In this document: positions 1 to 64,000 of the stretch, in pieces
How the letters are laid out: every line of letters starts with the position of its first letter
Numbering within the stretch: position 1 is the first letter of the stretch
IMG/VR virus record: IMGVR_UViG_3300007987_000009
Direction: 5' to 3' (one strand)
DNA: 64,000 nucleotides
Source of the DNA: a virus
Notes under the pieces: model-generated
Database searches by the model: none
Told to the model about the DNA's origin: nothing
Seen by the model: only the letters and a program-made list of their open reading frames with translations
Made by a program: the position numbers and the translations under genes

Positions 1-138
1 CCCTCCATGATTGCTTTAACTCTGGCTAATCCTATACGACCTTCGATAAATTTTGACAAAAAAAGATTTATAGGCTCATCGTGCAAACTGTCCAAGCATT
101 CTTTGGCATATTTTCGACCTGTTTGAATTACATGCACA

Positions 139-750
139 TCAATCATTTCTTTTCTGTATCTCATTTTTATAGTATTCTACCGCATCTTGCCATTCCTTGG
201 GGTTGTTTTTGTTATTAAAAGTTTTTCTTTTGTGTAAATTGTGTTCATGAATCCTCCAATACATTCCCATGAATGGATCACCCAATACCTTCCCATCATA
301 TATTGCCTTTAGGTTTAATAAAAGCTGGTCTGATGCATATATTCCATCTAGCAAGTGTAACACGGGTAGTATTACGTCCCTCCTATAGACAACAACGTGA
401 TGCATTTGTGCAGCCTGTCCCATCCCCGGTTTTGCTGCAATCTTGCCAAAGCGCTTGCCTTTTACCTGTCTATTTTCGTCTAGATAGTAATGATTGGAGT
501 AATATGCGGTATAGCCCTTTTCCATTACCCGCAATGCTCTCTCAAACACTGTGGGAACAGCAATGTCATCATCATCGAAACAAGAAACATACGGGGAATG
601 TCCTTGCATGAATCCTTTTATTCTGGCTTTTCCGTGATTTCCGTCTACATAATCAACAAAGTGTAGATTTATCGGAGAACCTTCCAAACTTTCCAAACAT
701 TCGTCAAGATATCCTCGGTCATTTTTAATTATATGGACATCAATATTCAC
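139..750 (-). CDS. GT2-family glycosyltransferase
   Basis: YLDECLESL, ARIKGF, CFDDDD (DxD) motifs typical of GT-A fold. Confidence 0.7.
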   Translation of the reverse strand: MNIDVHIIKNDRGYLDECLESLEGSPINLHFVDYVDGNHGKARIKGFMQGHSPYVSCFDDDDIAVPTVFERALRVMEKGYTAYYSNHYYLDENRQVKGKRFGKIAAKPGMGQAAQMHHVVVYRRDVILPVLHLLDGIYASDQLLLNLKAIYDGKVLGDPFMGMYWRIHEHNLHKRKTFNNKNNPKEWQDAVEYYKNEIQKRND

Positions 751-765
751 TAGAATTGTTCCTAT

Positions 766-2406
766 TTAAGGGGCACAATCTTGGCTTCTAGCTTCAATAT
801 TACAAATGGTTACGACATCATAATTATCTATTCTCGTGTAGCTTACTGATATAGACGCGGGGTCTAATGAAGAAACACCATCGAACAGGCCAGAAGTTTC
901 ATCTAATTCATATACAAATGGAACACCGTTTGTTAGTTCAACTGTGTCAACAACAGTTGGTCCTATTAGACTATTAGCATTAATTTGTATATCTACGTCA
1001 ATATTGGGTGTCGGTCCGGACAACAACAGTTCGAATCTTATACCGTGAGACAAAGAAACCCCCGAACCGGAATATTCTATCGGGTTAGTTGAAACTGACG
1101 AACCGAATTCACCATAAACAAAACAGGTTCCGTCAAAATACGGGTTCGACTCAGACCCAAAAACAGACCAATCCGTAGTATCTCCTACCCAACAAAAAGA
1201 CACGCCCGAAGGTGTAGGCGTCACTGTAGGCGTCACTGTAGGCGTTACTGTAGGCGTCACTGTAGGCGTCACTGTAGGGGTAGGTGTCGGTGTAGGTGTT
1301 GGCGCGGTTGACGATGTAATAGACACTGTAGGAGTTGGGGTGCTGGACGGCAACGGAGCCACTACAACATCTTTTTCTATTTTTGGATAGACGACTTCAA
1401 TGTTGGATGGGTCAGAATATAAAACACCATTCACAAACACAAATGATGTATTCTCCGATTTTTGTCCTATTTCGCCAATGTCAATCAATTGTCCCAAATT
1501 CTTATCTGCTTTGTCATATGGACTGTTCGCTAACAATAACAAAAGTTGTTTAGACTTTATTTCACTAAAAGTTTCCGTATCAGGAAATAAATTTATTCCT
1601 TTGATTGTTAGACGAGTCAACTGTGGAATGTCTTGTAATGACTCATAGCGATCTTTTATAACTCTAAAATCTGCTATGTTTTTGGTTTTCACATTGAAGT
1701 TTCGCCTTCTTCTGAAAAGAATTGACCTAAAATCATTCCAAGGCGACAAGCCAGCTTCTAACCCAGATAAGGTTTCGACACAAAAAATAGGCTCTTCATT
1801 CGGTTCTTGCAGAACAATGTCCAACTGTATTGGACCGTTTGTATATATTTCTCGAAATGGCGTTCTATATCTGGATATGACTGCAAAAGATAACGTGTTG
1901 TTGTAAGAAATTTGGGTGAGATTTTCTGTATCTGGAATTGTATCTATACTGTCTTCCGAAATACTTCTGGCAATCAAATGAGCCTGTCCGGTGAAAGATC
2001 CACTAAAAACAATCTCTAGTTCGTTTGAAGATTTGTTTATAACGCTGAATACATTAGAACCCACCGGCACTATTTGTGTCCCATCTTCTGATTCCAGAAA
2101 AACCTTGACGACCGGTTGCGTATTGAGGTTGTGTTTAATTATCCATTTGTCTGATAGAATGCTTTGGTAATGCTTGAAAAATATTTTCCTAGGGGCAAAG
2201 TTTTCAAGATTACCAGCAGGGTCCGCTTCTCGAAAAGCCTCGCGAAAATTGTAAGCGTTTCTAGAGAGTTTATACATTTTACCCCTACAACCTTCGGTTA
2301 TTGTACACGAGCTGAACATGTTCAACCCTCTGGAGTTTTCTAGAAGTTCGATGTCCCTCTTGCAGGTATCACATTGATATTTTATAGTTGCCATGAATAT
2401 ATTCAA
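766..2406 (-). CDS. Putative virion structural protein with Pro/Thr linker
   Basis: 546-aa ORF; WIIKHNLN motif seen in large-phage structural proteins; PTPT/PTVT linker; upstream TAAATA late-promoter motif. Confidence 0.5.
   Translation of the reverse strand: MNIFMATIKYQCDTCKRDIELLENSRGLNMFSSCTITEGCRGKMYKLSRNAYNFREAFREADPAGNLENFAPRKIFFKHYQSILSDKWIIKHNLNTQPVVKVFLESEDGTQIVPVGSNVFSVINKSSNELEIVFSGSFTGQAHLIARSISEDSIDTIPDTENLTQISYNNTLSFAVISRYRTPFREIYTNGPIQLDIVLQEPNEEPIFCVETLSGLEAGLSPWNDFRSILFRRRRNFNVKTKNIADFRVIKDRYESLQDIPQLTRLTIKGINLFPDTETFSEIKSKQLLLLLANSPYDKADKNLGQLIDIGEIGQKSENTSFVFVNGVLYSDPSNIEVVYPKIEKDVVVAPLPSSTPTPTVSITSSTAPTPTPTPTPTVTPTVTPTVTPTVTPTVTPTPSGVSFCWVGDTTDWSVFGSESNPYFDGTCFVYGEFGSSVSTNPIEYSGSGVSLSHGIRFELLLSGPTPNIDVDIQINANSLIGPTVVDTVELTNGVPFVYELDETSGLFDGVSSLDPASISVSYTRIDNYDVVTICNIEARSQDCAP
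1213..1300. repeat. 12-bp tandem repeat (GTAGGCGTCACT) encoding the PTVT linker
   Basis: Directly visible tandem copies. Confidence 0.85.
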
Positions 2407-2538
2407 GCCTTTAAAGTATTTATCTTTAGTATCATGTTATGTATTTGCCGCATAAATATAACTCACACTCTTCTCTTTGAATAAGCAAGTCTTTATACTT
2501 TGTCATTGAGACTGGACAAGATTATTTATATTGGCAAT

Positions 2539-3084
2539 ATGAGCAAGATAATAGAAAACATAAAAAAAGAATGCTCCGATTTTCTTTCTATCACGAGCGT
2601 ATATCCAGCATTGAAAGCGTTCGATGACCATGGGAAATATTTTCGCAAAGTTAAAGTACGCCATAAGAAAAAACCAGTTGGTTTCATTCGCATTATCGGA
2701 GATGCTTTGCAAAAGGAGCATCGGAACATTCACATGCGTTCAGTAGTCGTCAACGGTCCTCATAGTGAAAAAGATGGGATGAAAACACACTACATCTTCC
2801 CGAAAAACGGGTTCAAATTTTTGTTCAATCCTAGAATCAATGATCACGAAGAGTATCGATACTCTTATACCAAATTGTTAGGATTAGATTTGGTCGACAA
2901 AGGAAAAGCTTTAGAAATGATGGAAGATTCAATCGAATACGCATACACCTCAGACAATACGTCATTGAACGATGCGTTAAAATCCAAGAAAGAAATTATC
3001 TTTTATGGAATGCAGTATTATTACACGGTGTCTTCCGAAAAATACCCATGCTACAACGAGTTGATACGACTCTTGCAAAAGTAA
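2539..3084 (+). CDS. Hypothetical protein
   Basis: Long ORF; ATG at 2539. Confidence 0.6.
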   Translation: MSKIIENIKKECSDFLSITSVYPALKAFDDHGKYFRKVKVRHKKKPVGFIRIIGDALQKEHRNIHMRSVVVNGPHSEKDGMKTHYIFPKNGFKFLFNPRINDHEEYRYSYTKLLGLDLVDKGKALEMMEDSIEYAYTSDNTSLNDALKSKKEIIFYGMQYYYTVSSEKYPCYNELIRLLQK

Positions 3085-3177
3085 AGACATAAGTATAAGA
3101 TACTCAAAGAATATTTCTTGAAAGACCCCTTCGGGTCTAAATAATCATCACCCAGCGCCCAACAATTAGGAGAAAGA

Positions 3178-4848
3178 ATGAACGCTAAAAAAGAAATTTT
3201 GGTAGAAAAGCGAGACGGAAGAAAAGAACCCCTAGACCTAGATAAGATACACAAAATATTGACATGGGCTTGCGAAGATGTAACCGGTGTTTCGGTATCC
3301 GACATCGCAATTAAAAGCCAGTTACAGTTTTTTGATGGAATGAAGGCAACCGAGATTCATTCTACATTGACTAAAACGGCGGCAGATTTAATATCTGAGG
3401 ACGCCCCAAATTATCAATACGTTGCAGCCAAATTGATTAACTTTAATCTCAGGAAAGAAGTATACGGTATGATTACCCCGTGGCCAATTAAAAAATTGGT
3501 AGAGAAGAATGTCGCAACCGGCTATTACACGAAAGAACTTCTTGAATGGTATGATGATCAAGAGTGGCGCAAGATGGACAAGATGATCAAACATGACCGG
3601 GATTTCGAATTTTCTTACACAGGAATGAAACAACTTTTAGGAAAATATCTTGTCCAAAACCGCGTAACAAAAGAATACTACGAAACACCACAGATGGCAT
3701 ACATGCTAATTGCAGCAACTCTTTTCCATGGCTATCCCGAAGACACTCGAATGAAGTTCGTAAAAGAATATTACGATGCCTTGAGTAAGTGGGACATTTC
3801 TGTTCCTACACCGATTTTAGCGGGAGTAAGAACACCTACCAAACAGTTCAGTTCTTGTGTATTAATTAATTCTGGTGACTCACTTTCCAGTATAAACGCA
3901 ACAGCTTCTTCTATCGTAAATTACGTTTCACGTAAAGCAGGGATTGGCATAAACGCTGGTAGGATCAGAGCAGTTGGTTCTGAGATTAGAAACGGAGAGA
4001 TCAAACACACTGGGGTCATTCCTTTCTTGAAATATTTTCATGCTGCGCTAAAAAGTTGTAGTCAAGGTGGGGTTAGGGGAGGTGCTGCGACTGTGTATTG
4101 GCCTTTCTTTCATTACGAGTTTGAAAATCTTATTGTTCTGAAAAACAATAAAGGGGTCGAAGAGAATAGAATCAGACATATGGACTACGGAGTACAATTA
4201 AACAGATTGGCGTATAAAAGGTTGATAGAGGGTGGGAAAATAACTTTCTTTTCTCCCCACGAGGTTCCAGACTTGATGGACGCATTCTATTCCGGAGATA
4301 ACGATGAATTTGAAAGAATATACGAAAAATATGAGAGAAGTAGAAAGATAAAAATGAAATACAGTCTACCGGCTCTAGAAGTGTTTGGTACGATAATGGA
4401 TGAAAGAGTCTCGACGGGTCGTATCTACATCCAAAATATCGATCATTGTAACACACAAGGGTCTTTCATATCGAAACTTCATCCTATAGAACAGAGCAAT
4501 TTGTGTGTGGTTGGGGATACAACGATAGATGTCTTACTGGATGACGAAATCCTTGAAACTATAATAATAGAAGATTTGGCTAAGTATCTGGTTGCTCATA
4601 GAAGCGTTAAAGTGAAATCATATGATTTGAATACCGGTACCGAAGTATATAGTGAAATAACGGATTTTGCACAAACCGGAATTAGTGAAGAACTTATCAC
4701 CATAACGTGTGAAAAAAGTGGAAAATCCGTAACCTGCACTGGTGAACATAAAATATTTACTATGAACAGAGGCTATGTTGAAGCTAAGAACTTGCGTGAA
4801 GACGATGTTCTTAAAATATTTATGGGCAATACAATATCCAAACACTAA
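3178..4848 (+). CDS. nrdA: Class Ia ribonucleotide reductase alpha, fragment 1 (ATP cone to QSNL) + split-intein N-half 1 (4504-4845)
   Basis: ATP cone VEKRDG; PTPILAGVRT, FSSCVL, SQGGVRGGAA, QSNL; then intein block A CVVGDT and block B TGEHKIFT, then stop. Confidence 0.95.
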   Translation: MNAKKEILVEKRDGRKEPLDLDKIHKILTWACEDVTGVSVSDIAIKSQLQFFDGMKATEIHSTLTKTAADLISEDAPNYQYVAAKLINFNLRKEVYGMITPWPIKKLVEKNVATGYYTKELLEWYDDQEWRKMDKMIKHDRDFEFSYTGMKQLLGKYLVQNRVTKEYYETPQMAYMLIAATLFHGYPEDTRMKFVKEYYDALSKWDISVPTPILAGVRTPTKQFSSCVLINSGDSLSSINATASSIVNYVSRKAGIGINAGRIRAVGSEIRNGEIKHTGVIPFLKYFHAALKSCSQGGVRGGAATVYWPFFHYEFENLIVLKNNKGVEENRIRHMDYGVQLNRLAYKRLIEGGKITFFSPHEVPDLMDAFYSGDNDEFERIYEKYERSRKIKMKYSLPALEVFGTIMDERVSTGRIYIQNIDHCNTQGSFISKLHPIEQSNLCVVGDTTIDVLLDDEILETIIIEDLAKYLVAHRSVKVKSYDLNTGTEVYSEITDFAQTGISEELITITCEKSGKSVTCTGEHKIFTMNRGYVEAKNLREDDVLKIFMGNTISKH

Positions 4849-4864
4849 ATAAAGATACACGGAA

Positions 4865-5794
4865 ATGACATTACCGACTATGAATTACGAGAAAATCTAT
4901 AACAATTTCATTATAGACTTTATTAACACTGATGTTAAGACTAGGATAATTCGAAGAAACCCGAGGGATTTGAGGCTCAATTCTGATAATTTATATGTTG
5001 AAAGACATCATATAGTTCCTAGATCAGAGGGAGGAATGGACAGTGAAGATAACATCGTGTCCCTCTTACCAGAAGAACACTTGTTTATACACTACTTGCG
5101 TTATAAAGTTTATGGGAAATATAATGATATTTGTGCCGTAAATCTAATGCTAAATGGCTTTTTTGGAAAAAAGTTGGAAGATATTCATGTTAACAAAATA
5201 CTGAGGAAAAAGTTTAAATACCAAAGAGAAGCTTTTTCTAGATTTATCAAAGCCAACAATTCCGGTCACCCAAGAATTTCTGAAGCTAGGAGAGGAAAAA
5301 TGCCTGTCAAGGATTTCATCACTGGAGAAATGATAGGCTCAGTTGATGTAAATCACGAAAATGTTCTGGGCGGAAAATGGGTTCACCATTCTAAAGGAAA
5401 AAGTTTAAAAAAAGATCAAAAAGAATATTTGAGCAAAAGGAATCGGGGATTAAAAAACTTTAATGCTCACAATATAAAGAACGAAGAGTACCTTGAACAG
5501 ACTATAGATTACATAAAGACTTGTTCCGATGGAAGGTTTATAAAATCTGAGTACAAGAAGTACTGCGAAGAAAAAAATTTAATTTACATAATAAACTTTT
5601 CTAAGCACCGTTGGAACGGGTCTAGGAAAAAATTTATTGAAGCGCTACGTAAAGAATGCAATAATCGTGGGATAGAGTTTGAATATGATCGTTATTATCG
5701 ATCTTCCCAACAAAAACAACAGATACGAGAAAGTAGTCTTGGAAAAAAAAGATTTTACCACCCGGACGGATCATTCACACTACAAAGGAAATAA
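4865..5794 (+). CDS. Free-standing HNH homing endonuclease in first nrdA break
   Basis: ERHHIVPRSEGG..N...EEHLFIH HNH motif; lies between intein halves. Confidence 0.85.
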   Translation: MTLPTMNYEKIYNNFIIDFINTDVKTRIIRRNPRDLRLNSDNLYVERHHIVPRSEGGMDSEDNIVSLLPEEHLFIHYLRYKVYGKYNDICAVNLMLNGFFGKKLEDIHVNKILRKKFKYQREAFSRFIKANNSGHPRISEARRGKMPVKDFITGEMIGSVDVNHENVLGGKWVHHSKGKSLKKDQKEYLSKRNRGLKNFNAHNIKNEEYLEQTIDYIKTCSDGRFIKSEYKKYCEEKNLIYIINFSKHRWNGSRKKFIEALRKECNNRGIEFEYDRYYRSSQQKQQIRESSLGKKRFYHPDGSFTLQRK

Positions 5795-5799
5795 TACAA

Positions 5800-6798
5800 A
5801 TGTTAACAATAACTAAACAGAAAATAACCAGACCCGTTTATGACATTACAGTAAAAGATACGTCAAATTTTTATGCGAATAATATACTAGTACACAACTG
5901 TGCGGAGATAACTTTGCCCACAACGCCTTTTGAGGGCGTCAATGACGAAAATGGTAGAATAGCTTTATGCACCCTCTCTGCTATAAATTGGGGAAATATC
6001 AAAAAGCCTGAAGATTTTGAAAAACCATGTGAGTTAGCAGTAAGGGCATTAGACTCTCTATTAACGTACCAAGATTTTCCTGCCATACAAGCAGAGCTTT
6101 CGACAAAAGAATTTAGAACTTTGGGTATAGGAATTATAAACTTGGCGTACTTTTTAGCCAAAAATAATATGCGTTATGACGGGTCTGCATTCGAGACAGT
6201 AGATGAATACATGGAAGCAATGGCGTTCTATTTGACCAAAGCTTCTGTACAACTTGCTAAAGAGCAAGGTCCTTGTGAACTTTCGGCAGAAACAAAATAT
6301 GGGATAGGGCAGTTCCCTTGGGAAAACCGCAAGAAAGAAATAGACGAGATCATACCACATAAGACCCGCTTTGACTGGGAAGGTCTACGATCCGAGATGG
6401 CACAGTATGGTATTAGAAATGCTACGTTGATGGCTCTGATGCCTAGCGAATGCCAGAGCTTGGACAACGAGATACTAATGAAAGACGGTTCTAAAACAAC
6501 ACTCGAAAAACTAATCCGAGAGTACGGAAACATTTCCATAGAAGACATTCATAGCAACCCGTTTATGATTGGACAACGGTTTTCTTTCCTGAAACCCGTA
6601 GAGTTGTCTGACTCTATAGCTCACGAGTTTTATTACAATGGACCTAAAGAAATCATTGAAATAGAATTTGAAGACGGATCATCATACAAGTTCACTGAAA
6701 ATCATAGATTGTTAGTTGATAGGGGCGGAAGCAGCCAATGGATCGAGATCAAGGATTTAAGAGAAAATGACAATGTAGTTAGCGTTAATACTAAATAA
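5800..6798 (+). CDS. nrdA: NrdA fragment 2: C-intein 1 (5800-5898) + extein CAEITLP..ALMPSE + N-intein 2 (6451-6795)
   Basis: VYDITV..NFYANNILVHN/C splice junction; ALCTLSAIN, LGIGIINLA, RNATLMALMPSE; then CQSLDNEI and FTENHRLLV intein blocks. Confidence 0.93.
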   Translation: MLTITKQKITRPVYDITVKDTSNFYANNILVHNCAEITLPTTPFEGVNDENGRIALCTLSAINWGNIKKPEDFEKPCELAVRALDSLLTYQDFPAIQAELSTKEFRTLGIGIINLAYFLAKNNMRYDGSAFETVDEYMEAMAFYLTKASVQLAKEQGPCELSAETKYGIGQFPWENRKKEIDEIIPHKTRFDWEGLRSEMAQYGIRNATLMALMPSECQSLDNEILMKDGSKTTLEKLIREYGNISIEDIHSNPFMIGQRFSFLKPVELSDSIAHEFYYNGPKEIIEIEFEDGSSYKFTENHRLLVDRGGSSQWIEIKDLRENDNVVSVNTK

Positions 6799-6849
6799 AA
6801 AAGTAACGGCATTAACGCCAACTTGGAAGACCGGGGGGGGGGTATTGGC

Positions 6850-7845
6850 ATGACTAAAAAATTTAATCCGTATGATCCGAAATATGTAATGAAGCGAGAC
6901 AATTGTTCTTTGGAAGAAGCAGAAAAAACTATTTGGTTGTTGAAAGAAAAGAATGCGTGGAATAGAGGGAAGAAGATAAAAAAAGCCAACCCATATGATC
7001 CGAAATATGTAATGAAGCGAGACAATTGTTCTTTGGAAGAAGCAGAAAAAACTATAGAACAATTTAAAAGGTCTAAAGCAACATCTAAGGACAACTTTGT
7101 AAAAAGATATGGCAAAGTCGAAGGACTAAAAAAATATGAGTCTTGGGCAGAAAAAACCTTACGAAGTGGGTGGGAATTGGCCAAAGAAAATGGAAGGGCA
7201 CAATCTCCGCGCTGTAAGGAATTTTACATGAAACGGGGCTTGGATGAATCTACTTCGATTGAAAAAGCGAAAGAATATCAAAGAGAAAATAGCCCACTCC
7301 ATGTAGAGTATTACATTAAGCGCGGAAAATCATTGGAGTACGCGAAAAAGAATATAAGAAAAATACACGACAAAAAGAAAGGAATAGACTCTTATGCAGA
7401 ATATTTGAAAAAAACTACAGAAATGACTGAAGTGGAGATAAAAGAAAAAATACGAGAGGTCAGGGGCCATAATTCTAAGAAAAAGCTAACCGACGAAGAA
7501 TTTTCTGCTAGAATGAAAAAATTGAGGAAAACCATGGAAGATTCTGGGATTTGGGTGCCATATGAATCCTTGACAGAATATGAATCCTATAAAAGAGAAG
7601 TATGGTCGCATACCAATCAAAATGACCTATCTGAATTAAAGAATTTTTATCTTAGAGGAAAAGCTGGGGAGGATGGAGCATACCATCTAGATCACAAATT
7701 TTCTATATCTAGGGGATTTATAGAAGGTATACCGCCAGAAATTATAGGCGACAAGAAGAATTTGGAATTTATTCCTTGGGAGGAAAATCTGTCTAAACAA
7801 GGAAAATGTACAATAACAATAGAGGAATTACACAATGAAAATTAA
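6850..7845 (+). CDS. Free-standing homing endonuclease (C-terminal HNH) in second nrdA break
   Basis: YHLDHKFSISRGF..NLEFIPWEENLSK; duplicated N-terminal NPYDPKYVMKRDNCSLEEAEKTI. Confidence 0.8.
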   Translation: MTKKFNPYDPKYVMKRDNCSLEEAEKTIWLLKEKNAWNRGKKIKKANPYDPKYVMKRDNCSLEEAEKTIEQFKRSKATSKDNFVKRYGKVEGLKKYESWAEKTLRSGWELAKENGRAQSPRCKEFYMKRGLDESTSIEKAKEYQRENSPLHVEYYIKRGKSLEYAKKNIRKIHDKKKGIDSYAEYLKKTTEMTEVEIKEKIREVRGHNSKKKLTDEEFSARMKKLRKTMEDSGIWVPYESLTEYESYKREVWSHTNQNDLSELKNFYLRGKAGEDGAYHLDHKFSISRGFIEGIPPEIIGDKKNLEFIPWEENLSKQGKCTITIEELHNEN

Positions 7846-8374
7846 AAGCATAAAACGAAATGTGGGCGTAGAACACACTTGGGATATATCTACGGATACC
7901 GAACAATACGCCCTATCAAATGGATCGATAAGTCACAATACTTCTTCACAATTAGCTAATGCCACCAACGGCGTAGAGCCGCCCAGAGGGTTGATCAGCG
8001 AGAAAAGTTCTAAGGACGGCAAAATGAAACAGGTGGTTCCTGAAATCTATCGCCTGAAGAACAAGTACGATCTTCTATGGGAACAAAAGTCACCAGATGG
8101 TTATTTGAGGATAATGAACATTATACAAAAGTATGTTGACCAAACCATTTCGGCAAATGTCAGCATCAATCCAGAAAACTATCCGGACAATAAGGTCCCT
8201 CTTCAGGAGCTTTTAAAGCAACTCCTTGAGTTTTACAAATATGGTGGCAAGACCTTATACTATCACAATACTTATGATGGTGCCGGGGAAGAAAAGGAAG
8301 AAGTCGAAGTAGTATTAGAGCCCAAGACCGAGGAACTTGACGATGAAGAAGGTTGTTCTTCATGCATATTATAA
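7835..8374 (+). CDS. nrdA: NrdA fragment 3: C-intein 2 (7835-7939) + C-terminal extein
   Basis: TWDIST..YALSNGSISHN/T junction; TSSQLANATNGVEP, KTLYY, C-terminal CSSC redox pair. Confidence 0.93.
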   Translation: MKIKSIKRNVGVEHTWDISTDTEQYALSNGSISHNTSSQLANATNGVEPPRGLISEKSSKDGKMKQVVPEIYRLKNKYDLLWEQKSPDGYLRIMNIIQKYVDQTISANVSINPENYPDNKVPLQELLKQLLEFYKYGGKTLYYHNTYDGAGEEKEEVEVVLEPKTEELDDEEGCSSCIL

Positions 8375-8396
8375 AGTATAATAACTAAGGAAAGAT

Positions 8397-9512
8397 ATGA
8401 CTAAAAGCGTTTATAACCCAGACAACAAAAAGTCTCACAAGAAATGTACAATGTTCTTGGATGATCAAAATACTTCGGTAACGATAGCTCGTTATGACGA
8501 CGTTAAATATCCAAAAGCCACTAAGATGTATGAAAAACAACTTAGTTTCTTTTGGCGTCCAGAAGAAATTAACATATCAAGAGACGCCAAAGATTTTAGG
8601 GACCTGTCAGATCACGAGAAACATATATTTTTGTCTAATTTGAAAAGACAGATTCTCTTAGACTCTGTTCAAGGAAGATCACCGAATCTAGCGTTTCTTC
8701 CCATAACAACATTACCGGAAATAGAATCTTTCATCGAGGTGTGGTCCTTTGTTGAAGGTATTCACAATCAATCGTACACTCACATTATCCGCAACGTATT
8801 GCCGAACCCGTCTATGGTGTTTGATGAAATAAACAACATACCGGAAATTCTGGAATGTGCCTCCGACATCAGCAAACATTATGATAATTTGATAGCTATC
8901 ACTAACTACGTCGATGTTAATGGGTATGACGCACCAGTCAGCAAATATGAACACAAAAAAGCCCTATGGATGGCATTGATGGCCGTCAACATTTTGGAAG
9001 GGATCAGGTTTTATGTGAGCTTTGCTTGTTCGTGGGCTTTTGCTGAACAGGACAAGATGGAAGGGAATGCCAAAATAATAAAGTTCATTTGCAGGGACGA
9101 AAATTTGCATCTGGGGTTCACACAATTCTTGCTGAATACTTTAGAAAAAGATGACCCAGATTTTATAAAAATACGTAGCGAAACCGAAGAAGATTGTGTC
9201 CAAATGTTTATTAGTGCTGTAGATCAGGAAAAAGCATGGGCCGATTATCTCTTCAAAGACGGGTCTATGCTAGGACTGAACGCACAACTGTTGAAAGATT
9301 ATGTAGAATGGATTGCAAACAAACGAATGACAAGAATCGGGTTGAGTAGTCCATACGTGGTGCCTAGAGACAATCCTCTATCGTGGACAGAATCGTGGAT
9401 AGCTGGCCGAGAAACACAAAACGCCCCACAGGAAGTTGAGATATCAACGTATCTTGTTGGTGAAGTAGACAAAAAAGTAGAAAACGAGGCTTTTAAAAAT
9501 TTCAGTTTATGA
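8397..9512 (+). CDS. nrdB: Class Ia ribonucleotide reductase beta subunit
   Basis: FFWRPEE, LLDSVQGRSP, EGIHNQSY, EGIRFYVSF, RDENLH, APQE motifs. Confidence 0.96.
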   Translation: MTKSVYNPDNKKSHKKCTMFLDDQNTSVTIARYDDVKYPKATKMYEKQLSFFWRPEEINISRDAKDFRDLSDHEKHIFLSNLKRQILLDSVQGRSPNLAFLPITTLPEIESFIEVWSFVEGIHNQSYTHIIRNVLPNPSMVFDEINNIPEILECASDISKHYDNLIAITNYVDVNGYDAPVSKYEHKKALWMALMAVNILEGIRFYVSFACSWAFAEQDKMEGNAKIIKFICRDENLHLGFTQFLLNTLEKDDPDFIKIRSETEEDCVQMFISAVDQEKAWADYLFKDGSMLGLNAQLLKDYVEWIANKRMTRIGLSSPYVVPRDNPLSWTESWIAGRETQNAPQEVEISTYLVGEVDKKVENEAFKNFSL

Positions 9513-9584
9513 TATCGTTAAATAACTTTGTTATTAATTCTACCCGAATAATATATAAATACAAACAGTATCCGAGACAAAAAA

Positions 9585-10013
9585 TTGAAACTAACAGAAA
9601 TAATGAACCCAACTGATTCTGGTCCAAAAAGAATTGCTGTATACCAAACAGACCATGAGTTCCTTCCAACTCATCGTAAATTCGTTGCAGAAGGAAGTAT
9701 TGTTGTGGATTTGGATGAAAAAAGAACTCCCTCGTTGTTTTCAGACCCCGCATATTTTTTGAATGGTGTGCAGGGGTGGGAGGGAACAGCTTACTTTACT
9801 AATTTATATGGTGAGTATATAAAAGGAAAAAGAGATCATTGGGGAAAAGTCATACAGCCAGACCAGATAAAAAATCTGAAATACGATTTGTTTGTACATC
9901 TTACATATGGGGAAAAACAGGGAGCACTTTTCTCGGAAGTCGATTCGACTCACAAAGAAGAGATTGAAAGAGTAGCATATCCTAAATTGCTGGAAGCCAT
10001 TAAAGAGCTATAA
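9585..10013 (+). CDS. Hypothetical late protein
   Basis: ORF downstream of TATAAATA; MKLTEI-type N-terminus. Confidence 0.55.
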   Translation: MKLTEIMNPTDSGPKRIAVYQTDHEFLPTHRKFVAEGSIVVDLDEKRTPSLFSDPAYFLNGVQGWEGTAYFTNLYGEYIKGKRDHWGKVIQPDQIKNLKYDLFVHLTYGEKQGALFSEVDSTHKEEIERVAYPKLLEAIKEL

Positions 10014-10038
10014 AAAGCCGGGAGGTCCCGGCTTTTTT
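10012..10038. terminator. Bidirectional intrinsic terminator
   Basis: AAAAAGCCGGGA-GG-TCCCGGCTTTTTT between convergent genes. Confidence 0.85.
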
Positions 10039-10058
10039 GTTTAATGTTAGACTTCTCA

Positions 10059-11035
10059 TTACCTCATGATTATACCATTTGCGGTAATGGTGTTGGCTGT
10101 TTGTGAAACCCCACAGTTGCTGTTGATTATAGAAACCACCCCACCGTCGGATACTACAACGTCATCCGCACTGTCATTTGCGCCATCTTTACGAACAGTA
10201 CAAAGATTTATTACACAATTTGAGCCACGTACTGCTAAACAATCGTGTTCGCTGTTGATTATAGACGCCTGTTGAATATACCCTCGACAACCGGGGCTGA
10301 GGTCCAAATTCACGTTAGCAGAGCCACTGACACTGCCCCCTACCACGTTAACGTTTGAGCCCCAGTACGCCCCAATATTGTCAAGCCACCCCAGAGCCCC
10401 ACCCGAAAAAGTATAATCTACCTCATAATTCTGACCGGTCCCGGTATCTCGCGAAAAACTTCCGTTGCCTAAAGTTACAGACGACTGTGCACAAAAAATG
10501 TTGTTAGTCAAAAAATCAGAAATTCCAGAGACCTTTCCACCATTGTTGTAATCGTTCTCAAAAACCAACTGTGAAGCAGAAAAGAGGGAAAGTCCCGCTC
10601 GATGGTTACCTAAATTATTGTTTCCAGCATACAGGGTCCCGGTGTCATCTAGCTTAAAATGAGTTGCTATTAGGGGTAGTATGGTGTTAGTGGCACTAAC
10701 GAAGGCTGCAGAGTCATCATCACCAAGGGAAAGCATATATTCTCTGGAGACTAGAACAGTGTCATCATCACTTGTGATTTTTACATTTTTATAATCTTTA
10801 TTTTTTAAAACCAGATTCTCTTTAAAACATATCCAGACAATATATTGATAATAACTTGTTGAAAATTTGTTGAAACAAATGAATCTAAGTGTGCCAATGC
10901 AGCACCCAATGTAGGGAAGTCTCCCCCCGAACCCACGCTAAAGGTTGTAGAAGTGGGCGCAAATGCAGCGCTCAATACATCTCTTCGGGGTCTTTTACCT
11001 TCTTCAACGACATATACATATTTTTCCGAGGCCAT
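10059..11035 (-). CDS. Tail-fibre/beta-helix-like protein split by a -1 frameshift at TTTAAAG (10820-10826)
   Basis: SVGSGGDFPTLGAAL motif; 76-aa ORF continues in the -1 frame (KENLVLKNKDYKNVKITSDDD) into the 225-aa ORF. Confidence 0.65.
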
Positions 11036-11126
11036 TTTTTTTCCTTAATTTTCCGACTACTGTATTTATTATTCCGACCCATTAGCATAAATAAAGTCGA
11101 ACTAGACCAACAATAAAGACCAACAT

Positions 11127-11621
11127 ATGTTTAAAAATGCGTATGATTATTTGAAAAACACACCAACATCTAATTTTTCTCCAAGCGAATGGCCAGTTCC
11201 AGAAGATTTGAAATACGTAAACGCAGAGGTGTTGTATAACTTAGATATAACTAGATATGCATTTGGGCGGTCGGTTTTTCCAAGTGGAGTTCCAGACGGT
11301 CTTGTACGGCGTACCGGGTCCAAGAACAGCAGACATTATATTGGCGATGGCTCTCTCGGAAAAGCGGTGGATGTTTTTCCTTCTGTAGCCGTTATGGATT
11401 TTTGGATTTGTGCAGTTGAAAATACTGTATGGCAAGGAATTGGGGTATACTTGGATACTAATGTAAATAGAAGACAGCCTCAACCCATGGTACACCTTGA
11501 TATAGATCGTAGGAAACATGGCAATCGAGTATTTTGGGTTAGAAATCGTGGTGAATATATCTACAAACACGAAGAGCCGGAGAAATTCTGGGATTTAATA
11601 GCAGAAGCAAGTACGCGTTGA
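11127..11621 (+). CDS. Peptidase M15-like (endolysin-type) protein
   Basis: SRHY..G.AVD and MVHLD zinc-ligand pattern. Confidence 0.65.
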   Translation: MFKNAYDYLKNTPTSNFSPSEWPVPEDLKYVNAEVLYNLDITRYAFGRSVFPSGVPDGLVRRTGSKNSRHYIGDGSLGKAVDVFPSVAVMDFWICAVENTVWQGIGVYLDTNVNRRQPQPMVHLDIDRRKHGNRVFWVRNRGEYIYKHEEPEKFWDLIAEASTR

Positions 11622-11704
11622 AAGAGATAATTGTATTGCGTGTTGATCTTCTTCAATGTATAATTGAATTATTGTACTAACAACAACCAACAACTAGGTG
11701 CTTA

Positions 11705-12010
11705 ATGGAATATCTTATAAAATTTGGTAATAAAAAGATTGCCTTGTCCAGAACGGACATAGCAAATTTATACCCAGAAATCGAACCGTTCTTCTTAGCG
11801 ATAATGCAGGGTTTGGATGAAGTCCAAACTTCTCGATTTGTCAAAGAATACAAAATTTTCATGCAGAGTCTGGCAGAAAACAGAAAGAAAAAGCCTTTGA
11901 CAACCAAAGAAGAACATTCTATTATTGAAATGTCCGCCAAGGAAAAGAAACCATTTCCTTCTGAAGGAGCTGAAATTTATGATTTTAATACTAGGAGAAA
12001 ATTATCGTGA
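11705..12010 (+). CDS. Hypothetical protein
   Basis: ORF with upstream promoter-like sequence. Confidence 0.5.
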   Translation: MEYLIKFGNKKIALSRTDIANLYPEIEPFFLAIMQGLDEVQTSRFVKEYKIFMQSLAENRKKKPLTTKEEHSIIEMSAKEKKPFPSEGAEIYDFNTRRKLS

Positions 12011-12543
12011 CAATAGCTAAAGCCTACAGCTTGGTACCAATGGCTGCTAGAGTGTTTATTAGAGACGAAGACGGGAAGACGAGCCCGGTACTTAGTGGAG
12101 AATTATTCGATGGTAAAAGGGTAGTTGTATTTGCGTTGCCCGGAGCATTCACTCCCACTTGTTCTTCTAGACATCTTCCAGAATTTGATGAACTGTACGA
12201 TCAGATTATTGACTCCGGGGTCGATGAGGTTTACTGTATTAGCGTGAATGATGTCTTTACAATGTCTGCATGGTTTGATAGCCTAGACATCGAAAACGTG
12301 GAAATGGTTGCAGATGGAAATGGAGAATTTACCCGTGGAATGGGAATGCTTTGCTCCAAGAACAACGCGGGATTGGGCATGCGCTCGTGGAGATACAGTG
12401 CGGTTGTCGACAATGGGTACATAGAAGCTCTTTTCTGTGAATCCTGCGGCCCAACAATGTGCATGGACGAGTTCGATGGCGACCCTTTCGATGTGTCCGA
12501 CGCACAGACAATGTTAGAATATTTACAAGATGGTCTGCTCTAA
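12007..12543 (+). CDS. Peroxiredoxin (Prx5/PrxII type)
   Basis: PGAFTPTCS, SVNDVF, ADGNGEF, RSWRYS motifs. Confidence 0.92.
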   Translation: MTIAKAYSLVPMAARVFIRDEDGKTSPVLSGELFDGKRVVVFALPGAFTPTCSSRHLPEFDELYDQIIDSGVDEVYCISVNDVFTMSAWFDSLDIENVEMVADGNGEFTRGMGMLCSKNNAGLGMRSWRYSAVVDNGYIEALFCESCGPTMCMDEFDGDPFDVSDAQTMLEYLQDGLL

Positions 12544-13073
12544 AAAATTGATTTTAGAAGTGCTGATAGAACACCCAATTATTAGTGAGATACTGAATGA
12601 TGGCAAACAGGATGGACCAAATAGCGTTGGACTACTTCAATAAGAATCCTCAAGAAAGAGACGAGGTAATCAAAGCCTATTATGCTTGACATTCTTCTAA
12701 CTACGAGGAAGGCGCTCATAGATTTTTTTAATGATTCTAGAACCGCCGAATGCACGGGGTGTGGTCGAACTAGAGAACAAGTTCGCTACGATGAGTTGCC
12801 CCCAAAATGTTCTAATCATAGAGAAACTTACACTAAATATTATATCACAAGCAAAATTTACGAAGAAGAAAAAATATCTACAACTACTTGGTAAGGCAGA
12901 GAATCATGTACCGCAGTTAATAGAAACGCACGGATTGAACGGAAGGGTTTAAGCTTGGATGCATCATACGCACGGGTACGACCCAGAAGTGGTATCTATG
13001 TATGTGGATATATCCTAGGCCCTTCATAAAGACTATCTAGAAGAAATGTTAATACACAAAGAGAAATCAAAAA

Positions 13074-13901
13074 ATGACAAATTTAAAACCAAAATGGGTA
13101 GTTGACAAGTACATATTCGATGGTTCCAGAATACCAGTAGAAGTATTTGACGAACTTGGAATAGAATTTTTCGAATACGATTACATTCCGTTTCTTATAG
13201 AAGATAGAAGAATACCTTTTGACACCTCTGAGCCCGTAATAACCTACACCACACTTGGTGTGGTGAAAAAAATGAGACAGTTTTGGGGTTGTTATTACGA
13301 TGATCTAAAATACAACTGTAACGTCTACATGTCATTGCTTGATGTAGACGACAGAATGTTTTTGAACCACGACCATTTGTACTGTACCCTGTCCGATTTA
13401 ATCACAAAACCGAATTACTATTTTGAACTTATGGGAATAGATCAACTCTTTTTCAGACCCAACCGGGGATGTAAAGAGTTTACCGGAGATGTTTGGAGCA
13501 TGGAACAATTGCCTAGAGAACTTGATGCTATTGTTAAAATGTATGGAGTCGATTTGGATTCGATGATTTTGATATCTACCCCCAAAAAGATATTCGAAGA
13601 AGAGAGATTTATTGTCGGCAACAGAGAAATTCTTGCAAGCTCCCGATACGCAGTCGAAGGCATCCACGTTGAAGACACAAAAGTAAATCTAGAATCCAAG
13701 GAATCTGTTCAAAGAATCCTTGATACTTCCGACTGGCTCCCGGACACACTTTTTTGTATTGATATAGCTACAACAAATGAAGGTCCTAAAATAGTTGAAC
13801 TGAACTCTTTTAGCTGTTCTGGTTGGTACGCAATGGACCCGAGGGAAGTTGTCAGAAAAGCGTCTGATGTAGTTATGGAAGAATATAGAAAGCAGTTGTG
13901 A
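13074..13901 (+). CDS. ATP-grasp domain protein (DUF4343/R2K-like)
   Basis: FFRPN..KEFTG, EERFIV, IDIA..KIVELNSFSCSGWY. Confidence 0.75.
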   Translation: MTNLKPKWVVDKYIFDGSRIPVEVFDELGIEFFEYDYIPFLIEDRRIPFDTSEPVITYTTLGVVKKMRQFWGCYYDDLKYNCNVYMSLLDVDDRMFLNHDHLYCTLSDLITKPNYYFELMGIDQLFFRPNRGCKEFTGDVWSMEQLPRELDAIVKMYGVDLDSMILISTPKKIFEEERFIVGNREILASSRYAVEGIHVEDTKVNLESKESVQRILDTSDWLPDTLFCIDIATTNEGPKIVELNSFSCSGWYAMDPREVVRKASDVVMEEYRKQL

Positions 13902-14410
13902 TTTATGCTGGCATCGGCTCTAGAGAAACCCCAGAGCCCTTCTGCAAGATAATGCGAAAAATAGGGCGTACTTTTGGCAGTCGTGGTATGATTTTAAGGA
14001 GTGGTAACGCCAGAGGCGCGGATGAGTCTTTTATTAGAGGAGCAATGGAAGTTGGTGGTAAAATGGAAGTATATTTGCCTTGTGTCGGGTTTGGAACTAT
14101 AAAGCCAGCCCAAGATGACGATAGGTTTGTTAATATAATACCAAAAGGTGCGTTCAATATAGCCGAAAATTTTCATCCAAGATGGAATAGCCTGTCAGAC
14201 TTTGCAAAAAGACTTATGGCTAGAAACGTACTACAGGTTTTGGGCCAAGACCTCAATTCACCAGTAGATTTTGTCGTGTGTTACACACACGATGGGTTAG
14301 CAAGCGGGGGCACCGGTCAGGCTTTGCGCATTGCCGAAAGCTACAATATCCCAATCTTTAATCTCAACATACAAAAAGATTTCCAAGACCTGAAGCCATA
14401 TATTCGCTAA
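13898..14410 (+). CDS. SLOG/DprA-like Rossmann protein
   Basis: YAGIGSRETP, LRSGNARGAD, ARNVLQVLG, GGTGQALRIA. Confidence 0.75.
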   Translation: MIYAGIGSRETPEPFCKIMRKIGRTFGSRGMILRSGNARGADESFIRGAMEVGGKMEVYLPCVGFGTIKPAQDDDRFVNIIPKGAFNIAENFHPRWNSLSDFAKRLMARNVLQVLGQDLNSPVDFVVCYTHDGLASGGTGQALRIAESYNIPIFNLNIQKDFQDLKPYIR

Positions 14411-14442
14411 TAAGTAAACTTACAAATATCATTGTTATAAAT

Positions 14443-14467
14443 CGGGCGACAGAACCCCTGTCGCCCT
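14443..14467. terminator. Hairpin/terminator between convergent genes
   Basis: GGGCGACAG-AACCC-CTGTCGCCC. Confidence 0.6.
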
Positions 14468-14478
14468 ATTCGACAATT

Positions 14479-16103
14479 TTAAACTGGACAGGTTCCCCAT
14501 ACTGGAAGTTTGGCCGTTCCATTGATTGGACTGTTGATTGCAAAGCTTGATGGTTCCGGGGTAATATTTGTAACACACCACCCGGATATGTCTTGATCAA
14601 ACGACGTTGCGTTTGCAAACATAAAGCTCATAAGGTTTCTATTAGTTACACTACTAACATCCCAAGAACCAATATCTGCATTGAAAGCAGTAGCACCTGA
14701 AAACATTGAGGTCATGTCACTAACATTTGAAACGTCCCAAGAGCTAATATCTGCATTGAAAGCAGTAGCACCTGAAAACATTGAGGTCATGTTACTAACA
14801 TTTGAAACGTCCCAAGAGCTAATATCTGCATTGAAAGCAGTAGCACCTGAAAACAAGTTGCTCATGTTTGCTAGTGATTGAATGTTCCAGCCGGAAAGAT
14901 CACGATTGAACGGAGTTCCACTAAACATAAAGCCAGCAGAAATTAACGATTCTGTGTTCCAGTTCCCGATGTCGGTGTTGAAAGAGCGAGCGTTAGAGAA
15001 CATGAACCCCGTGTCGGTTACTGAAGAAACATCCCATTCGCCGATGTCCACATTAAATTGATAACAAGAATCAAACATAGAATTCATATTAGTTACTGAA
15101 GAAACATTCCACCCACCCACATCATCATTAAAACTATAACAACTATCAAACATCGAAGCCATGTTTACTGCACCCGAAGTGTCCCAAGATGAAGCATTTA
15201 TCGATTTGAGGCTGTTGCAACGCGCGAACATGTCAGACAGATCACACGACCCCGAGAATTTCCAGTCTGTGGCATCAACAGACGAAAGTGTCGCACAGTT
15301 GTTAAACATGCTAGTGCAGTTACAATTGTTAAATTTCCATCCTCGCAAACATAGTGTATCTATCTGTTCTGAGTCTATAAACATTTGAGCGGTTGTAGTT
15401 GCTTTAGAAACGTCCCATTTGCTCAAATCTAATCTGTTTGTGTTTCTGCTCCTATTGAAAGTTGATTGGAAATTAGTAACGTTTGAAACATCCCAATTTT
15501 GCAAAGACTCTTTGGCTTTTTCTGTCAAAAAGGAATCTCTGAAACAAGAGTTTAATGTAATAACACTAGGGGGTAATTCTTCTGGTAGATCGTCGACGTA
15601 TCCAAATTCAAAAGTACTTACCAGACCGGTAATACCTAGATCTCCAAAATCTACAATACGTTCGCTCGTACTATTGAAATCGAAAAATGATCCAAAAGTC
15701 TCCGACGTACCACTAATGGATATAGTATATTTTCCTTTAGTAGGATAATTGCGGTTTACGTTAACAGACGCGCCTTGGAAATTTTCAACTGGAGACCCAT
15801 CTCCCCAATCTATTAAAATATCACAATTAGAGAAAAAATACCCAGAAATACTATTGTTGTTACTTGCAGAAGTGTCAATCTCTATAAGCATCGGGCGATA
15901 CGCCAAGGGTTTGACAACAGTTTTTCCATTTTCCAAATTTACATAAACACTATCGCCATCCTCTATTATGTCTTCTATTGTTTTGAGTTTTCTATCTGTG
16001 TTGTAGCAATATTTCGAGGAATTGGCGCGCAAGTTTAAAGTAGAGATAACCTCTTTGGCCTGACTGAATCAACTGTGTCTAGTACGTATAAAAATTCTTT
16101 CAT
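14479..16103 (-). CDS. BspA/DUF285 leucine-rich-repeat surface/virion protein; N-terminal 22 codons (16038-16103) out of frame
   Basis: WDVSNVT/MFSGATAFNADIS repeats; IDWGDG PKD-like motif; upstream MKEFLYVLDTVDSVRPKRL ends at TAA 16035-16037. Confidence 0.8.
14674..14853. repeat. 75-bp near-perfect tandem repeats in the DUF285 region
   Basis: ATCTGCATTGAAAGCAGTAGCACCTGAAAACA present three times. Confidence 0.85.
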
Positions 16104-16183
16104 TTTGGTATAGTTTCCATTTTCGGGGCATCGATTATATTTATATTTTCTACTAAGAAAAAAAAAAAAATTCCAAATGGGGG

Positions 16184-16212
16184 TTGACATACACGATTTT
16201 TCGGTGTAGAAT
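16184..16212 (+). promoter_or_regulatory. Sigma70-type early promoter
   Basis: TTGACA-N17-TAGAAT. Confidence 0.75.
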
Positions 16213-16282
16213 GGCCTTCCAAATAAATGTTAAAAGTTCGCTAATGTATAAATAGTAAAAGAACATTTGGCCGAACAAAAGT

Positions 16283-16996
16283 ATGGATTATGAGAAAATT
16301 TACGCAAATTTAATTAATAGGGCAAAGAATAGAGAATTACAAGGATATGTGGAAAAGCATCATATAGTGCCTAAATGTTTGGGTGGGGACGATTCTGTAG
16401 AAAATTTAGCGATACTAACCCCGGAAGAACATTACTTGGCGCACCAGTTGTTGGTAAAGATGCACCCAGATCATGAAGGATTAACATGGGCCGCACTACA
16501 AATGACAGGTCGCCCAATAAGTGAACAACGAACCAATAACAAAGTGTATGGTTGGCTAAGAAGAAAACACTCCGAAAACTCGAAAAGGAGAGTGGGAGAG
16601 AAAAACGGATCATACGGAAAAAGATGGTTTTATAATCCAGACACTTTGGAAAACATCAAGTGCGATCCACAAGGAAAACCAATTGGATTCATTGCGGGTA
16701 GAATAATTAAAAAAGAAAAGAAGAAAACATATTGTCTAGATTGTGGAAAAGAGGTAGAAAAGCCAAGGGCAAAATACTGTGATTTTCACCGCAAAAGAAG
16801 AATGAAAAAAGTAGATTGGGGAAAGTCTAAAAGGAAAAAAACCGATCTAGACATAAAAAAAGCCTTGACATCCAACAATTATGATGTTACGATGGCAATG
16901 AAAAGTTTGGGTTACTCCGAAAAATCGTGTGAAGGAGGAAATACCAGATACAGATTTAAAAAAATATTATCAGAAATTTTACAGACTGATAAATAA
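16283..16996 (+). CDS. HNH homing endonuclease
   Basis: EKHHIVPKCLGG..NLAILTPEEHYLAH; TATAAATA late promoter upstream. Confidence 0.88.
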   Translation: MDYEKIYANLINRAKNRELQGYVEKHHIVPKCLGGDDSVENLAILTPEEHYLAHQLLVKMHPDHEGLTWAALQMTGRPISEQRTNNKVYGWLRRKHSENSKRRVGEKNGSYGKRWFYNPDTLENIKCDPQGKPIGFIAGRIIKKEKKKTYCLDCGKEVEKPRAKYCDFHRKRRMKKVDWGKSKRKKTDLDIKKALTSNNYDVTMAMKSLGYSEKSCEGGNTRYRFKKILSEILQTDK

Positions 16997-17009
16997 CGTA
17001 GAAATTAAT

Positions 17010-17096
17010 GCGAGTGTAGCTCAGTTGGTCAGAGCGCGACCCTTCCAAGGTCGAGGCGAATAGGTTCCGCAGGTTCGAATCCTGTCACTCGCTCCA
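17010..17096 (+). tRNA. tRNA-Gly(TCC) with extended variable region
   Basis: Cloverleaf; anticodon loop CTTCCAA; TTCGAAT; CCA. Confidence 0.85.
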
Positions 17097-17112
17097 AATT
17101 TTGCTTGAGGTA

Positions 17113-17349
17113 TATGAATACTAAAATTAAAGCTCTAAAGAGAGAAATACGAGTAATACAAGAATCTCTCGAAAAGAAAATAAAGAGCTTGACGCATTAC
17201 ACAAGGTGTGGTGTAATGGTGGCTGTAAAAGCGGACTGCACAGATGGACAGAGGAAGAAGTCACTGAAGAGTTAGTCTTAATAGCAGAAAAAAACACAAT
17301 TAGACTACGACAATGGTGGGAAAATTCAAAAAGTCGTAAAAAAGCTTGA
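17113..17349 (+). pseudogene. Small gene with frameshift in an A-run
   Basis: MNTKIKALKRE.. continues in the -1 frame as ELDALHKVWCNGGCKSGLHRW. Confidence 0.45.
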
Positions 17350-17374
17350 CAAGTGATATAAATAGGTTTATACT
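17346..17374 (+). promoter_or_regulatory. Sigma70-type promoter of leader/attenuator
   Basis: TTGACA-N17-TATACT. Confidence 0.8.
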
Positions 17375-17402
17375 TGTAAAACATTAAAGAATTAAAAAAA
17401 TT

Positions 17403-17567
17403 ATGAAAACTATTGCAAACACAAAAATTAATATCGACGGACACAAGACTATTGCGTCTACCGATACTATTATTTCCGCCAAAAATTGGTCGGAGAGTCA
17501 GCAAGTGCGCGATAATTTTGCGCCTAGCAATAGTGCCTTTTTGTCTAAAGGACGAGGGATGGTTTAA
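17403..17567 (+). CDS. Putative 54-aa leader peptide
   Basis: ATG..TAA ORF (MKTIANTKINIDGHKTIASTDTIISAKNWSESQQVRDNFAPSNSAFLSKGRGMV) overlapping the antiterminator strand. Confidence 0.55.
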   Translation: MKTIANTKINIDGHKTIASTDTIISAKNWSESQQVRDNFAPSNSAFLSKGRGMV

Positions 17568-17625
17568 ATAATCCAAACCTCAGAAAGAAAGACAAAAAGG
17601 CAGCTTAAAAAAGCTGCCTTTTTTT
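17534..17625 (+). terminator. Attenuator: mutually exclusive antiterminator and terminator
   Basis: TGCCTTTTTGTCT (17534-46) complements AGACAAAAAGGCA (17590-602), which overlaps terminator AAAAAGGCAGCTT-AAAA-AAGCTGCCTTTTTTT. Confidence 0.75.
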
Positions 17626-17746
17626 ATGTTCAAAACAGTGCAAACGGAAACGAGGTCCAATCAGCACTTTAAAAAATGAACGGGCGGGAACGAGGATGAA
17701 AACTCTCTTGTGAGTGGAAAAATTCGTTCTAAAACAAATTGTAGGT

Positions 17747-17800
17747 GCCCCCGGCTACCATTTTGTAGGTTGAGAAATGTGTAGGACGGTAGCCGGGGGC
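17747..17800 (+). terminator. 13-bp GC-rich hairpin
   Basis: GCCCCCGGCTACC...GGTAGCCGGGGGC followed by TTTGTT. Confidence 0.55.
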
Positions 17801-17872
17801 TTTGTTATGCTTTATACTTGACAAAGAATGTTAAACTTAGTATAAGAAGATCAAACAATAAAGGATAAAGTT

Positions 17873-18094
17873 ATGGAAGATTATCAAAAAAGAGTGTTAG
17901 ATGAAAAACATGATCTAGACCAGAAAATATTCAGGTTGTACTGTTTCATAAACTCCAACAGTAAACCATACGGAGATTCTATATTTCCCACTCTGTCCAA
18001 AACAGAACAACAACTAATGAAAGAACAGCTTCAAATAATGAATTCATATTCTGATATTCTAGGCAAGCGAATAGCAGAATGGGAGAAAGAATAA
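17873..18094 (+). CDS. Small conserved phage coiled-coil protein
   Basis: YQKRVLDEKHDL..EQLQIMNSYSDILGKRI pattern common in phages. Confidence 0.6.
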   Translation: MEDYQKRVLDEKHDLDQKIFRLYCFINSNSKPYGDSIFPTLSKTEQQLMKEQLQIMNSYSDILGKRIAEWEKE

Positions 18095-18204
18095 TGGCAT
18101 ATATCGTCCATTTTATTTTCCCCAACCGCGATGGCAAATACCCCATCATAATAATAAAGTAATGCAACATACACAAGTCACGGAGTTTACGGGACTTGTT
18201 ACAT

Positions 18205-18287
18205 ACACCTGATGACTAATTGGCAGGTCACCAGCCTTTCACGCTGGAGTCAGAGATGACGAGCGGGTTCGAATCCCGTCAGGTGTG
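18205..18287 (+). tRNA. tRNA-Glu(TTC) with long variable arm, no encoded CCA
   Basis: ACACCTG/CAGGTGT acceptor; loop CTTTCAC; V-arm GTCA-GAGA-TGAC. Confidence 0.8.
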
Positions 18288-18381
18288 CTTTAGCCCTTGC
18301 CATAGGGCATACCAAGATGGTAGAATAAGAAAAAGTGGCAAAAATATGTAAGACCACTGATCTTAAAATGGAGAAATAGAA

Positions 18382-18861
18382 ATGAAAAATAACACATACA
18401 GACTACAACTGAGTTTGGTAAATGATAATAATGAACGTGCTGCCGAACATACATTAGAAACGGCTATCGCTAAAGAAGCCGTGGAAACCGCGATAATGGT
18501 ACGTGGCGACATAATTGAAGAAATATGTGACCTGTTGATTGGAGAAGTTAGAGATATTTTAATTGATCGCAATCAGTTGGAAGTTTCGATTCATAGTTTG
18601 GTCGGACAATTGGCCGAGGGAAATCAGGTAGGGAATGATATGGTAGATAGTACAAGCGATGATAGAACTACAAACAACACCATGAGACATAATTACAGAG
18701 TGTTGTCCGATACTGAAAAAAGAGCGATGTCCAACATCAAAGACATGGGCCTAGAACTTCACGAATACATTGATAGTTTGGGAAGTTCCAGAGAACTATC
18801 CATCGCAAAAACAAAAATTGAAGAAGCTGTCATGTGGGCAGTCAAGCACGTGACAAAATGA
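18382..18861 (+). CDS. Protein with C-terminal Acb2/Tad1-like helical domain (possible internal start 18640)
   Basis: YRVLSDTEKRAMSNIKDMG..SRELSIAKTKIEEAVMWAVKHV. Confidence 0.55.
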   Translation: MKNNTYRLQLSLVNDNNERAAEHTLETAIAKEAVETAIMVRGDIIEEICDLLIGEVRDILIDRNQLEVSIHSLVGQLAEGNQVGNDMVDSTSDDRTTNNTMRHNYRVLSDTEKRAMSNIKDMGLELHEYIDSLGSSRELSIAKTKIEEAVMWAVKHVTK

Positions 18862-19110
18862 TTTTCAGGGCAAAAACACTTGGAAATGAACCGGAGTTAC
18901 AAATCAAAGGAACTGACATAGATCATATTCTTAGTTCTAGATTCTTTGATTATTATTATTATCCGGATGACGGGAAATTCGACGTTGTGGCCGATCCAGA
19001 GTTAACAATAGTGAAAGTCGTTGAAACGGGTGACAGTTTTGATCAAGGCGTACTTATTGGATGGATAGAACACGAAATTCGAAAGTCTGAAGTAAGATCA
19101 GGAAAATAAT

Positions 19111-19452
19111 ATGACTGAAACATTAGAATCTTTAGCAAAAAAATATTACAATCTTATAAACGAGATTGCAGGAACAATAGTTGATTTGGAATCTAGTATT
19201 GGCCCAGAACATTTCGATACCAAACAAGAAGAGACGCTCGTAGCTTTATATTCTTTACTCGACGGTATCGAAGACCAAAACTTTGTAGATTGGGTAAAGC
19301 GTGATGCTGAAGAATTGAAAGAAGCAGTGAAAAAAGCATATCCAAATGGTGACTATTACTCCGTGACGGGAATACAAATGCGTCAAGAAATTGATCGTAC
19401 TATAATCAGTGATATTCTTATAGAAGCTTTGAAAGACAAGAAAAAAAATTGA
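19111..19452 (+). CDS. Hypothetical protein
   Basis: ORF in co-directional string. Confidence 0.5.
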   Translation: MTETLESLAKKYYNLINEIAGTIVDLESSIGPEHFDTKQEETLVALYSLLDGIEDQNFVDWVKRDAEELKEAVKKAYPNGDYYSVTGIQMRQEIDRTIISDILIEALKDKKKN

Positions 19453-19518
19453 GGACCCTCTCTCGGAGATATTATAGTTTCTATTTTGAAAATGTTCAGT
19501 CCGAAGTATCAATATTAT

Positions 19519-19802
19519 CAAGAAAACAAAGAAGACCCCGTCCTTCAGGGAAGGGGACAAATTCTAAAAATATTCACTACTTGACATAAACACTAGATAG
19601 TGGTACAATATCAAATATTCAGTATCGATAACCAAGTGCTGAATAATATTGTAAATATCTACCTTAAAAGCAGTAGAAAAAAGAACCGTAGGGCATACGG
19701 GGATAGCTTGCGGAGTCCGACATAAATCTAAAGTTCTTGTAGAGAACAATGTAGTGGACGATGAAACAAGAATCCTCTTCCTTTAGGGAGAGGAGAAGTC
19801 AA
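19519..19802 (+). mobile_element. Non-autonomous IS200/IS605-family element, copy 1 (tnpB 3'/omegaRNA-like end)
   Basis: TTAT|CAAG left junction; hairpin CCCCGTCCTTCAGGGAAGGGG; right hairpin TCCTCTTCCTTTAGGGAGAGGA..GTCAA; internal TTGACA-N17-TACAAT promoter (19581-19609). Confidence 0.75.
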
Positions 19803-19804
19803 AT

Positions 19805-19880
19805 GGGGCCGTAGCTTAATTGGGAGAGCAGTTGCTTTGCAAGCAACAGGTTGTCGGTTCGATCCCGACCGGTTCCACCA
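19805..19880 (+). tRNA. tRNA-Ala(TGC)
   Basis: Cloverleaf; G3:U70; CCA. Confidence 0.93.
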
Positions 19881-19886
19881 TTTAAA

Positions 19887-19962
19887 GTAGGGTGAACTAG
19901 TGTGGTCATAGTGCTGGTCTGAAAAACCAGAAAAGTCGGTTCGATTCCGGCACCCTGCACCA
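19887..19962 (+). tRNA. tRNA-Phe(GAA)
   Basis: Cloverleaf; loop CTGAAAA; CCA. Confidence 0.9.
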
Positions 19963-20108
19963 AGTTTAAGATGTATGGTGATCGTTGTAAATTTTACTAA
20001 TAGTAATTAGATTGTTCTATTTAATCTTTTTAAGATTAAATTGAGAACAATAACACAATGCGATTTAAATGCGCCGTAGTGGGGAGCAGCCATACTTCTT
20101 TCTTTTAG

Positions 20109-20255
20109 GTGAGTAACTCAATAACCTATCAATTAGACCGTATAAATGGAGATAATACAGATAATAAGATAGAAAATTTGAGACTTCTCTGTCCTAACTG
20201 TCACTCCCAGACCGGTACATATGGTGAAAGGAATATTAAAACAATGGGTGTATAG
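20109..20255 (+). pseudogene. HNH endonuclease remnant
   Basis: Translates YQLDRINGDNTDNKIENLRLLCPNCHSQT (HNH core, first His replaced by Arg). Confidence 0.7.
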
Positions 20256-20320
20256 TTCAATGGAAGAACGGGTCCCTGTTAAGGACTTGGTTGGGGGTTC
20301 AAATCCCTCTGCACCCGCCA
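20246..20320 (+). tRNA. tRNA-Asn(GTT)
   Basis: Cloverleaf; loop CTGTTAA; CCA. Confidence 0.9.
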
Positions 20321-20330
20321 AAAACAATTA

Positions 20331-20405
20331 GGGTGAGTAGCTCAGTGGCAGAGCATTCCGCTGTTAACGGAACGGTCGTCGGTTCGAACCCGACCTCGCC
20401 CTCCA
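20331..20405 (+). tRNA. tRNA-Asn(GTT), second copy
   Basis: Cloverleaf; loop CTGTTAA; CCA. Confidence 0.9.
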
Positions 20406-20593
20406 ATTTAAAATGTAACTAATAGCCCGACGCATCCGAAAGTAACATCGGACACAGATTGAGTTCAATGCGGAGCAATTGGTTGAGAGGAAGGAAGAGC
20501 CTTATATGATTTAAACACGCTGGTCCTCGCATGATCGTCCCGATGATAAGAGCAAAGATCGTTAATATTGTCGCCAGTGTCTAAGAATTCAAT

Positions 20594-20631
20594 GCCGGAT
20601 GATCTACGTGTGAATCCACGTACCGGCTCCA
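20594..20631 (+). ncRNA. Minihelix-like CCA-ending element (acceptor + T-like arm)
   Basis: GCCGG..TACGTG-TGAATC-CACGTA-CCGGC-T-CCA. Confidence 0.45.
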
Positions 20632-20635
20632 AATT

Positions 20636-20738
20636 GTTGCATTATTCTAATGTAAAGTGAAAACCGGTTAGTAGCTTTGCTTGGTAGGATGACAGCCAGA
20701 GGCTGTTGGCACAGGTTCGAACCCTGTATGCAACACCA
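20636..20738 (+). ncRNA. tRNA-like RNA with large D-arm insertion and 5-nt anticodon loop
   Basis: GTTGCAT/ATGCAAC acceptor; ACAGG-TTCGAAC-CCTGT T-arm; ACAGC-CAGAG-GCTGT; ACCA. Confidence 0.7.
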
Positions 20739-20748
20739 AATTAACAAT

Positions 20749-20825
20749 ACCGAGGTAGCTTAACTGTCTAGAGTCCCCGACTGTCACTCGGGTGGATGCG
20801 GGTTAGAATCCCGTTCTCGGTGCCA
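20749..20825 (+). tRNA. tRNA-Asp(GTC)
   Basis: Cloverleaf; loop CTGTCAC; CCA. Confidence 0.88.
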
Positions 20826-20833
20826 AATTCGAA

Positions 20834-20909
20834 TGGGGTGAAACGCAAAGGGTTGAGCTGACTGGCTTTGAACCAGTCGTAGAGAGTTCGATTCTCTCCA
20901 CCCCGGCCA
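20834..20909 (+). tRNA. tRNA-Gln(TTG)
   Basis: Cloverleaf; loop CTTTGAA; CCA. Confidence 0.88.
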
Positions 20910-20916
20910 CAACAAT

Positions 20917-20994
20917 GGAGCAGTAGTTTAATTTTGGTAAAATGCCTCCCTGTCACGGAGGATGATGCGGGATCATACCCCGTCTGTTCCGCCA
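20917..20994 (+). tRNA. tRNA-Asp(GTC), second copy
   Basis: Cloverleaf; atypical T-loop ATCATAC; CCA. Confidence 0.85.
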
Positions 20995-21003
20995 AATTTC
21001 AAT

Positions 21004-21081
21004 GCCCATCTAGCTAAACTGGATACAGCATTCGGCCACGAACCGAAAGAATTGGGAGTTCGAATCTCTCGGTGGGCACCA
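21004..21081 (+). tRNA. tRNA-Arg(ACG)
   Basis: Cloverleaf; loop CCACGAA; CCA. Confidence 0.88.
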
Positions 21082-21087
21082 AACAAT

Positions 21088-21169
21088 GTGGGGGTTGATC
21101 CTGTGTGATTGTTAGATGGATTTCTAGACCTGAAGGCGAACGACGGTGAGATTCCGTGTCCCTACACCA
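21088..21169 (+). ncRNA. Degenerate tRNA-like RNA (anticodon not assignable)
   Basis: Acceptor-like ends; ACGG-TGAGATT-CCGT T-arm; ACCA. Confidence 0.5.
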
Positions 21170-21186
21170 ACATCAATTATAACATT

Positions 21187-21265
21187 GGGGGCGCATGTTC
21201 CAAGGGATGGCGAGGTTGCCTTGCAAGCTACCTGTGGTCGGTTCGATTCCTGACCGTCTCCACCA
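21187..21265 (+). tRNA. tRNA-Ala(TGC), atypical D-arm
   Basis: G3:U70, A73; loop CTTGCAA; CCA. Confidence 0.7.
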
Positions 21266-21344
21266 ATTTTTTACTTGACATGACTGTCATTTCAGTGTAT
21301 GATCTTAGTATCGATACATGGAGAAGAAAGTTTTTAAACAATTC

Positions 21345-21420
21345 GGGTCGTTGGCAGAATGGTTATGCACCGGACTCTTAATCCGTCATAATGGGGGTTC
21401 GATTCCTCCACGACCCACCA
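21345..21420 (+). tRNA. tRNA-Lys(CTT)
   Basis: Cloverleaf; loop CTCTTAA; CCA. Confidence 0.9.
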
Positions 21421-21655
21421 AATTACCTTTATGAAAAACAATCACAAACATCGAAAAAAATCTATGAAGAATCGGAATGGTAGAACTCATTACGAAAAAG
21501 GACATGGTATCTATACGATGGAAGGAAAAAATCCTTTGAAGATTCGACTTAAAGCTAAAAATAAATGTAAGAATAAGAATAGGAATAGGGGCGGTATAAA
21601 GGTAACACTTGCCGATATATGGCCAAAAAATACCGAGGACACGTTAGTGGATTAA

Positions 21656-21737
21656 CTATTGTAGATAAGGTCTGGTACTGCAACTAGCCTCTGATGCAAG
21701 CTAGATAACAGAGAACGGATTAACTTTACTACAGTAG
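21656..21737 (+). ncRNA. Putative pseudoknotted small RNA
   Basis: CTATTGTAG/CTACAGTAG closing stem; CTAGC/GCTAG stem whose loop CTCTG pairs with downstream CAGAG. Confidence 0.5.
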
Positions 21738-21976
21738 CCCACTGACTCCTCACAAATTAAATAATTTTGACTTGGCTAGTGAAGGAAAGTATACTTAATC
21801 GGGCCGACGAGCCTTTACTCCTCCCGAAGAGCGGTATCGTAAAGATATATGGACCGCCTATGTGTAGTGTCAAATATAATATAAATGAAATGCTGGTTAG
21901 CCGAGTTTCTGTTTGATACGGCGATAGGTTAAGCTCGGTCTCGTCATAGAGAGATGCGCCGTTTCCAGATTTCAAT

Positions 21977-22052
21977 ACCCCCGTAGCTCAATGGGAAGAG
22001 CATGGTCCTTCTAAGGCCGTGGTTGCGGGTTCGAGTCCTGCCGGGGGCACCA
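21977..22052 (+). tRNA. tRNA-Arg(TCT)
   Basis: Cloverleaf; loop CTTCTAA; CCA. Confidence 0.9.
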
Positions 22053-22060
22053 ATTTAAAT

Positions 22061-22162
22061 GGAGAGGTTATCCGAAAGATTCGGGGTAGCGGAGGCGATC
22101 TTGAAAATCGTTTGTTAGTGTAAAAAGCTGGCGTGTGGGTTCGAATCCCACCCTCTCCGCCA
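22061..22162 (+). tRNA. tRNA-Ser(TGA), enlarged D region
   Basis: Loop CTTGAAA; long V-arm; GCCA. Confidence 0.85.
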
Positions 22163-22172
22163 ATTTTACAAA

Positions 22173-22244
22173 GGGGCTGCTGTATGGGACAGGCTTGTGA
22201 TTTGCAATCACGATGGCGGGGATCGTTACCCCGTAGCTCCACCA
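22173..22244 (+). tRNA. tRNA-Ala(TGC), third and short copy
   Basis: G3:U70; loop TTTGCAA; T-loop ATCGTTA; CCA. Confidence 0.75.
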
Positions 22245-22325
22245 AATTCAATGCTAATATGAACACATCAAACTTATACAGAGAGTTCGCAAATGTATAA
22301 ATAGAAACACATTAAGAAAGTTCTT

Positions 22326-23147
22326 ATGGAATATAGTAGGCATTATGAAACTCTTTGTGAACGAGCAAAGAATAGAAATTTAGAAGAATATACTGAAAAG
22401 CACCACATCATTCCTAGATGTATGGGAGGGACAGATGGTGGAGAAAATTTAGTTGACTTAACTCCGGAAGAACATTATGTGGCACATCAGCTTTTGGTTA
22501 AGATGCATCCGGATAATGGAAGTTTGATATATGCGGCTAATATGATGTCTGTGGATTCAAGTTGTACTAGTAGAAACAATAAGAGGTATGGTTGGCTTAA
22601 GAAAAAATACCAACAAGTGGCAAAAGCTCGCATAGGCCCCAAGAACGGCTCATACGGCAGAAGCTGGTATTATCACCCTGATACTAAACAAAATGGAAAG
22701 TTTTTGAAAGATCAACAGCCGAATGGCTGGATAAAGGGGAGAATTCTTCCCGAAAGCAAAAAAAGAAGATGGTTCTACAATCCGAAATCGTTGGAAGTAG
22801 TATATGTGTTAGAAAAAGATAAACCGGACGGATGGGAAAGAGGAAAAAATCCCAAAAAGCTCAAGAAAAAGCCTCAACCCGAGCCGAAGTTGATTAAAAA
22901 ATGTAAAAACTGTGGTAAAGACTTTGAACCAAAGAAGAAACAAGTAAAATACTGCATTGAATGCGGATACAAGACACATTCTAGAAAAAATCGAAAAAGA
23001 TTCAAAGAAAAAGAAATAGAGTTTTTGAATCTTATCAAATCGGGTGATAGCTTCTCTAACATCTTAAAAAAGCTGGGATATAAATCATATAACCTCCAGA
23101 ACGGGGTGGGAAAGTGGGCTAAAGAATTACTAGAAAGAAAAATATAG
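22326..23147 (+). CDS. HNH homing endonuclease (paralogue of 16283..16996)
   Basis: EKHHIIPRCMGG..NLVDLTPEEHYVAH; TATAAATA upstream. Confidence 0.88.
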   Translation: MEYSRHYETLCERAKNRNLEEYTEKHHIIPRCMGGTDGGENLVDLTPEEHYVAHQLLVKMHPDNGSLIYAANMMSVDSSCTSRNNKRYGWLKKKYQQVAKARIGPKNGSYGRSWYYHPDTKQNGKFLKDQQPNGWIKGRILPESKKRRWFYNPKSLEVVYVLEKDKPDGWERGKNPKKLKKKPQPEPKLIKKCKNCGKDFEPKKKQVKYCIECGYKTHSRKNRKRFKEKEIEFLNLIKSGDSFSNILKKLGYKSYNLQNGVGKWAKELLERKI

Positions 23148-23235
23148 GAAGGTAAACCAGACATGGGTTTGGAGCGACCTGCTAAGTCGATTGTCCCCCA
23201 ATGGGGATGTGGTTCGAGTCCACTGCCTTCCACCA
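23147..23235 (+). tRNA. tRNA-Ser(GCT)
   Basis: Loop CTGCTAA; V-arm; CCA. Confidence 0.85.
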
Positions 23236-23248
23236 AATTATGATATAT

Positions 23249-23338
23249 GGAATGACGGAAACTGGCGTATCAAGCATCTTGGAAAGGTGTCCCTCGGCGT
23301 GAGTCGGGGTGTGGGTTCGACTCCCACTCATTCCGCCA
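23249..23338 (+). tRNA. tRNA-Ser(GGA)
   Basis: Loop TTGGAAA; V-arm; GCCA. Confidence 0.85.
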
Positions 23339-23344
23339 AACAAC

Positions 23345-23420
23345 AGGTGTCTAGCTCAATTGGTAGAGCAGCGGTCTCCAAAACCGCAGGTTGTGGGTTC
23401 GAGGCCCTCGGCACCTGCCA
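23345..23420 (+). tRNA. tRNA-Trp(CCA)
   Basis: Cloverleaf; loop CTCCAAA; CCA. Confidence 0.92.
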
Positions 23421-23484
23421 AAATTCTATTGACAGTATGATGTATACGTGTTATTATACAATAAACAAAATATTGGGATACATT

Positions 23485-23781
23485 ATGCCGTTCTCTGTAG
23501 TTAAATCGGACAATTCCGTCGAAGATATCGTATACCGACAGATAAAAATCTCTGGTTCAAAAATTTATGAGGTATATTTAGGAGAAGATCTTCTTGGCCA
23601 ATTACACCACCAACGCAACTCATGGACAGCCATAATCATGTATGATGGTTTTGATTCTAATACCGCACTAAGAATGGTTGAAGGATTTTCCACCAGATAC
23701 GATGGTGTGGCATATATGCTGTATGCCTTGGGGTTTTGGAGGCGTTATTCGATACACACACAGGACCCGTGCGTCCCATAA
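23485..23781 (+). CDS. Hypothetical protein
   Basis: ORF after TTGACA promoter. Confidence 0.5.
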   Translation: MPFSVVKSDNSVEDIVYRQIKISGSKIYEVYLGEDLLGQLHHQRNSWTAIIMYDGFDSNTALRMVEGFSTRYDGVAYMLYALGFWRRYSIHTQDPCVP

Positions 23782-23819
23782 TTACGTGTCAACGCGTTCT
23801 TGTGTATTAAATTTTTTAT

Positions 23820-24019
23820 CAAGAAAGCAAAGAAGACCCCTTCCTTCAGGGAGGGGACAAATTCTAAAAAAATATCTGCCTCAAAAGTGGTAGAAAAAAG
23901 AACCGTAGGACATACGGGAATAGCTTGCGGAGTCCGACATAAATCTAAAGTTCTTGTAGAGAACAATGTAGTGGACTGTGAAACAAGAATCCTCTTCCTT
24001 TAGGGAGAGGAGAAGTCAA
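23820..24019 (+). mobile_element. Non-autonomous IS200/IS605-family element, copy 2 (internally shorter)
   Basis: Near-identical ends to 19519-19802; TTAT|CAAG...GTCAA. Confidence 0.75.
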
Positions 24020-24095
24020 GGGTCTGTAGTTTAATTGGCAAAACAGCGGACTTTTAATCCGCACGTTCTCGGATCGTACCCGAGTGGACCCACCA
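24020..24095 (+). tRNA. tRNA-Lys(TTT)
   Basis: Loop CTTTTAA; T-loop ATCGTAC; CCA. Confidence 0.88.
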
Positions 24096-24116
24096 ATTTT
24101 TACAAAGGAAGTTGTT

Positions 24117-24392
24117 ATGAAATCATTAGAAGATCGATGTGCCGAAGCCATCCGTTTAGAAATTTTAAAAGAGTTTGAGGGAAAGCGATTTTCCAGAACT
24201 AATCAAGGGAATTTTTATTTGAATGAACATAGCGGGGGGTGCAGAGTAAAAGACGCTGAAGTTAGAATAGTTGAAGAGAGTCCATATGACTCTGATCACT
24301 GGTGTGATGTCACCACATTCAAAACCACACTGATATTGGAAAGTCTTAAAGGTAATAAGACGTATCGCTGCGAATATGATATTTTTTGTTGA
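24117..24392 (+). CDS. Hypothetical protein
   Basis: ORF with AAGGA RBS. Confidence 0.5.
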   Translation: MKSLEDRCAEAIRLEILKEFEGKRFSRTNQGNFYLNEHSGGCRVKDAEVRIVEESPYDSDHWCDVTTFKTTLILESLKGNKTYRCEYDIFC

Positions 24393-24841
24393 TAGAAAAA
24401 CCGTCTAAGATAATTAAATTTTGGAGAGAGTAATGAAGAAAACGGTTGTTGGTAGAAAGGTAGAATTGGATTGTGAATGTTACTTGGACGAGGCGACAGA
24501 TTCTTTCTGGGGCTACGTAGACCATTGGCTTGAACAAAACAATATGACTAGATCGGATATTATAGGCACCCCGTATTTGTCGCTAGACACTATGAACTCC
24601 AAATATGAGAAGAGTACAGAATATCCCCGTCTCAATGCAGAGTTTCAAACTCTCGAAACGGATAAAGAGTTCAATACCAGAGTTGCGTCGGTAAAAATAA
24701 AAAAGTAATGCGAGCAAGTCGGTTGAAAGAATCGCGAGAGTCATACTTGGTTAAGAAAATGTACGACGAAATTTACTCTTACAATGAAGAAAAATATCGC
24801 GAGCTGCTTCAAAAGGAAGAAGCTACAGTATAAAAAACAAT

Positions 24842-24917
24842 ATCCCCATAGCTCAGCGGTCAGAGTTTCCGGTTTCGACCCGGAAGGTCGGGAGTTCGAA
24901 TCTCTCTGGGGACGCCA
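24842..24917 (+). tRNA. tRNA-Arg(TCG)
   Basis: Cloverleaf; loop TTTCGAC; GCCA. Confidence 0.88.
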
Positions 24918-25248
24918 AATAGTGTTCCAAAGTGTCTGTGAGCAGGGTCGCAGCGTGTAATTGACCGTACCATACGATAAGGGGTAGCCGGGGCGGAACT
25001 GGCAATATTTACTTGACGCACGTTACCATATTGTGTATAATTTGATATCTAATACGAAGGAACAACTATGAAATTCAAAGAACTTGATGAGCCTATTGTC
25101 AGTAGCGATTTGTATTACGATTTGATGCAAGGCTATATCGATCCGGAAAAGTTACTGGAAAATCCGGAAATGGTCACTGCTGTAAAAGAGGCCATATACC
25201 TGCTAGGCCAGTTTTTGGATTTGGCAGAAGCAGAGGGCGTATTGGAGG

Positions 25249-25572
25249 TTGCTTGATATGTCGCAACATACCCCCGATGGATGGGCAATCCTAGAGCAAG
25301 AACAACCAGACAAACGCAAAGAGTATTTTGTTTTTGGTAGCTGGAGCGGTAGTTATCTGTACGGAGATTCTTGGAGAGCCAACAGTGGCATCAAGAATGT
25401 CGAAGAAACTGATGATTCATACCTGTTTCATGGTTACAGTGGTAGTGTATACCGTTGTTCCAAGCATTCGGAGGGTCGCATCAGCGCTTATAACGTTGGG
25501 GTCATGACAGACCTTGCAGAGCGCAGTAACGCCAAAGTCGTAAAATACGATGATGTGAAGGAAAACTTTTGA
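25249..25572 (+). CDS. Conserved phage hypothetical protein
   Basis: PDGW..VFGSWSGSYLYGDSWRANSGI..FHGYSGSVYRC, a pattern common in large phages. Confidence 0.65.
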   Translation: MLDMSQHTPDGWAILEQEQPDKRKEYFVFGSWSGSYLYGDSWRANSGIKNVEETDDSYLFHGYSGSVYRCSKHSEGRISAYNVGVMTDLAERSNAKVVKYDDVKENF

Positions 25573-26138
25573 ACATTTTTGTTCTTTCAGAATGCCCAAT
25601 TGAAGCAGCACAATTCCAATGTAATGCTCATGTTGTCAAGATGATTCTGGAATCTGCTCAGATGCTTTCTACTGCGCATCGTATTCTTGATGGAGAGCTT
25701 TCTATCATTGAGAAGAACGGCAGAAAATGCAAGGTCTATACATTGAACGATGAACGTGATGGGCAGATGTACAAAGCCACCCACATCAATCATCCATGTT
25801 CGATATGGTGTCGAGAGTCAACCTCAAATTATGATTGGTTGTACAATCATTTCTTGATGCTTTGTGAAGAGTACCAATATCGCTACAACAAGATTCACAA
25901 GACTGATTCGTTGTTGGGAGAGATTCTAGCAACTCATCCAGATAATCTTCCTGAGCATGGGATGACACGATTTGCTTTAGCAATGCCAGATGAGTTTAAA
26001 ATGGATAATGTGGTAGAATCTTATCGTCTTTATTACTCTTCAAAAATTAAAGATTTCAAGATGGTTTGGAAGAACTCTGGCCCACCGGAATGGTTCAGGA
26101 TGTTGACGCTCTTAGATCAAGATTATAATATAACCTAA
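25569..26138 (+). CDS. Pyrimidine-dimer DNA glycosylase (DenV-like) family protein
   Basis: NIFVL..HVVKMILESAQMLSTAH, THINHPCSIW, EYQYRYNKIH. Confidence 0.75.
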   Translation: MNIFVLSECPIEAAQFQCNAHVVKMILESAQMLSTAHRILDGELSIIEKNGRKCKVYTLNDERDGQMYKATHINHPCSIWCRESTSNYDWLYNHFLMLCEEYQYRYNKIHKTDSLLGEILATHPDNLPEHGMTRFALAMPDEFKMDNVVESYRLYYSSKIKDFKMVWKNSGPPEWFRMLTLLDQDYNIT

Positions 26139-26151
26139 AAAGGACACAAAA

Positions 26152-26511
26152 ATGAAAATGTACTGTATATTCTCACGGGAATCCTTGAAAGCCATGAAAG
26201 GAATACGAGGAAAGATGGCTTCACAAGCTGGACACGCTTTTCTACATGCCTTTTGGGACAGTGAAGAACGCTATTTGTATGATGCAATTGAATATGCAGA
26301 ATCAATGAACGCAGTTAAGATAACTTGTGTCGTTGACACTCAAGAAGAATTGAAGAGGTTGTATCACACGCACCTAAACGTCTGTGGGGTTACTCAAGTT
26401 GTTGATAGCGCTTTTACGGTATTGGATGCTCCGATGTTGACATGTGTAGGTATTGGACCGATAAGAGATGAAGAGGCTGAAGAACTCAAAAAGCTGGAAT
26501 TATTGACATGA
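26152..26511 (+). CDS. Peptidyl-tRNA hydrolase type 2 (Pth2-like)
   Basis: GKMASQAGHA, VKITC, VVDSAFT..TCVGIGP. Confidence 0.85.
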   Translation: MKMYCIFSRESLKAMKGIRGKMASQAGHAFLHAFWDSEERYLYDAIEYAESMNAVKITCVVDTQEELKRLYHTHLNVCGVTQVVDSAFTVLDAPMLTCVGIGPIRDEEAEELKKLELLT

Positions 26512-26579
26512 GAATTGCCGCTGTTGTGGCGCTAGGTGGAGTACCAAAAAAGAATGAACACTAAGTACTAGGAATCGAT

Positions 26580-26804
26580 ATGAGCTATTTAAGCACTGAA
26601 AAAGCAGAAATTTTTTCTATACCGGGAAACAAAGATGAACATTGGGTCCGATTTGTTTACCGGGACACGGAAAAAAATAGATGTACTATATTTTTTTCTG
26701 TGTCCAATAGGGATCAGGCCAACGTTTGGGTTGATGCCCTGAACGCAGGTCTAACAAGAAACAGCGAAAAAACTTTTACAACACAGGTGACGAACAATGA
26801 TTGA
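26580..26804 (+). CDS. Hypothetical protein
   Basis: ORF; N-terminus shared with 27779..28387. Confidence 0.5.
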   Translation: MSYLSTEKAEIFSIPGNKDEHWVRFVYRDTEKNRCTIFFSVSNRDQANVWVDALNAGLTRNSEKTFTTQVTNND

Positions 26805-27003
26805 CATAAAAGAAACAGTGAGAAGTGACGTACATTTCAGATACTTCCGTGATGGGGCCTTGTGGTATGAAACCTGTAATGGAGATTTGTTTCCGGTTCC
26901 GGTAGATGATGCGGGTTCTTCAACTTTCAACAGAGAGGAAAAAGGAATGTATCTGATGCGCTGGATGCGTAAATGGAACGAAAACCACAAAGAGGAAGAT
27001 TGA
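26797..27003 (+). CDS. Small conserved phage protein
   Basis: VHFRYFRDGALWY..FPVPVDDAG..F..EEKGMYLMRWMRK. Confidence 0.6.
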   Translation: MIDIKETVRSDVHFRYFRDGALWYETCNGDLFPVPVDDAGSSTFNREEKGMYLMRWMRKWNENHKEED

Positions 27004-27059
27004 ATGATATCTGTGAAAGAAGACCTTTTGATTTTTGGTTCATAGCTGGAGCTATTGAA

Positions 27060-27533
27060 ATGACAAACAAAAATACCATATTGTATTTTGATCTGGAAAA
27101 CACTCTCATTGAGCATTGGACTGATCAAAGACTTTGTTGGCAAAACAACAACAGGTCAATTTTTGACTACCATAATCACTCCAAAATTGGAATTTTTAGT
27201 TTTGCGTTGTGGTGTGATGAAAACATACAGACGTTTATCATCGACGGTATGATGGGCATGATTCAAGACGAATATGGGATTGAAATAGATGTGGATGAAA
27301 TCATTCACGTAAATGACATGATAGAAGCATACAACACAATCTCAGGCACAACAACCGAACATCCCGGAAGCAACAATAAAGTCATGTATTTCGAGGCTTG
27401 GTTGGACGTAAATTTGCCGCGCTTAGACGAATATGAGCATATTGCACTGGTAGATGACACCGCAGAAGAATGTATGATGTCATATGGACCTGAGAACAAA
27501 CATGTACACTACAGAAACCCGACAGTGATTTAG
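27060..27533 (+). CDS. HAD-superfamily-like protein
   Basis: YFDLENTLI and ALVDD motifs. Confidence 0.55.
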   Translation: MTNKNTILYFDLENTLIEHWTDQRLCWQNNNRSIFDYHNHSKIGIFSFALWCDENIQTFIIDGMMGMIQDEYGIEIDVDEIIHVNDMIEAYNTISGTTTEHPGSNNKVMYFEAWLDVNLPRLDEYEHIALVDDTAEECMMSYGPENKHVHYRNPTVI

Positions 27534-27778
27534 GATTTTATACAATGGAAAATAATAAAATAGCAAGAACTGCATTTTATGAAATCAGTAAGACTTTAAA
27601 CCTTTCTTACATTTACTCACCCGATGTTTGGCAAAATTTACCAAAACATTTGAAAGGAAGAGTTGGTGAGAATTGGGGAAAATGTTGATAATGTAGACAT
27701 TAAGGTGTATGATTGCTACTGTTGCGGTGCCAAATGGAGTACCATAGAAAGAATAAACACCAATCAAGAGAAATAGAT

Positions 27779-28387
27779 ATGGGATATTTAAAAACAGAAA
27801 AAGCAGAAATTTTTTCTAACTACGAAAAATTTAATGAGTTGTACGCAGCGCATTGGACTCTTAGAAAAATAAAAGACGAACTACATCCGCGTGTTGAAGA
27901 GGTTTTCTTTAGATATATCAAAGCTAGACGTTGGAGCTTGGAGCGCAAAGATGAGTATCCCGAAAATTTCAGAGAATGCTTGGGCCTCGAAGAATGGGGT
28001 TACTCACATCATCCATATGCAATAAAAGTTACTATAACTTGGAAAGCTAATAGCGGACTGGAAGTTACTAAATCTTTCTTTCTGCCTCCATCTCTTATCT
28101 ACGATGAAGAAGCTTTGAAATTCTTCGAAGAAGATGAAAAATGGAAATCTGAGAATAAGGACAACTTGGTTTATGATGAACCTGTTATGTTTTCATCGTC
28201 TGACGGATATGATGTCTACACCATTAAAGAATTTAAAGATTTGGTATTTAATGGAGTAATTGTTGATTCTGATGGAGTTGGTCATCCGGTCAAGAATAAA
28301 AAAGCATGTGGGGAGTGGGAAGTATATCCGTCGCGCATACATGAAATACCGATAGAAGCCACTCACATTGTGTGGTACAATAATTGA
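27779..28387 (+). CDS. Hypothetical protein
   Basis: Long ORF. Confidence 0.55.
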   Translation: MGYLKTEKAEIFSNYEKFNELYAAHWTLRKIKDELHPRVEEVFFRYIKARRWSLERKDEYPENFRECLGLEEWGYSHHPYAIKVTITWKANSGLEVTKSFFLPPSLIYDEEALKFFEEDEKWKSENKDNLVYDEPVMFSSSDGYDVYTIKEFKDLVFNGVIVDSDGVGHPVKNKKACGEWEVYPSRIHEIPIEATHIVWYNN

Positions 28388-28704
28388 GAGACTGTAAATT
28401 GGCGGTATTCTAATAGACTATGTATAGAACACCAGCTTGCTACAGACTAGGATACTATTAAAAAGTATACATTACTAGCATCGAGCCTAGACTTCGGTGT
28501 GGACATATTTTACAGACTTATGTATAATAATACAATTTTCTAGAAAAGTAGCACAGTCTCTTTTTTAAGTTGACAACATTCCATCAAGGATGTACGGTTG
28601 ATAAATAGAAAACAAAAGGTATAAACCAAAGATTGGATCGATCACTGGCTATCTTTGGGACGGTCTAAAAGTCGAAAAATTAAGTTTTAAAATTTAATTA
28701 CAAT

Positions 28705-28780
28705 GGAACCATAGCTCAGTCGGTAGAGCATTCGACCGATAATCGAAATGTCGCAGGTTCGAATCCTGCTGGTTCCACCA
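28705..28780 (+). tRNA. tRNA-Ile(GAT)
   Basis: Cloverleaf; loop CCGATAA; CCA. Confidence 0.92.
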
Positions 28781-28787
28781 AATTAAA

Positions 28788-28863
28788 GCCTCGTTAACTC
28801 AATTGGCAGAGTGTCGTCTCGACAAGGCGAAAGTTCGTGGTTCGAGTCCACGACGAGGCACCA
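28788..28863 (+). tRNA. tRNA-Val(GAC)
   Basis: Cloverleaf; loop TCGACAA; CCA. Confidence 0.9.
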
Positions 28864-28893
28864 CTTTACATTTTTACCTGAATATTATAGAAT

Positions 28894-29523
28894 ATGAACC
28901 AGTGGAACACAGAAAGGAAAATTAGTATGAACAACAAAAATATTCAGAAAATTGTAGAACAAAAAATACAAACTCTTGTGGAAGAACGTCGAGACATCCC
29001 CGTACAAAGAGAAGCTCCTGAAAATGTCGAGGAATACAAAGCCATAGGAAAGTTCTCTCCTCCATTGGGAATACGAGATTCCAAGGCACCTCTGGTGGAA
29101 GAATTAACACAACAATTTATTAATGCTGTTGAGCTTGAAGTTGTTACTGAGTTATACTCAAATTTGCAAAAAATTAAACCAAATGGTCCCGATCTTCTTG
29201 AGGAAATTCTTAAAATTTCGGAAGGTCCAACAAACTACACACATGTTTTGTTGAATCCTATTACTCTGTCATTAATACAATCTAACACAGGAAACAATTG
29301 GAAATATACCCAAAATCAAACTACCGGATTTTCTATTCTCGAAGGACCGAATAGGGTCGGAGTTATAACCACGGGCGACGGTAGAGAAATAATTGTATTG
29401 TTAACCATAATGGATAACCCTTTTGTGTTTTTCTCAAAAGGTGATATTGTGATACAAGTTGGAGACGTTGAACTTTCGAAAAAGGGAGTATCGTTTCATT
29501 ACAAGACACATATCAGGAAATAG
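28894..29523 (+). CDS. Hypothetical protein
   Basis: Long ORF. Confidence 0.55.
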   Translation: MNQWNTERKISMNNKNIQKIVEQKIQTLVEERRDIPVQREAPENVEEYKAIGKFSPPLGIRDSKAPLVEELTQQFINAVELEVVTELYSNLQKIKPNGPDLLEEILKISEGPTNYTHVLLNPITLSLIQSNTGNNWKYTQNQTTGFSILEGPNRVGVITTGDGREIIVLLTIMDNPFVFFSKGDIVIQVGDVELSKKGVSFHYKTHIRK

Positions 29524-29610
29524 TTCTGATTTGATATTCTTCGTAGAAAATTAAACTGTTCTTCCTGAAAAAATAAAGATTTTGTTTCTGTAGCGTACAG
29601 ATAAAACAAT

Positions 29611-29689
29611 TGCGGGAATGGAGAAAGAGTAGTCTCGCTTGGCTCATAACCAAGAAAACGGGGGGGCGCAACTCCCCCACCCGCTACCA
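29611..29689 (+). tRNA. tRNA-Met(CAT), initiator-like
   Basis: TGCGGG start with 1:72 mismatch; loop CTCATAA; ACCA. Confidence 0.8.
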
Positions 29690-29694
29690 AACTA

Positions 29695-29770
29695 GGGGCC
29701 GTAGCTCAATTGGGAGAGCACTACAATGGCATTGTAGAGGTCGGCGGTTCGACCCCGCTCGGCTCCACCA
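29695..29770 (+). tRNA. tRNA-Ala(GGC)
   Basis: Cloverleaf; G3:U70; CCA. Confidence 0.92.
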
Positions 29771-29898
29771 AATACTTGACAAAAGCAGTTCATCATGAAA
29801 TAATTGTACTTTAAAAGGAGAACTCATTATGAGTATGAAAACTGTAAGAGAAATAACCACCGAAGAGTGTCCGTGGTTGGACGATAACATTGCAGAAG

Positions 29899-29923
29899 GA
29901 AGGGGTCTTCTTTGCCTTTTTGA
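29899..29923 (-). mobile_element. Isolated left-end scar of the same IS200/IS605-type element
   Basis: Reverse complement reads TTAT|CAAAAAGGCAAAGAAGACCCCTTCC; interrupts an ORF starting at 29829. Confidence 0.6.
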
Positions 29924-29953
29924 TAAATAAATCGAATCAGAACCAAAAATTAC

Positions 29954-30286
29954 ATGAAAATTAATGAAGTATTATCGGAAATGACTGAACAACAGATATA
30001 TGACGCTAAGAACCTCCCAGACGAACTAGAAATCGGGGAGGTTTTTGGAAATAAAGCAACTGTTATGGGAAGCACCGTGTATGCTGACAAATTCAAGGTA
30101 GAAAAAAAGATTTTTGATAAAGCTCTTAACACGTATTTCTATGTGGCTTTTAGCTTGGACCGAACAGTACCCCATTACGACCCGGACGAAGCTTGGGAGT
30201 ATGACTATTTTAAATTCAGCATACAAAATGGAAGAATAAAACCGGCCCCCGGTTTCGGGGGAGTGATAACAAATTACAACTTTTAA
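29954..30286 (+). CDS. Hypothetical late protein
   Basis: MKINEV N-terminus; TAAATA upstream. Confidence 0.55.
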   Translation: MKINEVLSEMTEQQIYDAKNLPDELEIGEVFGNKATVMGSTVYADKFKVEKKIFDKALNTYFYVAFSLDRTVPHYDPDEAWEYDYFKFSIQNGRIKPAPGFGGVITNYNF

Positions 30287-30407
30287 AGCTTGACAACTTT
30301 TATCCAATGTTATAAACTGAGGGTGTGGATGTGGTTATAAAGTAAACCCAGTGGGGCTCGAATCCTCCAACATCCAAATTTTTAATTTATAAACGAAGGA
30401 GTTAAAT

Positions 30408-31022
30408 ATGTACAACCCATTTTCATTCAAAAAGAATGATGCAGTAGAAATATTGGTAATCGCAGATCGATCTGGCTCTATGCAATCCATTGAAAAAGAT
30501 GCAGTCGGAGGGTTCAACGCGTTTTTAAAAGAACAAAAAAGTATAGAGGGGGAGGCAAGACTCTCTTTGGTTCTTTTTGACGATCAATATGAAATGAAAC
30601 TAGATTCTGTTCCCCTTGCAGAGGTCACGGAGATAGAATCTTTGGGGCCAAGAGGAATGACTGCGATGAACGATGCTATTGGTCGTGCTATGAATAGTCT
30701 GTTTGAAAAAGACCCAGAAAAGGCTATTATTTGTATTTTGACCGACGGTCAGGAAAACGCGAGTCGAGAATACAACAATTCGCAGATTAAAGAAATGATT
30801 CAGAAAGCGGAAAAAGAAAAAGGATGGCAGGTTATCTATCTCGCCGCAAACCAAGATGGATTTAGTGAAGGCGCAAGTAGGGGAATATCAAAATCTAACA
30901 TTTTTAACTATAACGCTGATGCTAACGGGATCAACGACGCGTACAAGGACTTGAGTTTTTCTGTTCGCTCTTATAGACAAAATACTTCCAACACTTACAC
31001 GGACAAAAACACCGTGGAATGA
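30408..31022 (+). CDS. von Willebrand factor A (vWA) domain protein
   Basis: DRSGSM MIDAS, GMTAMNDAIG, ILTDGQENAS. Confidence 0.9.
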   Translation: MYNPFSFKKNDAVEILVIADRSGSMQSIEKDAVGGFNAFLKEQKSIEGEARLSLVLFDDQYEMKLDSVPLAEVTEIESLGPRGMTAMNDAIGRAMNSLFEKDPEKAIICILTDGQENASREYNNSQIKEMIQKAEKEKGWQVIYLAANQDGFSEGASRGISKSNIFNYNADANGINDAYKDLSFSVRSYRQNTSNTYTDKNTVE

Positions 31023-31026
31023 AAAC

Positions 31027-31311
31027 ATGAATCTTGAAAATTACGTAAAAGATTTGGAAGGGTTTATCAAGAACCGGTTGGCGTATTTCGTATCAGAATA
31101 TGCCGTCGAAGGAGATTCCGAAGATTTATCGGGTGTTACTTTAAAAGATTTTATGGACAGAGAAATAGACAAAGTGACTATTCAAATAGATAGTGCGTAT
31201 ATTTCACGAGATCACGTGACTGGACAGAGAATTTTTAGGGTTAATGCAAAAATGGGAAATGACACTTTCTGCTCGGAATTGAGAGTAAACGATTATATCT
31301 TCAAAAAGTAA
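31027..31311 (+). CDS. Hypothetical protein
   Basis: ORF. Confidence 0.5.
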   Translation: MNLENYVKDLEGFIKNRLAYFVSEYAVEGDSEDLSGVTLKDFMDREIDKVTIQIDSAYISRDHVTGQRIFRVNAKMGNDTFCSELRVNDYIFKK

Positions 31312-31328
31312 AAAAGTCGAAAAAAGTG

Positions 31329-31357
31329 TTGACAAATGTCCCACATGGTAGTAATAT
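31329..31357 (+). promoter_or_regulatory. Sigma70-type promoter upstream of giant RNA
   Basis: TTGACA-N17-TAATAT. Confidence 0.65.
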
Positions 31358-31399
31358 GTATCACATGATCTGTTTTGAAAGATTCAGATCAAAAGTTTA

Positions 31400-32247
31400 A
31401 AGCATGGATGCTTGCTTTGGGCAACCAGAGTAAAGGGTGAAAGAACTACAATTCATCCGTCCCGCAAGGGTCAAGCCATGCAAGCGCCGGTTAGGAAGTA
31501 CGAGATAAAACTCTAAGGCTTCCCCGTATGATAAGTGCGGTGTGTGCGAAATCGAGAGTAAGAGTCCGAAAGGATAGTCTCAGAGCCATTCGGTGAGAGA
31601 CAAGGCAGTTGGCGCTGCTCACTTTTACATGCCAACTCGATGAGCATTTAATACTAAGGCGTAGGTATAGGGTTCGATTGTTCGCGCAAGAGATGCTCTG
31701 TACCATCTTGATCGGATGAAGTGTAACAACTTCAGTCGTGAAAAGACGTTGAGTAGCTCGCAAGGCGAAAGACAGTGTGGAGTGTTGTATTCTGATGGAC
31801 AAAATCTGTTGGAGCAACTGGGGCAGCACTTCATGGTAGGTAATACGATACGGCCAAATTGGTAAAGGCATCTGTTTCCTAGACAGACGATTGAAGGTTC
31901 AATTCCTTTTATTGTTGAAAAAGCGAAAGTCTGCCTCAGTGTGCTGTTAAAGGCGATTAATACCAGACCGAAAAGAATCTGGTGCAACAATACCCGCAAG
32001 GTTGCGTTGTTTGATCGGACAGAAGACGTAAGAGTTTAGCGACTCCGAATGGCTCGCAAGGTCAGCGGAAGATGGAAGGTCGAGTAGCAGTACATGATGA
32101 GTGAACCGCCACACTCTAAAAAAGGCATCGTTGGAAGATACTAGGAGAGCGTTCGACGCGCCTAGTGGATAACGGGAGAACCCACCGAAAGCAAAGGTAG
32201 GGATAATGCCCAAAGGCTTCCAAGACATTGCCGTAGTCTCAAGCGTG
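31400..32247 (+). ncRNA. Giant structured ncRNA, GOLLD-like
   Basis: ~850 nt with no + strand ORF >=60 aa; raised GC; many GCAA/GAAA tetraloop hairpins; phage tRNA-region context; family assignment from recollection, boundaries approximate. Confidence 0.7.
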
Positions 32248-32297
32248 TCATTTTATTTCTCAGACCATTTACGAGTGGTTTAAGAAATGAAAAAAAT

Positions 32298-32364
32298 GGA
32301 GGCCATTTTGTTCGCATCCTTCTACTATTTTTGGATAATATAATCAGCGACATAGCTTTCCTCC
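32298..32364 (+). ncRNA. Y-RNA-like repeat unit 1
   Basis: GGAGG/CCTCC closing stem; AGGCCAT..GCATCCTTCTACTAT..AGCG..TTTCCT. Confidence 0.6.
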
Positions 32365-32378
32365 TATAAATTTTAAAA

Positions 32379-32463
32379 ATCATTGAAGGCTATATATGTG
32401 CATCCTTCTACTATTAGAATTACATCTAACTCAAAATGTGCGCAGATTCTTTCTTTCAATGAT
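32379..32463 (+). ncRNA. Y-RNA-like repeat unit 2
   Basis: ATCATTGAAGG/CTTTCAATGAT closing stem; AGGCTAT..GCATCCTTCTACTAT. Confidence 0.6.
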
Positions 32464-32475
32464 ATCTATGATTAT

Positions 32476-32618
32476 GACAGGCCATTGATATGTGCATCCT
32501 TCTACATATAGGTAATTTGTGGGTCGCAGGTTCGAGTCCTGCCCTCCCGTCCATTTATCGGGAGGTAGCTCAGTTGGTAGAGCAACAAACAAAAAATAGC
32601 GTTATCTTCTTTCCTGTC
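32476..32618 (+). ncRNA. Y-RNA-like unit 3 with circularly permuted tRNA module (YrlA-like)
   Basis: GACAGG/CCTGTC closing stem; order T-arm (GCAGG-TTCGAGT-CCTGC), loop-closed acceptor (CTCCCG/CGGGAG), D-arm (TAGCTCAGTTGGTAGAGC). Confidence 0.75.
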
Positions 32619-32694
32619 CCCTCTTTACAACATCCCCCCAAGTCTATATACTGTTCCCACAAATAAAGAAGTACATATTCGCGAGGTTAGTAGA

Positions 32695-32997
32695 ATGATA
32701 GATTTAATAAGAGAAGCGAAAAATAGATTGATGCAAACCGACATTTTATTCTCCAACAACACCGAACAACTTAGGAGCAAAGTAGAAAAAGAACTTTCTA
32801 TTACGGTAGAAATGTGCTATGGAGCCCCCTTGTATTCAGTTAAATGCGACAGTGAAAACAATACAGAAGAATCTATTGGAAAAAATAAACTGGTAGTACA
32901 TTTCACTGGAAACACTGTAGAGACCCCAAGTTTTTCACTGACACTTGAACCCGATACGGAAGCAGGTGGTCCAAAGTTTAATCTAGAAAGACTTTGA
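32695..32997 (+). CDS. Hypothetical protein
   Basis: ORF with GAGG RBS. Confidence 0.5.
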   Translation: MIDLIREAKNRLMQTDILFSNNTEQLRSKVEKELSITVEMCYGAPLYSVKCDSENNTEESIGKNKLVVHFTGNTVETPSFSLTLEPDTEAGGPKFNLERL

Positions 32998-33035
32998 AAA
33001 TAAGTTCGCCAAACCCGGTATAGATTCACAACAAT

Positions 33036-33144
33036 GCAGTCGTTCTCGTTCTAGAGTGAGAACATATGGGTAAATGGGCGGGAGAGCATGCATCAAATAT
33101 TCACTCTTAGCCGTTGAATGGAAGTTCGATTCTTTCAGACTGCG
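33036..33144 (+). ncRNA. tRNA-like small RNA
   Basis: GCAGTC/GACTGC terminal stem; GAAG-TTCGATT-CTTT T-arm; strong terminator immediately after. Confidence 0.5.
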
Positions 33145-33151
33145 CTAATTC

Positions 33152-33180
33152 AAAGGGCTGACTTCGGTCAGCCCTTTTTA
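33152..33180 (+). terminator. Intrinsic terminator
   Basis: AAAGGGCTGAC-TTCG-GTCAGCCCTTTTT. Confidence 0.9.
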
Positions 33181-33251
33181 TTTGTCCGTTGACATCACAT
33201 CTAAAAGCAAGTACAATTTATGAATTCTACAATAAGAAGAGAGTTCGAAAC

Positions 33252-33863
33252 ATGAAATCTTATCCAAGTATACCACATAAAATCGACTGGAAACTTAAGT
33301 ATATTGCGTTTGACAAACTAGACGGATCAAATATAAGGGCCGAATGGTCCAAGAAGAGGGGTTTTTACAAGTTTGGTTCTAGGACACAACTGTTGAATGA
33401 ACAACAAACTTCCCTATATCCATCAATAGATATAATTAAGGGCAAATACGAAGATGGTGTTGCTACAATGTTCAAGAACATGGGCTATGATCGAGGTATA
33501 TGTTTCTTTGAATATTTTGGTCCTAATTCTTTTGCCGGATCACATTCTGATCCGGTACAAGATATGGACGCCGTTCTGATTGATGTCAATCCATACAAAA
33601 AGGGAATAATTCCCGCAAATGAGTTCCTAGAGGTTACACGAGGTATGGAAGTACCTGATGTTCTGTATACAGGTGTTCTCGATGAAGAATTTGTGGATTC
33701 GGTCAAGGACAGCACTCTTCCGGGGATGACGTTAGAGGGTGTTGTGATCAAAGCAGTAGATAAGAAACATAATTCCATGGCGAAGATTAAGTCTAGGAAA
33801 TGGCTTGACATGCTCAAAGAATACTGCAATAATGATCCTAAACTATTCAACAGGTTAAAATAA
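33252..33863 (+). CDS. RNA ligase-like nucleotidyltransferase
   Basis: YPSI, DKLDGSN (motif I), EGVVIK, AKIKS. Confidence 0.75.
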   Translation: MKSYPSIPHKIDWKLKYIAFDKLDGSNIRAEWSKKRGFYKFGSRTQLLNEQQTSLYPSIDIIKGKYEDGVATMFKNMGYDRGICFFEYFGPNSFAGSHSDPVQDMDAVLIDVNPYKKGIIPANEFLEVTRGMEVPDVLYTGVLDEEFVDSVKDSTLPGMTLEGVVIKAVDKKHNSMAKIKSRKWLDMLKEYCNNDPKLFNRLK

Positions 33864-34456
33864 TGATAGAACTCGAATTACTGGAACACCCAACATACCC
33901 CGAGAACCGAGTTCGCTTTACTGCTCGGGTAGATATGGTTAAAATGATGGTGTGGCTGGCACACCGTGGAGAAAAATATGAACGGGTCCGGGGGACTACT
34001 AAAGATGGGAAGTCTTTCATATTTGAAGGATTCTTTTTACTTCCTTCCGATATTAAAAATACCGACGCAACTGAGCCGGATTTAGAGGAAATAATTTGTC
34101 AGGGGTGCTTTGATCATTGTGTAGTACAAAAAGAAGAAGAAATGAATGCCGGCCAAAAAATGGAGCAGATGTTCCGAAAAGATTCACAATTACTACGAGG
34201 GATAGAACTCTGTGAAATAGAGTATGATGAAAAGACTGATACATACTCCATGGTTTTGTTGTCTGAAAGTATGAAATACATCATATGCGGCAGAGACAAA
34301 ACGCCAAATTGCAATAACTACATGGGTTGTATTGCAACTGAAAGATACGGGATCGCGGGAAATGATCTAAGTGACGGAGACTTTTCTGCAAACACATGGA
34401 GCCAAATCGTACTTGATATTCAATATTACGAGGCTTTGTCTAAATCGGATTTATAA
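33863..34456 (+). CDS. Hypothetical protein
   Basis: Coupled ORF. Confidence 0.5.
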   Translation: MIELELLEHPTYPENRVRFTARVDMVKMMVWLAHRGEKYERVRGTTKDGKSFIFEGFFLLPSDIKNTDATEPDLEEIICQGCFDHCVVQKEEEMNAGQKMEQMFRKDSQLLRGIELCEIEYDEKTDTYSMVLLSESMKYIICGRDKTPNCNNYMGCIATERYGIAGNDLSDGDFSANTWSQIVLDIQYYEALSKSDL

Positions 34457-34458
34457 TT

Positions 34459-34782
34459 ATGAAAAGAAAGCAATTGGTAAGAATGAAGTTCAGGGACGCA
34501 GTTTTAAAGCGGGACAATTATACGTGTGTGAGTTGTGGTCGAAAAATGGACGAAAAGCTATTGGACGCCCATCACATAACCGACCGAAACGAAATGCCCA
34601 ACGGTGGTTATGTAAAAGAAAACGGCATTACTCTATGTAAAGAAAAGTGTCACTTGGAGGCCGAACAGTTTCATATCAGCGGCGGGAAAAATTGGACAGA
34701 TGGCTTGCATCCCGACGAATTGTATGCTAAGATAGGCTCTTCAAAGGAAGAAGCAATATCTGCTTCAAGGAGATTAAAATGA
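34459..34782 (+). CDS. Small HNH nuclease
   Basis: RDNYTCVSCG..LDAHHI..NGITLC..CH. Confidence 0.8.
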   Translation: MKRKQLVRMKFRDAVLKRDNYTCVSCGRKMDEKLLDAHHITDRNEMPNGGYVKENGITLCKEKCHLEAEQFHISGGKNWTDGLHPDELYAKIGSSKEEAISASRRLK

Positions 34783-35432
34783 ACCATTACAAGTACCCTA
34801 GAACGCCACACCTTCCATGGAGTGAAGGAGTTACCGACGATGATAAAAAGCTTTCTTCTGTTGATCATTTCGAAGGTAAAAGAGTTTACGCCACCGAGAA
34901 ACTCGACGGAGAAAATACGACACTTTATCGAGATTATGTTCATGCTAGGAGTATAGATTCTCCCACAAATTTTACTCGATCTTGGGTGCAAAATTTCCAT
35001 CGTCAAATTGCGCACAATATTCCAGAAGGATGGAGAATTGTGGGTGAGAATGTATGGGCAGAACACTCAATCCGATACGAGAATTTGAAATCATACTTCT
35101 ATCCATTTGCGGTCTATAACGACGAAAATTTCTGTCTTTCTAAGGGCGATATGGAAATTTTCTTGAGAACGGAAGCTTTTAAGGATTTGCCAAATCGTTG
35201 GAAAATACCAACGAGCCCACCGGTGATATACAGAGATGTTTTCGATAGATATGCCATAGAGGCCATTGAAATCGACCGAGAAAAACAGGAGGGGTATGTT
35301 ATTAGAACCGAAGACGGTTTTCATTATGATGATTTCGCACTCCATGTTGCTAAATATGTTCGAGAAGGTCATGTCCAGACTGACATACATTGGCTGAAGA
35401 ACGCCAAGAAAAATGGGGAAATAAAAGGATGA
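34779..35432 (+). CDS. ATP-dependent RNA ligase family protein
   Basis: KYPRTPHLPWS, TEKLDGEN, GENVWAEHSI, EGYVIR, AKYVR. Confidence 0.85.
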   Translation: MNHYKYPRTPHLPWSEGVTDDDKKLSSVDHFEGKRVYATEKLDGENTTLYRDYVHARSIDSPTNFTRSWVQNFHRQIAHNIPEGWRIVGENVWAEHSIRYENLKSYFYPFAVYNDENFCLSKGDMEIFLRTEAFKDLPNRWKIPTSPPVIYRDVFDRYAIEAIEIDREKQEGYVIRTEDGFHYDDFALHVAKYVREGHVQTDIHWLKNAKKNGEIKG

Positions 35433-35528
35433 TGTGTCATATGACACATCATCCAAATTTAGAAAAATAATTTCTAAATATATGAATGATCATAACCAAT
35501 AATACTTCTTCCAGATGGAATTTTTCAG

Positions 35529-36167
35529 ATGAGCGGTGAATGCATCTTTAGTAAAATCTACAAAAACAACGCATGGAAAGGGGAAGAATCTCGAAGCGGT
35601 CCCAGTTCCGGCATGGAAAGAACTAGAGTACTTCGAGAAACTTTGCCAAACATAATAAAAAAATACAAAATATCCACTTTTCTAGACATCCCCTGTGGAG
35701 ATTTTTATTGGATGAAAAGTGTTCCGATTGACGTAGATTATGTCGGTGGGGACATAGTGTCGGAAGTCATAGAAAAAAACAATCTGGATTTTTCCACAAA
35801 TCGAAAAAAATTTATTCACACAAATCTAGTGGAAGATTCTCTACCAAAAGGGGATTTGCTGTTCTGTCGAGATTGTTTATTTCATCTGTCTTATGGGGAC
35901 ATAGCAAAAGTTTTTCAAAACATATTACATTCCGAAGTAAAATATATAATGTTAACTAGTCACATAACAGACCAAAATTTCCAAAATAAAGATATAAAAA
36001 CGGGGCAATGGAGATGGTTCGATTTAACTAAAACGCCCTTTTGTATTCCAGAAAGCTTGTGTTTAGAAAAAGTGATGGATGGTGGCGGTGACCGCTACAT
36101 GTTGATGTGGAGGGTAGACGAGATAACAGAATTTCTAAAAAATAGTATAGAATTACTCAGAGATTAA
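35529..36167 (+). CDS. Class I SAM-dependent methyltransferase
   Basis: SRSGPSS, LDIPCGDF.W, DLLFCRDCLFHL. Confidence 0.85.
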   Translation: MSGECIFSKIYKNNAWKGEESRSGPSSGMERTRVLRETLPNIIKKYKISTFLDIPCGDFYWMKSVPIDVDYVGGDIVSEVIEKNNLDFSTNRKKFIHTNLVEDSLPKGDLLFCRDCLFHLSYGDIAKVFQNILHSEVKYIMLTSHITDQNFQNKDIKTGQWRWFDLTKTPFCIPESLCLEKVMDGGGDRYMLMWRVDEITEFLKNSIELLRD

Positions 36168-36933
36168 AATATTTGATCGAATAGTTGTCTATTTGTCGCA
36201 CAATGTTTTGGTATTTTGGATCTAACAACACCAACAGGTCTTTCCACTCTTGAGACCCCGTGAGTTCTTTCCAACGCTTTATTCGATATTCGTTAATACC
36301 CCAAGATATTTTTTTGCTGTCTATGGTTCTATTTGGACTGCAATGGATTCCATGAACCGGCCTAAACTTCCCTATGTCTAAATCTTTTCTGGGTTCTTTC
36401 CCTGTTTTTTGTGTGACCAAAAGATACAGGGCCATTTCGTCATTGATTTTATCGAGAGTTGCATCTCTTTGCATCGGGAGAGGATAGTATGAGTCCCATT
36501 TTGTAAAGTGCAGTCCAGTCAACTTTGTTGTGTTGGGCCGAACGATATTTGAAAAATCTTGTCCGGTTTCCGACATTAGTTTGAGATGTATATCAGTAAT
36601 GTTTTTGTCAGTAAAAAATATGTCTATATCTGATATGTAAACAAACTTCGCTTTGGTTACAGGTTCGTGTATGAACCTGACAGTATTTGGTATTGCATCG
36701 CCGAAATCTACTTCAGTGAGTTTGAAATTTTCACTAATATTTTGTTGGATGAAATTTAATGATTTTTTATAATCTTTAGTAAATTGGGTTTTATCATTTA
36801 GAAATATTTCAACAAAAGAATCTTCTTGGGTTTTAAAAATGCTGAACAAAAAAGGAACTACAAAATGATAATATGGCTCGTTTGCGCAAGTCAAAAATAG
36901 CGTTCTGGGGTTAGAATCCATGGGGGTCATCAT
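36157..36933 (-). CDS. Putative GT-A fold glycosyltransferase
   Basis: YISDIDI DxD motif; located in glycan cluster. Confidence 0.5.
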   Translation of the reverse strand: MMTPMDSNPRTLFLTCANEPYYHFVVPFLFSIFKTQEDSFVEIFLNDKTQFTKDYKKSLNFIQQNISENFKLTEVDFGDAIPNTVRFIHEPVTKAKFVYISDIDIFFTDKNITDIHLKLMSETGQDFSNIVRPNTTKLTGLHFTKWDSYYPLPMQRDATLDKINDEMALYLLVTQKTGKEPRKDLDIGKFRPVHGIHCSPNRTIDSKKISWGINEYRIKRWKELTGSQEWKDLLVLLDPKYQNIVRQIDNYSIKYFNL

Positions 36934-36985
36934 ATCTACTATTGTATATATATCTTTGTATGCTGAGCACTATCGGATAACAGGT

Positions 36986-37549
36986 ATGAGCGAATGTAAA
37001 GAATGTAATTCAATTTTAGACAAAGTGATGGACGAATTGGGTGATACCCAAATGCAGAGAGAAGAATATGCATACGTAGCAAGTTTTCTTAAAGAATCGA
37101 ATTTTTTGGTTTTCGGAACAGGACATGATTCTAAGTATTGGAAATGCGTCAATAGTAGAGGAAATACCGTTTTCTTAGAAGATGTTGATGAATGGATAGA
37201 GTTCTACGGCGATGGTGTTTTAAAAGTTACATACAATACAGTAATGTCAGAATACGAAAAACTTATGAAATTGTATTTGAAGGGAAATACTTCTAAATTG
37301 GAAATGAGGTTACCTAAAGAAATACGGGATACTAAATGGGATGTAATTTTTGTGGATGGTCCTGTTGGTAACTGTTACGAGACCGCTCCGGGGAGAATGC
37401 AAAGTATTTTCACAGCATACCAACTGGCAAATTCTAAAACTCATGTGTTTGTACACGACTGTGATCGCCCCGTCGAGGATTTGTACACCTCAAAAATATT
37501 CAAAAATAAAGTAAAAGATTTAGTCAAATTGAGGCATCTTAGAAAATGA
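36986..37549 (+). CDS. DUF579-like polysaccharide O-methyltransferase
   Basis: NFLVFGTGHDS, TVFLED, WDVIFVDGP, APGRMQSIFTA, VFVHDCDR.VE. Confidence 0.75.
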   Translation: MSECKECNSILDKVMDELGDTQMQREEYAYVASFLKESNFLVFGTGHDSKYWKCVNSRGNTVFLEDVDEWIEFYGDGVLKVTYNTVMSEYEKLMKLYLKGNTSKLEMRLPKEIRDTKWDVIFVDGPVGNCYETAPGRMQSIFTAYQLANSKTHVFVHDCDRPVEDLYTSKIFKNKVKDLVKLRHLRK

Positions 37550-38949
37550 ACAAGCGGTGTGTCTTTACCGTAATAACAGGGGGATACGACATAATACAAG
37601 AGCCCTCAATACTTACAAACGGATATGACTATATCTGTATAACCGATAACCCCAACATCATTTCTAAAAATTGGAAAATTCATCCAATATCCGACGAACA
37701 TATGAAAATAATTTGTCCTAAAAGAAGGGCAAACGCAGTAGCCATGAATTATCATGATTATTTGTCTGAGAACTATGAAATTTGCATTTATGTTGATGGG
37801 AATGTTAAGATCAAAAAAAATATGGAAGATTTCTTATCTGAATTCGGATTTGATGTTGAAACATACGATTTAATGTTACCAAACCACCCCGACCGTGCGT
37901 GTATATATCAAGAGGGTAGTGCTGTCATACGCCTGAAAAAAGATGACCCCACGGTTGTGGACCAACAAATGAGATCAATACGAAGGGAAGGTTATCCAGC
38001 CAACAACGGCCTCTATGAGACCCACCTAATGGTATTCAATAGAAATAGTAAAGCCTTGCGGGAATTCTTAGGTAAGTTATTTAGTACATATATGTCGATG
38101 CCAAGTAAACGAGACCAATTGGTATTCAATTATGTACTCTGGAAAAACAATACTGGTATAAGAGTTCTATCACACAAATCTCCCCACGGCAGTAGAGGGA
38201 AAGACCGCAGACCATACAACAATTATGTAGAAGTTATGGCCCATACACCAAACCATTCGAAAGAGAATGGAGATTTTATTATATTTGAAAACACCCCTTT
38301 TAGAATCGATAAGAATCTTATAAAAGCCTACAATGAGTTTATAGAGATGATGCCCGAAAACGGTTGGGCTCTCTTCAGGGATGCTGACACTTTGTTTTTG
38401 GACCCGTTCTACGGTGAAGTTTTTGAAAGAGCTATAAGAAACAACCCAGACGCCGGGTGTTTTACGTGTCTGACAAACAGAATAGGCAATGAAATTCAAC
38501 TACACGGAGAATATTCTGGTGATGACATAAAAATACATAGAGACATAGCACAAAAAATAAAAGAAGAGAATTACAATCAATATAGTGTTTTTCCTTTCAA
38601 CCCTCTTAAAAAAGAAGCTCTTAGTGGGATGGTCATACTCCTCAGTAAAAAATCTTGGAAATCTATAGGAGGTTTTAAAAAATCCACGATTCCAGTTAGA
38701 GCGAAAAATGTTAATTTAAACATTCTTGGTGTAGACAATCAATTGCACAAAGATTTGAATCAAAAACGGATACCATTAAAAATAATAAAAGAAATGTACG
38801 TATATCACTGGTATCGGGGGGGAGAAGAAGATAAAACACACTTGGAGACAAACTCAAAATACACACACAAGTCCGAGAATAAAACCCCAATCCAACCGAC
38901 TGTTCGCATTAATGCCAGAGATTTTTTAAATAAACGGGGACATAGATGA
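37546..38949 (+). CDS. Two-domain glycosyltransferase (DUF616-like + GT-A)
   Basis: VFTVITGGYD, YVDGN, HPDRACIYQEG, RDQLVFNY; second domain RDADTLF. Confidence 0.75.
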   Translation: MNKRCVFTVITGGYDIIQEPSILTNGYDYICITDNPNIISKNWKIHPISDEHMKIICPKRRANAVAMNYHDYLSENYEICIYVDGNVKIKKNMEDFLSEFGFDVETYDLMLPNHPDRACIYQEGSAVIRLKKDDPTVVDQQMRSIRREGYPANNGLYETHLMVFNRNSKALREFLGKLFSTYMSMPSKRDQLVFNYVLWKNNTGIRVLSHKSPHGSRGKDRRPYNNYVEVMAHTPNHSKENGDFIIFENTPFRIDKNLIKAYNEFIEMMPENGWALFRDADTLFLDPFYGEVFERAIRNNPDAGCFTCLTNRIGNEIQLHGEYSGDDIKIHRDIAQKIKEENYNQYSVFPFNPLKKEALSGMVILLSKKSWKSIGGFKKSTIPVRAKNVNLNILGVDNQLHKDLNQKRIPLKIIKEMYVYHWYRGGEEDKTHLETNSKYTHKSENKTPIQPTVRINARDFLNKRGHR

Positions 38950-39578
38950 CTTCAAAAACCGTTTTAATAACTCCGACCGGAGAGAGACCCGAAGCATTTT
39001 CCAAATGTGTTGAGCATATGTCGTCACAAGATTATAACGGTTCAGTGACATGGATTATAGTTGATGACGGACGCGAGCCCACGAATATACCAGAAGGGAT
39101 AAACGATTGGGAAATAGTTCACCTAAGACCCGAACCTTTTTGGGAACCCGGACAAAATACGCAAGCCAGAAATATATTAGCCGGTCTTGAATTCGTAGAA
39201 AATGATGATCGGGTGATCATCATCGAAGACGACGATTATTATGCGCCATGGTGGATACGCCAATGCAACATTTGGCTTAACAGCCATGATCTTGTGGGAG
39301 AAGCGCCCAGTTTATATCGTCATTTGAACGGTACAGAAAAAAAAATGAACAACACAACGCATGCTAGTCTCTGTTCTACAGGTATGAAAGGCTCTGGGGT
39401 TAATACCCTGAGAAGAGTTCTTCAAAGAACACCGAAATTAATTGATGTCAACTTATGGAGAAACCACGGGACAAAAACCAAAAAAATTTACCCATTCAAA
39501 GGTGGGGTGATAGGAATAAAAGGATATCCCGGCAGACCCGGAATAGGGGTGGGCCACAAGTTAAAAGACCACAGATAG
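38946..39578 (+). CDS. GT2-family glycosyltransferase
   Basis: ITPTGERPEAF, WIIVDDG, IIEDDDYY. Confidence 0.8.
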   Translation: MTSKTVLITPTGERPEAFSKCVEHMSSQDYNGSVTWIIVDDGREPTNIPEGINDWEIVHLRPEPFWEPGQNTQARNILAGLEFVENDDRVIIIEDDDYYAPWWIRQCNIWLNSHDLVGEAPSLYRHLNGTEKKMNNTTHASLCSTGMKGSGVNTLRRVLQRTPKLIDVNLWRNHGTKTKKIYPFKGGVIGIKGYPGRPGIGVGHKLKDHR

Positions 39579-39646
39579 CAATCCCAAACCTTGACATTAA
39601 CGAATATTTCATGTAGAATTTACACATACATTAAAGGAATATTATC

Positions 39647-40333
39647 ATGGATTTGGGTGACAGGATGAAAAGATACGAAAAATGCGTAAGCCCCCAGCTA
39701 ATTCCGAGGGTTCCTGTAATTATTCGCGTAGATGGAAGAGCGTTTCATACCTTTTTGAAGGGTTTTGAAAAGCCGTTTGATGCGGAATACATAACATCCA
39801 TGAAAGAATCTGCTCAAGTGGTGGCCTCTGAAATGCAAAATTTCAGAATAGCCTATATTCAATCAGACGAAGCAACATTCATGCTCCACAGTTCTGATCC
39901 AAGGAGCCAATTCTGGTTTGACAACAAACAGCAAAAAATGACTAGTATATCAGCAGCCTTAATGACTGCGAACTTTAATAGAATTCTTTCCACTCACAAA
40001 GGGAATTTGGAAAAATTAGCTGTGTTTGATGCTAGGGCTTTTAATGTCCCCGAGTCTGATGTGGTTAATATTTTTTTGTGGAGAGTAAAAGACTGGAAGA
40101 GAAACAGCTTACAGATGTACTGTAGAGCGCACTTCAGCCACAAGAAATTAATTGGTAAGAATACAGAGGCAATGAACAAAATGTTAAAAGATTCGGAAAT
40201 TACACCGTGGGAAAACTTACCTTCTAATTTGAGAAACGGTACATTTATTTTTCGAGACGGTTCTAAAACTTCGGATTTTGACCCCACTTACGAGGGTCTT
40301 ACAGATCTTTTTTGCAACAGAGGAGTTCTCTAA
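39647..40333 (+). CDS. Thg1-like (tRNA-His guanylyltransferase / 3'-5' polymerase) protein
   Basis: DRMKRYE, IIRVDGRAFHTF, YIQSDEAT, FDARAF, WR..D..RNS. Confidence 0.9.
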   Translation: MDLGDRMKRYEKCVSPQLIPRVPVIIRVDGRAFHTFLKGFEKPFDAEYITSMKESAQVVASEMQNFRIAYIQSDEATFMLHSSDPRSQFWFDNKQQKMTSISAALMTANFNRILSTHKGNLEKLAVFDARAFNVPESDVVNIFLWRVKDWKRNSLQMYCRAHFSHKKLIGKNTEAMNKMLKDSEITPWENLPSNLRNGTFIFRDGSKTSDFDPTYEGLTDLFCNRGVL

Positions 40334-40337
40334 GGAT

Positions 40338-40712
40338 ATGAAATTTTTCATGAGAGTCAAAACAAAATTGGATGAAAGGTACAATACAGAAGAAGTAATC
40401 CGATTGATAAATGGAGGCAACGAGATTCCAGTTACGATGGCGGGGGCCGTGGATAACACCAACCCCTTTGGGGTGAATCTAGCTAGAATCGTTGGAAATG
40501 TAGCATCCGGTTCTGCCGCCTTGACAGAAGATGGCCAACTAGAATACGATATCGAGGTATACGAATCACTTCCACTATCCAAGATTTTGCTAACTCTCAA
40601 AGAAGAAGAAGCAGACGACTGGATACCCCCGGTTTCCCTGTCTATGAAAGGAACCTTTGATGAAGATATTGTGGCGGTGGAAGAAATAATCTGCGTGGAC
40701 ATATCAGCATAA
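40338..40712 (+). CDS. Hypothetical protein
   Basis: ORF with AAGGA RBS. Confidence 0.5.
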   Translation: MKFFMRVKTKLDERYNTEEVIRLINGGNEIPVTMAGAVDNTNPFGVNLARIVGNVASGSAALTEDGQLEYDIEVYESLPLSKILLTLKEEEADDWIPPVSLSMKGTFDEDIVAVEEIICVDISA

Positions 40713-41250
40713 TGTAACCAAAATTCAAAGTAAAAACCAAAAAGGTGGAAGTTCTTAAAACAGAAGAAGCACGATTATACTGGAAGTGTTTCCCTTATTG
40801 GTTTTTGCCATCTAGTAAACAAGTTGTTTCAGAGAAAGCTTGTTGTTAAGTATCGTTTGAGTGAATATAAGTTGGAAGAAGAACAACCCTTGGAAGCCAT
40901 ACACCCCGTGGATATCCATAAGGAAATAACGAAAAGCATAAAGGAGTAAGAAAAAATGAGTGACAGGTTAGATGAGCCTCGCTTTACCGAAGATACTGGC
41001 ATATGGAAAGTAATGACTAAAGGCTATGAAGGAAGAGTTGTTATCGAAAGTAACGACTTTTCTTTTGATGCTCAGATGTTAATCACTGGCGACTTTGTTG
41101 ATTACAAAGAGCGTATTGAATATGCCCAGAAAATTTGTGATCGGCTAAATGCTACAATACCCGACAGTTCGTAAGATTAACTTTGTCGGTTGACACAGAT
41201 TCTGCTAACTGTTAAAATAGTATAATACAATTTATAGGCCAACACAAAAA

Positions 41251-41688
41251 ATGATTCTTATCACATTTATTGTACTATTAGTACTTTTTCAGACAAAACA
41301 CTTTTTGGTAGATTTTGTAATACAACTTCGAAGAAAGGATGGGATGGAGAAATTTAACCGAACGGGGTGGGTTTGGCCATTGGCGAAACATGCAGGAGAC
41401 CACGCAATATTTTCCGGGATCATAGCGGTTTCAACTCTTTGGTTTTTTGGGGTGGGTTTGCAAACCATTGTGCTGTGGACTGCAATATGCTTCTTCACTG
41501 ACTTTGCTATTCATTTCACGATGGATAGAATCAAAGCATCGCCCAATTTATGGGGGCGTTATAAAGATATGAACAATGCCCCTTATTGGATGTGCCTGGG
41601 ATTAGACCAAGCAGTACACCACTTGACACATTATGCGTTAATCGCTATGATAATCATTCAGACAGGAATTTTAAAATTACCGCAATAG
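41251..41688 (+). CDS. DUF3307-like membrane protein
   Basis: KHFLVDF, H..DH, HFTMD.IK, GLDQAVHH. Confidence 0.75.
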   Translation: MILITFIVLLVLFQTKHFLVDFVIQLRRKDGMEKFNRTGWVWPLAKHAGDHAIFSGIIAVSTLWFFGVGLQTIVLWTAICFFTDFAIHFTMDRIKASPNLWGRYKDMNNAPYWMCLGLDQAVHHLTHYALIAMIIIQTGILKLPQ

Positions 41689-42111
41689 TATTGAACTTAA
41701 CAAATGACGCAGCAATGGCACAGTATGGTAAAAAAGTGGGGATTCTTCTCCAAAGACTCGAAAAAGATAGAGCCATGCAGCTATACACCGGAAGCCTTCA
41801 GGGCGATCTGGAGAATCTACGAACAGCCATATACCGTGCTAGATTGGTAAAGGGAACGGTTTCAGTTGACATAGAATTGATAAGCAGAATAGAGTTAGCT
41901 CTGGTGGAATATATTGAAGAAGATCAAAACTAAAACACACCCCAATTCTTGTGATCGGTAGAATAATTACACCATTTATTTTTTCTTACGCTTATTGACA
42001 TTACCCCTTACGCGTGTTAGAATTTGTTTCTAGATTGCCCCACACAAGTGGAAATCCGGTTTCGGCTATCTCGTGGGGGTATAAAACTATGTTTAAGTTA
42101 CAGGGGAAGAA

Positions 42112-43437
42112 ATGAACACAAACATAACTTTAAAGCTGTTTCTGTCCATAGCCTTCAGTTTGCTATGGTTGTTATTTTCGCTATGGTTGGGCCAGTGGTG
42201 GATTCAAGATTTGGCAAATGATTTTGGTGCCGTGGGCGCATATGTCATATTTACCGGAATCGCGGGTATCCCCGGAACTGCCACCGCTTTCATTCTTGCG
42301 TCGATTTTCTTTAGAAGTACCGAAAACTATGATTTTTCGGTGGGTCAGCCGCGAGTTCCGGTAACAATTATCGTCGCAGCTTTTAACGAGGAGAGCAGAA
42401 TCTATAAAACTCTTTTGTCTATTAAAAGACAAAATTATTATGGTGGCATTAGGACAATTGTAGTAGATGATGGATCAGAAGACTCGACCACCCAAAAGGT
42501 ACGACGATTCATCTACAATTATCCAAATATGGATGTTCGATTGGTCCAACAAGAACAGAACCAAGGAAAAGCTTCCGCGTTGAATAAAGCATTGGAACAG
42601 GTGGACACCGAAATTATCATTACGCTGGACGCAGATTCTATCCTTGAACCATCTGCGGTCACTGCTTTGGTTTCACAGTTGGTCAATTCTTCTGAAAATG
42701 TTCGATCAGCCGCAGGTACTATTTTGGTCAAAAATTACAAAACCAGTATGTTAACCAAAATGCAACAGTGGGATTATTTCTTTGGAATCGGAATCGTGAA
42801 AAAAGCGCAGTCGTTGTATAACGGAACGCTAGTCGCACAGGGAGCATTTAGTGCTTACTACACCGAAACCGTGAGAGAAATTGGGGGGTGGCCAGAATTA
42901 ATAGGAGAAGATATTGTGCTTACGTGGGCCTTTAGAAGGCATGGGTATGATGTCAGCTATACAGATACAGCATTATGCTTTACGGACACCCCAACGAATT
43001 TCAGAGGATTTTTTAGCCAGCGTTCTAGATGGGCGATGGGGTTGATTCAAGCGTTTCGGACTCACCCTTCTACGATCTGGAAACTGAAGCACAACACTCC
43101 TTTCGTGTGGTATAATTTGACTTTTCCGTTTGTGGACTTTATGTACTTGTGTGTGTTTGTTCCCGGTGTTATAATGGCTTTGTTCTTTGGCTATTATGCC
43201 ATTGCAGGATTGTACACTATAGCCCTGATACCGTTGGGCCTTGTCGTTATGATCATGCATTTCAAGAGCCAGACCGGAAGTCTGGGAAGAGTTGGAATTG
43301 AACCGGGAAAGAACGCTAAAAATTGGTTGGGATTCGTCATGTTCTTCCTGTTTTATCAGGCAATACTTTCGTATTCTTCACTAATGGGATATTTGCAGTA
43401 TTTTTTCAAAAACGACAGAAAATGGAGCATAAAATGA
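42112..43437 (+). CDS. Processive membrane GT2 polysaccharide synthase (PgaC/IcaA/HAS-like)
   Basis: N- and C-terminal TM helices; VDDGS, GKASALN, DADS, GED, QRSRW. Confidence 0.88.
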   Translation: MNTNITLKLFLSIAFSLLWLLFSLWLGQWWIQDLANDFGAVGAYVIFTGIAGIPGTATAFILASIFFRSTENYDFSVGQPRVPVTIIVAAFNEESRIYKTLLSIKRQNYYGGIRTIVVDDGSEDSTTQKVRRFIYNYPNMDVRLVQQEQNQGKASALNKALEQVDTEIIITLDADSILEPSAVTALVSQLVNSSENVRSAAGTILVKNYKTSMLTKMQQWDYFFGIGIVKKAQSLYNGTLVAQGAFSAYYTETVREIGGWPELIGEDIVLTWAFRRHGYDVSYTDTALCFTDTPTNFRGFFSQRSRWAMGLIQAFRTHPSTIWKLKHNTPFVWYNLTFPFVDFMYLCVFVPGVIMALFFGYYAIAGLYTIALIPLGLVVMIMHFKSQTGSLGRVGIEPGKNAKNWLGFVMFFLFYQAILSYSSLMGYLQYFFKNDRKWSIK

Positions 43438-44303
43438 GAAAGGCTTTAGTAGTATTAGGACTGTTGTCAGTCATGACAACTGCGACGGCGGACAGTTACA
43501 CCGGAATAGAGACCACCGTGTTTGTGGACGAATTTTCACAATTTTATCGGGCAGATATAATTGCATACGGTAAAGAAAATTCTTCTGGATATCTAGTATT
43601 GGGTGGAATTACCGCAGTGGAATCTTTCGACGGAAACGGTACCTTTGACGGTGGTGGATTTATTGGAGTTGAAAAGTATTACAATGAACATGCAAGGTTG
43701 CGTAGTCGTTTGTATTACTACGAAGACAATGGACTTTTGGGGCAGGCCACACTCTTTGGTAAGACGTTCGTCAATAATGTGGCATATTACGGTCAATGTC
43801 AGAAGCAAGTCATAGATAATACTTGGGGCATCACAACTGGTACAACATATGTGGGTTGTGATGGAAGTCTGGAGTGGACCCTTGGGGATTTTGGGTTGGT
43901 TGCAGGTGCATATAGATTTGATTTCTCGGACGACAACCAAAGAGAAGGAAACTATTTTAAGGGATTTTATGACTTTGACGAGAATTTTCGTTTGAGTTTA
44001 AACTACCGTGATGACGGGTTCGCCCTTGACAGTGATGAGTATTTCAGCCCAGATGATTGGGAGCAGACTTATGCAATGGTTCATTGGAAAGAAGAAATTC
44101 TCGAAGGGTTCACCAATCACTTAGGTGTGGGCTACGGTGAAGAACGCATCGACGGATTCACCAGAAACCCGGTATACTTGGAATACAAAGTATTCTGGGA
44201 CACCGGTCCCCACAGCCTTTTTGGCGAAATAAAGGGTAGAATGTCAAGTGACTACAAGTTTATTTGGTCAACCGTAGGGTACAGATACCGTTGGTCCTCG
44301 TAG
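43434..44303 (+). CDS. Putative outer-membrane beta-barrel protein
   Basis: Signal peptide MRKALVVLGLLSVMTTATA; alternating aromatic strands; YFSP motif; C-terminal GYRYRW. Confidence 0.6.
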   Translation: MRKALVVLGLLSVMTTATADSYTGIETTVFVDEFSQFYRADIIAYGKENSSGYLVLGGITAVESFDGNGTFDGGGFIGVEKYYNEHARLRSRLYYYEDNGLLGQATLFGKTFVNNVAYYGQCQKQVIDNTWGITTGTTYVGCDGSLEWTLGDFGLVAGAYRFDFSDDNQREGNYFKGFYDFDENFRLSLNYRDDGFALDSDEYFSPDDWEQTYAMVHWKEEILEGFTNHLGVGYGEERIDGFTRNPVYLEYKVFWDTGPHSLFGEIKGRMSSDYKFIWSTVGYRYRWSS

Positions 44304-44370
44304 CTCAACTGGACAGAGCACAGTCCTCCTAAGACTGGGGTTGGGGGTTCGATTCCCTTCGAGGACACCA
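44294..44370 (+). tRNA. tRNA-Arg(CCT)
   Basis: Cloverleaf; loop CTCCTAA; CCA. Confidence 0.92.
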
Positions 44371-44680
44371 AATTTACTTAAAAAGAGGGTTGACAGACTT
44401 AGATATCTTTGGTATGATTAAACCATGAATAGAAAACAACAAACTCCAAAAGAAAAAGCCGCCAAGATGCGAGAGTCTCATCTCAAATATCTTGAAGAAA
44501 TTACAAGCTTGAACCAGCTTTCAGTTGGTGACGCCGTATTGGCTCTTTGTGAAAAGCAATTGCCCGATCCTTAAAATGTTGACCACTGTTATTGGGATTG
44601 GAAAATGGACTACACCATTAGGGTAGTGAGCCGAATTTCTACCTACGGCGGAATAACTAACATTAACTTGGTGGGGTTAG

Positions 44681-45115
44681 GTGACACTCACGGAAGAAAT
44701 AGCTATTCTTTTCGATGGGGATAACTACGATATTGCGAAACTGTATCGTGCGAATCCCTTTCACATCGCTTTGGGAATGACCAAAGAACTTTTAAAGAAA
44801 GGCTCGTGCAGTGGCAAAGACCTTATTATTACGCCAGAGATGCCGGGCGCAAACGATTGTGATAGCATTCTGCTTACCATTCTCCAGAAATATCTGGATA
44901 CCGTATTCGTAGAAATGGGCGGTTTCAAAGAGTTTGGTGATTCCGTAAACTTCCATAAAGCGTTTCGTTCGATGGGTGTTACGGGTATTGACATAATGGA
45001 CAGCATAGCTTGGGATGCCATACACGGTTCTGAGTTGTTCAATTATTTCTACAACAAATTCGTGTTGGGTCAATTTGAAGAATGGAAAAAAATGATCGAG
45101 GGGGAAAATCTATGA
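44681..45115 (+). CDS. Hypothetical protein
   Basis: ORF. Confidence 0.5.
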   Translation: MTLTEEIAILFDGDNYDIAKLYRANPFHIALGMTKELLKKGSCSGKDLIITPEMPGANDCDSILLTILQKYLDTVFVEMGGFKEFGDSVNFHKAFRSMGVTGIDIMDSIAWDAIHGSELFNYFYNKFVLGQFEEWKKMIEGENL

Positions 45116-45267
45116 GTAATATAAAACAGGTAATAAGTAAAATTTTGGTCGTGTTGGTAATAGCCTTGTCGTTACTTTGGTTTTCGGCTATCGACAATAG
45201 CCACGATCCGGGAACTTTGAAATCTGACTTCGATAAATATAATTTGAAATCCCGCAAATAGGATAAC

Positions 45268-45343
45268 GGCGATATAGCTCAGTTGGTAGAGCGGCAGACT
45301 CATATTCTGAAGGTCACAGGTTCGAACCCTGTTATCGCCACCA
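45268..45343 (+). tRNA. tRNA-Met/Ile2(CAT)
   Basis: Cloverleaf; loop CTCATAT; CCA. Confidence 0.9.
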
Positions 45344-45526
45344 AATAAAACGGTTTTTGTCGTATAAATAGAAGTGCATTCTCGCACCGAAGACGAAGTG
45401 CGGCAGGAATTTGAAGTTTGCATTGTATGCGTTGAAGCAGGGGTTTTCGCACTTTCGACCTGTGGAGTAAGCCTTGGTAATCCTAGGCCGTGTGGCTTCT
45501 AATTATGCGAGAACAGTAAACAGTAA

Positions 45527-45601
45527 GCAGCCATAGTGTTAGTGGTAGCACGATAGCTTGCCAAGCTATAAGGCGGGATTCGAATTCCCGTGGCTGCTCC
45601 A
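45527..45601 (+). tRNA. tRNA-Gly(GCC)
   Basis: Cloverleaf; loop TTGCCAA; TCCA. Confidence 0.9.
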
Positions 45602-45629
45602 TTATTGCCAATGTATAAAGAAAAATATT

Positions 45630-45839
45630 ATGTACGTTTGCGTTTGTAATGCCATTACCGAATCGGAGCTTATCAAAGAGGCAATACAATGCCCCTCTGC
45701 CCAGCATCTTATTGCCAAAACCGGGGCAAGTGGTTGTTGTGGGCAATGCCAAGAGATGGTAGAGGACATATATAATCGTTCCATGCCCAACAACTCCCAG
45801 ATTCCCATACCCTATAAAATATTTCAAACTTTCTCTTGA
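45630..45839 (+). CDS. bfd: Bacterioferritin-associated [2Fe-2S] ferredoxin-like
   Basis: MYVCVCNAITE..TGASGCCGQC. Confidence 0.8.
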   Translation: MYVCVCNAITESELIKEAIQCPSAQHLIAKTGASGCCGQCQEMVEDIYNRSMPNNSQIPIPYKIFQTFS

Positions 45840-45887
45840 CTATTAGAACCCTTTAAAGTAAAATCCATCCAATAAAGAGAAAGAAAA

Positions 45888-46412
45888 ATGGAAAAATGGG
45901 CAAAAATAATAGTGGACGTAGAGGCGGATGGTCCGTGTCCGGGAATTTATTCAATGATTTCATTCGGTGCGGTTGTTTTTGATAAAAATGGAAAGTTTGA
46001 TCAAACTTTCTACGGAAAGTTGCGTCCAATGACCGATTACTATATTGAGGAAGCATTAGCTGTATCCGGATTCACCAGAGAACAAGTAGAAACTTTTCCT
46101 GATCCAAAAGTTACGATGAAAGAATTTGAGGGGTGGATTAATGTTGTTTCCGATGGTAGACCATTCTTTTTGAGTGACAACAACGGATTCGATTGGCAGT
46201 TTATCAATTACTACTTTCACTACTATTTGGAATGCAATCCTTTTGGTCATTCTTCCACTAACATTGGAAGTCTTTACAAAGGTATGGAACGGTCAATGTT
46301 TGGCAACTTCAAGCATTTGCGAAAACCTAAACACACACATCACCCTGTAGATGACGCGAAAGGAAACGCAGAAGCTCTGTTAGCCATGAAAAAGATGGGA
46401 CTAAAAATTTGA
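45888..46412 (+). CDS. DEDDh 3'-5' exoribonuclease-like
   Basis: VDVEADGP, FDWQF, HTHHPVDDA. Confidence 0.85.
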   Translation: MEKWAKIIVDVEADGPCPGIYSMISFGAVVFDKNGKFDQTFYGKLRPMTDYYIEEALAVSGFTREQVETFPDPKVTMKEFEGWINVVSDGRPFFLSDNNGFDWQFINYYFHYYLECNPFGHSSTNIGSLYKGMERSMFGNFKHLRKPKHTHHPVDDAKGNAEALLAMKKMGLKI

Positions 46413-46699
46413 CATTCGAAGAACATGTGGAAAAATTAGGGGCTTTGGCCTTGACAATTTTCCCGTATCATGATACATTTAAACTGTATGAGACAGACAA
46501 GAATTTTTTTATGTCGGTTAAATATGATAGACCACCGAAATACAAGAATACATATCCTTCTGAACCAAAAGTTGAGTTTGGGGGAGAATTAAAATTTTTT
46601 AAAGAATTCGTGGATGATTCTTGCGAAATTTTTGTCGCACGGGGTGACAGTTTATCTGCTTTAGAAGAGCAGTTGGAATTATTAAAAGGAAAGAGGTAA
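46409..46699 (+). CDS. Hypothetical protein
   Basis: Coupled ORF. Confidence 0.45.
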   Translation: MTFEEHVEKLGALALTIFPYHDTFKLYETDKNFFMSVKYDRPPKYKNTYPSEPKVEFGGELKFFKEFVDDSCEIFVARGDSLSALEEQLELLKGKR

Positions 46700-46705
46700 T
46701 TTAAA

Positions 46706-48784
46706 ATGAACAAGCTACAAATTTCTCTTAAGAAGAGAAACGCAGTTGTGTTGAACAGCACCGAACAGTCTGACGACCTGTCCAAGGTTATGACACTACA
46801 GGCCAATGTAATCACACTGGGTTTTGTTCTGTCGGAGCCCTTGGCAAAAACTTTGGCGGCATTGGATAGCGACGCTACTTACAACCAGCTTGTTCAAGAA
46901 CTTCGTTCTTTGAAGGGGGCAGACGTACAGTATCGCCCAATGTACCCAAATTTCCCACAACAGGTTATGGAAGCTAGTGATCTTGAGTTGTACATAAACG
47001 CTATTGTGCATTACTGGAGCTTAGGAACATGGTCTCAAGAATATGAAGTTCTTCCGAGAGAGTTTGCCGCCGAAAACAACAAGCTGATCGAAATAGGATT
47101 GATCGACGAAAAGGAATTCGCAAGCATCTTCACAGAAATCTTGTCTTCTAATGATTCTATTTTTGATTACGACAAGAATGTGGTCGAATGGTTCTTGCAG
47201 AATTATGAAAACATCCGGTATCCAGACACCATTCCGTATAAGGAAAATGTGGCTCTTATCGGAGCGTACATGGTTCGTAATGGAATGGAGTTGGATAGAT
47301 TGACCAAGACCACTACAGACGTTCTAAGAGTAGCTGTGAGGCTTTCCGACGGTGATGTGTCTCTCGGGACCAACACCAAGTTCAAGAGCCTACCGCGAAG
47401 TCAGAGGCGCGTTCTGGTAAATGCTCTGGATCGTGTGACTGAGCGTTTGGGTGATCGTCAGGTGGCCGAAGATATTTATCGTTACGGTGGAATGTGGAAG
47501 CGGTTGGCACACTCGTTGCACGTTGGGGATTTTTCCAATAAGGCATGGGATACCATGAACGGTTTGAGAGAAGGTAAGAAAGCCAATCATTTCTACTCCG
47601 ATTTGGAACAATTTTTGGCTAGTGGCCACTACGCAAAAGCCACCAAGTTGTTGCTAGAACGTCCGGGTGAAATGGCTCGTAGACTTGATCTTTTGTTGAG
47701 GCGCGTAGATAGCAAAAACAAACAGACTCGGATTTTGACTGCATTCTTGGGAGTGGCAGATAAAGTTTCGACTAGGGTTTTGTTTCAGGTTCGAGGTCAC
47801 TTCAACACTAGAAAACACGGTTCTGACTTCCGAATCGTTCTTCCTAAAGGAAACATTAAGGCTGGAAAAAAGATTGCAGGACAAACTGCCTTGGACAGCA
47901 CCATAGTTGATAAGTTGATTGCTGGTATAGATTCCGTATTGGTTGAAAAATTTTCCAGTATGGATTCTTTGGGCAAAGTATATATTTCTCCGGAAATGAT
48001 GAATTGTCCGTTGCCATCACAACAAAGAGAATCCAGCGACGGTCTACGACAACTGGCAAGAGGAACTCGTGTCAAGGTCAACGAAGATCAGTCTACCGTT
48101 AGATTCTTTGTATATTGGGTTGGTAGAGATATCGATTTGAGTGCGGCTTTCTTGGATGAAAATTTCGAAAGTGTAGGACACGTTTCTTACACTAATTTGA
48201 GAGACTCGGGGCTGGCCGCGTATCACTCTGGGGACATCGTCAGTGCTTTCCGTGGTGCAAGTGAGTTTATCGATATCAATATTGATAAAGCCAAAGAGAG
48301 CAATACTAGAGCACGATATGTTTCGATGAACGTTTACGTTTATAGTGGACCGAGTTTCAAAGAACATTCAACTTGTCATGTCGGTTGGATGTCCAGAAGC
48401 AAGCCTAAGAGTAACGAAATCTATGATCCGAAGACCGTAGAAAACAAAATAGACCTAAATTGGAACACAAAAAATTGTATTCCTCTTCTGATCGACTTGG
48501 AAACCAGAGAAGTTGTTTGGATTGATCTACCCTATCAAGGAAATAATTACGGTTGTTGGGGTGGAAATAACATCGAAAACAACATGGCTTCTACTGCTGA
48601 AATCATGGAAATGAGTGCTTCTATGGTAGAAAAGAAAACTACCCTTTGGGATGTTTTCATGATCCATGCAGAAGCGAGGGGCGAACTTGTAGAGTCCCGA
48701 GAAGACGCAGACACTGTGTTTGATTGGGATGGTAATGTTACTCCATATGATGTTTCTAGGATTGATGCAGAGTTTCTAATGTAA
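46706..48784 (+). CDS. Large helical protein with C-terminal TerD-like domain (candidate Ro/TROVE-like RNP protein)
   Basis: PMYPNFPQQV, TTTDVLR, RPGEMARRLD; TerD-like DIDLSA..HSGDI..ASEFIDI. Confidence 0.7.
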   Translation: MNKLQISLKKRNAVVLNSTEQSDDLSKVMTLQANVITLGFVLSEPLAKTLAALDSDATYNQLVQELRSLKGADVQYRPMYPNFPQQVMEASDLELYINAIVHYWSLGTWSQEYEVLPREFAAENNKLIEIGLIDEKEFASIFTEILSSNDSIFDYDKNVVEWFLQNYENIRYPDTIPYKENVALIGAYMVRNGMELDRLTKTTTDVLRVAVRLSDGDVSLGTNTKFKSLPRSQRRVLVNALDRVTERLGDRQVAEDIYRYGGMWKRLAHSLHVGDFSNKAWDTMNGLREGKKANHFYSDLEQFLASGHYAKATKLLLERPGEMARRLDLLLRRVDSKNKQTRILTAFLGVADKVSTRVLFQVRGHFNTRKHGSDFRIVLPKGNIKAGKKIAGQTALDSTIVDKLIAGIDSVLVEKFSSMDSLGKVYISPEMMNCPLPSQQRESSDGLRQLARGTRVKVNEDQSTVRFFVYWVGRDIDLSAAFLDENFESVGHVSYTNLRDSGLAAYHSGDIVSAFRGASEFIDINIDKAKESNTRARYVSMNVYVYSGPSFKEHSTCHVGWMSRSKPKSNEIYDPKTVENKIDLNWNTKNCIPLLIDLETREVVWIDLPYQGNNYGCWGGNNIENNMASTAEIMEMSASMVEKKTTLWDVFMIHAEARGELVESREDADTVFDWDGNVTPYDVSRIDAEFLM

Positions 48785-48789
48785 AAAAT

Positions 48790-48812
48790 AGCGGGGACCT
48801 TCCCCGCTTTTC
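48790..48812 (+). terminator. Intrinsic terminator
   Basis: AGCGGGGA-CCT-TCCCCGCT-TTT. Confidence 0.75.
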
Positions 48813-48834
48813 TTATTGACAAAAGAGAAAAAAT

Positions 48835-49122
48835 ATGGAACAATGTCAATCTTGTGGAAGAATGCTACCTCTCACGGAGCATCATTTGATCCCAAAAGAA
48901 ATGCATAATAAGAAATGGTGTAGAAAAATGTTCACCATCAGGGAAATGAATACATGCGCGGTCTTAGTTTGTCACGATTGTCATGCGGCTTTTCACAAAT
49001 TCGTGTCGAATAAAGATTTGGCCAAAAGCTATTACACACTTGAGAAGCTATTGGAGCATTCCCAAGTAAAAAAATTTATAGAATGGGTATCAAAAAATGA
49101 CAACAGAAAATTCAAATACTAG
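48835..49122 (+). CDS. Small HNH-like protein
   Basis: CQSCGR..LTEHHLIP..VCHDCHAAFH. Confidence 0.75.
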   Translation: MEQCQSCGRMLPLTEHHLIPKEMHNKKWCRKMFTIREMNTCAVLVCHDCHAAFHKFVSNKDLAKSYYTLEKLLEHSQVKKFIEWVSKNDNRKFKY

Positions 49123-49564
49123 ACCAGAATACTACGGTTATTTCGTGAGCCATGTGTATATTTCTCAAATTCAACATGGCATTCAGGCAGCGCATGTTAT
49201 TCAAGCGATGTATGAAAAATATGCCAATTCAAGAAGTCGAGCATCAAATATTTTTAAAAATTGGATGATGGAAGATAAAACCATGATTGTTTTGAATGGT
49301 GGGAACAGTGCGATGATTAAAGATGCGATGAAAAGAGCCTTAATCATCGATAGAGATGGACTATATCCAATGGCCTGTTTCTGCGAAGATAGCCAGTCTA
49401 TGGAAGGGATGATGACTGGTTGGGGTATTGTATTACCTAAAGTAGATAGAAATGAATGGGAATACAATATCCATTGCGGAGCGTATCTTGACAGTAAGGG
49501 GTATTCGGCAGATGTAGGGACTGCTCTCTATCTTGAAGTATTGTCAAACTTGAAATTAGCTTGA
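49097..49564 (+). CDS. Pth2-like phage protein
   Basis: IQHGIQAAHV, KTMIVLNGG, FCED..MTGWGIVLP. Confidence 0.55.
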   Translation: MTTENSNTRPEYYGYFVSHVYISQIQHGIQAAHVIQAMYEKYANSRSRASNIFKNWMMEDKTMIVLNGGNSAMIKDAMKRALIIDRDGLYPMACFCEDSQSMEGMMTGWGIVLPKVDRNEWEYNIHCGAYLDSKGYSADVGTALYLEVLSNLKLA

Positions 49565-49577
49565 ATGGAGTAATATA

Positions 49578-49955
49578 TGAAAAAGTTATACGAAATTTTG
49601 GTACCGACAAAGAGAAATGACGGAAGACCCATCAGTGCCAGATTCCACAGAGTTTGGGACAACAAAAACTATGACCATTAGTAATGGTATAACCATTTTA
49701 ACTCCAGAAAAGGGTAAATGGGTTTCTCAGGAAAACAAATTGTTTTTAGAAAGAATGATACCTGTAAGAATCGGGTGTGACGAATCTGAAATAGAAGGAA
49801 TTATTGACATGACAATGGATTATTACGAACAGGAAGCTGTTATGGCTTATGTGTTAAGCGAAAATGTTATAATCAAAAATAGGAAAAAGTCGTTGAAGAA
49901 AATTTCTAATCCTACTTCGGAACACCTACTGGTTAAAGCTCTTGGTAGTAGTTAA
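49578..49955 (+). pseudogene. Frameshifted conserved phage gene
   Basis: MKKLYEILVPTKRNDGRP..RFHRVWD continues out of frame as TISNGITILTPEKGKW..ERMIPVRI. Confidence 0.5.
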
Positions 49956-50259
49956 TGATCTTACGCATCTCTTCTAGGGATGCGTTTGATTTTAGTTGAT
50001 TTACCCGGTATGATACAATGACCAAGTTGTCTCTAGTATAACCTTTGGTCGAATCAACCCTATCAAAGGAAATCGAGTCCGGTTTAGGTTTCCCCTTGTT
50101 GAACTTCAACGGGATACCTAAAACAGGGCAAGATATTGGAATACCGATATCATCAATATCGGAAGTTGTAAGGTTGAAAGGAATATTGCGCTTTTTTGCA
50201 CTGGCCTTTAATGCATTGAGAAGTTGTTTTGTTTCTTTGGCTGTGATATTTGTACTCAT
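49933..50259 (-). CDS. Endonuclease-like (HNH/EndoVII-type) protein
   Basis: AKKRNIPFNLT, CPVLGIPL, SFDRVDSTKGY..N..IVSYRVN..K. Confidence 0.7.
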   Translation of the reverse strand: MSTNITAKETKQLLNALKASAKKRNIPFNLTTSDIDDIGIPISCPVLGIPLKFNKGKPKPDSISFDRVDSTKGYTRDNLVIVSYRVNQLKSNASLEEMRKIINYYQEL

Positions 50260-50318
50260 GCAATAATTTATCAAGAAAAGATTGACATGAAAAACAATTT
50301 GGAATATACTAAGAACTT

Positions 50319-51002
50319 ATGACAACTTTCAGAAAAAAACTACCAATAGAAGTAGATCATAAATTCATGTGCTATATCGCGCACCGGTTTTCCAGAGAGG
50401 AAAGACTGTTTATTGTTCCAGAGAAGTATCCGGGGGCAAATAAAATTGCTGAGAAAGAAACATATTGGTTGTCCGAGAAATATGCAATCATTAATGACAG
50501 CTTTATCGCATATCAATCTGATTACATCTCTAGGGATGATTTTGATTGGAAACCTGCTGACACAATGGTAAAATCACAGGCTCGATATGGGTTTGAATGT
50601 TGCAAAATAGAAAATAAAAAGTTGAAAGCTGTCACAAAGTCAGAATTACTCAAATCGGGTGTTGCATCAGAGGCTTTTCCCAGTCAAGATGACGAGGGTA
50701 TACCAAAAGAGTTTGCGTCTCGTCCGAAAGAGTTCTGGAGATTCAGGAAACGTTGGGAAAGTTTATTTGAAGATTTTCAAGAATGGGACGACAAGACTGA
50801 AGTTCTTATCTTTCATTTTCAGGTGCATCGATTTAAACCAGAATTGCCAATCTACAATTGGCACGTTCAAGAACGCTTGAACTATCAGACGAGGGAACAA
50901 GAATTTAAAATTCGTATGGCCGAAGAATCAGAAAAAGGCGCGGAAGATGAGAAAAATGGCCGGAAAAAGAAGAAAACTGCAAGAAAAACGCGGAAAAAGT
51001 AA
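50319..51002 (+). CDS. Hypothetical protein
   Basis: Long ORF after TTGACA promoter. Confidence 0.55.
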   Translation: MTTFRKKLPIEVDHKFMCYIAHRFSREERLFIVPEKYPGANKIAEKETYWLSEKYAIINDSFIAYQSDYISRDDFDWKPADTMVKSQARYGFECCKIENKKLKAVTKSELLKSGVASEAFPSQDDEGIPKEFASRPKEFWRFRKRWESLFEDFQEWDDKTEVLIFHFQVHRFKPELPIYNWHVQERLNYQTREQEFKIRMAEESEKGAEDEKNGRKKKKTARKTRKK

Positions 51003-51094
51003 ATAACAGAACAAATACGGAATTAAGCATGATTTACAAAATATTAAAAGGAGAACATCATGATCATTAGGTGACTTAACACAAGGAGATCATC

Positions 51095-51418
51095 ATGTCT
51101 AATACTTACAAAGATAAACTCAAATATAACATTAAAAAATATTACGAAGACAGGAGGCATAATTTTTGGGAGAGTGAGCAACCTAAACCTCCCAATTACG
51201 AATTACAGCACAAACTCGGATTGACTAATGATATTATTGAAATTTGCAAAAACAAATTTGCAAAGGGTCCAAATCGTTTTCATCACGATTATACTTGCAT
51301 ACCCAACCGAAGAAAAGTCAAGAGGGCGCTGGACAAAGTTAAGCATCTTGCAGATTATGAAGATTGGGACCCGTCAGAGATTCCCGTTGACGGAAAGCCG
51401 CAAGAATGGTATCTTTGA
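51095..51418 (+). CDS. Hypothetical protein
   Basis: AGGAG RBS. Confidence 0.55.
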   Translation: MSNTYKDKLKYNIKKYYEDRRHNFWESEQPKPPNYELQHKLGLTNDIIEICKNKFAKGPNRFHHDYTCIPNRRKVKRALDKVKHLADYEDWDPSEIPVDGKPQEWYL

Positions 51419-51434
51419 TTATAAATAGAAATAT

Positions 51435-51509
51435 GGCGGAATGGCCGAGTGGTTTAGGTGCTAGTCTGCAAAACTAGTTAGACGGGTTCGATTCCCGTTT
51501 CCGCCTCCA
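51435..51509 (+). tRNA. tRNA-Cys(GCA)
   Basis: Cloverleaf; loop CTGCAAA; TCCA. Confidence 0.92.
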
Positions 51510-51516
51510 AATACAG

Positions 51517-51592
51517 GCCGATGTAGCTCAGTTGGTAGAGCGCATTCTTGGTAAGAATGAGGTCGCAGGTTCGATCCCTGCCCTCGGCACCA
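51517..51592 (+). tRNA. tRNA-Thr(GGT)
   Basis: Cloverleaf; loop TTGGTAA; CCA. Confidence 0.92.
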
Positions 51593-51598
51593 AATTAC

Positions 51599-51689
51599 GC
51601 GGTTGTGGTGGAATTGGTAGACACGCATGAATGAGAGTCATGTGGGCATCAGTAAGCCCGTGGGGGTTCGAGTCCCCCCTCCCGCACCA
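51599..51689 (+). tRNA. tRNA-Leu(GAG)
   Basis: Loop ATGAGAG; V-arm; ACCA. Confidence 0.88.
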
Positions 51690-51809
51690 ATTTTGGGGTA
51701 TTGATATTTGGGTTTTGTAGGATTTTTGCAAACGTGTTTGTATAACAAAAAATTCACTTTAGCATTATTGTTATACATGCTATAATGCAAAGACTATTGG
51801 GAAATTAAA

Positions 51810-52583
51810 ATGACAAAATATAAAACCGTCTGGATATCTGATACCCACCTAGGAAATCCAAATTGTCAGCATGAAAAGCTGTATGCTTTTCTTAAAAGCT
51901 TAGAAAATAGCAAAGGCAATTATGACATAGAAAAACTCTATTTGGTTGGTGACATTATCGACATGACACAAATAAATCATAAAATTTTGTGGTCCAAACA
52001 TAGAAAGGTCATAAAAAAGATTTTTAGAATGGCCGACCATGGTGTAGAAGTCATCTACATCCCCGGAAATCATGATTATTATGTCAGAACTGAGTTTCTG
52101 AAAGATAACCCGGATGGTGTAGATTTTAAAAACATTAAGATAAAAAGAAACGATATACATTACACCAAAAAAGGAGAAAAGGTTTTCATCTTACATGGGG
52201 ACGAGTTCGATGGTGTCATTAGAATGTATCCAATTTTGTATAAAGTTGGGGATTTGAGTTACAAGATGATTATCTTCTTGAACAGGCTTCAGAACCGATT
52301 CAGAGGGGTTTTGGGTATCCCAGAATGGAGTATGGCACAGTGGATCAAACAGAAGGCTAAGAGAGCTATACAGTTTATAAACCGATACGAAGAGTTGGTT
52401 GTGAAAGCTGCCATAGAAAAAGGCGTAGATGCTGTTATATGCGGTCATATTCATAATGCTGCTAATACATTAATCGAAGATGACGGAAATACAATAAGAT
52501 ATTTAAATTGTGGATGCTGGGTAGAGTTTTGTTCTTTTGTGTATGAAGATAAAAACGGGACGTTGGTAATGAAGTACATATAA
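51810..52583 (+). CDS. LpxH-like metallophosphoesterase (UDP-2,3-diacylglucosamine hydrolase family)
   Basis: WISDTHLG, LVGDIID, PGNHD, HGDEFD, CGHIH, NCGCWVE. Confidence 0.8.
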   Translation: MTKYKTVWISDTHLGNPNCQHEKLYAFLKSLENSKGNYDIEKLYLVGDIIDMTQINHKILWSKHRKVIKKIFRMADHGVEVIYIPGNHDYYVRTEFLKDNPDGVDFKNIKIKRNDIHYTKKGEKVFILHGDEFDGVIRMYPILYKVGDLSYKMIIFLNRLQNRFRGVLGIPEWSMAQWIKQKAKRAIQFINRYEELVVKAAIEKGVDAVICGHIHNAANTLIEDDGNTIRYLNCGCWVEFCSFVYEDKNGTLVMKYI

Positions 52584-52612
52584 AAAAGGCTGGCCATTGG
52601 CCAGCCTTTTTT
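52582..52612. terminator. Bidirectional intrinsic terminator
   Basis: AAAAAGGCTGGCC-ATT-GGCCAGCCTTTTTT. Confidence 0.88.
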
Positions 52613-52627
52613 GGTTATTGTTCCTGT

Positions 52628-53648
52628 TTATACGGCTCCACTTCCAAATCCAGCGTTCGTTACTCCTCCTAGCGAAGAAGACGTAAAAAGTGCAGAAGAA
52701 GAATCAATCGTAGCGGTTCCGATCTGCGCGCCCCTCTGAACCAAAGATCCTCTGAAAGCGTTTACTGTGTTTTTCCCAACCGACGCCGTAATAAACGCAT
52801 TTACACCAACAATAACGGTAGATGCATCGTAACAAACAATTTCGTCACTTAACGAGCTTTCCATGGTGACGGCACCACCCCCTCTACTGAGACCAGCTTT
52901 AAATGTTGATCCAGCTAACACCGCGACGTTCGCTCCGACTCCACCATTGTCTGAAACATCTGCTAAGCCACTGTCTAAGCCACTACCGGCGTTGCGCATA
53001 TAAACCGCATCCAGTAGGGTCAAAGTCGATCCAGCCGCAATTAGTGTGTTGTTTTTGGGAAAGTTTGAAAACCCGGCATTGCCGCTATTACTAGCTAAAT
53101 ATCCGATATTCACATGGCCGTTATATGCAAACAATCCAGTAAATCTAGAATCTACAGAACTGGGGTCAGGTACGGAAGTAAAATTCACTAAAATTCTAGG
53201 AGCTATTGCGTTATTAACTATCATGTAAGGTCTACAAATGTAATCACTAGCAGCAATGATCTCGTCAACGTCCGGGAAAGACTGGTAATATTGCATCAAT
53301 GCCGTTTCGTTGACATCCACAACCGCATTAGAAAAACCGGTGGTGAGAGGTCGGATTGTCATATTGGAAAAATCTCCATGGGAGATAAGAACAACGCTAT
53401 CTTCAGTATGATTTTCCGCGTCTACAAGTATGTCCACTTCGTCTTTGTAATAACGTAATGCCGAAATAGCCTCGTTAATAGAAGCATAGTCCCCCCGTTG
53501 GACCCACCACCACTTCCAATTTCCCAGACACAGAATTTCTGATTTCTTCGGGCAATTCTAACCTTTCTTTAATTGCCTGAGCATCTTCTAATGCTGATCT
53601 TCTTTGTGGTCTTCGCCCTTCTTCATATATGTAAACAAATTCTGCCAT
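52628..53648 (-). CDS. Tail-fibre/beta-helix-like protein split by a frameshift in a G6 run (53491-53496)
   Basis: MAEFVYIYEEGRRPQRR..VVVGPTG continues in the +1 frame as DYASINEAISAL into the 269-aa ORF; related to 10059..11035. Confidence 0.65.
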
Positions 53649-53722
53649 TTTTATTTCCTTGTTGTATTGAGTTCACTCTAATATTTATTATAAATAAGCA
53701 GCCGAATAAACAAAAAAGCAAC

Positions 53723-54226
53723 ATGCAACTACTAATAATATTTTGTATTTTATCATTGGTACTACTTATCATCGGAAGACTTACAATTTTTCCTGTATTC
53801 AAATGGAAAAACTTTAGTTCTAAATCAAGATATTCCGGAAAAAATACTATGTTTTGGGTTCTTGTAGATCCAAAAGGAGCAACACCTTTGGCGGTAGTGG
53901 CACGAGAATTAGCAGAAGCAGAATCCAAATGGAAAATCAAAAACATGTTACTTCGATTTACAAAAGAAAGAAAAAGAACGGCAGAAGCATTTAGAAGAGA
54001 GGTCGAATCACATGTTGCCATTTACTTTTATGATCCGTTTAAATCAATAGAAGAAATTAGGATCGACCAAGCCATGATTATGATAGAATACTATCCCGCC
54101 TTCAAAGGAATGAAGATAGATGAAGTTGTACAATTGATGAGAAATCAAGAAAGTTCGGCAGTACGGTGGTTTAACGAAAACAAAGAAAAACTAAAATCGT
54201 TAGAGAGAGTTAGACCAATTCTTTAA
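53723..54226 (+). CDS. Membrane-anchored hypothetical late protein
   Basis: N-terminal TM helix; TATAAATA upstream. Confidence 0.55.
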   Translation: MQLLIIFCILSLVLLIIGRLTIFPVFKWKNFSSKSRYSGKNTMFWVLVDPKGATPLAVVARELAEAESKWKIKNMLLRFTKERKRTAEAFRREVESHVAIYFYDPFKSIEEIRIDQAMIMIEYYPAFKGMKIDEVVQLMRNQESSAVRWFNENKEKLKSLERVRPIL

Positions 54227-54462
54227 AAACGGTTATGGTGGTCAGTATAACCACTTTTTTCATCCTCTTCCCGTCGCATAACATAATCTTTAAATACTCT
54301 AAGATCATTCAAGCCGAATATCTGGCGAACCCTATTGAGTATAAAATCTGGTGACTCAGACGGCAGTTTTTGTGAAAGCATACGTTTGTAATATTCGTAT
54401 GCCTTCACAAATGTATCGCTGACTTCCATAACAATCTCTATTCTCATCACTTCTCATCCATA

Positions 54463-56945
54463 TTAATCAACAACGGTCCATCCTTTGCTTGTTGCGATGG
54501 TAGGATCATACCCCGCTTCTAATATTCCCGGATTCCCGGTCACCGTAACAGTTTGTGGATTGGATGTGACATCCGCTAAACCAGTGAACAGGGCGTTAAG
54601 TGCTTCTGCATTCAATTTGTTATTTGCAATGCTGAAACCAAGATACATGTTTTCTAACACTACAGATTCGATATTTCCAGTGTTGTTGAACATTTCTAAA
54701 GTTTGTTCGAATGCCTCATCTTGAAGAACGTAGAGGGGGCTTATGGTTCTCAAAGAAGTACATCCCTCAAAAGTTTCCCGAAAGTATGGTCCAACCATTG
54801 CCTTGTTGTTTTTGCCTTCATTAAACGAAAAGCTTTCCAAATTTGGATACGAATTCTGAAACATTCTAAGTGGTTGAAATATGGGAATATTTGACTGTGC
54901 TCTAATGTGTTTTATGTCTTCTGGGTTATTTGTTCTAGCGCCAGAAATTAAGTGAACAGACGATACAGAATCAATATTATTCATATAAATTTTAAGAATA
55001 TAATTACCGGGAGCTTCGTAGAAATTTTTTAAAGTTCTCGCTTTAGTGGAATAATAATCTGATAGATTGCCACGATAATAAGAGGTATTTCCATCGCCCC
55101 ATTCAACATAACATCTTCTTGAATCAAGAATATTAAAAGACGGTGCAAGGAAAGATACTTCTTTTGGCTCTGTTATGTCCATATCTATTTCTACTAAAAA
55201 CTGGTAATTTTTTCGAAATCAGTCACAGGATCGTTGTTATAAAAAACTTCATATTCATTAATATCCTCATTGTCCGGGTTTTCAACTAATTTGTATATGA
55301 ATTGATTTATAAATCTTGGTGTGGCCGAATTTCTATAAGGGCCTAGTTCTTCTAGAGGTATATTGTATGGTTGTAAATTTAATGTTATTTTATTTCCAGT
55401 AAACGCCTGTTTGTGTGCAAATCTTCTGTCGTATACGGATTTAACTATATTTTTCAGGGACTGAAGAGATATGTTTTGGGCAGTAGAATAACTACCCAAA
55501 AGATTTAAATATCTGAAGGGGCCATCATTTTCAGTTTCTTTGAGTGGTGGTATATGTAACGGATATTGCGTTCCTATTCCACTAAAAAGATTAATAGCAA
55601 ATGCAGGATTTTCAAGCCCATAAGAATTGACCACACTCAAATCTGTTATGTTAGTAGCCCCTAATATAGCATTATATTGTTTTAGACCAAAGGATGTAAT
55701 TTCCTCGTCGGTAATCTCTTTAGGCAATATTTTTTTAATGTTTTCTGGTCTAAAATTATAACACTCCCCATAGGCTATGGAACTCATCAAAAAATCTCCA
55801 TTTAATTGGATATCCACAAATCCTGTAATTGATGAATATCTGAACATCCCAGAAAGATTAATTCTATCGTCTATAGTAGCAGGTGGTGTTATGTAATTAG
55901 CTGTGAAAGATAGTTTACCAATTTTATCGGTTATGGGATTTCTATTGAATATATCAAAAGAAGTAGTAGTTAATGAATCAAAATTCATATCGGGCAAAGA
56001 TGTTGCTTTTGAATTACGAAACATATTACTGGCATTGCTTATATTTGACACATCATAACTATCGGGTAATGGGCCACAGAATGTACCAAAGAAAGAAAGA
56101 CTTCCATTAATGACGTTAGAAAAATCTACTCTAGGAAATGCTCCTCTGAAACTATTGTAAAATTGATAATAACTAACATTCTCAAAAGTATCAGTCGTGG
56201 AAAATGTTACAATCTCATTCCCTTCAACATAAGTATGTGCTGGAACCCCCATAGCAGTAACAGGAGATCCATTTCCAAAATCCCATCTGATTTGGTCTCC
56301 GGTTTTAGTCCATGTTCTGGCAGTTAAATTTGAATTGATGAAAGTGACGAACACAAAATCGCAAACCTCTTTGTTTTGGCCTGATGGACCGAACGTATCA
56401 AATAGATATCCACTAGAAAGTCTATTGTACAACTCTTCAATAGCCCTTTTTCCTGATGGCTTCTCTGCGCTGTATGTTTCTATGTCTACCCAGAATTGAC
56501 GATTGGCTGTTAAAATATACTCTTCTGGCTCGGGTCCATACTGACCATTTCTGACCCAAACGTATGATTCGGGTGCAAAATCTGGGTCATATTGGAGCCT
56601 ATCGCGTTCCTCAATTGTATCGACTTCAACAGTTTTGAACCAAGAGTGCTGTTCTGGATTTCTAACCAAATAACTACGAATCATTCGATCTGACCATTCT
56701 GGAAAACATCTAGCCTTGTCTATTTTGATGGTTGTCCCCCGTTCATTTGAGGCGTATATTTCAAAAAGAGATTCCGTTGCTTGTAGTTCAGAAACAAGCA
56801 TTCTTCTTGGTCTAGTTTCGCTGGCAAATTTTGCATAGATGAAGTGATCAAGATAATCAACTAATTCATCAACATAAATTGTTGTTATTTTTCCGTTTAT
56901 ATCTGAAACTCTTGTTTTAAGTAAGTCGAATACGGTGTAGCTCAT
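54463..56945 (-). CDS. PKD/LRR-like surface or fibre protein split into two ORFs (55194..56945, 54463..55182) by a -1 frameshift near an A6 run
   Basis: WDFGNG and EWGDG PKD-like motifs; -1 frame NYQFLVEID runs directly into MDITEPK. Confidence 0.6.
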
Positions 56946-57035
56946 GGATGCAATTTGCCTGTTTTTGATAATAATATTTATTGATTTGAAAGACCGAAAT
57001 TGACTTTTCGGTATCAACTTCATATAATAAAAAGC

Positions 57036-57356
57036 ATGATCGAAAAACCAAAAGTAGTCAATATAGGACACGGTGACTCCTATGATGTGTACATTGGCCG
57101 CGCCGGAAAAGGATGCAACGGATATTTCGGAAACCCAATACGGGAAGGAACCAGAAAACAGAAATTGGACGGGTTTAGAGAATATGCTGTTACAAGAATA
57201 CAACAGGATGCCGAATTTAGACAGAAAATTAAATCCCTAGAAGGAAAAACCCTAGGGTGTTTTTGTAAGCCAAAACCGTGTCATGGGGATATCTTAGCTG
57301 AGCTTTGTGTTATCATAAACCAAGAAGATGAATTTTTTCAACAAGAGGACACTTGA
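57036..57356 (+). CDS. DUF4326-family protein
   Basis: DVYIGR..FGNP..LEGKTLGCFCKPKPCHGDIL. Confidence 0.85.
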   Translation: MIEKPKVVNIGHGDSYDVYIGRAGKGCNGYFGNPIREGTRKQKLDGFREYAVTRIQQDAEFRQKIKSLEGKTLGCFCKPKPCHGDILAELCVIINQEDEFFQQEDT

Positions 57357-57506
57357 ATGAGAAGAAAAGAACACGACGAGATTGTAACGCAGAATTATTT
57401 GACAACCCGCAAAGGAAAGTCTTTATCCAGAGGAAAAACACTTCACAAGAGAAGAAAGTCAAGACGACCCTCTTCCCACGTTTTATTAAAAAGCACCCTA
57501 CGAAAA

Positions 57507-58223
57507 TTAGAGACTGTCTAAACTAGGAACCTTAGACACTTTGTTTTCAAAAGCTACACAAGCCTCGCCATTATTTTTAAGTAGCTTTTCAAAGTTTGTA
57601 AAGCTTATATAAGCGTGACCATTATCGGCCCAACCTCTTCCCCAAGAGTTTTTGATTCTGAACAACTCTTTGTCTCTGTTAATACCATTGATTAGATAAG
57701 CGTGGCCCCCTTGGTCCGCTCCCGTGGGTCTCATTATATAACGATGGCTTGTTGGGTTAGTCATATTTCGGGTCCAATGTGTACCAACAACCATTGGACC
57801 AATATGTGTTACGGCAGCAATTACATCATCAAGGGTTTTTGCCCAACGATATTCACCAATAACACCAAGTTTCTGAAGAATTTTAGCACCAGCCCGAACC
57901 GTTGTTCCTTCATAATTTTCACCCGGAATTTGATCCCAGAGTTGGCATAATCTGTAGAACTCGGTCATGTCAAACATAGGTTTTGGTCTTCCCGGAATAA
58001 CATCCTGAATTACAGGTCCGTCTTCCAGCCAGTGCGACCAACTATAAACTACACATCTTGGCGTTCTTCCTTGATCACCACTCCAACCTTCAGCCCACCA
58101 AAACTTTTGCCTGATGTCAGGCAGACCTTCTTGAGGAATTACGTCTCTAATCAGGTAATTTTCGTCTTTTGGGTCTTCCAGATATACTCTACCGAAATTA
58201 ATGTTTTTGACTTGATTGTTCAT
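57507..58223 (-). CDS. Papain-like C1 cysteine peptidase
   Basis: DQG.TPRCV, GGHAY, IKNSWG.GWADNG. Confidence 0.85.
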   Translation of the reverse strand: MNNQVKNINFGRVYLEDPKDENYLIRDVIPQEGLPDIRQKFWWAEGWSGDQGRTPRCVVYSWSHWLEDGPVIQDVIPGRPKPMFDMTEFYRLCQLWDQIPGENYEGTTVRAGAKILQKLGVIGEYRWAKTLDDVIAAVTHIGPMVVGTHWTRNMTNPTSHRYIMRPTGADQGGHAYLINGINRDKELFRIKNSWGRGWADNGHAYISFTNFEKLLKNNGEACVAFENKVSKVPSLDSL

Positions 58224-58272
58224 ATATAATATGCTATACTTCTGTGTTGGATATTTATATTTGGAGTAAAAC

Positions 58273-59118
58273 ATGTTTAGAATAATCAGTGATTTGCATT
58301 TAGAAGGAATGGACAAATACTCTCTTCCAAAAACCAAAAACGAGAAGGAAATTGTATTGTTTCTAGCTGGAGACATTTGCGAATTTCATATGATTACCTA
58401 TCATGAACCTTACCAGAAATTCCTCACAGACTGCAATAAAAGATTTAAATTAACAATTTATGTTCCCGGAAACCACGAATATTATGGTTCTTCTATTGTA
58501 GATTTCAGAAAATATAAAACTTTAATAGAAAAGAAATACAAAAATGTAAAGGTCGTGGATCGTGAAATAATTACTGTTCCGATAACAGTAAAAGGGAAAG
58601 AAACTAACTTCAAAGTTGTATGTGCTACGTTGTGGACTGACATGAATAGGAAAGATCCTATTACAAAAGTCAGGGGACAAACATACCTCAAAGATTTCAA
58701 TATGATCAAAGAATTCACACCGGAACTCTTTATCGAAGAAAACGAAAAAGCAAGAACATTTATTCGTTACGCTGTTATGGATTCTGAAGAAAGATCAGAG
58801 CCAACCATTGTTATTACCCACTACGGACCTACATATAAATCCGTAAGTCCCACATACCAAAACCTCGGATATCAAACCAATGGTTTGTTCGTTAACAATG
58901 ACCTAGACCTGTTATTTGAAGCCCTTCCTCTGCGCCTGTGGGTTCATGGGCATACCCACGAGAGTGTTAACCATCTATTGGGGCATGGGTGTAGAGTTAT
59001 TGCTAACCCGAAGGGGTGGACAAGCTTAATATCGTTGGGGGGTAAAGTTCTATCGAATCATCAAAACTCTAATTACGATGAACTTTTTACCCTATCTCCA
59101 GAAGACTTGTATTTCTGA
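58273..59118 (+). CDS. Calcineurin-like metallophosphoesterase
   Basis: ISDLHLE, LAGDI, VPGNHEYY, WVHGHTH, ANPKG. Confidence 0.9.
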   Translation: MFRIISDLHLEGMDKYSLPKTKNEKEIVLFLAGDICEFHMITYHEPYQKFLTDCNKRFKLTIYVPGNHEYYGSSIVDFRKYKTLIEKKYKNVKVVDREIITVPITVKGKETNFKVVCATLWTDMNRKDPITKVRGQTYLKDFNMIKEFTPELFIEENEKARTFIRYAVMDSEERSEPTIVITHYGPTYKSVSPTYQNLGYQTNGLFVNNDLDLLFEALPLRLWVHGHTHESVNHLLGHGCRVIANPKGWTSLISLGGKVLSNHQNSNYDELFTLSPEDLYF

Positions 59119-59705
59119 ACAGCTTTTTCGTGGTTTATTCTGATTAGGTCAATGAGAGATGCAAATTCTTGGGGAATACCCAAGATTTGCATTTTATAGG
59201 TTTGCTTGACAAATTGGTCTTCATTCCCGAACAAATATTTTAGGTAGCTTGGAGTTATTTTATCGTCGTAGGCTACAAATACGATACTACCATCTTCTAG
59301 TTTGTTTTGGAAGCTGTATGCTGCACTCAGACGCGTCAAAACGGCCTGTTTAAGGGTAGAGCCTCCAGTCCTAACATCTTCCTTAGAAAGCTCTGATAAT
59401 AGCGGATAGAGCTTTTTATAAGCCAAAGACTTCTCAGACAGCGGTTTGAAATACGGAGCATCTAAACATCGCATGATAAGGGTTGCAGCTTTCAAACGAG
59501 TTGTGGCATGAACTCTATTCATTACGGCAGGAGAAATAGTCGAGAGTTTGTTCACTGTTGTAGAAACAATGTTGACTGCATTGACTCGTCTTTTAATTTT
59601 CTTCCATTCATTATACAGTTGGTTGACAGTATCAATTGAATATTTGACCTCTTTCTGTGCGGCCTTTTCTGATTCAAATAGTTGAATTTCTTTTAAAAAG
59701 TTCAT
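59073..59705 (-). CDS. Hypothetical late protein
   Basis: MNFLKEI N-terminus; TATAAATA upstream on minus strand. Confidence 0.55.
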   Translation of the reverse strand: MNFLKEIQLFESEKAAQKEVKYSIDTVNQLYNEWKKIKRRVNAVNIVSTTVNKLSTISPAVMNRVHATTRLKAATLIMRCLDAPYFKPLSEKSLAYKKLYPLLSELSKEDVRTGGSTLKQAVLTRLSAAYSFQNKLEDGSIVFVAYDDKITPSYLKYLFGNEDQFVKQTYKMQILGIPQEFASLIDLIRINHEKAVQKYKSSGDRVKSSS

Positions 59706-59744
59706 ACATAAATAACATTGTGCTAAGATATTTATAAACTTAAA

Positions 59745-60086
59745 ATGGAAACAATACGGGTTTTATCAGAAGACGAGAGAAACAGAATATCACACATAAC
59801 TAAAATAGTTAACCATTTTCTTTCCAAAAAAACTTTGTTCGAGAGACGAACACAAGATGAAAACAACAGAACAACTCTTGGGGGTGTTTCTTTTTTTTAC
59901 AAGTTTGAGAAAGACCAAAGTGGTAATGTCAAGAACGTTACTCTAGTTTGGGACGTACATCCTAAAGATTGGGAAGACTCTCTAATACTCGAAGACATTA
60001 GAACTCAGGAAGCTTATATGGACAAAGCTCAAGAAACGGGCGAAGCCTTTGGCTCCAACCCGCATTACAACCCATTTAGGTATTAG
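59745..60086 (+). CDS. Hypothetical protein
   Basis: ORF. Confidence 0.5.
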   Translation: METIRVLSEDERNRISHITKIVNHFLSKKTLFERRTQDENNRTTLGGVSFFYKFEKDQSGNVKNVTLVWDVHPKDWEDSLILEDIRTQEAYMDKAQETGEAFGSNPHYNPFRY

Positions 60087-60415
60087 CGTTTAGGAATAGA
60101 TGCAGCAATCTCGATATTGCTGGTGTGGCGAATGTATAGCTGTTCCATTTCTTTATGAGCCTCAAATGCTGTTACAAAATGAGAAGAATCCCAGATTATG
60201 GCGGTGTCTTCTTTTAACGTAAAAGAAAAGGGGGCTAGTCCCACACGAACTCCACCAGATTGTGGATCTTGTTGTGGGATTATGGCAAGTGGGTTTGTTA
60301 CGCTTACTGCGTTAACACTTTGAATTCCGTTTTCAAGAATGTTTTTTCCAACCACATCATCTACTTTTACGACAAAATCTTGAAGAGTTGCTGAGTGTTT
60401 AAGAATAATTACCAT
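60083..60415 (-). CDS. Sm-like-fold phage hypothetical protein
   Basis: NPLAII..VGLAPF..Y...TSNI pattern. Confidence 0.5.
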   Translation of the reverse strand: MVIILKHSATLQDFVVKVDDVVGKNILENGIQSVNAVSVTNPLAIIPQQDPQSGGVRVGLAPFSFTLKEDTAIIWDSSHFVTAFEAHKEMEQLYIRHTSNIEIAASIPKR

Positions 60416-60419
60416 TTGA

Positions 60420-61484
60420 TTAGTCTCCTATAGTTGTGTTTTCAAATGTACGATTGTGGGTGTTATTTACCCGAACGAAAGTTGTGCGTTTCGGTAGTTC
60501 TTTTATTTTCTTAGCACCAACATAGGCGCAAGTACTTCTGATGCCACCGAGAATATCTTTTATAACTTCCTCGACCGGCCCAGAATATGGTATTTTTGCT
60601 GTACGACCCTCACTACTCCTATAATCTTTCAAACCGTCTCCGAACTTTTCTTGTGCTGTTCTAGAAGACATACCATAATTGATACAGAATTTTTTACCAT
60701 CTGGTCCAGTAATAATGTCACTGCCAGATTCATCACAACCGGCGAAAAAAGACCCGGACATTACGATGTCTGCACCACCCCCAAGGGCCTTGCCGAAGTC
60801 TCCGACATGAACACAGCCGCCGTCAGAAATGATATGACCACCCATACCATGTGCGGAATCGGAGCATTCAATGACAGAACTCAACTGCGGAATTCCTACA
60901 CCGGCTTTGATTCGGGTTGTGCAAACGCTACCATTGCCAATTCCAATTTTAACAATATCGGCCCCTGCAAGAATAAGAGCTTCCGTCATTTCGGCGGTAA
61001 CTACATTCCCGGCAGCTATTGTGAAAGATGGAAACATTTCACGAATGCGAGAGACATAATCGACGAATGTTTCGGAATAGCCGTTGGCCACATCAATCAT
61101 GACTCGTTTTATTCTTTCATGTGGTTCTCGACCCCTGTTGAGTTGAGCTAGAGCTTCTGCGTCTTCCATATTCATCCCCATGGGGAAAAACAGGTTGTCA
61201 ATATTAGTGGTTGTGTTTGAAAGAAAACTCTTCCATTCGACCAAGGTATAATGCTTATGCACCGTAGCCAAACATCCATTACGAAGCAATACTTCTGCAA
61301 TCTCAAAGGTTCCACTGGTGGCCATATTAGCATTCATTATTGGCACAAAAGTCATTTTTGATTCAGCATAAGGAAGTTCTATTTCTCGGAAGAGATTAAC
61401 ATCTTTCCTGCTTGTGAGAGTGCTTCTTTTTGGGCGTATGCTTACGTCTGAGAAGTCTAGTTTTATATCATGTTCAATGTGCAT
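60420..61484 (-). CDS. guaC: GMP reductase
   Basis: RPKRSTL.SR, IDVANGYSE, GNVVT, GSVCTTR, YGMSS, YRSSEG, GGIRSTCAYVGA. Confidence 0.95.
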   Translation of the reverse strand: MHIEHDIKLDFSDVSIRPKRSTLTSRKDVNLFREIELPYAESKMTFVPIMNANMATSGTFEIAEVLLRNGCLATVHKHYTLVEWKSFLSNTTTNIDNLFFPMGMNMEDAEALAQLNRGREPHERIKRVMIDVANGYSETFVDYVSRIREMFPSFTIAAGNVVTAEMTEALILAGADIVKIGIGNGSVCTTRIKAGVGIPQLSSVIECSDSAHGMGGHIISDGGCVHVGDFGKALGGGADIVMSGSFFAGCDESGSDIITGPDGKKFCINYGMSSRTAQEKFGDGLKDYRSSEGRTAKIPYSGPVEEVIKDILGGIRSTCAYVGAKKIKELPKRTTFVRVNNTHNRTFENTTIGD

Positions 61485-61601
61485 TTTTTACTCCTGTTCG
61501 CCTGTCGTCATAGACTAGAGACTTGACCCTTTGGTGTCAATTATTTCATATGACTTTCTACCCTTATAAATAGTACTGAATTTCCTAAAAAGGTAAGAAC
61601 A

Positions 61602-62093
61602 ATGGGAGAATTATACAATATATTGCGTGAGTTTGATATCAGTTTCGCGGATCACGACGATGAAGATGAAAGAAGCGAATTCACTTTTGGTGACGACGAT
61701 GACACTGACGGAGTTGATGACACTGATAGAGTCGTAGATTTCCGTGATGGTGAAGATGAAGACAAAGATGATGGCGACATCGAGTTTGATCGAGATGAAG
61801 ACGAGGATGATCTTGAAAGCGACGATGATGACGGCACGAGCTTTGATCGCGGAGATAAAGATTTCGGTGGTGAGGATGATGGCCAAGACACGTTTGCTGG
61901 AGAGAAAAGGGTTGATATCACCAACAAGCTAAGAAGCATGTTAGGCTTGGACAAAGATGGTGAAGAAACGGGTGACGAAGAACAAGAACGCTTTACCCCA
62001 TCTCTGTCTGATTTGGATTTGGACGATGGGGAAGAGGAAGAAGAAGACAGTGAATTTGACTTCGACGTTTTTAACAAAAGAGGTGCAAAATAA
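61602..62093 (+). CDS. Highly acidic late protein
   Basis: Asp/Glu-rich ORF; TATAAATA upstream. Confidence 0.7.
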   Translation: MGELYNILREFDISFADHDDEDERSEFTFGDDDDTDGVDDTDRVVDFRDGEDEDKDDGDIEFDRDEDEDDLESDDDDGTSFDRGDKDFGGEDDGQDTFAGEKRVDITNKLRSMLGLDKDGEETGDEEQERFTPSLSDLDLDDGEEEEEDSEFDFDVFNKRGAK

Positions 62094-62473
62094 TGAGCAT
62101 TGTATATGATCTACTAGTTGAGAACAAAATCAACAACAACATTAAAACGGTGAAGAGAGAATATAATTCTCTTCTAAGAGAATCTAAACAGGACTTGACT
62201 CTGTTCAAGAACGAGTTCCAAACGTTAAATGAGACTACCAACGTCGACGATTCTGATTTGCGTAAAAGCTTCAAGCAGGTTTCAGAATGCTTGAAAGAAG
62301 CAAAAGCGTTAATCATTGAAGCGGAAGGTATGAAGAATCTTAAAGAACAGCAGGAAACCATCAGAAAAGCTTACCGTGTTGTTCGTGAAGGTCAGGACTT
62401 GCGCGAAGCACTTATGGAAGATTTCAGCCAAACCGTTTCCCAAGCACAGAAAATATTTGAAAGCGTAATATAA
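62093..62473 (+). CDS. Hypothetical coiled-coil protein
   Basis: Coupled ORF. Confidence 0.6.
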   Translation: MSIVYDLLVENKINNNIKTVKREYNSLLRESKQDLTLFKNEFQTLNETTNVDDSDLRKSFKQVSECLKEAKALIIEAEGMKNLKEQQETIRKAYRVVREGQDLREALMEDFSQTVSQAQKIFESVI

Positions 62474-62497
62474 AAAGGGGCCTTCGGCCCCTTTTTT
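62472..62497. terminator. Bidirectional intrinsic terminator
   Basis: AAAAAGGGGCC-TTCG-GCCCCTTTTTT. Confidence 0.88.
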
Positions 62498-62519
62498 ACC
62501 ACATTTTTATGTAGGTATT

Positions 62520-62864
62520 TTACGAAAAGATACGCTGTTCAAAACCGCGACGAGGAATCGCCTGACGATTCTGACCGTTCCAGAGGTTATAATAGGTACC
62601 GTTGCCCTTCTGAACGCTCTTGAGGAACTTATTGCGAGAGGTGGACCAAATTCTACCGTTAGGGTAGGCAAGATAACTGGGGAAGCCCGGAATGGAACGA
62701 GCCACAGGGATGTCGGAATAGCTATCGCCACTTGCAATTCGACGAATTGTAGAAGCTGCTGCGGAATGGCGCTGTGCCACGGAAGAGGGAGATTCGCCCA
62801 ATACGTTGATTGCGTGACGAATGCTGCACACCTGATTTTTCGTAAACCGTCTTTGTGTATTCAT
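62520..62864 (-). CDS. HTH + NUMOD4-like DNA-binding protein
   Basis: VAQRH..AASTIRRIASG and IPGFPSY..NGRIWS; AAGGAG RBS. Confidence 0.6.
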   Translation of the reverse strand: MNTQRRFTKNQVCSIRHAINVLGESPSSVAQRHSAAASTIRRIASGDSYSDIPVARSIPGFPSYLAYPNGRIWSTSRNKFLKSVQKGNGTYYNLWNGQNRQAIPRRGFEQRIFS

Positions 62865-62948
62865 GTATTAACTCCTTAATTTTGTTAAAGTTTTTCTAAT
62901 TCGCCCTATTGCGAACCTTCGATATATTACAGCAATAGCGCGGATGTG

Positions 62949-63779
62949 TCAAGTATCTTTCTGGCTTTTTGCTTCACCATCTACATCATACAGTCGGTCT
63001 TTCCCTACGAAGGGATTTTCGGACGCCGCGAAAGGATTGTACTCTTCTATTTCTATTTTCTTGACACACAACGGGCCATTTACCACTCCGCCGAACTCCC
63101 CGAGGTTACCTATATCTTCGCAATCTTCTGGAAAATCTTCTAAATCACTTTTATCCTCTATATCCTTTTCAGTAAGAACACGAACACCCGCAAAACCGGA
63201 GGTTTCGGGGGCGTGGTAGTTATTCACGAAAATTTGGAATGTCCGCTTCCCGTAGCCGGTCAACAATAAACGGAAATTTTTATCATACAACACTGCATCT
63301 TCCAATTCCTCGTTAATCGCCTCAAGAGATTCAAAGAACACATCCTTGCCAAGAATAACGCTGTTCAAATCTACAATGTCTTTTCTTAGCTTTATCCTGT
63401 AGAAATTGATACCAGAACCAAAGTTACCTTCATTAAAAATCCAAAGGGTGTTGGTGGGGCGATTGAACATTTTTTCGTTGATATCCATTTTATTCAAGAA
63501 CCGTTCTGGGTCATAATTATCGGAGAACTGTTCCATGTAATTGATAACAATGAAATCTTTTTCACCAGAATAATTTTTATCAAGGAATACATTTAATCCC
63601 TCTGCTGAAAGAGGCAAGGGCGTTACCCTGTTTTTCTTTTTTGCATCCGTTACAAGAGAAGCGAGATCAATCGTTAAATTCTCATCTCTTAGACCGTATA
63701 TTTCAGAAAGAACAACATATGGTAATGAGTTTTTAGATGCCTTAGTCGCCGATATTTGGATATAACTCAGTACAGGCAA
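62949..63779 (-). CDS. Hypothetical protein
   Basis: Long ORF. Confidence 0.55.
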   Translation of the reverse strand: MPVLSYIQISATKASKNSLPYVVLSEIYGLRDENLTIDLASLVTDAKKKNRVTPLPLSAEGLNVFLDKNYSGEKDFIVINYMEQFSDNYDPERFLNKMDINEKMFNRPTNTLWIFNEGNFGSGINFYRIKLRKDIVDLNSVILGKDVFFESLEAINEELEDAVLYDKNFRLLLTGYGKRTFQIFVNNYHAPETSGFAGVRVLTEKDIEDKSDLEDFPEDCEDIGNLGEFGGVVNGPLCVKKIEIEEYNPFAASENPFVGKDRLYDVDGEAKSQKDT

Positions 63780-64000
63780 CGGTCTCGGATGGGTGCGTAG
63801 GCTAATATCATTTGGGTCCGACTTGGTGAAAAATTTCTTTTTGATTTGGACAAAGAACCCATATACTCTATACTCTACTTTCTTTTGCTGCCCGTATAAC
63901 TGCTTCTAAAGTGCTAATTTTTTCTTCTGACATGTCTGTCTCCTTTGTTAAAATATATTGGTCTTATAATTGTATAGTGTTGGGGTATTTAACTCAACCT

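Follow-up and report, generated by a model that had tools for sequence, protein, structure and literature searches.

A phage nrdA gene in three pieces, with a split intein at each of its two breaks

Fractured genes, in which co-oriented open reading frames (ORFs) encode parts of one protein, carry the halves of a split intein, and enclose a free-standing endonuclease gene, were described by Dassa et al. in 2009 (GOS NrdA-1 to NrdA-7, gp41-1, NrdJ-1, and IMPDH-1; PMC2677866). The insertion point in their NrdA members lies directly N-terminal to the thiyl-radical Cys, and the endonucleases are of the GIY-YIG or Vsr-like type. The fractured genes described so far have only single breaks. A second kind of division is found at the nrdA-a/mobE/nrdA-b locus of Aeh1, where an HNH homing endonuclease gene splits the nrdA of a T4-like phage between the equivalents of Cys439 and Cys462 (Friedrich 2007; Crona 2011, PMC3045599). 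There is no intein at that locus; the pieces are co-transcribed, a hairpin and a late promoter restrict expression of the endonuclease, and the two chains remain separate, held together by short charged tails. Several inteins per host protein are also known from multi-intein ribonucleotide reductase (RNR) genes, although the natural ones described so far are contiguous. Three-piece ligation has been a matter of engineering: tandem trans-splicing designs place an IntC and an IntN on the two sides of the central fragment, which must not react with itself (PMC7090010, PMC7210297).

Here we analyzed the nrdA locus of a large uncultured phage, contained in a window of 64,000 nucleotides (IMG/VR record IMGVR_UViG_3300007987_000009). 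We found that nrdA consists of three co-oriented ORFs on the + strand (3178-4848, 5800-6798, and 7835-8374), as an earlier note on this DNA had claimed; the ORFs, their order, their strand, and the junction residues were as described there, correct to the residue. The features of the locus are as follows (HEG, homing endonuclease gene).

3178..4503, + strand: nrdA piece 1, N-extein, 442 aa (Pfam; phmmer to E. coli NrdA 5r1r)
4504..4848, + strand: IntN1, 114 aa plus stop (Pfam Intein_splicing; NrdJ-1 intein 8ubs)
4865..5794, + strand: HEG1, free-standing HNH homing endonuclease gene, 309 aa (Pfam HNH; phrog_655; 6ghc)
5800..5898, + strand: IntC1, 33 aa (Pfam Intein_splicing; invariant H32, N33)
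5899..6450, + strand: nrdA piece 2, middle extein, 184 aa (phmmer to 2r1r/7mdi)
6451..6798, + strand: IntN2, 115 aa plus stop (invariant C218, T299, H302; Pho RadA intein match)
6782..6818, + strand: hairpin (8-bp perfect inverted repeat)
6850..7845, + strand: HEG2, probable HNH/HNN-type homing endonuclease, 331 aa (phrog_5104; motif; AF2 model)
7835..7939, + strand: IntC2, 35 aa (MKIK..EHTWD..SNG.[VI]SHN conserved in homologues)
7940..8374, + strand: nrdA piece 3, C-extein, 144 aa plus stop (phmmer to E. coli NrdA)
8397..9512, + strand: nrdB, small subunit, next gene in the same orientation (Pfam Ribonuc_red_sm, E 8e-56)

Like the Dassa loci, the window has a short spacer before a HEG, a hairpin upstream of a HEG, and an overlap between the 3' end of a HEG and an IntC ORF. 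However, the window differs from them in having two fractures in one gene, which creates a middle piece of the form IntC-extein-IntN; in its second site, which is absent from the published Dassa fractures; and in its endonucleases, which are HNH or HNH-like. Neither of its sites is that of the Aeh1 break, and its three-piece arrangement is that of a natural gene, not of an engineered construct.

Alignment with phmmer showed that the three exteins tile E. coli NrdA colinearly and exactly: neither junction drops or repeats a residue (E. coli numbering is used throughout for NrdA sites). Residues 5-442 of piece 1 correspond to residues 3-438 and end in QSNL (match to 5r1r, E 8e-175, query 5-445 to chain 3-441). 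Cys34-Glu217 of piece 2 corresponds to Cys439-Glu623 (2r1r/7mdi, E about 1e-52, query 33-220 to 438-626), and Thr36 of piece 3, where the extein starts, corresponds to Thr624 (E 6e-43). The Pfam domains (ATP-cone, all-alpha, and barrel) are distributed across the three ORFs, the first two and the first half of the barrel being in piece 1. The residue set of a class Ia RNR large subunit is complete: piece 1 supplies the equivalents of Cys225 and Asn437; the piece 2 extein opens with Cys439(+1)-Ala-Glu441, continues through Cys462, and ends in ALMPSE (Glu623); and the piece 3 extein opens with Thr624(+1)SSQLANATNG and contains LYYHNT (Tyr730/731) and a C-terminal CSSC. Thus, the thiyl-radical Cys is the +1 residue of the first junction, in agreement with the earlier note.

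Both breaks are occupied by a split intein, as had been proposed, and Pfam matches and residue conservation identify the two as canonical class-1 inteins at QSNL/Cys439 (site 1) and Glu623/Thr624 (site 2). Blocks A, B, F, and G can be recognized across the four halves. The C-terminal halves have the claimed lengths of 33 and 35 aa, and the N-terminal halves are 114 and 115 aa. Pfam Intein_splicing matched piece 1 at its tail and piece 2 at both ends. Intein 1 has C at position 1, T-G-E-H, H-N, and a +1 Cys. IntN1 starts with CVVGDT (block A) and contains CTGEH (block B, TxxH); it matches Intein_splicing at residues 458-545 of piece 1 and the NrdJ-1 intein 8ubs at E 6e-5, and its C1, GDT, T..H, and NRGYV are kept in 10 homologues from the loci. 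IntC1 runs from VYDITV (block F) to ILVHN (block G) and matches Intein_splicing at 4-33 (profile 126-155). Intein 2 has C at position 1, T-E-N-H, H-N, and a +1 Thr. IntN2 starts with CQSLDN, contains FTENH (block B), and matches the Pho RadA intein at E 3.5e-4; IntC2 runs from EHTWDIST (block F) to SISHN (block G), and its homologues keep His-Asn with T or S as the next residue. Across 27 diverged middle pieces (42-61% identity), H32 and N33 of IntC1 and C218, T299, and H302 of IntN2 were invariant in 27/27. The conservation of the +1 residues says nothing about splicing, because these are essential or conserved residues of the RNR itself. In an AF2 model of P0003, a relative with a contiguous intein at site 2, the beta-rich intein segment had a pLDDT of 61-85, falling below 50 at the C-terminal junction, and the Foldseek matches of the model were mostly to its RNR part.

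The best reading of this locus, to which we assign a probability of roughly 0.8, is that two protein trans-splicing reactions join three polypeptides into a 770-aa NrdA. The large subunit would be synthesized as three polypeptides and then joined by two independent reactions: pair 1 (IntN1 and IntC1) would ligate QSNL to Cys439, at once the +1 nucleophile and the thiyl-radical residue, and pair 2 (IntN2 and IntC2) would ligate MPSE(623) to Thr624. The split intein of GOS NrdA-2, which is likened to intein 1 by its identical SNL/C insertion site and not by protein sequence, has been shown experimentally to splice (PMC7090010 supplement; PMC2677866).

It could instead be that the chains are never covalently joined and that the intein halves serve as high-affinity docking domains for a working noncovalent three-chain subunit. 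Aeh1 NrdA-a/NrdA-b is fully active without splicing (PMC3045599), and in the same gene family the IMG/VR contigs L081 and L082 contain an Aeh1-like split, flanked by a basic tail and an acidic leader, that falls between the equivalents of Cys439 and Cys462. However, residues needed only for splicing (IntN Cys1 and Thr..His, IntC His-Asn) are invariant or conserved in dozens of diverged copies, and an unremoved intein at Cys439 would bury the catalytic radical site. We therefore consider docking alone unlikely. An Aeh1-type intein-less split was also considered for the window itself and rejected: its extensions are Hint halves of 114/33 and 115/35 aa, not short charged tails.

The earlier note took a doubly fractured gene to be unusual, which overstates its rarity. 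Public data contain at least 27 protein clusters (at 90% identity) of IntC-extein-IntN middle pieces, and the architecture is also present on the IMG/VR contigs L081 and L082. Both fractures occur, unannotated, in the cultured Klebsiella jumbo phage KP13-7 (OP617745, Alcyoneusvirus), whose exteins are about 55-60% identical to those of the window. KP13-7 has both split inteins at the same two sites, a middle piece annotated as a 341-aa CDS, and a HEG2 homologue in gap 2; its gap 1 holds a GIY-YIG-type gene where the window has an HNH gene. Our literature search turned up no paper that describes two split inteins in a single natural gene. Thus, the three-piece layout is common in public phage sequences yet apparently undescribed.

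This distribution bears on whether the window simply contains a decaying gene that selfish elements have disrupted and deprived of its function. Dwivedi et al. (2013) took the multiply interrupted nrdA of Campylobacter phages as degenerating (PMC3653736), and the disrupted nrdA of Campylobacter phage CPt10 is marked as a pseudogene in its RefSeq record. However, the exteins at our locus are full length, contain no frameshift or stop, and retain every catalytic residue; every piece has its own ribosome-binding site (RBS) and start codon, and nrdB is intact. The architecture is kept at 42-61% identity in many lineages, and a copy of the middle piece with one substitution occurs on 37 contigs of up to 257 kb. 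This recurrence also shows that the layout is not an assembly artifact. Decay thus seems a highly unlikely explanation.

The two breaks also occur apart. Site 1 alone is fractured in L008, L012-L014, and 53 protein clusters, and site 2 alone in L001, L015, L083, L086, L166, L167, and phiKp_21. The site-2 intein is found as a contiguous mini-intein, with IntN2 fused directly to IntC2, in P0003, P0049, P0055, and P0057, and as a contiguous mini-intein in Campylobacter phage CP220. Presence differs even in close relatives: KP13-7 has both fractures, whereas its congener phiKp_21 has only that at site 2. In the extein tree the distribution is scattered, and explaining the state with both fractures takes, on well-supported branches, 20 or more changes. 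After one near-identical copy, the nearest extein relatives of the window are uninterrupted, which indicates that the two split inteins are independently mobile elements. Each would be a separate selfish element derived from a mini-intein whose gene was opened by a free-standing HEG at the canonical endonuclease-insertion point, and the HEG would spread the complete cassette into intein-less nrdA alleles during coinfection.

The gene could also be repaired at the RNA level, with the HEG ORFs lying within self-splicing introns or otherwise bypassed, to give an uninterrupted nrdA transcript. Among phages, RNR genes are the most frequent hosts of group I introns (PMC3653736), and KP13-7, unlike the window, seems to have a third interruption, an intron-like insert near residue 297. 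However, an Rfam 15 cmscan of 2400-9600 returned no match at E<=1 on either strand, and the junction regions folded no better than shuffles. The spacings between the ORFs are 16 nt (IntN1 stop to HEG1), 5 nt (HEG1 to piece 2), 51 nt (piece 2 to HEG2), and -11 nt (the 3' end of HEG2 and the start of piece 3 share 11 nt), so no intron core can fit in these gaps. Thus, we detected no group I or group II intron RNA at the nrdA locus. The sequence flanking the HEGs encodes in-frame Hint-domain halves and is not noncoding RNA, and if the HEGs alone were removed, protein splicing would still be needed to excise the contiguous intein left behind. RNA-level repair is, in our view, extremely unlikely.

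The earlier note had also placed a homing endonuclease in each break. An ORF does occupy each gap, and HEG1 is a clear HNH gene (Pfam HNH, PF01844, 22.0 bits against a cutoff of 21.4; phrog_655 "homing endonuclease," E 3e-28; McrA HNH motif 6ghc, E 2.6e-6). For HEG2 the identification is softer and the start has moved. It matched phrog_5104 (E 8.5e-20), while Pfam and PDB sequence searches returned nothing for it. Its family-invariant residues D281, H282, N304, and N313 form a D-H...N...N pattern, and its AF2 model (pLDDT 88.8) has a beta-beta-alpha element at 278-316 and a helical N-terminal part. Fold matches were weak (Z 2.6-3.6), many of them to HNH nucleases (Cas9 HNH, Gme HNH, GVE2 HNH, T5 SciA, and I-HmuI). 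Motif and weak fold evidence thus make HEG2 a probable HNH-like gene. It most likely starts at ATG 6850, not at TTG 6823 of the program's ORF list, because its homologues begin MKKxNPYDP.

The RBS of piece 2 (AAGGA) sits within the 3' end of HEG1, upstream of IntC1, and that of piece 3 (AGAGGA) lies 8 nt upstream of the IntC2 start. Since the pieces have their own RBSs and we found no terminator-like site on the + strand between them, they are probably cotranscribed. The hairpin pairs GCGTTAAT with ATTAACGC; its 5' arm codes the final residues of IntN2, its 3' arm lies just ahead of the HEG2 start region, and its loop, with CTAAATAA, carries a late-promoter-like TAAATA motif. The 8-bp stem was matched in 5/500 shuffles. 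Homologous loci have stems of 9-12 bp at the equivalent place: the 12-bp stem of L083 and the 11-bp stem of L001, the two covered by the shuffle test, were matched in 0/500 each, and that of L166/L167 is 9 bp. Covariation was not demonstrable in the MAFFT-based comparison. In T4-type phages, a hairpin and late promoter ahead of an endonuclease gene delay or limit its expression, and the hairpin described here may act on HEG2 in the same way.

The IntC-extein-IntN layout is the one deliberately used for cyclizing proteins, and the halves may mispair or the middle piece may cyclize. The two intein families are very diverged, the profile of one barely recognizing the other, and mutual orthogonality of pairs 1 and 2 is plausible on these grounds. 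Electrostatics would not separate the pairs, because their charge patterns are alike: both IntN halves have a net charge of -8, and both IntC halves start with a +3/+4 segment. Nor should the divergence be given much weight, since split inteins that have diverged are mostly orthogonal in any case (15/16; PMC7090010). That the middle piece persists in many lineages would imply natural orthogonality, which is directly measurable. Tentatively, the middle piece could be a natural, repeatedly evolved tandem trans-splicing system in which the threat of cyclization has driven the two intein families, by selection, to strict mutual orthogonality and perhaps to ordered assembly. If so, dozens of natural IntC1/IntN2 combinations would form a data set on the determinants of split-intein specificity, and the requirement to splice twice, once at the radical Cys and once at the substrate-binding loop, could gate RNR activity during infection.

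As for the usefulness in three-fragment ligation that the earlier note foresaw, the intein family adds candidate pairs with a +1 Cys and a +1 Thr to the tools for multifragment ligation, but their practical value is modest given how many orthogonal pairs are already available. For annotation, the KP13-7 record labels two nrdA pieces, the middle one included, and the gap ORFs "hypothetical protein," and the pseudogene label of CPt10 likewise concerns an interrupted nrdA. Since the layout occurs in the cultured KP13-7, double trans-splicing in vivo is open to ordinary proteomics. An enzyme stitched from three polypeptides by two split inteins would show the extent of selfish fragmentation that an essential gene survives.

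Six ORFs on the + strand follow one another from 3178 to 9512, almost without spacing:

3178-4848, + strand: ORF 1, nrdA piece 1, 556 aa
4865-5794, + strand: ORF 2, the endonuclease gene in gap 1 (HEG1), 309 aa
5800-6798, + strand: ORF 3, nrdA piece 2, 332 aa
6823/6850-7845, + strand: ORF 4, the endonuclease gene in gap 2 (HEG2), 340 or 331 aa
7835-8374, + strand: ORF 5, nrdA piece 3, 179 aa
8397-9512, + strand: ORF 6, NrdB (by Pfam), 371 aa

By Pfam, ORF 1 carries the ATP-cone and all-alpha domains plus RNR barrel profile positions 1-212, ORF 3 carries barrel positions 206-394, and ORF 5 carries 390-523; Intein_splicing matches the ORF 1 tail and each end of ORF 3. When aligned by phmmer against solved structures, piece 1 residues 5-442 corresponded to E. 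coli NrdA 3-438, ending ...QSNL; piece 2 Cys34-Glu217 to Cys439-Glu623 (CAEI...ALMPSE); and piece 3 from Thr36 onward to Thr624 onward (TSSQ...). The exteins (442 + 184 + 144 aa, 770 aa in total) tile E. coli NrdA end to end, with no residue lost or doubled at either joint. The catalytic set is complete and distributed across the pieces: Cys225 and Asn437 on piece 1; Cys439, Glu441 and Cys462 on piece 2; and Tyr730/731 and the C-terminal Cys pair on piece 3. The earlier note had proposed an nrdA in three genes with these junctions, and it was right in every detail that could be checked from the ORFs, Pfam and phmmer alignment to E. coli NrdA; the thiyl-radical Cys is indeed the +1 residue of the first splice, since Cys439 heads the piece 2 extein. 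We call the junction before Cys439 site 1 (IntN1/IntC1) and the Glu623/Thr624 junction site 2 (IntN2/IntC2). The intein halves measure 114 with 33 aa (intein 1) and 115 with 35 aa (intein 2), and the C-half lengths agree with those given previously. The split point of both inteins is canonical, and the halves sum to mini-intein size. In the terms of Dassa et al. 2009, this nrdA is a fractured gene with two breaks.

Class-1 blocks are visible in all four halves: CVVGDT...CTGEH in IntN1, VYDITV...ILVHN followed by C in IntC1, CQSLDN...FTENH in IntN2, and EHTWDIST...SISHN followed by T in IntC2. Among solved structures, the NrdJ-1 intein matched IntN1 (E 6e-5) and the Pho RadA intein matched IntN2 (E 3.5e-4). 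When the middle piece was searched against a collection of 5.8 billion proteins, many matches of ~330 aa spanned it entirely. In 27 middle pieces with 42-61% identity, IntC1 His32-Asn33, the +1 Cys, IntN2 Cys218, and block-B Thr299 and His302 are invariant. In related loci, IntN1 homologues retain Cys1, GDT, T..H and NRGYV, and IntC2 homologues retain MKIK...EHTWD...SHN followed by T or S. The halves could instead be merely docking tags that hold the pieces together, or nrdA could be a dead gene. Both explanations are disfavored because residues needed solely for splicing chemistry would be free to change in either case, and here they are conserved. This conservation is the strongest argument that the inteins would be real and working. 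A GOS NrdA-2 split intein with the identical SNL/C junction has been shown experimentally to support both cis- and trans-splicing (PMC7090010 supplement), and in every fractured NrdA locus of Dassa et al. the break falls immediately before the thiyl-radical Cys (PMC2677866). Profiles of IntN1, IntN2 and IntC1 found no further intein halves elsewhere among the window ORFs.

RNA splicing at the nrdA breaks would also rejoin the pieces. However, a cmscan of 2400-9600 with all Rfam families gave no match to an intron or any other family at E<=1, and an intron core has no room because the noncoding spacers are 16, 5 and 51 nt, alongside an 11-nt overlap. Folding z-scores of the four junction regions were no better than those of shuffles. 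A Shine-Dalgarno sequence precedes each of the three nrdA pieces (AGGAGA, AAGGA and AGAGGA), and no terminator-like site lies between the pieces on the + strand. A near-identical middle piece with one substitution (Q160E, in the extein) recurs on 37 contigs in assemblies from JGI, ENA and Logan, the longest being 256,834 bp. Therefore, mis-assembly of the layout is ruled out.

HEG1 reads clearly as an HNH protein: its Pfam HNH match barely exceeds the cutoff, and it matches phrog_655 ("homing endonuclease," E 3e-28) and has an HNH motif alignable to McrA. HEG2 had no match by sequence in Pfam or PDB and matched phrog_5104, whose function is not annotated. It has ~40 full-length homologues. Asp281-His282, Asn304 and Asn313 are invariant in the family, an HNH/HNN pattern, and a confident AF2 model (pLDDT 88.8) places these residues on a strand-strand-helix unit. 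Fold scores were weak and none was significant (Foldseek E about 2-8; VIA-align Z<=3.6), with the matches on the motif segment repeatedly HNH nucleases (I-HmuI, Cas9 HNH domains, Gme HNH, GVE2 HNH and T5 SciA). HEG2 is probably an HNH-type homing endonuclease. The fractured genes of Dassa et al. 2009, in contrast to this HNH or HNH-like pair, carry GIY-YIG or Vsr-type endonucleases. The HEG2 start is most likely the ATG at 6850, since homologues begin MKKxNPYDP. Its last ~90 residues are common to many shorter proteins at 55-60% identity, several with N-terminal helix-turn-helix Pfam domains. Some proteins sharing the C-terminal domain are "transposase-like" in their source annotation, and these sharers may be unrecognized homing endonucleases. 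A 23-aa module, NPYDPKYVMKRDNCSLEEAEKTI, occurs twice, identically, in HEG2 (residues 5-27 and 44-66; window 6862-6930 and 6979-7047) and is duplicated throughout the family, although Tandem Repeats Finder detected no DNA repeat there.

A perfect 8-bp inverted repeat at 6782-6818 extends from the final codons of IntN2 to the region before HEG2, with CTAAATAA in its loop; only a direct inverted-repeat search revealed this hairpin, and 5 of 500 shuffles equaled its stem. Homologous site-2 loci have 9-12-bp stems of two distinct sequences at the equivalent position, with TAAATA in the loop and an RBS immediately past the 3' arm, and the Klebsiella phage KP13-7 has a 14-bp stem ahead of its site-1 endonuclease. 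None of 500 shuffles equaled the 12-, 11- and 14-bp stems, to which this statistic is confined; the 9-bp stem is that of loci L166/L167. No covariation was demonstrable in the HEG2 hairpin by RNAalifold on a MAFFT alignment, in which the stem of locus L001 is shifted, and no comparable hairpin precedes HEG1 in the window. Such a layout before an endonuclease has been reported for fractured genes (PMC2677866) and Aeh1 mobE (PMC3045599), and we infer that it would keep endonuclease translation low or late. CTAAATAA is not enriched, with 4 copies in the 64-kb window versus 4.6 expected. Three of the four lie in the nrdA operon (3137, 4845 and 6791, + strand), 13-52 nt ahead of the start codons of nrdA piece 1, HEG1 and HEG2, respectively; the first comes after a GACCC/GGGTC hairpin. 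With a count equal to chance, the motif is only a lead as a promoter. A run of ten G at 6833-6842, 7 nt 5' of the probable HEG2 start and missing from homologous loci, could be an RBS, a tract prone to slippage or a hot spot of sequencing error.

The architectures recovered with the middle piece were as follows.

Architectures among the matches listed (125 proteins: 120 matches listed by the middle-piece search and 5 cluster members)
IntC1-extein-IntN2 (double fracture): 31
IntC1-extein-C-extein (site 1 only): 53
IntC1-extein, then contiguous site-2 mini-intein: 4
Extein-IntN2 without IntC1: 23
N-extein-middle extein-IntN2 (site 2 only, without site-1 intein): 8
Other (partial) architectures: 6

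Among related nrdA genes in IMG/VR, the majority are uninterrupted, some are broken at site 1 only or site 2 only, and two contigs, L081 and L082, have both. KP13-7, a cultured jumbo phage, has both split inteins and a third, intron-like insert, and its congener phiKp_21 (L165) has site 2 only; within this genus, the site-1 element is present in one phage and missing from the other. In the KP13-7 locus (L161, OP617745: 30877-36407), the insert lies near residue 297, measures ~660 nt and contains a 128-aa ORF; it is called intron-like because the reading frame picks up again at the identical residue. Of the seven ORFs there, five carry the label "hypothetical protein": two nrdA pieces, the middle one included, and the intervening ORFs. 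Among Campylobacter phages, CP220 has a contiguous site-2 mini-intein; CPt10 has a site-1 fracture and a contiguous site-2 mini-intein; and in CP21, read from annotation only, separate ORFs come after an nrdA ORF that bears IntN2, which looks like a site-2 fracture. Previously, site 2 was known solely from Campylobacter phages, where a contiguous intein had been annotated.

On L081 (4792-8944) and L082, which are 101- and 251-kb contigs in IMG/VR, nrdA lies in four ORFs. A contiguous mini-intein of ~143 aa sits near residue 297, the halves of the site-1 split intein are separated by ~70 nt without an endonuclease, and HEG2 at the site-2 split intein is reduced to a remnant. An additional, intein-less break separates the equivalents of Cys439 and Cys462 and is flanked by a 50-aa tail rich in Lys/Arg and a 33-aa leader rich in Asp/Glu; similar tails occur in the same interval of Aeh1 NrdA-a/NrdA-b. 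The 23 protein clusters of ~315 aa with extein-IntN2 and no IntC1 may be of this type; one of them, P0032, is located on the L082 contig.

The contiguous site-2 mini-intein spans about residues 219-365 of protein P0003 and is likewise present in P0049, P0055 and P0057. An AF2 model of P0003 was of only moderate quality, and its fold search gave RNR matches alone. Its junction reads ...LQLK-MKIKK.... Because contiguous forms retain the IntC2 start Met, this suggests that an endonuclease cassette may be gained or lost exactly at the split point. The gap 1 occupant also varies, being HNH in the window and GIY-YIG-like in KP13-7. In a FastTree tree of 248 distinct middle exteins, the closest relatives of the window after its near-identical copy were uninterrupted genes. 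The state with both fractures requires at least 20 changes, even on well-supported branches, and these figures are rough, since the extein tree is short and the sample biased to intein-bearing proteins. Site-1 and site-2 presence showed no significant association on the tree (median p 0.29). The two elements clearly appear to be independently mobile.

A productive encounter of IntC1 with IntN2 would cyclize the middle piece. IntN1 and IntN2 agree at 33 of 98 aligned positions, and IntC1 and IntC2 at 6 of 33. The IntN1 profile scored 155 bits on IntN1 versus 16 bits on the piece 2 ORF carrying IntN2; the IntN2 profile scored 156 bits on its own ORF versus 12 bits on piece 1; and the IntC1 profile, searched against all window ORFs, did not recover IntC2. 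Judged by sequence, the two families are far apart. That the middle piece persists in many lineages argues that harmful cyclization would be absent. Caution is warranted on two counts. First, both IntN halves have a net charge of -8 and both IntC halves open with a +3/+4 stretch; therefore, charge steering would not separate the pairs. Second, orthogonality is the rule among diverged split inteins (15/16; PMC7090010).

No GenBank phage matched the region by megablast, and blastn similarity was at the nrdA extein level only. The window has 25 tRNA genes (17010-51689, + strand), consistent with a jumbo phage. No GenBank phage is a close relative, and the source is an uncultured large phage. The doubly fractured gene had been thought unusual. 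As to occurrence this does not hold, given the 31 double-fracture proteins, L081/L082 and KP13-7; as to the literature it stands, in that we came across no published account of a naturally occurring gene split by two such inteins, in a search that most subscription journals lay outside. The double fracture is real, widespread and testable in a cultured phage.
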